Positions 1 through 64,000 of a DNA stretch of 64,000 bases are shown in pieces. Below the pieces are notes generated by a model. It was not told the DNA's origin, did no database searches, and worked only from the letters and a program-made list of their open reading frames with translations. Source of the DNA: Podarcis melisellensis (Eukaryota); NCBI GenBank assembly GCA_964234715.1, contig OZ174282.1. One strand, given 5' to 3'. The stretch's first letter is position 1; each line of letters begins with the position of its first letter. Made by a program: the position numbers and the translations under genes.

Positions 1-434
1 TCCCAGTTACAAGGAGTGTGATAGCAAAAATCTGAAATAGCATTTTGATAAAATAGAAATCACTGTTAGTTATTTCTCTTACACTTCTAAATGAAGTAAC
101 AGTGCCTATCACCCAATTTACTGCACTCTGTAGCTCAGGGGGGAAAACAAGAGCAACAACAACATCAGAATATACAAGATCACTGTGGTATTTATACATG
201 TTTCTACATTTCCCAAGCTTGAATGAGCAGTTTCTTCAGAAAGCCAACTAAATTAATAAAAGGCCAAATGAAAGGGTATAGAGTCTAGTTTTGTTTGACC
301 TTGCCTGCGTTTCAGTTGATGAGTAATCTTTTCCACAACGGCAGTTCTAACCACATTAAACCAAGCAGTCAAAGGCCCAGATACAAGAGAACGATGCTCC
401 TTTATTTTCCTCAATCTCAATATCCACCCCAACT

Positions 435-655
435 TGGGTGACTTTAAAAGAGAATTAGGCACATTCATGGAGGGCGCGGCTATCGACGGCTACGAGCCAC
501 GACGCCTGGGCTTCCTATCCGTAGTTGGAGGCAGCGATGTTTCTGAATACCAGTTGCTGGAGACCACAGGAGGGGAGAGCGCTCTGGTGCTCGGGTCCCG
601 CTTGCGAGAGCTTGGATGCGGGACCAGATGGCCGGATCCAAGAAGCTCTTCCTTC
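435..655 (+). mobile_element. CR1 LINE 3'-end fragment inside the TCF25 CpG island
   Basis: TTTAAAAGAGAATTAGGCACATTCATGGAGG...TTCTGAATACCAGTTGCTGG...GATCCAAGAAGCTCTTC matches other CR1 3' fragments in the window (e.g. reverse complement of 23380-23430; 13040-13195). Confidence 0.6.
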
Positions 656-1340
656 GCTCTTAATTCCAGCTGGAATCGAGGACCTGCGGACACGCAGCCC
701 AAGGCGAAAGCTTTGCTCTGCAGCCGCGACTTATTGCCGCACGGTCCTGGTGGAATCAAATATATGACCTGCGCAGGCAAACGAGGCATGCTCAGAGCCG
801 CCCGACTCGTCGGAGGCGTCCTCTCGGGCAGCGACGCGCACACGTCACGAAGAAGCGCCTCTGCTCTCTTTCGGGTCCTCCAGGCGGCTTCCGGTCCGTC
901 GGCTTCTCTTGCCCGGGGTGCTACGGTTCTATTATGTCGCGACGGGCCTTGAGGAGGCTGAGGGGGGAGTCGCGGGGGCAGTCGCCTCTGGGAGGCCTCG
1001 ATGTGGGAGGCGGCGGCGAGGAGGAGGAGGAGGAGGAAGAGGACGGAGGAGGTGGAGGAGAAGGCGAGGTGCCGTCGTTGTCGGGGGCTGGAGGCAGCAG
1101 GAGGCGGCCCCGGCAGGAGCCGGCGGGTCGGGTCACCAACCTCTTCGAGCTGGTAAGGGTCGGGTCTGCTGAGCTGCCGCCAGTGTGGCCCTGAAGCGGG
1201 AGGGAGGAGGCTTGCCATAATGGCTCAGGAAGAAGGAGAAGAAGAGGCAAAGGCCCGCCGCCCGCTTCAGCTTCCGCTGCTTTCCCGTAGTAGCCTGGCA
1301 GATGTTTCCAAGAAGCTCAGAAGCGGCAGGGCGTGATGGC
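470..1340. promoter_or_regulatory. CpG-island promoter of TCF25
   Basis: Dense CpG/GC-rich tract around the TCF25 ATG (934); ETS-type TTCCGG at ~889, TGCGCA at ~770; no TATA box, typical of a housekeeping promoter. Confidence 0.75.
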
Positions 1341-4300
1341 AGGCAGCAGGCTTTTTATGCTTCTGAATGCCAGCTGAGAGAGTTGCTGTTGAGCTCCGGT
1401 CCTACTTGCATGCTTCCCATAGGCCTCTTGATGCTGTTGGACTAGATGGCCCTTTGGCCTGATCCAGCAGTTAGGCACTTCTTATGTTCTCCCTACCCCA
1501 GCAAATGGTATTCAGTTGAATACCCTCGCAGTATGTGGAGGTTCCACTGCTGGCTGTCATAAAGGTAAAGGGACCCCTGACCATTAGGTCCAGTCGTGAC
1601 CGACTCTGGGGTTGCAGTGCTCATCTCACTTTATTGGCCGAGGGAGTCGGCGTACAGCTTCCTGGTCATGTGGCCAGCATGACTAAGCCGCTTCTGGCGA
1701 ACCAGAGCAGCGCACGGAAACGCCGTTTACCTTCCCGCCAGAGCGGTACCTATTTATTTATTTGCACTTTGACGTGCTTTCGAACTGCTAGGTTGGCAGG
1801 AGCAGGGACCAAACAATGGGAGCTCACCCCGTCGCGGGGATTCGAACTGCCGACCTTCTGATCGGCAAGCCCTAGGCTCTGTGGTTTAACTCACAGTGCC
1901 ACCCGTGTCCCTAGCTGTCATAGCAAATCAGAATTTCCTGACTGATCAGCCCTAAGGTCATGTAGTCCAGCATCCTGTTCCCCATAGTGACCAAGCAAAT
2001 GCTTTTGGGAAGTTTAGAAGTAGGACCTGAAGGCAACAGTCCCCCTCCCCCCCCAAAAAATGACTTTGTATTGGGAAGCTCTATGTGCCATGAAGTTGCT
2101 TTCTTAAAGCAAGCTGAGCTATTGGCAAATATTGTGTGGTGACATGAAGTTAATTTCTCCATTGCATGAAATGCACTTTCCTGTGACTGCTGCTAGTCAG
2201 CTTTGTTTCCTGGCCCTGCATTCTAATATTATAAGGGAGAGAGAAATAATTGGGCCCGTTTAGTCTCTTTTCTTCTCCTCCCCCCCCCCCCGTTTTATAA
2301 ATTTGGAAAGCCATCTTATATAGAATCAGGCCATTGGTCTGTCTAGCCCAGTAATGTCTACTCTGAGTGATAGTGGCTCTCTGAAGCATCAAACCAGAGG
2401 GCTTTCCTGGCCCTGCTTTCTAAAGTGTGTTTTACAAGAAATTGAACTTGTGGTTTTCTCTATCAAAGCATGACTTATCACCAGGCTGTGGTGTTTCCCT
2501 TTTATATGATAAGTGAAAGAATCCACACCTCTGCATTATTCTGCTATTCTGCAAAATGAAACAAACATAACCTGTGCTTTTATTTCACGGAATGATTAGG
2601 GAATGTGTCCTATTTGTTCAACTAGACTAATTTTTACCTGCACAGATAACCAATGAAGAAGCAGAGGATGATGTAGCATCTAAAGAGGACAAAGATGATT
2701 CCAGGCTGCAGGAGGAGGGTGACACAGGGAACAAAGAAGGTCTCAAGACTGACAGGCGGAGAGAAGGAGACGAGACAGAGCAACCGGACCAGATGGCAAG
2801 TACCCTGTAGGCAGCTGGGACAGTAACACACATAACTGTGCAAAAGAGTAGTGAGTGCCCCAGATGTATCCCTGGAAAAGGCAAGGTGCTCTTTCCTTGG
2901 GAAACCTTATACATATAATGTGAGGCTGTATAGATTCTGCTTCCTGGACAGGAAGACTGCTGTGACATAAACTCCTGACAAACTTTACTTTCAGGAGTCA
3001 GATGTGCTACATGATTGCATCTCATTCCTAGGATAGCCACTATGCAAATGTGTCCTGTGTGTTAGAATGTGTGAATCAAGAGATGATTGATTTAAAAAGA
3101 AATGCTGAAGTAATGCTGAAGTTTTTCTCAGAACTAGATCCCTTAGTTATGTTTCTGCTTCTGATTTGATGCTGCAATATATGTATCTTAATTGTACCAT
3201 TCACTTTTATTTTTAAAAGCCTATTTCAAATAACAAATCACGAAAGAAAAAGAAGAAAAGAAAGAATAAGAAGAATGCATCTGGCGAGTCTCTGGTAAAT
3301 ATGAACTAAGTTTGTGGGTTTAGCACCCAGAGGGGGATGCCAAGTGAGGCTGGCTAATGAATATAGGAAGGATAAGACAGGGCTGGATGAATGGAACCCT
3401 CCTGGCCCCCTTGGGATTTGAAATATTTATATACCCTTGTGTAGGATTGGCTCTTTAAAATGTGGTGGGAACGTAAATTCCAGCCCCAGTGAAAGCTGAC
3501 CAGCTAGATGTAGTGAACAGAGACTAGATGTCGTGACAGATACACAGCCACACCGTATTGGTAGAAGAGGGTGAAGAGACGTGTTCTAGGACAAGTTAAA
3601 GCAGTATGTTTGGGTATGTGGAAGGCATTACAGACATCTTTATCAGGGGCTGCATCTCAGAAGATTGCAGCTTTCTTTGTAAACTTTTATGTTTCTTAAC
3701 AGTGCCCTGGAGACGAGGACGATGCAGAAGACATTGAAAGCATCCTTGTGAGGATTGAGAACTCCAATGGGCCACCTTGCCAGAGCCAGAGCACAGTTAT
3801 CACGGACCATCGGCCTTTGCTCTACATAGAGCACAGGTAAGAAGCCGAGTCTTACAAAGGCGTTTTCCTAACCTAGGGACACTTGGGACTGGGAGCATGT
3901 TGACCAAATGAAGTCTGTGGCTTGTGGAATGTTTTGGGAGGAACCAAAATTCCTGCACAAAAGTACTTTTGCTTTAGAACGGAGGTGGCTAAGCTGCAGC
4001 CTTCCATATGTTGCTGGCCTACTGCTCTCAGCATCCCTGACCATTGGCCATGCTCAGTGGTCACAGGTTTCCTCCTCTGCTTTAGAGAGTGCTGTTAGAG
4101 CTTTTGTTGCTTCCTTTTTCCATTTGTTTTGCATTTAGAAACCATTCACAGAAGTCCTTTATCTTCCTAATAAAGTCCCTGTTTTATATTGTCACATCTG
4201 CATGTATTCTGTGTGCTGTGGAGGTTTTGATATCAGGAGTTTCTGGAGATGCTCTTTATTTGCCAACAAAGTACCTTCCAACATGCAGACAGTATGTCTT

Positions 4301-7300
4301 CCCCAAAGATGAATGGGAAAAACAATCAGGGTCAGTGAGCAACTCATGTCTGGGAGATGAGGCATGTTTTGCCACCTACCTTAGATTTTCCCATTTGCTG
4401 CTTTGTAAACTATTAAAGAGATTGGAGAAGGACCTGGTTGCTGCTGTGGGGAGTAGGAGTCCATGCTAGATGGCAGCATATTATAGTCAAGGTAGTACCC
4501 GTCAGATGTTGTGGACTGCAGCATGTTGATGAGTATTGGCCATACTATCTGGGGCTGATGGGAGCTGTGGTCTGCAGCATTTGGAGGGCACCATGTTGCA
4601 TATTCTTGACTTAAGGGCATGTCCTCCAGCCATACCAACCAGCACTTCTTGCACCTCCTGTGCTGCTGCTACAACGGTGTCTCCAAATCCTTGGCCTGTC
4701 AAGTTACACCTGGGAAGGGAGAGCTGAAGCAGCTCAGTAGATGTTCCGTGTGTATGTGTGTGTTGTTCCTCCCAGAAAATAAGGCATGCCTCACAGGAAG
4801 CTCAATGCAAATACAATGAATTGTTGTCTTTTAAAATCATACATGTGTGGTGTATCCTCAAAAAGTGGGAGTGGTTGTGGTAGGCAATAATTGAACAATG
4901 GAACTTGAGCATCTCTTCTTCACCTTCTCTGGTGGCTAAATTGTCTAGCCTCTTTCCTATTTCAGCTTTTGCTTCTCCCCAGACTCCATGCACTTCTCAA
5001 TAGTCCTCCTAGTTTTTGGTAAAACTTCTCAACAGTCTGTGGAAAAACTGAACTTTTTAAAGAACAAACAAACATATTTTTATTAAGGATTTCTCGGTTT
5101 ACAAAAGTTATGTGCAATGTCTCTTTTTTCCAGCTACATTGTCTACAGACCAGTTTCATTTGCTGAGACATTAGTGTAACATTAGGAAGAAAAGGGGGAA
5201 AGAGGTGGAGGTGGCATGATGAGTGGGCGTTATGTAGAAGGGCAGATCAAATTACAAGCTTCCCTCAGTTTATTATTACTGCAGCATTTTACATGAAAGT
5301 CGCACCATTTTCACTCTGACCATTGAAATGTCTGCCTTAAGCCCTCCTTTCACTTGGGGGGGCGGGGGTAGTGGACCTGCCTGCATATTTCAAACCTTTC
5401 TCCTCAACAGGGGTCAGAAATATATTTTGATCAAAACAGAGAGTTACATTCTGAGAGGTCAGAATTCTGCACCGTATTTCAGAGAGTGCAACTGAATTTC
5501 AGCCCTGTTTACAGTTGCTTGTAGGATTGCTGGCAGTTTAGTGGTGTGTTAGATGTCTTGCACTGTTTGATCAAGAGAGGGCAGTATTGGCATTTTCTGT
5601 TTAGAAGCTATTTTGTAGCAATACTGAAAGGGCAAGGAGTAGTGAGATGAAAATACCGTATTAAGCTGCCCTGCTTCTTGCTGTGTTTGTTTACTGTGGT
5701 CCCTATTGCTTCTGCCCTTTTAAATATAGCCTCTGCTCCTCCAGTAGTAGAGATAAGTGAAACACTCAGAAGAAGTATGGAAAGAAATGTAAGGCTAGGT
5801 AGGTTGTTTCAGCAAAGGGGTTGCTGAATATACCTTTTGGGGAGGGCATCTGCCATGTCTCCCTTCCTGTAAGCTTGAATCTGTCTCCCAGAACATCTTC
5901 ATCAGGGATAGGAGAATTTGTGGCCCTCCAGATGTTGCTGAACTCCAACTTCCATCATCCATGACCATTGGCCAGCAATCTGGACAGCCATAGGTTTCCT
6001 GTCCCTGACTTACGCCTAAACAAACTGAAGCAAATTGGTGTTTGTCACCTGGCTGCCTCTGGCTCCATCTCTGCTCCTTCTCTTGTTGCATAAGAAGAAC
6101 CCTCTTGGAACAGGCCAAAGGCCTGTCTGGTTCTCAAAGTGGCGAATCAGATGCCCAGGGGAAGCCCAGAAGCAGGACCTGAGCACAACGGCGCTCTCCC
6201 CACCTGCTGTTGAATTTTATATTGTAAGCTTCTCAGGGCAGAGACCTGTTTCTTGTTCTTTGTATATAATTAATAGAAATAATTTAAATAAATAAATAGG
6301 TGGATTTGTATTACAAATTTTTTCCAGGAACTTGAATCCAGAAACAGAGCTGAAGAGATATTTTGGGGCCCGAGCAGTTCTTGGTGATCAGAGGTAAGTT
6401 CAAACTCTAGAAGTGTGAAGCATGTGCATAGTTAGGTCCTGTGGGAGACTAAAGCATCTGCCAGTTGTCCTATAAAAAACATACTTTTTGCTTAAGCCTC
6501 TTAGGCTGAGGAACTCTGAATGCCTCTTGCTTAAGACTCCACTTTTAGACTGTCTCTGAGACAAGGGATGTTGTGGAGATCTCAGACATCACAGAGTGCT
6601 GAAGACGAGGGAAATGGGACCTCAGCACAATAGCTTCAGTGTTTCCTTAGAGATAGTGTCAGTTTTTAACCCTTTGTGCTAATCTAAACAATCTCTTTAA
6701 AGCCCAGCCTACAAGTGTGAGGTGCCTGGATGCAGACAAGTACTTGTAGGTCATTCGAATGTGGTAGGAAAGAGGACATGGTGGTGACTTTGAACCATGA
6801 TTATGCTGCTGTTCCAAGTGCAGGAAGCAGCCTATAATTTCTTCAGGAGGGCAGGGAGCCAACACAGATACCTGAAGGTTCAGGAGCCATGGTCCCAGTT
6901 CTGGTAGGCACAAACCAGTAGTGTGCTGCTGTCCTAAATACCTGTCCTGTTGAGCTTCTTTTCCCTCACCGCCTTGCCATTCCCCAAGTATCAATTAACC
7001 AGCTGAATTTACTGAGGCACTACATATGACTCTCTAGTTTGTTTACAAAGAGCGCGTGAGCAGCTTGCAGCGTTGGACTTAAACAAGTTTCCTCTCTGCG
7101 TGGGAGATCTTGTGGGTGTTTGCTTAGTTTTGGTGCATTTTGTAATTTTTTGTGCTGTGCTAGTTGTTGGTGCGTATAGTGCTGCTTGCTTCAGCAAGAT
7201 AGCGGCATCTACTGGCAGAGCACAGCAAAGTGTAGAGCAGCCTTCACTAACCTGGTGCCCTGGTTTGGACTACAGTTCCCATCAGCCCCAGTCAGCAAAC

Positions 7301-10300
7301 TTGTACTGACTGTGGCTGATGGGGGTTGTGGGAGACAACAGGTGGGGAAAGGCTGAAACAGAGAGAAATCTGCTAATGAAAAAGATGGCTTTCTAGTTAG
7401 GTGGGAAGGAGATGATATCTGACCTTCCTAATTCTGAGAGACCAGATTATATTTATGATACACAAGCAGGTAACCACAGGAGGAAGCCAGGGTAGGTCAG
7501 TCACATGACAGAGTCCTTTCATGGTAAAAGAAGGCTCCAAATGAAGCCATCAGCCATGTGGACTAGAAGACCAATCGGGAAATTAGATAAGGGCTCAGGT
7601 AAATAAATGCCCCTTGAGACAGGGCTCATTGGAAATCTGGGTAGGAGATGAAATGCTGAGCCATCATATGAAGCAGATTGAAAATTGCATTTTTTGTTCT
7701 GTTTTTAATGTTTTAATGAGGGGGGAATAATGTGTGTATTTTTATTGTTTTATTGGAATGTGGCCACTCTGAGATTGTTTGCATTAAAGAATGGGATATA
7801 AATTTTATAAATAAAATAAATATCAAAAGTAATTTTCATCAGTATGTTCAGCTAAAATAACATTGTATTTTAATATTTTGTTGGAAGCTGCTCAGAGTGG
7901 CTGGGGAAACCCATCCAGATGGGTGGGGTATAAATAATAATAAATAATTATTATTATTGTTATTATTTTATTTTGCCTGAGTGTCTCTGTTTGTTTGTGT
8001 ATGTGTATGTGTCTCTGTCTGTGTCACTGTGGTAAACCTTGTGGTATTCATTGGTCTTGCATTCAGTCTCCAAGTTCTATTTCTTCTGCAGGCCACGGCA
8101 GAGGCAGCGCCAGTATGTCCGCAGCACATGGCTGACAGTGCCTAAGAACACTTGGCCACGCCATAGCAAAACAGGTGAGAGGCTTTCCCCGCTTCCCTCA
8201 GGTGCTCTGTGGACTCCCACTGGCTTTACACCTGCGTTGGAAACACATGCCTGGTTGCTGATTCCATCTTCATAGCTGTTACTTTAGTGCAATCTTCCCC
8301 TTCCACTTAGTTTCCTCCAGATGTTTTGGACTAGAACTCCCATCATTCCCAGCCAATTTGGGGCAGGCTGCTTTATTTTGTGTGTGAGGAAGTACATCTT
8401 CACATGTCAAGTAGCAGGACCTCATGTGCTGAGCTGACATGTAGGAGCAGTGTTTGTATGTCACTCCACCCACCTTTCTCTTTATGTGACCAAAAGGAGG
8501 ACTCTTCCTCTGTGCCTGGAGTCATTGCACAGTCTAGCTTTCTGGAAGATGTCGGAAAGGAAAATTTATCTCCTTACCCAAGTATCTATAACCCTGACTG
8601 CCCACGCTTCTTTGCCTGTGTGCTTGCTTGGAGCCTCAATTTGTTTTTAAGTCTGGAGAAAGCAAGAATCCTTGCTTTGGCGCAAGAGCAGGAAACCTTT
8701 GACCTTCCAGGTGTTGCTGAACTACCACTCCCATCAGCCCCAGCAAGCATGGCCAGTAGCCAGGAATGATGGGAGTTGTGGTTCAGCAACATCTAGAGCA
8801 GCCTTCCTAAACCTTGGGTTCTTAGATGTTGTTGGACTCCAACTCCCCCTAGGGAGTCAACTAACAGAACTAGTTAAGTTGGGTTGGGCATGTTCCCTTA
8901 GGTGCTGTAAATATATTGCATCGTGCATTAACAGCCCTCTTTCTCTCCCTTTCCCATCCCCAATTCTGCCTAGGCATATCCATGGCGCTGCTAGAAACAA
9001 AGCGAGGGGTACAACACTTTGCATTTGAGCACCATCGAGAATACCAGCAGGTGCAGTTCAAGTTCTTGGATGCCGTGGAGTCCATGGATCCAAACAATCT
9101 GGTGGTAGGTTCTCAATCGGACAAGGCCCTGCTGTGATGATCAGAACCCACCTGTAAGAATGGCAGCCATTTTTGCTGTTGCCAGTACCTGGTCTCTGAA
9201 CATCCAGCAGTCTGCCAACCTGTATTGTAGCAGGCGATTGCGTGTTGAACGTTTTACAAGAAGGACCCTCCTACATCAGAGCAATGGTCCAGGTAGCTCA
9301 GCATTCCATCTGTGGAATTGCTCTGACCCAAGGCTGGCAGTGGCCACTGTAGAAGGTTCACAAGCAGGGCATGTATACTGTGATGTCCTTACACTCTAGT
9401 GGTCAGAGGTGGACAGCTGGAAAAAATGGTTGCGGCCAGCGTGGGCAAGAAGTGCCATGTCTTGGGACCAAATGAGATGTTTCTTTGCTCACGTAGTTTG
9501 CCATGGTTTGCAGGGGCAGGGAGCGAAGTCAGATTGTATCCCTTTGCCCCATAGCCACAGTCATGATCATAATTTCTCCTCTCCATGCACAACCTGATGG
9601 GGAGCTTCCTTTGGTATTCCCCATCAGCAAACAGAATAATTGAATTGTAGGCATGGGTGGGTGAGCGATTCTGGTTGTGAATGTGACAGGGGGAAATGGT
9701 TAAGAAGGCTCCTTCCCCTTCTGTTTTTAAACTCAAACACAGCAGAAAACAAACTGCATGACAAATGTCTTGTCTAGTTTGGTCTTCGGAGTACAGGACA
9801 ATGAGTTTGTTATTACATGGAGATATATGACAAAAAATGGCAAACCCTGCTGCATTCTGGCTTCTAGTCCTTCACGGTACATAGCATAGTCACAGATCCT
9901 GCATCCTTTTGCCCAGATCTTATGCACAATGTTTGCCCATGTTTGTAAGATTTGGACTGAAGGGTTCCGTGACTAAAGAGACCCTTGTTGGTGGTGGGTT
10001 TCTAAAGCATTATCTGCTGCCATGTTTTTGTGTCTTGGAATATTTTGCTACTAGTGACTGATGTTTTCACTTAATCCTTTTCCAAAAGCAAGCTATATTG
10101 GTAGCATCACAACAGCCTGAGGCAGTGAATTCCAAAGGCTGACTCTGTATTTTGTGGGAGGGTAGCTGGAAGTTCCTCCTTTGTATCTCTCTTTCTGAAA
10201 ATTCAAAAATCACTTTTGGGATTGCGATATAATTATGTTCGTTGACGCTTTGGTCTGTACTCCTGGTCCTGTGGGGAATCATAAGAGTTGGAACGAAAGC

Positions 10301-13300
10301 CCAAGGGTCATCTAGTCCAGTCCTCTGCAATGCAGGAATCTCAGCTAAAGCATTCATGACAGATGGTCATCCAACCTCTGCTTAAACACCTCCATTGAAG
10401 GAGAGTCCACACCTCCCAAGGGAGTCTGCTCCACTGTCAAACAGCTCTTACTGTCAGAAAGTTCTTGCTGGTGTTTAATCTGCTTTCTTGTAACTTGAAG
10501 TCATTGGTTCGGGAAGAGGCAGTCTGTTCTGTTACTCTATGGAGCAGAAATCTGATGTGGAACAAGGCTCTCCTGCAGTGCAGAGGTTGCCCTGCCTGTC
10601 ATAAAGGAACTTCATTTCCACATTGGGCTTGCAGCCATTGTTGTTGACCTGGATGAACTCATCCATAAAGCAAGCCCCTGGCTGAGGACGCCCCTCCTGT
10701 CTGGGAGAGAAGGTGGGGGTGAGCAAAGAGAGCACTGAGTGGATTCTAACAAGCAAGATTTGAATAGGCAGCTGTGCTATTTTTAAACTTCTTTTTCCAG
10801 ATTTGAAGAAAGGAGTGCCTAATTTCTCTTGGTACTTTAGCAGAACAGGCTCTGCTTTGAGGCTTTACTGACCATATCCTGGTGAATTAAGTTGGGCAAC
10901 AACTTTGATGGTACACACAAAGCAGGCAAATCATTCTTGGCCTAATATTAGCATAATCAGGACATTGAGCTTGGAGAGCCCCCAGCCTCCCCCCCTTCCC
11001 CTTCCCCGATGAGGGCAAACACAGCTCTTTGAAACTTCACTGTTCTGTTTTTTAGATAGAAGACCCTTTGTCTGGGGAAGACTCACGCTTTGCACTCTCA
11101 CCACTCATTGCTTGGGCATGGGATCTGTGCTTGATGGGCGTCTTTGGCTTGGGGAAAAACAGAAGGCAGCAGCTAGAAGCTGCAGCTTTGCAAATTCAGA
11201 TGACACTCAGTTGTCGCAATGCAAGCCTTGGCACAGTGGGTCATGGTCAGACCAAATGTCTGCTGAGTTCAGCATTCTGTGGCCTACAAGTGGTCAGACA
11301 GAGACCCCACAACTAGAGCTGGGTAGTCCTGTTATTTCCCAGCTAATTGTGATCGGGATAGGGGTGAGTTGAGGTTGCAATTTGCAGGCATCAAAGCTTA
11401 TGCTGTGTGCAGCCCCTTAGGCATGGTACGACCCTGTTCTGTCCTGTCCCACCAGCATGTGCCACCCCCACACCACACTGCAGCTACCTTTGCTTCCTTC
11501 AGCTCCAAGGGGTTAGGCCCTTGTTGACCAATTGACTAGTCAAGGTGTCCTAGTGTAACTCCTCAGGTCATCAACTGCCTCACAGTACAAGTTCTGAAAT
11601 TAGTTGTCTCGTATGCATATGGTGGTGCCTAATCAGGCTGACTGAAAACTTTGTAGTGATCTTGGTCAGCCCCTCCCCACCCCCACCCCAGAGATCCCTC
11701 TCTAATCTTAGATCTGTTTTCTTGCACCATTCACAGTTGATGGGCTTGGGAGTTCATTCAAGGTGAAGTGCAGCCCATTGCAATTTCACTTAATACACCA
11801 CTTCGGAGCAATCAAAGAACTGAATGTTTCACATCTTGGAGTAATTGTTTGTTCCCTAGCCTGTTATTATGTAGCCGGCTGTTTTCATGAAAAGTCATCC
11901 TCCGGATCAATAAAATATGAAGAGAAGGAAATGGCCATGTCACAGATTTCAAAATGGTTGCTTCATCTGTCTGCTTTCAGCTTTTGCTCCAGATGAACCC
12001 TTCGCATGTAGACTCACTCTTACAGCTCAGTGACGTCTGTCGGATGCAGGAGGACCAGGAGATGGCCAGAGACCTTGTCGGTAAGAAGCTGAGGGCAGCC
12101 AGAGTAGAAGCTGGGAGGGCTGTGCTGTCTTGCTTGAGCTACTCCTGGAATTATGGTTCTCCCCAAAACGGAGGAGGGAGTCTAGAAGGATGCATGTGTT
12201 CTAAAGAGGGCCATGCCTTCCAGAATAGGGGATTGTGGGAGCCATATGTGTCACCAGCTAGTAATCCAGAGCATTGCTCTTCACTCCCTGGGATGCAACT
12301 GTTTCATAGGACACCTGGATTAGGAAGCACCTTCCACTTCCTCTTTAGAGTCAGACTTGAAGGGAACAGGGCCTTCTCATTTGTGGCACCTCATCTATGA
12401 AGTCCCCTTTCAGTTCATCGTGTTCCCACTCTAGCCATTTTGACAACAGTAGAATACTAATTTTAGTAGTTCTAGCATTTAGTGGAATCTGGGTTTAATG
12501 CTGATTTGACAGAAATGGGTTAACAATATTTTAACAACAACAAAAACTCCAAAGATGAGTGGTGTCTCCTGCCTCCAGGACAGGGGTAACCAATATAGCG
12601 TCCTTCAGATGTTATTGATCCACAACTCCCAGCATCACCAATGGTCAGAGATGATGGAAGTTGCAGCCTACAACATCCAGGTGGCATCATGTTAGCTACC
12701 CCTGCTCTGGTGCTACAGGAGGGAACACACACACCAATTTCCTAGGTAGCTTGGACCAGAGCGGGATTGCACTTGCTGCTACCTCTGCCTGACCTTTTTG
12801 CTGCCACCTAAACATGATACCCACAACAGCAAAAACCAACACTAAAACTTGCTTACTGTGTGTTATTAAATCTGTATTGCATAGTTTGTTTACATTGCAT
12901 AGTGTATATATTAGATTTCTGTTCTAATACTTCAAATGCATTTGCATCATTCAGGCAGCTTGCAACAGTTCAAATCACAGTATCATTAAAAATCTACAAT
13001 ATTGTTATGTCGGTGCTAGAAATGGAGGAAGGCCTGTCCACCACAGCTGAATACCAGTTGCAGAAAATCACAGAAGTGGGGACTGCTCTTGTACTTGAGC
13101 CCTGCTTGCTGATTTCCCATAGGCTGGCCCTGTGAGAACAGGATGCTGGACTAGATGGGCCATCGGTCTGATCCGGCAGGCTCTTCTTAAGTTATTATGA
13201 TCTAAGGCAGCATGCAAGTTGGTAGGGAGGTGGTATCCTGCACCCAAGCCTTATGGGCTTAAAGTATTAAAATTTAATACCTCGCCTTGTTTTTGAAGAA

Positions 13301-16300
13301 TATAATCAGTACATGAAAGGCTACAGAAGGTGACTCAGCCATGCCCCACTCTTGGTGCCTCTTTTGCAGAAAGAGCCCTCTACACCCTGGAGTGCGCCTT
13401 TCACCCAATGTTCAGCCTCACCAGCGGGACCTGCAGACTGGACTACCGGAGGCCAGAGAACAGGTAAGAGTCCCATTGACAGTGCCAAATGGGAGTTTGC
13501 TTGCTCAGTCAGGACTTCTCACTCTAAAGATAGATTACTTCTTTGCACAAGCCAAGAAAGGAGTTGAACCAGAATGTGCTGCCCTTCATGGCTGATCAAG
13601 CCTGTTTATGCCCTTTTTCATGCCCAGACTGAATTGTTGTTATATTGTTAATCATTAATATTTGCTTTTTTGTTGTGCCTCTCAGAGCCTTCTATCTGGC
13701 TCTGTTCAAGCATATGATTTTCCTAGAGAGGAGAGGTTGTCCTCGCACCGCCCTGGAGTTCTGCAAACTTATTCTGAGGTAACTACTGGTTCTTATAAGG
13801 CAGCTTTAGGCCTCTGGTCTGTCTTTTAGACTGGGTGGGAGGACTGACCAGCACACCCGTCTCCCACCTCTACCCTGAGCAGGGGTGTGTTTACATACTG
13901 AGCCCTTAATTTCTCCAAAAGTTTTTAAGGGGGCAGTTAACTCCCTTATGTAGACATGGAGAAGGGTTGATTAATTTGCTGGTTGGCCTTGACTATTGCT
14001 GGTTGGTTTTGCAATAGACTCACATGGTTTTTAATCTCCCCACCCTTGCATTCCACTCCCATCTCCAAAGCCTTGATCCAGAGAATGACCCGCTGTGCAT
14101 ACTGCTGATAATTGATTTGCTGTCACTACGAGCAAGAGAGTACGCCTTCCTGACACGCATGTTTCAGGAGTGGGAGGTGAGTTGCTAGTGGGTGGCCCTG
14201 GTAGGAAGTGTGCTGAGAACGGAAGAGTCTGGCTGAGTTGCCAGAAGGTCACCCCACCACCTGCAGAAGAATTAGGTGTGAGTCACTCTGGCCACAGCCT
14301 GTGGTGCTTCCGATTCCTCTGGAGCTGGTCGTAACTGCAGCCTGTTCATGAGCAACTCTTATAATGCAATTTACCACTAGAGTTACTGTTGACTTTCCGT
14401 GTTTGGTTTTATGGACTGTTAATGTGTTGCATTTAATTGGTAATTTTCTTTGTGGCCCCATTTAGGGTCAAAAGATGGGATACAAGTTTTTTTAAAAATC
14501 AGCTCAGCTGTCAAGCAGATACTTACATAGCTTCTCTTTTCCCCCCCCTTCCCGCCCCCCACCTTTAGGGTCATCGGAACCTGTCTCAACTCCCAAACTT
14601 TGCCTTCTCGGTCCCTCTGGCATATTTCTTTCTGAGCCAGCAGGAAGACCTCCCAGAGTCGGAGATCAACCAAGCCCACGAAAGAGCTGCCAGCCTCATT
14701 CGGCAGTCACTGGTCATGTTCCCGAATGGTGAGTCTGTCTGTGTCAAATGCTCAAAGATGGGTGTACAGAAGGCCGCAGCTGTGAATAAAGCCCTTCATA
14801 TTCCCTCAGCAGTGGTGGCTCCGGGAGGGCAGTAATGCTAAACCTCAGAGGGGGGTTGGGTTGCTTTAATCAAGATTTCCCGTGACTGGTCGTCTCCTCT
14901 TTGTCCGCGCTTTCCCTTCAAGACACTGTCACGCTTTAGCCAGGAGCAGCACATGGGTCCTGCCTTTCATCATGCTGTGACTGCCTGGTCCCTGGGAGGG
15001 GCCTGCCCAGTTTCCCCTTCCAGCCCCAGGCTCCAAAGGGATATAAGGTCTGCCAAGAGAGCCTTGCATGGCTGAGCAGGGAATGTCTTCTGCTCCAAAC
15101 AAAGGGAGTCCAGTTTGGGCTGCTGACCCATGACAAGGCACACCCTCTCTGCTCCTTCACAGCGACTTCAAACAAAACCCCTTAATAATTAGGGGCCAGA
15201 AAAAAGTTCTGTTGTGTGGTTTTAATGGCACCTCACTCCTTGCAAGTCCATTTCATTCATAACTTTTTTCTGTGGTGGGAAGAATAAAAAAACAAGAGGC
15301 AGAGCAATATTGTGACCCATTTTGAGTACCCGTGCAGTAGCATTTGTGGCGGTTGGAGGTCTTTCCCTCTCATTTCTTTCTCTTCATGCCTCTTCCAGTT
15401 CTTATGCCTTTGTTGGATCGCTGCAGTGTGCAGCCAGATTCCACAGTAGCATCCCATGCATTCTTTGGACTGGACGCCCAGTTGAGGTAAGGCGTGTGTG
15501 AAAATGCTCTTTGCAGTCCAAGAACATGCAAGTCTTACAGGAATGGGGTGAGGCGTTTTGTGGTGTCAGCAGCTGAATCTTCTTATGGAGTACTAACAAG
15601 ATTGGAGGGAGGTTTTTCAGAATACCAAGGGAAGCATCAGAACCAGAGGATTGCATGTCAGCAACGTGAGGTCAAACTGAGAATCGGTTGCTGACAAGGG
15701 TGCTCGTGTTGTCAGTTTCTGGGGCCAATGGCAGTCAGCAGGAGAGCAGAAGCTTCTTCTAATGCTTTCAGCAAGCATCAAGGGATCTCTACAGCAAAGA
15801 GGCCGGGCAAGTTTCTGGTTCAAGACGGTCTAGTCTGTTGTTGCTACAGTGTCGGAGGGGCAGGTTACAGTCTATGGAATGGACATAAGGATGACCTCTG
15901 TGTCTGACCCTTTCCCCCAGGACAAGGGCAGGATAAAAGTGTAATGTGTTGTGCCCTGCTAAAAGTGAAAGTCTTCATCAGCCTTGACGCCTAGTAGTGG
16001 AACTGAGGCCTTCTGCTCTCGTTTCTCTTCCTTTGAGTTGTCCTCAGCAAGTCGACCTCTAAGGCAGCAAAGTGCTTTAAGCTGCCATGTTTAAAGGTGT
16101 CTCTTTTTCCCTCTGCAGTTCGCCCCCTGTGCTGAACCAGCTGGTTGCCCTCTATCTTGGGAGGACCCATTCCCTCTGGAAGGACCCGGCTGTCATGGCC
16201 TGGCTCAAAACGAACGTGCATGAGGTGTTGCGGATGGTGGATGCCAAGGACCCAATGTTGGAGGAGGCTGAGCAGAAGTGAGTCTCTGCACCTGGTCCAG

Positions 16301-19300
16301 GCTGATGGCGGGCAGAATTCATTTCCGCTCTGGCTCCAAGCATTCCCTGCCATATTCTGCTGACTCCTGCACCCTGTTACCCTCCTGTTGAGAGAAGAGA
16401 GCGTTCAACAACCAGAGGGTGGGGGAGAGACATAGCTGGACAGTGGGCTGTGCTTGGTGCCTGCTTAGATGTGCCAGCTAATTTGAGGCTGGTCGGGAAA
16501 GAAACCTTTTTGAAGCTATCAAGAACTGCTACCTGGGCTGACTGAATGCAGCTACTTTTGGGGGATTCTGGCAATCTGTGAGCACCCCTGGGTGCCAATA
16601 TGTTTCTGCAGAGGAGGCCTTTGCTTACGTGTGGCTGGGAAAGAGAGCTCTGAGGGATGCATATAGCAAATTAGAGCCACTTCTCTGAAATATTTTTGGC
16701 CCTTAGGCGAAAGGCAAGGTACCAGAATGCTCCCAGGAATGTCTACCGCCATGTGATCCTCTCGGAGATAAGGGAAGCCACAGCAGCATTGCCTCCGGTG
16801 AGAGAATGGATGAGGCAGCAGCATAGCTGCACCTCACAAACCTATTTTTATGGGGGTATCTCTTCCTTCTTCTGATTCTGCTCAATATGTCCTTTCTGGG
16901 CTCCCATATCACAGTTATCTGGGCATAAGGAGCTGGCTGGCATTGAGCTGCCAATGGCCCATCCTGTACAGTGTTGTTAGCTGGAGAGCAGAGGCTTCCC
17001 CCAACACTGTTGCGTGATACCATTTAATGGGAATGTCTGGGACCTTCTGCATGGCAAGTGTGCACTGTGCCTCTCGTCAGTAAAGGAAGCTTAACAGCTC
17101 TGCTGCCAGGTGGGCCCCTCCCACCCACAAGAGGCCTTGCTAGCCATCCCAGGGCTGCACCTGCCACCACCTTGAGAGCAGCCATATTTCTTCTTTCACA
17201 GTTCTCCCACCTTTACAAAGTCCTCTTCTCCTTTTGTCTAATATTTCTAGATTGTTAGCCTACAGGCAGGAACCCGTTTTTGTTTTTGTTTTGATTGTTT
17301 GTTTGTTTGTGCAGCACCTAGTGCATATTTGGCACTTTATAAGTAATCCAGTAGGAAGCAGCAAAGGGAGGGAAGCGAAGCAGGGCCACTCCATCGGCTC
17401 TGCCCAGAGATCAGCTACATCAGGCACCTCTCCCTGAACTGTTTCCACTCAAGCTTGCCATTGTGGGAACAAATATTTTAATTTTAAGAAGGGATGCCTG
17501 AATTTGCTTTTCTTTTCCCTTTGGGGACGTGTATTTTAGATCGTAAGCCTACTGACAAGGATTGTCTTGTTAGTTACTGCTCTTCTGTAAGAGCCTGTAG
17601 GAGCCTATTTGCTGAAAAGCAGGGTAAAAAAATGCTACAACTAAATACAAAGATGGTGATGAGTTCTGACCTGGATTCAATTTCCCTCCCTCTCTCAAGG
17701 AAGTGACCTCCCAGCCGATAATGGGGTTTGACCCCCTGCCACCTCTGGACTCCATTGTTTCGTACACAAGGCCAGAAAGGTACCACCTGTTGCTGCTTCC
17801 CGCATACCTCCATCCAATTCAGTAGCTTGGATATTTACTTAGGTCTGTGTCAGCCTGGGGTAGACAAAAAAACCCAGAAAGGACCAGAAGTGGTCCAGTT
17901 CTCTGAATCTTTTAAACATGCATTGTGTTTACGAGTTTTTATACAGGCAGTGGAAGCTGGTCCATTAGGGCAAATGGGGCACTGCTCCACCAATCTCAGT
18001 CTTCCCTGAAGGCCCTGCGTCCCTCAGTAATCTCCCCCGTTTACTTACAACCAGCCCAGCAGGTATTACTGCCTGTCAGCTTCTTCCTCCTCAGCCTCAA
18101 TGCTGCCCTTGTAGAACTCAGCAAGGAGAAGGATGGGGACAAAACTAGAAAGCTAGAATTAGTTGGCTCCACCTCTCACTTAACTCTGGCTCCTCTTGGT
18201 CTCCCTGCTTTCTAGTCCCAATGGACACCAGTCAGCTGCCTTATTCTAGGCCAGCCTACCTGCCCATCGTGCTCATTATTGTCTTCTCTGAGTAGCAGAG
18301 GTGCTCTGGGGAATCAGGTAGAGAATGTTCTTTCCCATTGCCTCCTATTGGAGATAACAGGGATGGAACCTGGGACCTTTTGCCTGCAGAGTAAATGCTT
18401 TGCTCATAAGCTGTGGTCCATCTCTTCCTCAGTGCATCAAAGACCCACCCACCCTTCCCCATGTCACTTTGTTCTTCCCATGAAGTGGGCCAAATATTTA
18501 TTCTTTTTACATTGCCTTTTGTATCCCATCGTTCCTCCAAGCAGTTCAGAGGACATAAAATCTGCCCCTTGCCCCTGTGATTGGTCGAGGTTTACCCAGT
18601 GAGTTTCATAGTTGAGTGGGGATTGGAACCAGAGTCTTAGCTTAGTCCAGCACTAAGATCTGTTACACCAGACTGTCTTTCTGGATAGTAGTCCAAAATT
18701 GCACGCTCCCTGGATCATGAAGTGCCATGACGTGCCCTCTCTCCTAGGAAAGAGGAGGAGGTCCATTTGTGACCAGACTTTCTCTTTTTTTTCCAGGGCA
18801 ACCCATCCAGCCAATGAAAGCACTTTATCTCTCTTCTTTCGCTCACTCTTGCCAAACTTCAACTTGCAGGTATGTTGAGTGTGAAATGACTGGCCAAGGT
18901 AAGGCAGATATGCAGGTGGTTGCATGCTTCTGAGTACTAGGTGCTGGGAACGGCAGGAGGGGAGAGTGCTCTTGCACTTGAGTCCTGCCTGCAGGTTTCC
19001 CATAATGGGCACCAAGTTGGCAACTGTGAGAACAGGAGGCTGGACTAGATGGCCCCCCTTTTGCTTGATCCAACTCTCATCAGCCCCATCTAGTATGCTT
19101 CTACAATCCAGTCTGCCAGGTTCTTCCCCCGAGAAGACTGGAGTGTCCAGGCCTTCCTCCCTAAGTGTATAAGGAGCAGAAGAGATGGAGAATTTGCAGC
19201 AAAGAGACTGAGATGAGCTTCTTTCTAGCATTTCTTCTGAGGACCCCAAAGACTGGGCTGGTTCTCCTTCAGTGCCCAGCACCTCTTCCAGTCAAACTGC

Positions 19301-19499
19301 CTTGTATAACTCCTTGCCCTGTGCTGTGTTTCAGGGAGAAGTCAGAGCCGGTGGAGAGGAAGAGCCGGGTGCAGGACAGAATCTGAACCAAGGTGTGAAC
19401 AGACTGATGGCAGCCATGCGGGACATGCTGGCAAATATCCAGTTCCAGGAGCCACCACGGGACGACAACCCCGAGGGGGATGGGGGAGAGTGGGACTAG
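934..19499 (+). CDS. TCF25: Transcription factor 25 / ribosome quality-control factor (Rqc1 homologue, NULP1), 18 coding exons, 688 aa
   Basis: Exons: 934-1152, 2646-2795, 3220-3294, 3703-3836, 6328-6393, 8092-8174, 8974-9104, 11981-12080, 13370-13463, 13686-13778, 14071-14176, 14569-14728, 15399-15486, 16119-16277, 16707-16797, 17700-17779, 18797-18869, 19335-19499 (2067 nt, phases consistent). Peptides [98 protein letters not shown] and the C-terminal GEWD match recalled vertebrate TCF25. Intron 2 needs a GC donor. Confidence 0.95.
1562..1911 (-). mobile_element. Full-length Sauria-type SINE (Squam1/POM-like) in TCF25 intron 1
   Basis: Minus strand reads GGGACACGGGTGGCACTGTGAGTTAAACC...GTTCGAATCCCC (tRNA-derived A/B boxes) and ends in an ACCTTT tail; target-site duplication GCTGTCATA at 1553-1561 and 1914-1922. 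Confidence 0.88.
7800..7970 (+). mobile_element. Retroposon 3' end (L2-like) with (TAA)n/(TTA)n tail
   Basis: GGAAGCTGCTCAGAGTGGCTGGGGAAACCCATCCAGATGGGTGGGGTATAAATAATAA tail typical of lizard LINE/SINE 3' ends; family assignment uncertain. Confidence 0.45.
10277..10510 (-). mobile_element. CR1 LINE 3' fragment
   Basis: GAATCATAAGAGTTGG...GGTCATCTAGTCCA...GCAATGCAGGAATCTCAGCTAAAGCA...GAAGGAGAGTCCAC; clearly homologous to the copy at 32140-32745. Confidence 0.75.
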
Positions 19500-19554
19500 G
19501 CCCTTGCACCCCAAAACTTCCTTTCTGCCCCTTCTGTAACTTCCCTTGCCACAA

Positions 19555-19560
19555 AATAAA
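19555..19560 (+). terminator. Candidate polyadenylation signal of TCF25
   Basis: AATAAA 56 nt after the TCF25 stop codon. Confidence 0.5.
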
Positions 19561-20751
19561 CAATCATAAGCCAGAGGGGTAGAGTGTCTCCGTGCCTTAA
19601 ACATGCACACACCAGGAAAAAAGGGCATGGTTATCATCTTGGCACAACTGATAGGGCAGAAATGGCCCTTTGCTCTGAAAGCTGCACACAGTTGCTTTCA
19701 TGAGATCCAGGTTTCGCTAACATGCAACTGTCCTGCCTAAGGAGAGGAGCTGCAAGCAGTAGGCTGGGGAGGCACACATGCCCCCATTTCAATTCCTTTC
19801 ACAGATAGATTTATTGTGTCAATTGCCTTCCTTTTCTCAGTGGCTCCTGCCAGTGAAACCACATAGGCTAGAGCACCAGCCTTCAACTATTGGATCAAGA
19901 CCCACTACCAGGTCATGGCCTGATCCAAGGTGGGATAGTGCAACAGTAGCAGCAACACCACCATATAACTATATGGGGGGGGGATGTGTTACCAAATGCA
20001 TGTTCTGGTTAAAGACGAATCCTGGATTTGGAAAGGTTGAAGACCATGGGGCTAGTGTTTTAAAGTCACTTGGAGGTGTTCTGCTAATCAGAAAGGCTCT
20101 TTAGTGCAATTCAGATATGCTTTGTGGGAGGGAGGATATAGAAATTCTGTGTCAGTGACTTGCTCTATCAAAGTAAGCAAGATATAGAAGATCTGTGTCT
20201 CCTCATGTTGTTATTCAAGGTTTAAAAATAGCTGCCTGGAGCAAACTTGATGTTGGGGGAGGAAGTGTTTAAACTTTTTCACTCCCTGACCTTTTTCATG
20301 AATGTATTGTCCACTCCAGAGCTGTTATTAGTTCCTTTGGGAAAAGACGGGTACCCAGATTGTAGCTGTCTTGTTTCCCCACTACATGACACCCCAAGTT
20401 TATTAATAAGTGTATTTGTCAGGGGGAAGGAGAGGATTGTGAAAATGGGGGCGGGTTAGGCCTTCCTCAAGCACTGTGCCCTTGATCCAATGTGTCCTCA
20501 TGCCTGCTCTTAACATGCTTTTGGGACATCTGCTGACATCTTTTGTCATTTGGCTCTTTCTGGGCACCTGTGCTTGTGGCCTGTGGGATTGGCAGAAGGG
20601 ATGTTAGCACCCTAGTCTCTTACTCTGTTCCTGCCTTTAAAGTGTACATCACAAATCAGCTGGATAGTGCAATTTACACGAGCAGGAGTGGCTGCCATGC
20701 TCTGAGTTTGACCAAATAATACAAGATTCTACTGAAAATAATGAGGATAAA

Positions 20752-20752
20752 G

Positions 20753-20790
<38 letters not shown>
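20752..20790. repeat. Compound (GTT)3(GCT)10 microsatellite
   Basis: Seen directly. Confidence 0.95.
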
Positions 20791-20794
<4 letters not shown>

Positions 20795-23077
20795 CTACCC
20801 TCAGAGAATGTCCACAGACTTGCCCTGGAGCTTAATCAGTGTGAGCTCCTCAATATTTTCCTGCAGCAGAGTAGGTGACTGGCAGCCCCCTCTAGTGTGT
20901 GCAAACCCCAAGTCTCTTCTTTCTTCAAGGGACCAGCACCTACAGTCCCACCCAAACGTTACTCTGGAGCTATTCTGCATTATTTCTGCTCCCCTAGTAG
21001 TTGTAGCAGAAGCAAAAGTGTCTGCTGCATTCTGACTGAGTTCTGCTGTGGCAACCAAACCTTCCAGCAGGCTGGCCTCTGCACTGGGCATGCTTGACTA
21101 TTGGCCCTGGCTTTGCAGCCTTGGATCTGACGCCTCCTGAGTGGGAGCGGCAGGGGGTGGGACTGTGTTTTGCCTGCCTCTCTTGGCATCAAGGCAGACA
21201 TGGTGCATCTGCTCCTCTCTTCACACTTTGAAGTGCTGCCTCTGGCTTGACTCTCAAAGGCCTCATTGATAAAGCTGTAAATAGAACTCTTGGCCGGTTG
21301 CTGGCTTAGAGGCATGAAGACATCCGCCAAAAAGAGGATGGTTATAAAACGTATTTTCTCTCCCGGCTCAGCCACCAGGCTCTGCTCCCAGCCAGGCAAC
21401 CTATGCCAGTGTTTTAGGGCTGCACCAAGTGGTTGATTAGCTGATTAAAAACATTTTGATTGACTGAAAACATGGCACCTGATTAATTAGGCAAAGCATT
21501 TTTTAAATGTTAATTATTCATGATAAATATACTTCTTTTCATTGCAGACATTCAGAGGTTGGTTTTCAGTATGACTCATTCTGGAGTGCCTGGCAGATAC
21601 CCTCTCTATTTAAGAGCACATCAAGCCCCTGCTATGAATAGTGACTTCAGGAGGGGGGGGGCTGACACTGGAAGGGCGAGAGCAATGAAATGACTCTAAC
21701 TGGCAGCTGCAGCCTCTTTGGTTTGGGGAAGAATTGGGATCAGAATGCTCTTGCATCAACATTTCATTTGGCTTGGCCTTTTGTGGGCTGATAGAGGAGG
21801 TTAGCTTGGACTGTTTAATTGGAACTTGGGAGCTGGTCTAGTGTGCCACTGCTTTGTTAGTGTGTGTAGGGGGAGGTGAGTTACAGAGCAGGCCATGTTT
21901 ATGGGGATATAGTGTCTACAGTTTCCAAAGGGCAGGACACCATCCTCACGCCTCAACCAACTGAACCCATGGGAGTCCAAGGGTCTGCTTAAATTGCAGC
22001 TGTTTCTTACACACACCTCACATGCCTGGTGAGGGATTCTCCTTGCAAAGACTGAAAACAAGAAGTGGAAGGAGCATAAAACCTCCCATTCTGTCTTTAT
22101 TCTACTCTTCCGCCTTGCACAGGACTGGAGTAGTTTGGTTAGTGCTACAGCTTGATCCAGATGGTTGCGCTCACATTTTCAGAGGGACAGTGACTGTTGC
22201 TGCTGCTTTGTCCCTGTGTGCTCTGCTTCAACCTGGGATCATTTTCATGTATGCTGGGCAGCTTCTCTCTCTGGAAGAATACCAGCTTGTCAGGGGAGAA
22301 TATCAACTGGGACTGTGATACAGGGGTGAAAGTGTTAAACCCCCTTCCCTGTGTGCTGCAATCCTGATCCTCTTATTATAAAATACCTCTTCAGTGTTCC
22401 CCATGCATTTAATGTCTGCAGCTGGTTCTCTGAATTAGCATCTTAAGAACATCACCACATACTTTGGGCAGGCTAAAAATGCTTCTGCCCTAATTCAAAA
22501 CCCAGAGTCTTTAAAGGAAACTACCCCACTCACCCTGGAATGCTGCAGCTTCTCTCCAGTATGAAGTGGTTAGCAGAATAGGGGTCAGCATGAGCTGGGA
22601 TCTCTCTGGAAATGGGATGTTAGAGCAGATGGGACATTCGTCTGAGCCAGCAGGAGTATATGATTGCTTGCTTACTTCCCCACCCTTTACTCTAAAGTCC
22701 ATGGGCAAGTTGAAACACTTCAAAATGGCAGATACACTCTAAGGATCAGCTTGTCTATTAATTGTCCACAAAATATGAAATGACTTCAAGTTATTCTCAA
22801 GCCATTTTTACACGAAAGCATGTGTTTTGCATGAATAGGTAAAAAATGGAGTTTGTTGTCCAAGTAGTTCCCACCTGGTTTCTGTTTTCCCATCATGGGG
22901 GCTGTCACAAGGGTTTGCCTGTTCTTGTACCGAAAGTTCACCCATATTTATTAAAGAGGAAAACCTGCCCCATACCTTAGGAATATAAGAAGAGTCTACT
23001 GGAATGGCTCATCTTATCAGCATCCTGCTCTCACCCTGGCTATCCAGATACCGGGGGTGGGGGTGGGGAGTGGGGAG

Positions 23078-23268
23078 TAAAGGTAAAGGACCCCTGGATA
23101 GTTAAGTCCAGTCAAAGGCAACTATGGGGTTGTGGTACTCATCTCGCTTTCCAGGAGCTGCGACAGAGCAACGGGAACTCACCCCATCGCGAGGATTCAA
23201 ACCACCGACCTTCTGAACGGCAAGCCGAAGAGGCTCAGTGGTGTAGATCACTGCACCACCCACGTCCC
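23078..23268 (-). mobile_element. Internally deleted Sauria-type SINE
   Basis: Same head (GGGACGTGGGTGG) and ACCTTT tail as 1562-1911, but ~160 nt of the body is missing (junction near 23150). Confidence 0.8.
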
Positions 23269-23437
23269 TACCAGAGGGAAACCCACAAGCAGGACATGAG
23301 TTCAACAGTCTCAGCTCCCTGGTGGTTCCCAGTGAGTGGTATTCAGAGGCCTACCACCTCCAAGATGGGAGGTAACACACAGCCATCATGACTAGTAGCC
23401 ATAGATAGTCTTATCCTCCATGAACTTGTCTAGCTCT

Positions 23438-23713
23438 CAGGGCCATCCCCGGATGTTTTGCCGCCAGAGGCAAAAGAGAAAACACTGCCCTGTCACCACC
23501 TCTTCCTCTGTTGCCCACCCACTGCTGTGCACCCACACGACATCACATGTCTGCCTACTGCCACCTGCCAGCCACTGGGCAGTACACAGGCACACAGAGG
23601 AAGAGGCTGACAAGTGCAGGGAAAGCTCCATGGAGTAAATCAGCCGCTCTCCCAGCTTTCTGGAACCTGCCACCCTGAGGGAACTGCCTCACCTCATGGG
23701 TGGGCCAGCCCTG
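23438..23713. mobile_element. Non-autonomous hAT-type MITE
   Basis: Termini CAGGGCCATCCC ... GGGCCAGCCCTG (imperfect TIR); degenerate 8-bp TSD CTAGCTCT / CTAACTCC. Confidence 0.6.
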
Positions 23714-24853
23714 CTAACTCCAGGTTGGTGGCCATCATTACATCTTGCGATAGCCCTTGTATCTACAGGTGAAGGGTGGTATGCAAATTTAGTACATAAT
23801 AAATACATAAATAAATAAATACAGCAAATTCCAGACTTTAACCACAGTAAGCGCTGGGTGGATAAGTATTTTCTTTGTCTGCACGGAATCCTCCAACACT
23901 GAGCTTCGTTCAACGGACCGGTATTATAAGAAAAGGATAAATACTTCTCTCTATCAACATTTTAAACGCTTCTCTTCTGTCCTCCCTTACTCGCCTTGTG
24001 TCTAAACTAAAAACCTCCAACTGTTGTAAAGGTAACTGGAAAAAAAGTGATCTTGAACATAGTCACTGATTTTGTTTTGAGCAAATGAAATAAATATGAC
24101 CCCTTTAGGGTCATAAATTCTCTGTCTTGCAAAACAAAGAGCCCATCTTTTGCTAGCGAGGAGAAGCAGGCCCCTCTTCATGATGTACCACGCTGCTTTG
24201 AATTACGTAGGCAGTATCTTGTGAAATCAGCCAGTGAAACATGCAATGCTCTCTCCACAGAGTGAGTTGTTTGTGTCTCGCACGGCATGTCACGCAAATA
24301 GTTGCATAAGAAGTCACACTTGTATGTCAGACTGTGCTGCTTACAGGGCGAGCTTGACTGCCTTTTGCATGCTCTGCCCTACTAGGAATTGCTAACCCAG
24401 AGCTGGGGGAAACGGGACCAAGGCAAGGAAGTATTAGCATGCACAAATGTTGTAGTGTCATGGAAATGTGATGCTTGTGCATTGTCTAATAGGTGAAATG
24501 AGGAAAGTTCTGAAATGGAACTTATTTGGGCTGAGTCAGAGCCAGGTTTCGCATTTGCCTCTGAGTGGCCACTTTGAGAATGGGATGCTGGGCTGGATTG
24601 CTTAATCTATCAGACTCATTTTACATTCTTGCATCAACAGTTTTAGGGAACTTACTGGACTCTGAAGCTTTGATTTGGAGGGAACTGTATAATCCTATGT
24701 TTTAAGATTTTCAGGAGAGGCCATTCTTTCTGCCCTGCCAATATCTGTAGCATGTCTGGCAGAACTTAAGGCAGGGCTTTCCAAGTGGCTTCCCCCAAAC
24801 TCTAGAGTTCCTTGCAAGGGAGGCCCATGTAGCCTCTGATTACCTTCTGTCAG

Positions 24854-25056
24854 TAGGAAGAACATAGGAAGTTGCCTTCTGCTGAGCCAGACCCTTGGCC
24901 CCTCTAGCCTAGTATAGTCTGCACTCTGGCTGGCAACAGCTCTCCAGGGTTTCATGCAAAGGACCTTCCCAGTTCAGCTACCTGGAGATACTGTCAAGGA
25001 TTGAACCTGGGACCTTCAGCACACAAAGCAGATGCTCCACCACTGACCTATGACCC
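24854..25056 (-). mobile_element. tRNA-headed SINE with CR1-like tail
   Basis: Reverse complement of the family seen at 47949-48140 and 62345-62545 (TCAGTGG...AGCATCTGCTT...CCAGGTTCAATCC head; CTTCCTATGTTC tail). Confidence 0.65.
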
Positions 25057-25676
25057 TCTCCTAAAGGAGAATATTTTTAGTCAGATGAGGCTCCAAGTAG
25101 CTCCTCTTGTTTTATGCCCACTGCAGTGCTGCTATGTGTTCTACTGGCTGTTGTTGTTTGTATTGGTTGCACAGGAAAGTTGCCATTCCTCTAAATTCCT
25201 CAAGGCAGACACTTTTTGCCAGACCATATTCACAGAGTAAAGTTTGCACTGGCTGCCCATATGCTACTTGGCCAGGTCAGGCCAATGAGAGATCAGGTGG
25301 TCGCTGAGATATCCTGTACCCAAGTTGTTAAAGGGCCTTCAAAATAAGAACAATGAACCTGGCTGGGTAGCATATGGGCAACCAGCACAAGCTTTCCATC
25401 GCTAGTCTTATGTGCTAGCAATAGTCTGTCCCAATCAACAGTCTAGCAGCTGCATTTTGCATAAGCTGGAGCCTCCAGACCAGAGCATTGCAATAACTGA
25501 GTCTTGTCAATCAAGCTGGGCAATTTCCTCCAGTAGAAGTTGGTGGGGAATCTTCTGCAGCAGGGGGAAAAACCCGGAGTGTGTCAAACATGGGTGAAGC
25601 CATATTTGGGAAAACTTGACTTTTCTTCCGCCTATATGCAACCCTTCTCCTTTGTACTTGCATAAATGTAAGTTGA

Positions 25677-25856
25677 AGACGTCACTGAGATGGTGAGTAA
25701 TGCTTCACTGCTGGACCCCCTTTTGCTTGGCATGGGGAGGGGGGCATCATGCCACCAGGATGTTAATGAAGAGGAAAACTCAGCCAGGCTTTAAGGGCAG
25801 TTTCATAAGTTCTCCCTGCCATTCAGCGCCCTCGCCTCCTGGGCTGTTATCATGTG
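25677..25856 (+). promoter_or_regulatory. Candidate MC1R upstream elements: CRE-like AGACGTCA (25677-25684) and MITF M-box core TCATGTG (25850-25856)
   Basis: Motif matches 570-750 nt upstream of the MC1R ATG. MITF and cAMP regulation of MC1R is known in mammals. Both motifs are short and could be chance. Confidence 0.35.
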
Positions 25857-26423
25857 GATCACCCTCCGCCCCTCTGCTGATGGGAAAGCTGGGAATATTC
25901 CTTTAAAAGTAAGGGAGATAAAGGGTTCTTTCTTTGCTGTGAACTCCTGCTAATCAGTTTACTTTGGGGAAGAGGCAAATCAAGCAACGGCACCCTTGGA
26001 AGGGAAATAGGACTTGGGAATTCAGAGCCGGGAGAGGCGGAAAGAAACTGGCAAGTTCTCCCCTTTTCTTTTTCTGGGACCCAAAGGAAGAAACCAGGAA
26101 CAGGAGAGCAGAACCCAAGAAGACACGGGTGTTGGGCTCTCCAGCGTATTGTGCCAAAGAAGGGTCACTGGAAGCGTGTTGCTGACTTTGCCACCCCAAA
26201 ACTTTGTGTGGAGCATGTCTGGTCTCACAGCTCTGTTCTGAGACATCTATCCATCTATTCCCTTGGAGGAAGAGTGGCCACAGAAGTTTCTTTCAGGTTC
26301 CACAGCCTACAGGTGAGTTCCCGGACCATGCTAACTATATACTTCTCCCCCAAGAGAAAACTCTGTTGCAAAATCCTGCGGGTTTCCTTTGTCTTTCTGT
26401 AGCATTCCCACCAAGGTGCCACC

Positions 26424-27368
26424 ATGTCTGTGCCATCACCCCTGAGGGTGCTGCCCAGCCCCCCGAATGCCACTGCAGGCATTCCCGTGAGCAACCAGAC
26501 CAATGAGACATTCTGCACAAGCAGCCAGCAGGTAGTGATCCCTGGCGAACTCTTCCTGACCCTGGGGATCCTGAGCTTTGTGGAGAACTTGTTAGTGGTG
26601 GCCGCCATTGTCAAAAACCGGAACCTGCATTCGCCCATGTACTATTTCATCTGCTGCCTGGCTGTGTCAGACATGCTGGTGAGCGTCAGCAACCTAGTGG
26701 AGACCCTCTTCATGCTTCTGCTGGAGCATGAGATGATGGTTGTGCAGCCCACCACCGTGATGCACCTGGATAACGCCATGGACATGCTGATCTGCAGCTC
26801 CCTGATGTCCTCGCTCTCCTTCCTCGGCGTCATCGCCATTGACCGCTACATCACCATCTTCTACGCCTTGCGGTATCACAGCATCATGACCATCCAGAGG
26901 GCCGTCACCATCATCGTGGTTGTCTGGGTGGTCAGCAGCATCTCCAGCACCATCTTCATTGCCTATGATGGCAAGGCGGTCATCCTCTGCCTGGTCATCT
27001 TCTTCCTCTCCATGATCACCCTGATCATGGGCCTCTACATCCACATGTTCAGCCTGGCTCACCAACACGCCCGCAGGATCTCCAGCCTGCAAAGGAAGCA
27101 GTCAGCGCCCCACTTCACTAGCATGAGAGGGGCCATCACCCTCACCATCCTGCTAGGGGTCTTCTTCATCTGCTGGGGCCCCTTCTTCCTTCACCTGATC
27201 CTCATCCTCACCTGCCCCGAGAAGCCCGCCTGCAACTGCTACTTCAGATACTTCAACCTCTATCTCATCCTCCTCATTTGCAACTCTGTGGTGGACCCCA
27301 TAATTTACGCCTTCCGGAGCCAGGAGCTCAGGAGGACTTTGAAAGAGGTGGTCTTATGCTTTTGGTAA
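26424..27368 (+). CDS. MC1R: Melanocortin 1 receptor, 314 aa, intronless CDS
   Basis: GCCACCATG Kozak; 7-TM class A GPCR with melanocortin hallmarks [22 protein letters not shown](140-142), [14 protein letters not shown]-terminal LCFW; acidic ligand residues E93/D116/D120; N-glycosylation sequons N15, N24, N27; syntenic between TCF25 and TUBB3. Confidence 0.98.
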
Positions 27369-27467
27369 GGAGCAGGCGGCAGTGGGGGTCTGAGGGTGCA
27401 AGTAGCCACTGGGGCTCTCCTGCCCTCCCCAGAGGCAGCAGAGGCAGCCACTTTGCAATTGGGAGCT

Positions 27468-27486
27468 CAGCGCCCCCTGGTGGCAC
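27468..27486 (-). promoter_or_regulatory. CTCF-binding motif in the MC1R 3'UTR
   Basis: Minus strand GTGCCACCAGGGGGCGCTG; the 15-bp core CCACCAGGGGGCGCT equals the CTCF consensus core. Confidence 0.7.
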
Positions 27487-27570
27487 TGGGGATGGGCAAG
27501 CAGAGGAAGCCTCTGGGAGGAGGTACCAGGCAGCGTTTGCCACATCCCACGGCCAGAAGGAGGAAACAAA

Positions 27571-27595
27571 GTGTGTGTGTGTGTGTGTGTGTGTG
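27571..27595. repeat. (GT)12 microsatellite in the MC1R 3' region
   Basis: Seen directly. Confidence 0.95.
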
Positions 27596-27822
27596 CGTGC
27601 GTGCAGTGGGGAGGGACGTTCTTTTGCTTCCTGACTGCCTTCAGCCTAGAGGCATGGCTGAGATGTTGTATAACTCTGCTATTTCCTTGCTAGTGATCTA
27701 GGGAAACCATTCGTTCTTCCTCTGTGAGCGCTCCAGGGCGTTCCCATCAAGGTGTGCAGAGCAGAGGGTGAGGATGACAATGGCAGGTGCAGCAACATTT
27801 TCCCAATGCAGAAGAAGGAAAA

Positions 27823-27850
<28 letters not shown>
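27823..27850. repeat. (GT)14 microsatellite in the MC1R 3' region
   Basis: Seen directly. Confidence 0.95.
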
Positions 27851-27853
<3 letters not shown>

Positions 27854-28116
27854 TGGCTGTGTACACACTCCCAATTGCGCTGCATCCAGTGCACAACAAC
27901 CTTTGGTTTGGGAAGTGGCATACAAGTGATGTTAACCACAACCAATATTGATCCTCTCCTTTCTGAGGAAATGCTGTGTTTTGATGCATTCCCCACCCCG
28001 CCCCCCAAACCAGCTCCGATTTGACTTGTGTAAAGATACGGCCGCACTGTGTTTTAAGCCAGTAATGTGTGCACAGCCTAAATATGTGTTTTGTATGTCA
28101 AGGAGCTTTGCAGGGT

Positions 28117-28122
28117 AATAAA
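28117..28122 (+). terminator. Candidate MC1R polyadenylation signal
   Basis: First AATAAA I found after the MC1R stop (~750 nt downstream); G11 run at 28197-28207. Confidence 0.6.
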
Positions 28123-28558
28123 GAGGAATGTTTCAGAGTATGTGTGCCCCTTGTGAACTGAGCAACTGCAGGAGGGCTCTACCTGTCTAGGAGTACGGGG
28201 GGGGGGGTGTCCAGTTTAGAGATGTGGACATCTTTTCCTAAAGCCATTTCAGCACTGGAAGGAAACACCCTAAAATTTCAGATGCTGCAAATATGTCCCC
28301 CTGCATTCTCATAAGACCCGACTGGCAGCCTCTGACTGTGTTTCAGAGGACTTCCCTCCCTCCGTCTTCTGACTTCATGTTTGCAGTCTCTACAAATCAA
28401 TGCAACTCAATAAGTTGCAAAATGGTGCCTCTGCCCATATCTCAACCCTTTGTCCAGAATTCTTACAACATTGTCCTTTCACTGAAAAATAGGCCTGAGT
28501 GATGCTCTGTGCTTATGTGAGATTATCTTTCTGAGTGGATCTCTGATTCCCTTACCTG

Positions 28559-28698
28559 TTTCAGTGTATCTGAAGAAGTGTGCATGCACACGAAAGCTCA
28601 TACCAAGAACTAACTTAGTTGGTCTTTAAGGTGCTACTGGAAGGAAAAATTTTGTTTGTTTTGACTATGGCAGACCAACACGGCTACCTATCTGTAAC
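28559..28698 (+). mobile_element. Penelope-like element terminal fragment (copy 1)
   Basis: TCTGAAGAAGTGTGCATGCACACGAAAGCTCATACCAAGAAC...TTAGTTGGTCT.TAAGGTGCTACTGGA...CAGACCAA.ACGGCTACCTA; second copy at 60279-60427; flanked by 11-bp direct repeat TCCCTTACCTG (28548-28558 / 28699-28709). Confidence 0.7.
28566..28603 (+). ncRNA. Minimal type I hammerhead ribozyme motif (Penelope-type)
   Basis: Stem I GTAT(28566-69)/ATAC(28600-03); core CTGAAGA(28570-76) plus one extra A; stem II GTGTG-CATG-CACAC(28578-91); GAAA(28592-95); palindromic AGCT mini-stem III; predicted cleavage after CUC (C28599). Confidence 0.7.
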
Positions 28699-31600
28699 TC
28701 CCTTACCTGAGTGGATCTCTGCTTGTTCCGGTTTCCATGTCCTGCAATAGGTGGTTGTAGCATCCCTTACCTGGTGGCTGGGCTACCTTGGGCCAAGCCT
28801 GGAGGAAGCATCAGGGACTCACAATCCTATCTAAATTACTGGTAGTTCCTTTTCAGAACATGCTAATTAAAGTAGGAGTCAGTCTTCAGATTCATGGTGC
28901 CCAAAGCACAGGAGCCTCCTAGTGTTGCATCATATGTCACAGATGGGAGTTGCCTGTAAGGAACCTCACACACATATCCCTGTCCGGTCCTGTGCCATAG
29001 GGATGCTTCCATGCAAAACAAGACAAGCCATAGCTCATTCCAGGCATCACCCCTAGTAGATAGGACAGTAGCATAGCCCTCCTAAAGAAATGACTCTAAA
29101 TCCAGAAAAGAGCCTTGCTATTTACATCCAGAGCTTTACCAACTGGGCAAACTCTTATTCCGTGCCACATAATAACAAACTTCAGTGGCATTGCCGATTT
29201 TGATCTTAAGGTTTGCTCTTAAAAGCATATTGTAGGTCTGAGCTGAGGTTCTTTCCTAAGATAGCAGGAGCAAACTCCTAAAAGCACAAGGAGAGCCCTG
29301 CTGGGAACCCAACAGGCCCTGTATTCTAACATCCTGCCTCCCATAGTGGCCAACCAGATGGCAATGACTTTATGCGCAGGGAGGCTACACATAGCCTCCG
29401 TTGGCTAGCAGCTGTTGGTCAGACTTCCCTCCCTTCAGGAATGTGTATTCTGAAGTATGCACAGGTGTACCTAGGGGTTGGTGAAACTGGCTCCCTCTGG
29501 GGCACAGGCCTGGGCAGGTGCACAAAAATCACCTATCTGGCTATGGAGTGTATGACATGCATGTGTGTGGTGAACCAACACCGTTGTTACAGTGAGATCA
29601 AACATGGGAGAAGCTTCCCATCCTTCTCACACCATGGCACAAAAGTGTGCAGTGAAGTGATGGGGGTGGCATCAATACAGCTCCTTGCCAAGGGTGCAAG
29701 GGACCCTACAAATGCCTCTGGGAGCATGCCCCCCAGAAGTGGGTGACCAGGAAATCCAAGTCCGATGAAGGACAGTTGTCTCCCATTCACATGAAGGGCT
29801 GTCGCACACAGAAGATAGTTCTTCTCTGTTGCTCCAGAATCAGTGGCTGGAAAAGGCAGAAAAGTAGACTTCAATGAAACATGAAGAAGGCCTTCCAGAT
29901 AGTGGCAGCTGTTCAGCAGTGGTTTGGGAGCTGGTGGGTTCTTCTTCACTCAAGAGGAGGTTGAGCAGCCATCTCACAGGGTTGTTGTAATTATATTCTG
30001 CATTGCAGGCCCCGTAGGGCAGGAGCAGGAGGTGGGGCTAAGCAGCCTTCAAAGTCCTATCTGATGCTGTGATTCTAAAAGCATCTGAGCCAAGAGTTCC
30101 CAAACTGGTTTACGGCATTTCTGTGGATTTGTGGTTAAAGGCAAGAGACAGCACATCTATTGCATAAAAGATTCATACTGCATTTTAAGTGCTTCTTTTG
30201 TTTATTATATTGAATTACAATTTGAATTCAGTGGAATACAAAGATGTGATTTAAAAATGCAATTAAAAATCACACAGCATCTAGTACAGCACAACACAAT
30301 TGCTTCAACAGACAGACAACACCATTAACCATTTTCTGAGGGCCTGAGTGGTTTGGGAACCATTGCGCTAAGCCACATTGTGCAGAATACAAATCATGGG
30401 TCAGGATGAGGGAGACAGGAGGAGAGATGAATGGCTTGTTAGAAGGTGTATTCCGGAGAGCATAACAACTCACTTGCAACACTGTATAAGAAGCAAGTTC
30501 AGTGGGTATTTTTTGTGGGGTGTTGTCTTTCTCATATGCACCAACTGTGTGCATTCTCAGACACAAACACACAAATACAGAATGCTGGGGAGAAGCACAC
30601 AGCACTTTTATTCCACCTTCTTATTATCTGATACACAATATTTTGTAGGTTTTTGTGGTGCATGTGGCATAAATGTTCAGCTAGCAGCTTCCGTGTGGGA
30701 GTGGAAGTTGCGAGGGGGCTGGAACTATTTCTAAGAAGTGAGAGCTCCATCTGACCAGGGGCTTTTGTTTTGTTTGAGCTCTGCCACAATGAGTCATGCC
30801 TATGGGGGGGGGGATTGGGTTCTACTCCCAGCCATTCAGCAGTCTGACTAGTCTCTGACACGCCACTCCCCCTGGGAGGGAAGAGGGCCTCATTTCCCTC
30901 CTGTCTCCTGTCAGTGGGCTGCAGCTGAGGCACCAGAACAAAATCACAGGGTCCTTTGCATGTCCACCTCTGCCTCACATGCCTACCCATTGCCCATGCA
31001 CACCTGATGTATCATGCATATGGAGCATCCCTTGGCAATGGCATAAAAATTCCATGTGCAAGTCTGTCACTCATGAGGCAGGCTGGCAATCCAGAGCATC
31101 CCTTCTACCCCTCCCTCCATTCACAAGCTCCTGAGCAGCAGACACATACATGTTCTGTGGCACTCCCTCCCCCCACCCCTTGTTATGCAGCAGCCTGGTT
31201 GTTCTGGAATGTGCGCACCATCTATTGCCTGGAGGTGGCACTGGTGTTTGCTGCCTTTGCCCTTCAGGTCCTCTTGGGCAAACGTCCTGAGCTGGTTCTA
31301 TGTCCCCATCCAGGGAAACACCATTGCTCAGTGGTAGAGGACCTCCTCTCCCCTGTTCAATCTCTGGTGTCTTAAGGTAAGGCTGGGAATGTCTCCTGCC
31401 TAAAACCCTGGAAAGCTGCTGTCAGTCAGTGAGACAGTACTAAGCTGGCAATCATCTGATGCAGCATAAGGCAGCTTCATATTATTCCGGCAGGGTGGCT
31501 AACCTTTTTGTTAGGGAAGGACCTAAGTTCAGTGCTAAAATAACAGCAGCTTTGCATGCAGAAATGCCTGGGTTCAAGTATGGCTGAGAAAAGACTCCTA

Positions 31601-32139
31601 CCTGAAATCTTGATGAGCTGCTGCTGCCTGTTGGTGCAGACAATACTAAGGCTAGATGGTTTTCGATGTACCCATTCCTTGCCAAGGCAGGTGCTTTACC
31701 TGAGAAAGAGGGTGAACTAGCTGTTTGCCCACTGCACAGTCACACTCGCTCTTGAGTTCCTTTGTCTCTGTCCAAGGCCAGATGTGATTCTCCTTCAGGC
31801 GAGCCCTTTCTCCAAGCTCTGTCATCTCTGATTACTGCTCCCTGCTGCTCACTTTGCAAAAAAAGAAAGACCTCTTTCTGGGCAAGGCTACTCCCTAGGG
31901 CAGCGGCCACATCCACCATTCTGGGAATTCAGCTGCTGTGGGGAATGATCTCAGAGTGCTTTTCCTTGCTAGCAACTTGGCTGCATTTTACTGCCACTCC
32001 AGATGTAGGAGGGACTGCGCAGGCAGGAAGCCTGGCAGAGAGGCTGGCATGGGATGACCATGAACAGGCCCTGAAGAATAAGCGGAGAAGGGCTTAGAAG
32101 CCAGCAGAATTTATCCTAACCTGCAGCTAGAAATGTTTT

Positions 32140-32745
32140 CATAGAATCATAGTTAGAAGGGGTCCTGAGAGTCATCTCTTCCAACCCCCTGCAATGCAGG
32201 GATCTCAACTAAAGCACCCATGCCAGATGGCCATCCAAGCTCTGCCTAAAAATCTCCAAGGAAGGAGAGTCCACCAAGCAATGCTGGATTACCACATAGG
32301 CAGAGAAGGGACCCATGCCTTTTAGGGGCCCAATGACAACAGGTAAAATAATATTGATTTGATCTTGAAAGAAAATTACAATCAGGACTTCTTAGTTCAA
32401 TGCTATCCCACTAGAGCAGGCGTGGTGGGGAGATTTCGACAGCCTAGGGGCCTCCACAGGATTTAATCCGGCACTGCTTCCAAAGGAGTCTGTTCTCTTA
32501 GTACCATCAGAAAGTTCTTCCTGATGTTTAGTTGGATATTGGAATATCCTTTCTTGTATCTTGAAGCCATTGGTTCCGGTCCTACCCTCTGGAGCTGGAG
32601 AAAACAACCTGGCTCCATCCTCCATGTGACAGCCCTTTAGATATTTGAAGATGGCTATCATATCTCTTCTCAGTTTCCTCTTTAGCAGGTTAAACATACC
32701 CAGCTCCCTCAATTGTTCCTCATGAGGCTCGGTTTCCTGACCCTT
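32140..32745 (-). mobile_element. CR1 LINE 3' fragment including the ORF2 C-terminus
   Basis: ORF 32392-32712(-) RELGMFNLLKRKLRRDMIAIFKYLKGCHMEDGARLFS...RTGTNGFKIQE is the characteristic CR1 ORF2 tail; ATTCTATG-type terminal repeat at 32140-32152. Confidence 0.88.
32279..32476. mobile_element. hAT-type MITE nested in the CR1 fragment
   Basis: Termini CAATGCTGGATTA ... TAATCCGGCACTG (11/13 TIR, same TIR family as 33439-33770); CR1 sequence resumes on both sides. Confidence 0.65.
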
Positions 32746-33438
32746 TGTGCATTAGGTGGAAAACTTGTCTCATGGGAACTATTTGTGTGTGTGCAGTTTG
32801 AGAATAAGGGATTATCAGTAAGGAGCTAGATTGTTCTTTGAAAAAGAAATAAATGAGATTTCTCCCTCCTCCCTGGACCCTGTCTCTTCCTGCTTTCTGA
32901 AAGAATAATTCTGGGGTGGAGATGCTTGTGGATTGGGAGGGCCGTCAATACAGATGGGAAGCCTAGACCAGACACTGGGGGGCGCTGGTATCCAGCAACA
33001 AGAAAGAGAGAAGCAGCTTTGCCTTGGTGGACAGCAAAAGTTAACCCTGAGCCAGCCAGGATCCAAGCCCTGCCTGTGACATGTTGCCAGTGACAGAGCC
33101 CACGTGAAATCCTCTCAAAGAAGCGTTAGGTGCCCTTGAGCACGTACAGAGTCCTGCCAAGAGTTCCCAGCCAAGCACCCGGCATCCCTCTGTGATTTAA
33201 GGGCTGGGCTTGCAGATAGGAAGATATCATCAGGCCTAGGCTGGCTGCTGGTGATCAGCCCCCTCTCCTTGTATTATACTGGCTACGGGAGCGGGGAGGA
33301 TGCTGAACCATTGCGAGGCCAATTGTCGACCTCCCTGTTTCCAGCACCAGCATATTTCTTGAGCAGGGTAAATGAGTGAGTGAATGTGGGCCTTTCCGCC
33401 TTCAGTTGTATACAGGTGAAGCAGACCTTGGTGGGGGA

Positions 33439-33770
33439 CAGGGCCGGATTTAGGTTTGATGAGGTCCTAAGCTACTGAATGTAATGCGGCCCTTTATATG
33501 TCCAGCTGTCCTTTGTCAACAACAAATTGCCACAGTTTTTTGTGTTGAATATATGCTATATGCAGGGCCCATTACTTACATCATAGGAGCCTACACAACA
33601 CAAACACTGTTGCTGTATGTAGGTTTTATTTTATTATATTTCTTTTTTATCTTATATTTTGGAAATGTACATCCAGGTGTTTTTTTCTTTAGTTTTTTGG
33701 GGGGCCCCCAAGAGAGTGGGGCGGGGCCCTAAGCTATAGCTTGTTTAGCTTATATCTAAATCCGGCACTG
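33439..33770. mobile_element. Non-autonomous hAT DNA transposon (MITE), 332 bp
   Basis: TIRs CAGGGCCGGATTTAG / CTAAATCCGGCACTG (14/15); perfect 8-bp TSD GTGGGGGA at 33431-33438 and 33771-33778. Confidence 0.9.
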
Positions 33771-35317
33771 GTGGGGGAGCTAGGAGAGCGTTGCCTCGAA
33801 GGGACCCACCCGTTCCCCTGGCAAGGAGCTCCTGCTTTTTGCAGCCTGCTGTTCTTCCTGCTGCGGTTCTCGCCTGTCAGAGAGGGGGCAGCCTTTCCTC
33901 CCCCCCTCCCCACTTAGGGAAGAGGTCAGCAGTCTCCCTCCACAGGCCTTTGTTCTCCCCCAGGAATTGCAACGACAACCCAGACACAAAGGAGGGCGTA
34001 GGGGGAAAATGACAGGAAACAGATCTGTGGGGCCCCTCCCCATCTCCCCACCCAGGAAAAGGGGGAGAGTAGGGAGAGGCAGCTTCCTGCCCGAGCTGGC
34101 TGAACAAAGGGGAGGCGGGCGGGAAGCCTCCTCGCTCTCTCCTCCTGCGCACCTGGGACCACGAAGGGGCTTTTGTTCTGCCGACTTTCCTCACCACCAC
34201 CCGCATCATCTCCCCCCACTTAGGCGATGGTCCATCGCCCGTAGCCGCCCTTGTTCCCGGTAGGATGGCCTTCAGTTGCCCCTTGCAAATTGCAAGCAGC
34301 CGAGGAAGAGAGACCCACGACGAGGCCCCACCCAGCGGGCAGGGGCGGGCTGGGCACTGCTGAGTCAGGGGGGTTCGCCCAGCTGGCAGTTAGTCAGCAG
34401 CAGGAGAGCACAGAGGCTGCGGGCAAAGAGTTGGCCAAGCGGCGAAAGGTTCGAAGGAAGCGCCCGTCATCAGAGCCTCTAGGCGGCTCACCGGAAGGAA
34501 ACACGCGTGTTCAAAACCGATTGTTAAAAGCACCCCAACCTCAGCAAAATACACACAGCTTCAATGCAGGATGGCCCCTCTAATATATGTCTTCAAAGGG
34601 CTGGGTGGGCGGTCGTGATATCAAGAGAAGCGGAGAAGCCCCCAGTCACAAAGCAGAGCGCTGCTGTCTGGCTGGGGAATAAGGAAAGAGGCGCGCCAAG
34701 GAAGGATGCTTTGGCGACCCCGTCCGAGGTCATCAAAGGCAAATCCAGGACTGGGGCGAGGCTGAAACTTGAGACCTGATAACAAAGATGCCCCCCACCC
34801 AAGAGACATCCCAGGAAAGTGGCTGTCCCCCTCACGCACCCCCAGGTACCGCAGCGGCCCACCCGCCCACTCTGGGATGTGAACCTCCAAGTCGCTTCAG
34901 GCAACAGCCTGCGATGCCTCCTGCATCAGCCGCCTCCCCTGGGCCTTTTCTTTTGCACGGGCCTTTTCCTCGATCCCGGCTTGCGGGCGAGGCGGGGCGG
35001 AGGGAGCGCGGGCCTTTCCCTGCCCCAGCCTGGCCGCCCGCTTTGTGCCAGGCAGCGCGGCTCTGGCCGGCGCCGAGGGATGCGCTGCTGGTGCTGATGC
35101 TGCAGGGATGTTGCAGTATTTTGCGGCGGCGCCTCCTGATTGGCCGCGGCGTCGGCGCTGACGTCAGCGCCCCGGCCTGGGTGCAGCGGGAGGCGCCTAT
35201 AAAACCCGCCGGCAGCAGCCTGGACGCCTCCGCCAGCCGCTCCGCCAGCTGCAGCCGCCGCCCACCCACCCGCCTGCCTGCCCGCAGCCGCCCCCCCGTA
35301 GCACCAGCCGCAGCAGC

Positions 35318-42937
<7,620 letters not shown>

Positions 42938-43283
42938 AGGGCTGGGGCCACAGGCAATGCTTGGGTTCCTCCCAGTGAGGGCCAGGCAGTGACATGGGCC
43001 TGTCGTTCATCGCCGTCCATCTTTGCTACTCATTTGCTGAGTTGTAGACAACCAGCTTCTAGTTGCTTCTGATTCAAGGGTTCCAAAACTTAAAAGCTGT
43101 TCAGTATTTAACCCCCTTCCTCCTCCTCCTCCTCCTCCCCCCCCTCCGCCCTATATTCCCTCTCCTTTACCCCCAAGTCTTATAAGTTAGTGCAGCTCCC
43201 TCTGTCCATGACTTTGATAACTTCAAGGGCCCTGGTCTTTATTTTTTACTGGTCTGTGTCTATTTTTATGTTTTGGAATACTT

Positions 43284-43289
43284 AATAAA
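43284..43289 (+). terminator. TUBB3 polyadenylation signal
   Basis: AATAAA ~350 nt after the stop, preceded by a U-rich tract. Confidence 0.75.
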
Positions 43290-44703
43290 TCTATTGCTGT
43301 CCAGTATCTCGGGTGTCCCCTTTCTCTCATTTGGGATAGGGGAGCATGTTGGTGAAGTGGGGAGGGGTTGGAGTGCTGGGTAAAGGAACTGAATGAATGT
43401 TGTGGTGTGGCACAACCACTCCCTTGGAGAGTGTTGGTGTGTGTCTGTCTAGTGCAGCCTTCCACAAGCTGGTGTCTTCCTGCTGCTTTGGACTACACCT
43501 TCCCTCAGCCCCAACTAGCACAGTCACGGGTCAGGGGTGATGTGGGTTGGAATACAAAACATCTAGAGGGCACCAGATTGAAGAACACTGGACTAGAAGG
43601 CAAACACCAGCTGGAAGTCAATCACACACAGTGTTGCTTGGCAACTGAGGGCAAGCATCAAGGTCCAGGCTTGGCTTTTCAACTATCCACCTTGCCGTGT
43701 TTCCAACCAGAGAAATTCAGCAATTGCACTTAGGGTGGTCACTTTAAAAACACACACACCCCAACTACTTTAGACAATTTCATGCAGGCCAATCAGTGGT
43801 TACTAATGAAAACAGCTTCATATTCAAAGAGGGGGTGCACTTTGGGATAGAAATTCAGGCCTCCCCTCTTATCAGCAGAATGAGTGGGAGGTCCCTTACA
43901 TGCAACAGAACGGCCTTGCCATAATTGGAAAGTAAGTAACACATTCCTCTATGAGCAGGAGGGCCATGAAGTCCAGCATCTAAAATGATCGAACACCACT
44001 GCTATGCTTAGAACAGTTGCCTCCCAGATCCTGGGGTCAAGCTGGGAGGAGCTATGAAATGGTCACTGCTGTAGGAGGTAGCTGCACATCTGGCTCTGCT
44101 TAAGAACTGATTTACTCACAGGACTGGCTTCAGCACATGGTGAGCCTATGGCCAAGAACTCCCCTCTCACCTGAATGTGCTTATATAGGCCATAAGTTGT
44201 GCCACAGAATTTGTGGGACTGGGTCAAGAGAGAGACAATGTGCAGCTTCCCACTTGGGTGGCAGATGGTTAGGAATGAGCACTTGCCTGCGGGTGTTGTG
44301 ACACTGGTGTGACTCCTCTCAATGTGCCCCTCAGTTAGCTGAGCCTCAAGAAATGCCTAGTGAGAAGGCTGGCTCTTGGCAGCAGCTGTGATCTGTGGGG
44401 CGAATCCTAAAGTGAGGATTGGCTCAGTGATGTAGATGGGGCACACCAGATGTCTTCAGGGTGGTGGAACAGCCTATTCTAATGCCCCACCTACATGGCT
44501 GATGGGAATGACACCAGGCAGAATGCAGACCATACCCCAAAAATAGTAAGAGAGAGTTTTGCACTGGAAAGAACACACTCCTGCCTCTAATGACAACTGC
44601 TAAGATTCAAATGTTTGCTGCATCAGTGGACCACCTATGTAACTTACCACAGAATAACCCGAAGCTATGATCACTCTTGGAATCCAGTTGAACCAGCTTT
44701 CAC

Positions 44704-44795
44704 CAACCTGGTGGTCTCCAGACATTGTTGGACTACAAGTCCCATCAGCGCTGACGGGAGCTTTAGTCCAACGACATCTGGAGACCACCAGGTTG
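44704..44795. mobile_element. Palindromic MITE of the high-copy 'GGACTACAACTCCC' family
   Basis: Perfect 19-bp inverted repeat CAACCTGGTGGTCTCCAGA / TCTGGAGACCACCAGGTTG; related copies at ~4500, 5930, 7245, 8700, 12600, 40590, 43480, 49640, 52370, 53020. Confidence 0.75.
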
Positions 44796-45110
44796 AAGAC
44801 TCTAGGATAGCAGTCCATCTTTTCTACCTTACTATGGTCCTGCTGCTGCAGACTAGGGCAGTGTCCTGCAGGATGGCCCTCAGCAGCACCATATCAAAGA
44901 TGCCTCCTGGGACCCACCCAACATTGCTGAGGTCCAATGGTGTATTCTGCACTCTTTAACCTGCCACAATGGCATTCTCAGGAAGGTGCCTTATTCTGAG
45001 TCATTCTGCCATCTCGCTCAGCACTGTAGACTACAGCTCCCAAGGTTTTCAGACGCAAGGGGTTTATTTCCTGCCAGACACAAAGATGCTGCTAATTGAA
45101 CCTCAGGCTA

Positions 45111-45712
45111 TGTTGATGGCCTGTAACTTGGAGCCAGAGGAGTCTCAGTCCACACTGGATCCTTTGCCTCAGGTGGCATCTGAACCAAGTCTGGGGCCTG
45201 ATTCTGAAGAGCCCCAGTCTGCACATGTTCCCCTGCAACAAGCACCAGCTGGGCCGAGTCAGGGGCCTGAGCCTGCCCTGGCTCCAGATGCTGGGATTAC
45301 CTCATTGCCTTCAGCTAGGCAATCACTTACAGCTGCTCCACTACCAATTGGGTCAGGAGAGGTTGAGGCGACCTCTGGGTCTAGTAACCCACCGACATCT
45401 CCCGAGCTGCAGAGGCTGAGGTCTGAGAGGAGAGACCTAAGTACTCACAGGAGGAGTGCTCACCTTCGGGTGAGACAGGGAGGTGAGTCACTGGGGGATC
45501 ATGACCCCGACAGAGATAAAAGGCTGCTGGACCCTGCCCCAGGCTGAGGGAGCAATGTTGCTGTTTGCCAGAACCTGCCTGTAATCCTGTGCCTTGCCTG
45601 GTTTCCTGCCTCGTGTCCTGCCTTGGCCCTGTCAGACTGACTCCTCGTGGAACCCTTGGATTTGGGACCAGACCTGGACCATGTTACTTGGCTTACCCCC
45701 GGGCCTAGCACA
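45111..45712 (+). mobile_element. Solo LTR (probably Gypsy-type), 602 bp, inserted into a SINE
   Basis: TG...CA termini (TGTTG...AGCACA), TSD GGCTA/GGCTG, TATA-like GATAAAA at 45515-45521; host SINE (ATTGAACCT...TGCAAAACATATGCTCTACCACT) resumes on both sides. Confidence 0.7.
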
Positions 45713-46349
45713 GGCTGCCTGCCTGCAAAACATATGCTCTACCACTAAGTTTATGACACTTCCCCTGGGAACACAAGAAGCCCCCATATACTGAGTCAGG
45801 CCATTGATCCATCTAGCTCAATATTGCTCACACTGATTGACAGCTCTCTGGGATTTCAGGCAGGTATCTCTCTCCCATACCTGGAGACACCAGGGAATGA
45901 ATCTGTTACCTTCCTCATGCATGGAGGTTTTAGTACCAACTCAAAATGTAAAGGGAAACTTTCTACCTACCACTTTAGGTTATTTTTCTATACATACATA
46001 ATTTGTGTATTATAAATGCACTGCAACAGGATGCACTTATATAGTGAAATCTTACTACTTAACATGAATAGAAACAAAAGAAAGCAAAATGAGAAACCCT
46101 TTCTCAAAGTCATAAGAGATATCTGATGTAACCACAGATGCCCCCGCAGCTATGTAAGTTGTTCACTAATGTAACGGCCTGGTAGGCTGGCTTTTGAGCA
46201 TATCCTTGCATATCCTTGGGAAGGGCTCTCTCGGGCCTCTTTTGCGAGACAGACTCCCTACACATCTAGAACTTTTATTCACTCCCTTTTTTCAGGACCT
46301 CGCAGGAAAAGCCCGAAGGAATACCTTCGTGCAAATCAATTAAATGAAA

Positions 46350-47480
46350 TGGGGCGGTGGCCGCGGAAAAGGGCTTCTGCCCTGATGTTTTTACATTAGT
46401 CAAAGACTGTCCGTAGTCGAGGTCTTGCTTGAGGGAGGACTGACAGCTGTCTTTGCTCGGGACTTGCGCGGTCTGCACTGCAGGGAAGCGGTCTGCTCCG
46501 AGCCAGGATGACGAACCCCCTTCCTTCTGTGAAGCGTATCTCCTTTTCAATTTGCAAGGGACCCGCAGGCCTTTCTGCAGCGGCGCCCCCTCCTGGGCCT
46601 TATAGGCGCCGCGGCTCCTCCGGGCCGCGCGGGGGCAGCAGCGGGCCGGTCCGCGCGGGCCGGTTTGGGCGACGCTCGTCGCTGGCCAAGGCTTGGCTGG
46701 GGGCGCCCCGCCGAGTTGCCATGTAGCGAGCCGAAGAAACGGCGCGTCCGGACCGGGCAGAGGCGCGGGCAGCCGGGCCGGGCCAGGCCGCATCCCCCCC
46801 ACCCACCCCCATGGGCGCGCAGGTAAGGGCCGCGGAGCGCAGGGGGCTCTTCCGGGTTTCTCCCCCTCGGGAAAGGGGGTCCCTGGGGTCGCGGAGTGGG
46901 GGGTGTTAGGCGCCTCCCTCTCTCGCTGCGCCCCTCGCCGCCGCCTCGGGTCTCCGGGGAGCCTCGGTTTCCCCGTCTGCCAACCTTTCAGGTCGATTGA
47001 GGCGGGGTAGGAAGCGGCTCGGGGTTGCTTGAGGACGCGGCTCCCCACCCCCACCCTCGAAAGTGGGAGGAAAAAACCCTGCACCTCCTTCCCCTCCCGC
47101 GCCTCGAGCTCTGGCTCTTCTGCTCCCCACGCAGGACCCTCTTCCCTCCTTCGACCCGGCGAGAGACTCCGCCGCCCGTGGGACACAGCAGGTCTTGAGC
47201 GTACAGCTTGGCTCACTTGCTGAAGCCCTCTGGTTTCGCTCCTGGTCGTGCCCTCCCTCTGGGACCGCCCTTCGCACCTCTCTCCCCCCCTCCAATAATA
47301 ATCCAGTTGTGGCCCCTTCTGATCTAGGGATCCCCTCCCAGGGATCTCTGCGTTTGTTTTCGTTGTTTTCACCCGCCCGAGGCCTCTCGCAGCCTCTTCC
47401 AAAAAAGCACGAATCTGAAAGCCAAAGCTTTAAAAAACCCGTTTCAAAACGTACGCCACACGAAAGAGAAAGGACGCGGA
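46350..47480 (+). promoter_or_regulatory. DEF8 CpG-island promoter with candidate first exon ending at 46822 (CAG|GTAAGG)
   Basis: Very CpG-dense tract ~3.4 kb upstream of the DEF8 ATG; consensus donor at 46823. Confidence 0.75.
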
Positions 47481-47948
47481 AGGCCATTTAGGGCTGAAAA
47501 ACCTCATTCCCCCTGCCCTGAAAGTGTGGTTTAATATCCAGATACACTCTGGTCCCAGGTGGCAGTAGGGGGTTGCCTTTGGGGCTCCTCTCTAGGCTCT
47601 GCAGGTCCCCATTTCTGCTCCCCTGATTCTCACAGCCCACCAGCAAAGCCAAGACACTCAGTCCCGGGCACTTCCTCAGTTGCCTCTCTGCCTTCTGCAC
47701 CTGTTCTTTCATGCTGCTTTGGGTACCTGGAAATGCCCTCTGTGCCAACTTTTGCTGCTGCACCAAGTATACATGTGTGCATGTGGTGAGCACCTTGGAC
47801 ACAACAGCCTCATGTGATCGGTAGGTGCAGAATGTAGGACAAAGGGTGCTTTCTAGCTATGGTAATGGGTTTACTGGTACACTGGCCTTGCCATCTGATT
47901 ATCTACAGAAAAGTAGGCTAAGACAAGAGCCCACCAGTTGCTTTGGCA

Positions 47949-48140
47949 GGAAAGGTCATTGCTCAGTGGTTAGAGCATCTGCTTTGCATGCAGAAGACCC
48001 CAGGTCCAATCCCTGATGGTATCTCCAGGGAGGGATGCAAAAGGCTCCTTAATCTGAGCTCTTGGATAGCAGCTGCCAATCAGTGTAGACAGTATAGAGC
48101 CAGTTGTATCAATGGTCTTACTCCTTTGTATATTCCTATA
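47949..48140 (+). mobile_element. tRNA-headed SINE with CR1-like tail
   Basis: GCTCAGTGGTTAGAGCATCTGCTTTGCATGCAGAAG...CCAGGTCCAATCCC (A/B boxes) followed by a non-tRNA body. Confidence 0.65.
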
Positions 48141-50002
48141 AGCGTGCAACCAACAGTGCCATACCAGGTGTTTTGCACTACAGTTTTCATTAGGCTCAGT
48201 GAGCACTGGTGTTGCTGGCATCTGGAGGGCACCAAGTTGATGAAGGCTGGTTTAATGTGTTCTTCAAGGTATAATGTTATATATAGCACAAATTGAGGTA
48301 TTTCATCAGGTTTACTCATTTTTCAAAAAGAAAAAGATTTTAAAGTCAGCCAGATTCCCCCCCCCCCCCGTTGCTTATATATTATTTTGTTTATTTTGCT
48401 ATTTATAGATTGCCTTTCAGGCTGTTCACATCACATTAAAGACACAAAATTATACAACCCTGAGGTTGTAAATGTTAAATTCTGTACACCTAGAAAACTA
48501 AAACAGCAGCATCTAAAAAAACAACAAAAACAACCAGCAGAATAAAACTGAGCTGGAAGCAGGAGGTTTTTATTTTTTTTAAAAAATGCCTTAGAACAAA
48601 GCAAACATCACTTTTCTAAAGTGATGTGGACAATCTTAGAGCTCAATTATCAATGTCTTCATGATGAAAAAAAGGCTTCTTGGATTCTATTTGAGTTGTT
48701 TCCGGTGGTTAGTAAAGGGAAGGTGCTAATAGCCCAACAAAGTGAAGATGATGTCATTTTAAAGGCTCCTTAGAGCATGAGACAGAAGGGAAGAGCAGCT
48801 AATGGAAGGTTCTCATATATGCACTTAAATCTCAGTAGGGAAGTTGGAACAGAATGGTAAAAAGAGATTTGTACAATAACATGCTTGGAAATCTGTATTT
48901 CTTTCATAATAGTTATCCTAATAATGATAATAATTTTTGTGTGGCTGTCACCCTACCAATTGATTCCTTGCCATCAAGGGACAATGAGACAGGGCTGATT
49001 GATGTCATGCTGGTTTCAAATTCATTTAGCTGGCTTTCTTACTAGCCCTTCTCTGAGGGTCCCTAGATAACCATCAGTGGTCATGTGATGTTATGGACAA
49101 CTCCATTGCTGGAGGCTCCAATTCCCAAAGAGGAAGGCTAAGCATGGTTACATATAAAAAGTAGCCTCTCAAGCAAGTGTGGTTGTATGCAGTCCGGGTG
49201 GTCTTGGCCATGTGAACCAATCTTCATCAACAGTGTTAGAAACTGGGATAGAAAACCTAGGAGCCAAATGGCTTCCGGGTTGTGGGCACTTTTAATTTAT
49301 TATTTTGATAAGCATGAGCTCATATGAAATTCACATAAGTGACACATTGTTAATGTAACATTTTAGCAGAAATTGTTAATACATGTTTAATTTGGTGTTT
49401 ACAATAAAAATATTGGTACCATACTTCAGTTTTCAAAATATTCTACTCTTTATTGTTAAACTCCTTTACATATTGTCTATCCTTAACATATACTTCAAGG
49501 CTTCAAAGCACGTTCATTTCAGTAATCCTTAAGTGTCAGCCAGGCGCAAAGAATGGCATCCAGACTTTTTGAGGTGCTCGCAAATGGGGAATCTTTCGGT
49601 GCAAAATGTGCCTGGTGCCCTGCTAATTTTGAACCCCGTTCCTCAACCTGGTGGGCTCTGGGTCTTTTGGATTACAACTACCATCAGTCCCAGCCAGCAC
49701 AGCACAAAGGATTGTATTCAACTAAGGCCTACTCAGAGTACACCCATTATAATTGGTGGTAATGTCCATTAATTTTGAGGGGCCTACAGTGAGTAGAGTG
49801 GTAGCAAATATGACCACGAATGTCTGAAGGGCACCAGGTTGGGGAAGTTTGATATAGACTCAAAGTGGCCAAAGTTTGCCTAGCTGTGCTGTCCACTGGA
49901 GTTCTTGGGGATTCCAGGAAGGAACTGGCAGTGACATCATTGTGCAGGAAGGGATGACACCTGACTGATGCACAGGAGCTGCCCTGCTGGATGCCTGCAT
50001 GA

Positions 50003-57717
<7,715 letters not shown>

Positions 57718-58502
57718 AGGTGCCTTTCCTTGGCTGGAGGGAGATGGCACAAAGGCACATGGCAAGCCCAGGATGCTGGGTTTCACCTGTACTTGCCTGG
57801 GAGGAGGTCAGCCCAGATTGGCAAGGAGGAGCACCTTCACAGGAGTGCAACTGGAAATGGCTTCTCTAAAGGTTCCGGGAAATGATGCTGCAGGACAAGT
57901 GTCCTAGACTCTCTCTCACTAGAAGAGCCTTTGAGACTGCTCAGTACATCAGACTTTGCAGACTCTCCCTACCTGAAATCATGAGACTGAGCACTGTCCT
58001 CACAGGACACAGGTTTTTGGGTGTGAGGAGGACAAGCTTTTGGGCCAGGGTTTATTCATGGCAGATCCTGCTAGGCTGAAAAACATTGGAGAAAGGGCCG
58101 ACTGACTGTGATGCGAAACACTTCCTAGCAGCTTTCCTCGGCTGTTGCTTATTAACGCCACCGCTCTATGCTGGCACATGACATTGAGAGTGCCCCTGTG
58201 GCTTTCGTTTTGACAGTGATACATCAGCGTGGAAGATGATCCGAGGCAGGTGGGCTTAGGGATGATATGATATCTGGAATTCATTCCCTCTAACTTAGAT
58301 GCATAAAGTATCTGTGCTGGAGATCGGGTATGTGGGAGAGAAGATGCCCTTTTCTCCTTCACCATCCCCATGGCTTTTGGTGATGGCAACACAAGGACTG
58401 GATGGATGATGAACTTGGAACAGACCCCAACAGCCAGTGAGACCAGACTGGAGTGGGGCACTTCAACCACAGTAATTTATCACGAGCACTAAAATCACTT
58501 TA

Positions 58503-58508
58503 AATAAA
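58503..58508 (+). terminator. Candidate DEF8 polyadenylation signal
   Basis: AATAAA ~790 nt after the stop. Confidence 0.6.
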
Positions 58509-58953
58509 GCCGTGTGAAACTCTGGCTGCATTACTATGACTTTAAATTCTGCCTGCACAGACCTTGTCTTCTGCAAATATGTTACCTTCCTTTCCCTCTC
58601 CTGGAAGGCTTCAATGTTGCATCCTCTGGAGCTATTCAAGACAGTTTATGGCCAAACATAACATGAGGGCAGATAGTTAGTGCCAATACTTATTAAGATA
58701 AATTAACTTGAGATCACATGTCCAAGTAACGGAGACCATGTTGTAAAATGTCATGCATATGTGGTAGTTACCTGCTTTTCATTCTTGGGGTGTCCTTAGC
58801 CCCTTTGTCTCTATCTGAACTAAGGAGCTTCAGGTGCAAGGAAGTTGCAAATACAACGGGTTCATCTTTACTATGTGTACAGCTCAGTAACTTGCAACTG
58901 AACCTGTAAATTGTGTTAACCGTAACATGATATTATTCAGTGTGGTGAATTGA

Positions 58954-59205
58954 GAGAGCCAGTGTGGTATAGTGGTTAAGAGCAGCGGACTCATAATCTG
59001 GTAAACCGAGTTCAATTTCCCACTCCTCCACATGCAGCTGCTGGGTCACCTTGGGCTAGTCACACTTCTCTGAAGTCTCTCAGCCTCACTCACCTCACAG
59101 AGTATTTGTTGAGGGGGAGGAAGGGAAAGGAGAATGTTAGCCGCTTTGAGACTCCTTAGGGTAGTGATAAAGTGGGATATCAAATCCAAACTCTTCTTCT
59201 TCTTC
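58954..59205 (+). mobile_element. Full-length Squam3-like SINE with (CTT)n tail
   Basis: GAGAGCCAGTGTGGTATAGTGGTTAAGAGC (A box) ... GAGTTCAATTTCC (B box) ... CTCTTCTTCTTCTTC tail. Confidence 0.8.
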
Positions 59206-60278
59206 AGTGGTCTGAAAGCTCCAAGTGATCTGTTGTAGCTGTTTCATAAATGTAAGTCCATAGCTGATAAGTAGGCATGTGCAAGTTCAGCTTGAATTAT
59301 AGATGGATTGTAGAGGGATGTGGGAAGAGGAAACATGGGTTTCAACTTCTATTAGTTGGTTGAACAGAGAGTTATTTTAACATCACAAAGCTGCTATTAT
59401 CCTAGGCTCAGCCAAGCAGGTACCACAATAGTCCTGCTCCCTTTGGCTTAATACCACAACACAGTGTTACCAAAAATCTTTCCTTGCCCTACCACAACCA
59501 ATTGGACATACTAGGGCAGAAGGGACGAGGTACATAGGAGATTTAGCAGCCAGGTAAGAACCAAAGAGTCCTGCTCCCAACTGACAAAATGGCTATCTAG
59601 ACCATCATATAGTTTCTCACAGTAACTAATTATATGCTTCTTGAAAGCCCACAAGCATGAAATAAGCACAAGAGCACTCTCCCTACTTGTGCTCCCCAGC
59701 AACTGGTGTTCAGAGGCTGAGCACTTCCAGTATTGGGCTAGTCCCCAGGCATAATGGTTGGTAGCCACTGGTAGCCTTATTCTCCATTTGTCTAATCTGC
59801 TTTCAAAGCCATCTTTGTTGGTTGCCATTGCTACCATCTTGTTTTAGCAGATTCTAGAGTATTAAAGTACACTGAAATGTGAGCAGTGAGAGCTTTTGTA
59901 ACATGAGGCAGAAGATCTTGATTCTATGTAACTCTGAGCGAGTCCTATGTACTGGATTCCTAGTTCATAGCATTCTTGACACAACCTCCCCCATAGTCTC
60001 TGGCTGACAATGTGAGGGTAAAATGTGGGTGCTGCTGTATCTCCAGCTGATACAGGAAAAAGATGGAAAGACATACTGGCCTGAGAAGCCAAGCAGAGGG
60101 ATTCCTGAGCAAGGGCTGATGGTTAGGGAATGCTCATTATGCCTTGGATATTTTCTGTTTCAAGGCTGACCCTGGACCATTTGAATTAATGAAAAAAATC
60201 TGCCTCTGCATAGCTGCATAGTAAATTTCCCCGAATACTGAGTAGTCATAATTAGAAAGGTTGCCACAACTTCAGATC

Positions 60279-60427
60279 TTCAGGTATCTGAAGAAGTGTG
60301 CATGCACACAAAAGTTCATACCAAGAACAAACTTAGTTGGTCTCTAAGGTGCTACTGGACAATTTATTTATTTATTTTTATATACTGTATTTCTACTGCG
60401 TCAGACCAAAACGGCTACCTACCTGAA
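60279..60427 (+). mobile_element. Penelope-like element terminal fragment (copy 2) with mutated hammerhead motif
   Basis: Homologous to 28559-28698; GGTAT-CTGAAGA-A-GTGTGCATGCACAC-AAAA-GTTC-ATACC (GAAA changed to AAAA); ends bounded by inverted TTCAGGTA / TACCTGAA. Confidence 0.7.
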
Positions 60428-60559
60428 ATCCACATCTGCATAAATAGGTTTGGGGTGGGGAGATGTACTCCTCACCCCAGTAAAATGCCTCAAGAAATTA
60501 GCATTTCACGTGTACTAAAGCCATTATTTCGCCTTTCATCCGCTGGGCTCTGACAAAAT

Positions 60560-61300
60560 TTTCTGGTATACGCGGCCAAATTCAATCCCGGAACTACATG
60601 TCACCACATTACGATGCTGCAGCCTGTTTTCTTGGTTACACAAGTTGGTTCACATACCTCCTATACGTTAGTGAGAAACGAGAACTATAGCGCCTGCGCA
60701 GTGCAAGCCCGTAAGATAAACAAAAAGCGCATGCGCTTACGGCGCCTGACTGATAGGACAATAATGGCTCATCGGCTGGCGGCGGCGGTTTTATCGCCAC
60801 CTTTGGCCGCCTTGTGGAGAGGCCACTGCCACAGCCGCGGACTTGCGAAGTTGGTACCGGTCCGGCAGGTGAGGAAAAGGCGGGTGCTGTTTTGTGTGTT
60901 GCACTGTCGTAAATACAACGGCGCCCTCCCTCTGTTCCCCATAATGGTCTGAGTTAAGAATGGTGGTCGCTGGTTATGTCATCGCCGCGCGCCAGCGCTT
61001 CCATGACAGGTATAGGCCATATTCAGTGGGCGTGGTCAGAACGCGCCTCATGTAACCGGGCTCTGGATTGGCAGAGAAGGAGAAGCGTGATTTGTATGGT
61101 GACATTAGAGTTGCGGATTGGCTAGAGATGTGTGCAAGTGCTTTGGATAGCAGTCAGTGGGCTACACTGCAGGGTTGCTGTTAAGCTGCTCAGCGAAGTA
61201 GGGCTGATTTCTGAGCGCACAGGATCCCGATGTTAGCCGTGCGCTTCTGCGTGCGCAATATGCCGATGTTTAAGTATGGACCACGCGCCCTTCCTGAGCT
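60560..61300 (+). promoter_or_regulatory. AFG3L1 CpG-island promoter with NRF1 motifs
   Basis: GCGCCTGCGCA (60690-60700) and GCGCATGCGC (60727-60736), ETS CCGGAA (~60588); typical of nuclear genes for mitochondrial proteins. Confidence 0.7.
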
Positions 61301-63932
61301 CCCCACTGCTCAGCAATAGTAGGCCACACAGCAAGGAGGATATCTTATGCCTGTTAATACATGCCCCTATCTCAACTGTAGCTGTCTTCCTTCTTCAACA
61401 TGGGAATAATTACCCTTTAATGCCCCTGAACTATGGGGATCATGGCACAAAGTCTTTCCTATAGGACTAGCACAAGCCACTCTCAGCTTCACCCTAGGCT
61501 GCACACTGGCAGAGACCCTCCCATGGACTTTTCCTGGGATAATGCTAGTTTTCAGCTTCTGGTTTTAGAATTCCTGGTGCACAAACTATTCTGCATACAG
61601 AACTTTATGGATACTTGGTTTTGAGGCCTTTCTGGCCACTGTGTTGCATATTTGTACCTTTGACCTTGCTCAAAAGAAAGGAGGAGGAACCCTTGCTGGC
61701 CCTCAGGAAACCAATGCCGCCCTTTGCTCTTTTCAGTGGTGTGAGAGAGGCCATCCAGGATGTGGCATGTCCTTCCATCACTGGCTGTGCTCCAAGCCTG
61801 AAGGTATGTGACTCCAGCAGAAAAGGGCTGGCGCTTCTTGTTTGTGACTCTGTTGAGAAGAAGAATGTCATGAGATTTTTTTCCTGCTTAATTGTAGAGC
61901 ACATTATTTGCATATAGTAGGTCTCAACTTCCATTTCTGGTACATCCCTTTAAAATAATCTCAGGCAGCAAGGCTGGCAAAAACATTTGGTGGTGCCCTT
62001 GAAGCCTGCTGTCAATCATGATAGACAGCCTCAGCCGTCATCACTGAAGCTTTTCTTCAGGCAGGTTTATACTTACTGACTTACCAGCCTCCCATCAAGC
62101 TCTAAGTGTATTGTGTGGGCATAGAAGGTTGATATTGAGGCACTTCTGGTCATTTCAGCGTTAGGGAAGTAGAGCATTGTGGCAGCGGTGGGGACCTTGT
62201 CGTGTAGTATAGAGGCTAGAAAGAATAAGACTGAACCTGTCAACAGTGAGATATGTTTTTGTCCTGCAGGCTTTGAGAAGAAAGATGAAAAGAGACAGGG
62301 TCCAACAGAGGCAGCCCCTGATAATAAAGGTAAGCACCTTCTTTTCCATGGCTCGGTTATAGAGCATCTGCTCTTCACGCAGAAAATCCCAGGTTTGATT
62401 CCTGGCATTATTCTCCATGTAGGGCGGGAAACGCTGTCTGCACAAAACCAGAGTGCCGCTGTCTAGTGGTGCAAACAGTCCTGAGTGAGATGGACCTTCA
62501 GTGGTCTGGCTCAGTACAAGGCAGCTTCCTTTGTTCCTATGTTCTTCCCCCTCATTTACTTCCCTAAAGTTGGTGAATGCCTCCCATTCCGAAAACTGGT
62601 CCATCTCTCATAAATCTCCCCAACCTGTTCTGCTCCCCCTCTACAATGCAGCCAGAAGCCTTTTAAAGCCTAACGTATAAGCATTTCTATTTTTTCTCTC
62701 CTTCCTAGAGCCTATCGGCTCCAAAAATCCCAGTCTTCCCAAAAATACCCGGGGAAGCAGTGGTGGAGAAGGCAAGAGAGGAAGGAAAGATGAGGATTTG
62801 GGGTGGTGGAATCACATGCAGAAGGTATGTGACCATTTTCTCTGTTGCATTTATGTCACTGAAATGTCCTAAAGCTGCTGGAATCGGGGATGGCTAAAGC
62901 AGAAAAGAAAAATGACACAATGATAGCAGCCATATTAATTACCTACTTTTTGCCCCCAGGGAGAGTTCCCTTGGGATAATAAGGACTCCCGGTACCTGAT
63001 TGTCATGGGAGCTGGCATCCTCACAGGGTTCTTCTACCTCTACTACCGAGATCCAGGCAGAGAAATCAGCTGGAAGCACTTTGTGCATTACTACCTGGCC
63101 AAAGGACTGGTAAGGCAACATGTGGCAGGCCATCCTCTTGCTGGGGGCGGAGGGCAGCTCATGTATGTATGTATTCTATTCTATTCTAGCAGTAAAGTGT
63201 AGGCACCTGGAGGAGACATTAGGAGCAGGAGAGTAAATAGGGGTGATTGCCCTTTGCTAGGAGTTCTCTGCGGCCACAACATACCATTTTGTACTCAAGT
63301 GAAGCTCCACCCAGAAAGATTCACTCTCACTCTTTCTGGCCCTGTCCACACCATAGATTTAAAGCACTCTTATACCACTTTAACAGTCACAGCTCTCCCC
63401 CCCCCCCCGATATATGGTGTAGATGTGACCTCTCCTTCCTTCCTTCCTTCCTTCCTTCCTTCCTTCCTTCCTTCCTTCCTTCCTTCCTTCCTTCCTCTTA
63501 AGGTGGATCGACTGGAAGTGGTGAACAAGCAGTTTGTCCGGGTGTTCCCAATCCCTGGCGCCACCTCAGAGGTAAATAATTCCAGGGGACAGAGGGATGA
63601 GGTGGAGAAAGACAGTGGATGCCCACAATCACTGCTCCAGTCTGCCACAGTTAGACCTTTGGAAGAAAAGCTGTGTGTGTTTAAGGCACAGCAGTCTGGT
63701 GGCAAGAGGGTTGGGTCCATAGAGGTCCCTTTCACACCTGAAACAAGAGAAGGCTCTGTGTATGCCAGGGGGCATGAAAAATCAACACCTGTCCTTGGTT
63801 GCCACAGAAGCACATCTGGTTCAATATTGGCAGTGTGGATACCTTTGAACGAAACCTAGAGGCTGCTCAGCTGGAGCTGGGGATCAGCAGCGCCCAACAA
63901 GTGTCTGTGGTCTACAGCACCGAGAGTGATGG
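60764..63932 (+). CDS. AFG3L1: AFG3-like m-AAA mitochondrial protease subunit 1, 5' part (7 exons; gene continues beyond the window)
   Basis: Exons 60764-60868, 61737-61803, 62270-62329, 62709-62824, 62960-63109, 63503-63571, 63808-63932, open and in phase. [74 protein letters not shown] match recalled mouse Afg3l1 better than AFG3L2; position after DEF8 matches the human AFG3L1P locus. Confidence 0.88.
62345..62545 (+). mobile_element. tRNA-headed SINE with CR1-like tail in AFG3L1 intron 3
   Basis: Same family as 47949-48140; GGCAGCTTCCTTTGTTCCTATGTTC tail. Confidence 0.6.
63433..63496. repeat. (TCCT)16 microsatellite forming the polypyrimidine tract of AFG3L1 exon 6
   Basis: Seen directly; ends 6 nt before the exon start at 63503. 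Confidence 0.95.
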
Positions 63933-64000
63933 GTGAGTGACAGGCCCCAGATCAGAAGCAGCTGTGCTAAAACTGCCCAGGTGCCACCTGCTGTAGTCAT

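Follow-up and report, generated by a model that had tools for sequence, protein, structure and literature searches.

A young, probably neutral retroposed copy carrying a Penelope-type minimal hammerhead motif lies downstream of MC1R

The interval between MC1R and TUBB3 in the 64,000-nt stretch of Podarcis melisellensis DNA analysed here (the window) contains a minimal hammerhead ribozyme motif on the strand of both genes, which raises the question of whether the motif takes part in ending MC1R transcription or was simply carried there by a transposon. In humans, the poly(A) site of MC1R is weak and transcripts are spliced into TUBB3 (PMC3064779, PMC4676704), and a sequence-only reading of the window had proposed a transposon-donated ribozyme terminator that would limit MC1R-TUBB3 chimeras, with a neutral insertion as its fallback. 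The gene features that frame this question are:

26424-27368, plus strand: MC1R coding sequence, 314 aa
28117-28122, plus strand: AATAAA, candidate MC1R poly(A) signal
35318-35374, plus strand: start of TUBB3 exon 1 (MREIV...)

The AATAAA at 28117 is the sole one from the MC1R stop codon to 28866, and the motif starts 449 nt, and is predicted to be cut 482 nt, downstream of it. TUBB3, with its last exon around 41876-42900, runs on the same strand as MC1R and the motif, and its exon 1 begins 6.7 kb beyond the motif in an MC1R-TUBB3 spacer of ~7 kb. The geography on which the terminator proposal was built, namely a sense-strand motif some 480 nt past the MC1R poly(A) signal, thus holds for this candidate signal. 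An ATTAAA is also present at 28866, 267 nt downstream of the predicted cut site; its use by MC1R transcripts would place the hammerhead within the 3' UTR instead of behind the gene. In addition, two (GT)16 microsatellites (27571-27603 and 27823-27855) occupy the presumed MC1R 3' UTR, where contigs break in all sequencing runs, and a run of 146 N (42649-42794) falls inside the last TUBB3 exon.

The motif itself was delimited from its letters and by a descriptor search:

28566-28603, plus strand: minimal type I hammerhead motif

Read on the plus strand as GTAT/CTGAAGA/A/GTGTG-CATG-CACAC/GAAA/GC/TC/ATAC, it opens with a 4-bp stem I (28566-69 with 28600-03) that does not extend further, followed by the CUGAAGA box (C3-A9, 28570-76) and an additional A at 28577 that forms a bulge between positions 9 and 10.1. 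Helix II and its loop (28578-91) consist of 5 bp and a CAUG loop, are closed by G10.1 (28578) and C11.1 (28591), and together form a perfect 14-nt palindrome, GTGTGCATGCACAC. The GAAA (G12-A15.1) follows at 28592-95, then G15.2 and C16.2 at 28596-97, U16.1 at 28598 and C17 at 28599, which places the predicted cleavage point at 28599|28600. The AGCU at 28595-98 is its own reverse complement and represents a palindromic helix III segment. All of the catalytic-core boxes (C3-A9, G12-A14, A15.1-U16.1 and an H17 that is not G) are present, and the earlier statement that every element of a minimal type I hammerhead can be found here is borne out both by the letters and by our own descriptor.

In this descriptor, stem I and helix II each had to reach 4 bp, with a G-C pair closing the latter; the core boxes and a palindromic helix III were likewise obligatory, and a bulge was permitted. 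Applied to both strands, it identified a single site within the 64-kb window, 28566-28603, and no match in 300 random 64-kb sequences of equal first-order composition; a looser hammerhead pattern would be expected to occur 0.05 times per window. Of the two motif searches that had been suggested, the descriptor search therefore returned the motif, while the search with Rfam Hammerhead_1 did not: no Rfam hammerhead model, including Hammerhead_1 (RF00163), matched anywhere in the window at the gathering threshold, nor on 28400-28800 at E<=10. The absent Rfam score is expected, given that the motif does not include the helix III hairpin which these models expect, and is not counted against it. Two weak Rfam matches on 28400-28800, SSRC10 (E 3.8) and NEAT1_2 (E 6.6), were discarded as noise.

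The motif does not stand alone at the locus. It heads an interspersed repeat of ~133-143 nt, inserted between two copies of a short target-site duplication, and a second copy of the same repeat is found near the far end of the window:

28566-28698, plus strand: repeat body common to both copies (alignment of the two copies and contig ends)
28548-28558, plus strand: left target-site duplication, TCCCTTACCTG (repeat search and contigs)
28699-28709, plus strand: right target-site duplication, TCCCTTACCTG (repeat search and contigs)
28559-28565, plus strand: TTTCAGT, 7 nt between the left duplication and the repeat body
28673-28682, plus strand: AC-rich motif AGACCAACAC, near the 3' end of the insertion
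60284-60429, plus strand: second, decayed repeat copy (alignment with copy 1)

Within the repeat body, the hammerhead leads into 40 conserved nucleotides (28604-28641); an AT-rich stretch that varies comes next, and the 3' end is AC-rich (CAGACCAACACGGCTACC..CTGTAAC). The direct repeat that brackets copy 1 is 11 nt long. The two copies are ~90% identical over the conserved blocks, being nearly the same in the hammerhead and the next 40 nt and again in the last ~30 nt, with the AT-rich stretch varying in between. In copy 2, the hammerhead (60284-60321) has decayed through a GAAA to AAAA change (G12 to A) and a GCTC to GTTC change (C16.2 to T). Copy 2 is flanked by CCACA at 60264-68 and 60430-34, and its 5' junction holds 15 additional nucleotides, among them CTTCAGAT, an inverted copy of the bases with which the element begins. 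The 5'-junction fillers of both copies are complementary to those first bases; in copy 1, the UUUCAG at 28559-64 is complementary to the CUGAAG of the catalytic box. The TTTCAGT to which it belongs (28559-28565) may also be a 5' extension of the element, since ~40 contigs per run carry family sequence back to 28556.

The scale of this family becomes apparent when the contigs of three whole-genome runs are aligned to 27400-30000. Each of the three genomic runs yielded between 9,300 and 10,400 matching contigs, nearly all of them on 28531-28704, and summed contig depth, which does not equal copy number, reached 2-2.8 million over the repeat against ~30 in the flanks. Per run, ~73 contigs diverge from the window just before 28566 and ~80 just after 28699, and these positions hence mark the usual ends of the repeat family. 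Joints that run backwards, e.g. 28646 to 28566, reveal ~80-nt tandem units of the repeat elsewhere in the genome.

The window also contains other repetitive sequences. Another interspersed repeat occupies 29490-29700, where summed contig depth reaches as much as ~5,000 compared with ~30 on either side; internal stretches of 20-190 nt are skipped by many contigs, which suggests a family with variable internal deletions. Two tRNA-like matches to the Rfam tRNA model, both on the plus strand (47952-48024, 41.6 bits; 62349-62405, 32.6 bits, partial), share AGAGCATCTGC and a CCCAGGT..CCTG arm. As the second of these is partial, they may be the heads of tRNA-derived SINEs rather than tRNA genes.

The architecture of the insertion, read against the literature, gives good grounds for deriving it from a Penelope-like element (PLE) or from a non-coding passenger of one. 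Minimal hammerheads (min-HHRs) were described in the pseudo-LTRs of metazoan PLEs by Cervera & De la Pena 2014 (PMC4209133), along with traits that their search descriptor had not imposed, including a conserved G10.1-C11.1 pair, a palindromic 15.2-16.2 and a short helix I; all four of the listed PLE min-hammerhead traits are present at 28566-28603. The marks of the class are likewise found here, i.e. the A at 28577, the G28578-C28591 pair, the palindromic AGCU at 28595-98 and many copies per genome. As in the published min-HHRs, in which the palindromic AGCU can pair only between two copies, and which occur mostly as scattered single motifs in truncated elements, very many per genome and with reptiles among the carriers (PMC4209133), the motif sits in a short and highly repeated sequence. 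Unlike in Schistosoma, where helix II spans 7-8 bp (PMC4209133), helix II here is limited to 5 bp with a CAUG loop. The coding part of such an element was not found in the vicinity: no flanking reverse transcriptase ORF was seen for the repeat family in the window, no full-length element with a reverse transcriptase and a GIY-YIG endonuclease bears the motif in these 64 kb, and a Pfam search of 6 of the 15 ORFs of at least 170 aa, chosen away from the MC1R and TUBB3 loci, returned no family.

A close structural parallel is with Poseidon_Ac (PAc) of Anolis carolinensis (Frangieh et al. 2024, PMC11167929), in which the hammerhead straddles the junction between pseudo-LTR and ORF. Both share a layout, in PAc CTGAGGA, T, helix II, GAAA, CG and TC: the bulge is a single nucleotide, the helix III insert consists of two nucleotides that form a palindrome, and the cut site is UC. 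Reverse transcription of PAc starts internally, at an AC-rich stem-loop 111-118 nt into the ORF, i.e. 85-92 nt past the cut (PMC11167929), which leads to genomic copies with a fixed 3' end. The copies compared here similarly end at a defined point less than 100 nt past the cut, at or near an AC-rich motif: the distance from the cut is 76-83 nt for AGACCAACAC and 99 nt for the end of the copy. Judging from layout, not from sequence, AGACCAACAC would be comparable to the ACAACACA region where PAc reverse transcription begins. The two differ in that no sequence similarity extends outside the core, and no 13-mer of the repeat was found in the supplement of PMC11167929, which includes the PAc consensus. 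They differ as well in coding capacity, the PAc ORF starting at A9-U-G10.1, where the triplet here is AAG and the first ATG lies in loop II at 28584; the frame of this loop II ATG is open throughout copy 2 and meets a stop after 9 codons in copy 1. The target-site duplication, the family-wide 3' end at 28698/99 and the inverted piece at the 5' junction are nonetheless those of PLE-type retroposition.

Animal non-LTR retrozymes and tandem hammerhead repeats (PMC7229834; bioRxiv 10.64898/2026.07.22.740005) offer a second parallel, being non-coding, hammerhead-bearing and PLE-related, and the repeat family studied here also forms ~80-nt tandem units elsewhere in the genome. The MC1R locus differs in holding one monomer and no tandem array, so that the dimeric ribozyme and the circular-RNA route are unavailable there. 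Taken together, architecture and literature support the earlier suggestion of a Penelope-type minimal hammerhead that would be expected to work only as a dimer.

The age of the insertion can be gauged from sequencing runs of the same and of related taxa. Contigs of run X17 enter the element from both flanks and show 0 differences from the window over 1.6 kb; given these zero differences, run X17 is of the same species, and perhaps of the same sample. A different arrangement is seen in run X1 (organism A, ~4% diverged, with 52 differences in 1,302 nt), which covers intergenic DNA evenly at a depth of ~11 and thus behaves as DNA. In record 4 of this run, a 3.2-kb contig joins 28547 directly to 28699, and so does without exactly 151 nt, corresponding to the insertion and one copy of the duplication, while keeping a single duplication copy. 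This junction is the signature of an unoccupied target site. Two other taxa, organisms F and G, both ~1.7% diverged from the window, are also empty at this position: record 18 of run X20 and record 24 of run X22 join 28530 directly to 28707, without 176 nt, i.e. the same 151 nt and a 25-nt unit of a local repeat (CTGAGTGGATCTCTG..). This local repeat (CTGAGTGGATCTCTG[A/C]TT..), at 28531-28555 and 28707-28724, is found in the reference and in organism A and is missing in F and G; its gain or loss is independent of the retroelement insertion.

The simplest history is an insertion in the reference lineage after its split from F and G. In F and G, the empty state could in principle have arisen secondarily, by deletion between the 18-nt direct repeats that lie at 28531 and 28707, but such a deletion does not account for the precise, single-duplication empty site in the more distant organism A, which favours true absence. 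The insertion is therefore lineage-specific, being absent at this site in three related taxa, and a host 3'-end element conserved at the locus among relatives is not what these three empty sites display. Its intact core thus reflects youth, not host selection, and with three relatives lacking the insertion, the element is neither conserved nor needed to keep MC1R and TUBB3 apart.

Whether the lone motif would cleave depends on its fold. Helix I (4 bp) and helix II (5 bp) are able to form, while helix III in cis would need a single A-U pair to close a loop of 2 nt, a steric impossibility; helix III forms only with a second copy, and a single motif does not provide the three helices of a hammerhead. 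The only other copy in the window lies 31.7 kb downstream, beyond TUBB3, with a mutated core, so that no usable partner is available on the same transcript. For the isolated 38-mer, the stem I/stem II fold is predicted at -6.0 kcal/mol against an optimum of -6.8, while with 30-200 nt of flanking sequence on each side the hammerhead-competent fold makes up 0.04-0.09% of the predicted ensemble and is predicted to be 4.3-4.9 kcal/mol worse. In the predicted minimum-energy fold, the CUGAAG of the catalytic box (28570-75) is instead paired with the upstream UUUCAG (28559-64).

The dimer of the 38-mer is predicted to pair via the 14-nt helix II palindrome (-30.6 kcal/mol) and not via AGCU, an arrangement that we judge to be non-productive since helix III is still missing from it. 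The intermolecular AGCU/AGCU helix is predicted at about -3.9 kcal/mol when scored as an isolated helix, the productive dimer being a crossing (kissing-type) arrangement, and all of these secondary-structure predictions ignore tertiary contacts and proteins. Published assays point in the same direction. No cleavage in vitro could be detected for a single Schistosoma min-hammerhead, and dimers and trimers were slow to cleave (PMC4209133); a review describes PLE hammerheads as inactive as monomers and cleaving as dimers (PMC6765202). With the Anolis hammerhead, cleavage occurred only once the element's protein had been supplied; this protein-dependent activity called for RNA reaching 172 nt into the ORF, and RNA-seq gave no ends at the cut site (PMC11167929). 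From these predictions and assays, we expect little or no self-cleavage of MC1R read-through RNA.

The reading that best accounts for these observations, and in which we place high confidence, is that the 3'-terminal "tail" of a PLE, or a non-coding passenger of one, was recently retroposed behind MC1R as a short and probably neutral copy, with no termination role. Retroposition would have inserted a copy of ~133-143 nt, with a target-site duplication of 8-11 nt, behind MC1R, and this copy would have carried along the minimal hammerhead motif of its family, whose core would have stayed intact through the recency of the insertion and not through host selection. As a lone monomer of a class that pairs two copies through AGCU, it would be unable to build helix III, and its CUGA box would be held in the predicted hairpin with the upstream UUUCAG. 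MC1R read-through RNA would then be cut little or not at all, with no role for the motif in termination. We infer the PLE parentage from architecture and literature, and the inactivity from predicted structure and from assays on other PLE hammerheads. The kind of sequence is one already described, a Penelope-type hammerhead-bearing transposon tail, and the fallback offered by the sequence-only reading, a neutral insertion, is the one favoured by the evidence.

A variant of this history, which we regard as improbable, is that the neutral copy does undergo low-level, unselected cleavage, assisted by a protein of the family or by pairing in trans with family transcripts, so that some of the read-through RNA would be nicked to no benefit of the host. 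In its favour, the core is intact, transcripts able to act as partners may be present in nuclei given how hugely the family is repeated, a protein assists the Anolis PLE hammerhead, and dimers of min-hammerheads cleave slowly in vitro. Such occasional cleavage would however have to rely on an intermolecular AGCU/AGCU helix of only about -3.9 kcal/mol, in competition with a best predicted dimer that pairs the helix II palindromes and in which helix III is missing. Assistance by a protein meets a similar difficulty, as activity in Anolis needed 172 nt of the ORF, while the inserted copies here end ~115-123 nt after the equivalent point, and even in Anolis no RNA-seq ends mark the hammerhead site.

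Still less probable, and to be held only as a very long shot, is the proposal of a lone hammerhead that cleaves MC1R read-through RNA as it is being made, at 28599|28600, and that owes its retention to helping termination and limiting MC1R-TUBB3 chimeras. Its appeal lies in the intact core, in the sense orientation of the motif 449-482 nt past the AATAAA and 6.7 kb before TUBB3 exon 1, and in the human precedent of a weak MC1R poly(A) site with splicing into TUBB3 (see above). Retention is difficult to reconcile with the insertion being missing in three related taxa, and cutting with a monomer that has neither a partner copy on the transcript nor a helix III, with a catalytic fold disfavoured by 4.3-4.9 kcal/mol in context, and with published PLE hammerheads that are inactive as monomers or protein-dependent. 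The position of the copy is also unremarkable: in a family abundant enough to have left two copies in a 64-kb window, a sense copy in a 7-kb spacer calls for no special explanation.

The chemistry of hammerhead cleavage argues against this proposal as well. Its products bear a 2',3'-cyclic phosphate and a 5'-OH, the latter being expected to be a poor substrate for Rat1/Xrn2 (PMC3241649, PMC2702688), while the substrate of the torpedo exonuclease is the 5'-phosphate end generated by the poly(A) machinery (PMC7614299). In mammalian tandem reporters with efficient hammerheads placed between them, the downstream reporter was still expressed, i.e. the ribozymes did not keep Pol II from the downstream gene; the authors considered that the hammerhead cut might let the polymerase escape Xrn2, short-circuiting the torpedo (PMC2702688). 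Given the 5'-OH product and these reporter data, an active hammerhead 450 nt past the poly(A) signal would, if anything, hinder torpedo termination, although a cut in the RNA, provided that it occurs, could still part MC1R from the exons of TUBB3. RNA-cleaving elements in or after the 3' end of Pol II genes do exist, as exemplified by the discontinuous hammerhead of the rodent Clec2 3' UTR and the beta-globin CoTC element, both of which are conserved at their loci and have complete, active folds. The motif next to MC1R differs from them in being lineage-specific, in being devoid of helix III and in belonging to a mass-copied transposon family. Overall, the claim of a transposon-donated terminator that limits MC1R-TUBB3 chimeras finds no support in the empty sites, the missing partner, the disfavoured fold or the literature.

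The faintest probability attaches to a chance match without ribozyme ancestry, which would fit the absence of any match to Rfam hammerhead models even at E<=10, but not the lack of descriptor matches in 300 random sequences, the fixed position of the motif in a repeat family that is present once more in the window and matches thousands of contigs, or the PLE min-hammerhead traits that were found independently of the descriptor.

With a short, young and probably neutral PLE-derived copy as the preferred reading, the case shows that host function should not be read from the intact ribozyme core of a recent transposon copy, and that the chemistry of the hammerhead, with its 5'-OH product, fits the torpedo model of termination poorly. 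There is a very slight chance that, in the reference lineage, the hammerhead does cut usefully in vivo, by way of a protein, a chaperone or pairing in trans, and measurably alters MC1R read-through or MC1R-TUBB3 chimeras relative to the empty-site sister taxa; if this were true, it would amount to a natural experiment in which a locus could be compared before and after a ribozyme had been placed downstream of its poly(A) site. The site itself matters little, as one more copy of a known ribozyme-bearing transposon tail of which the genome holds very many. Its filled allele in the reference species and the empty alleles of close relatives nevertheless form a natural contrast for the effect of a lone Penelope-type hammerhead.
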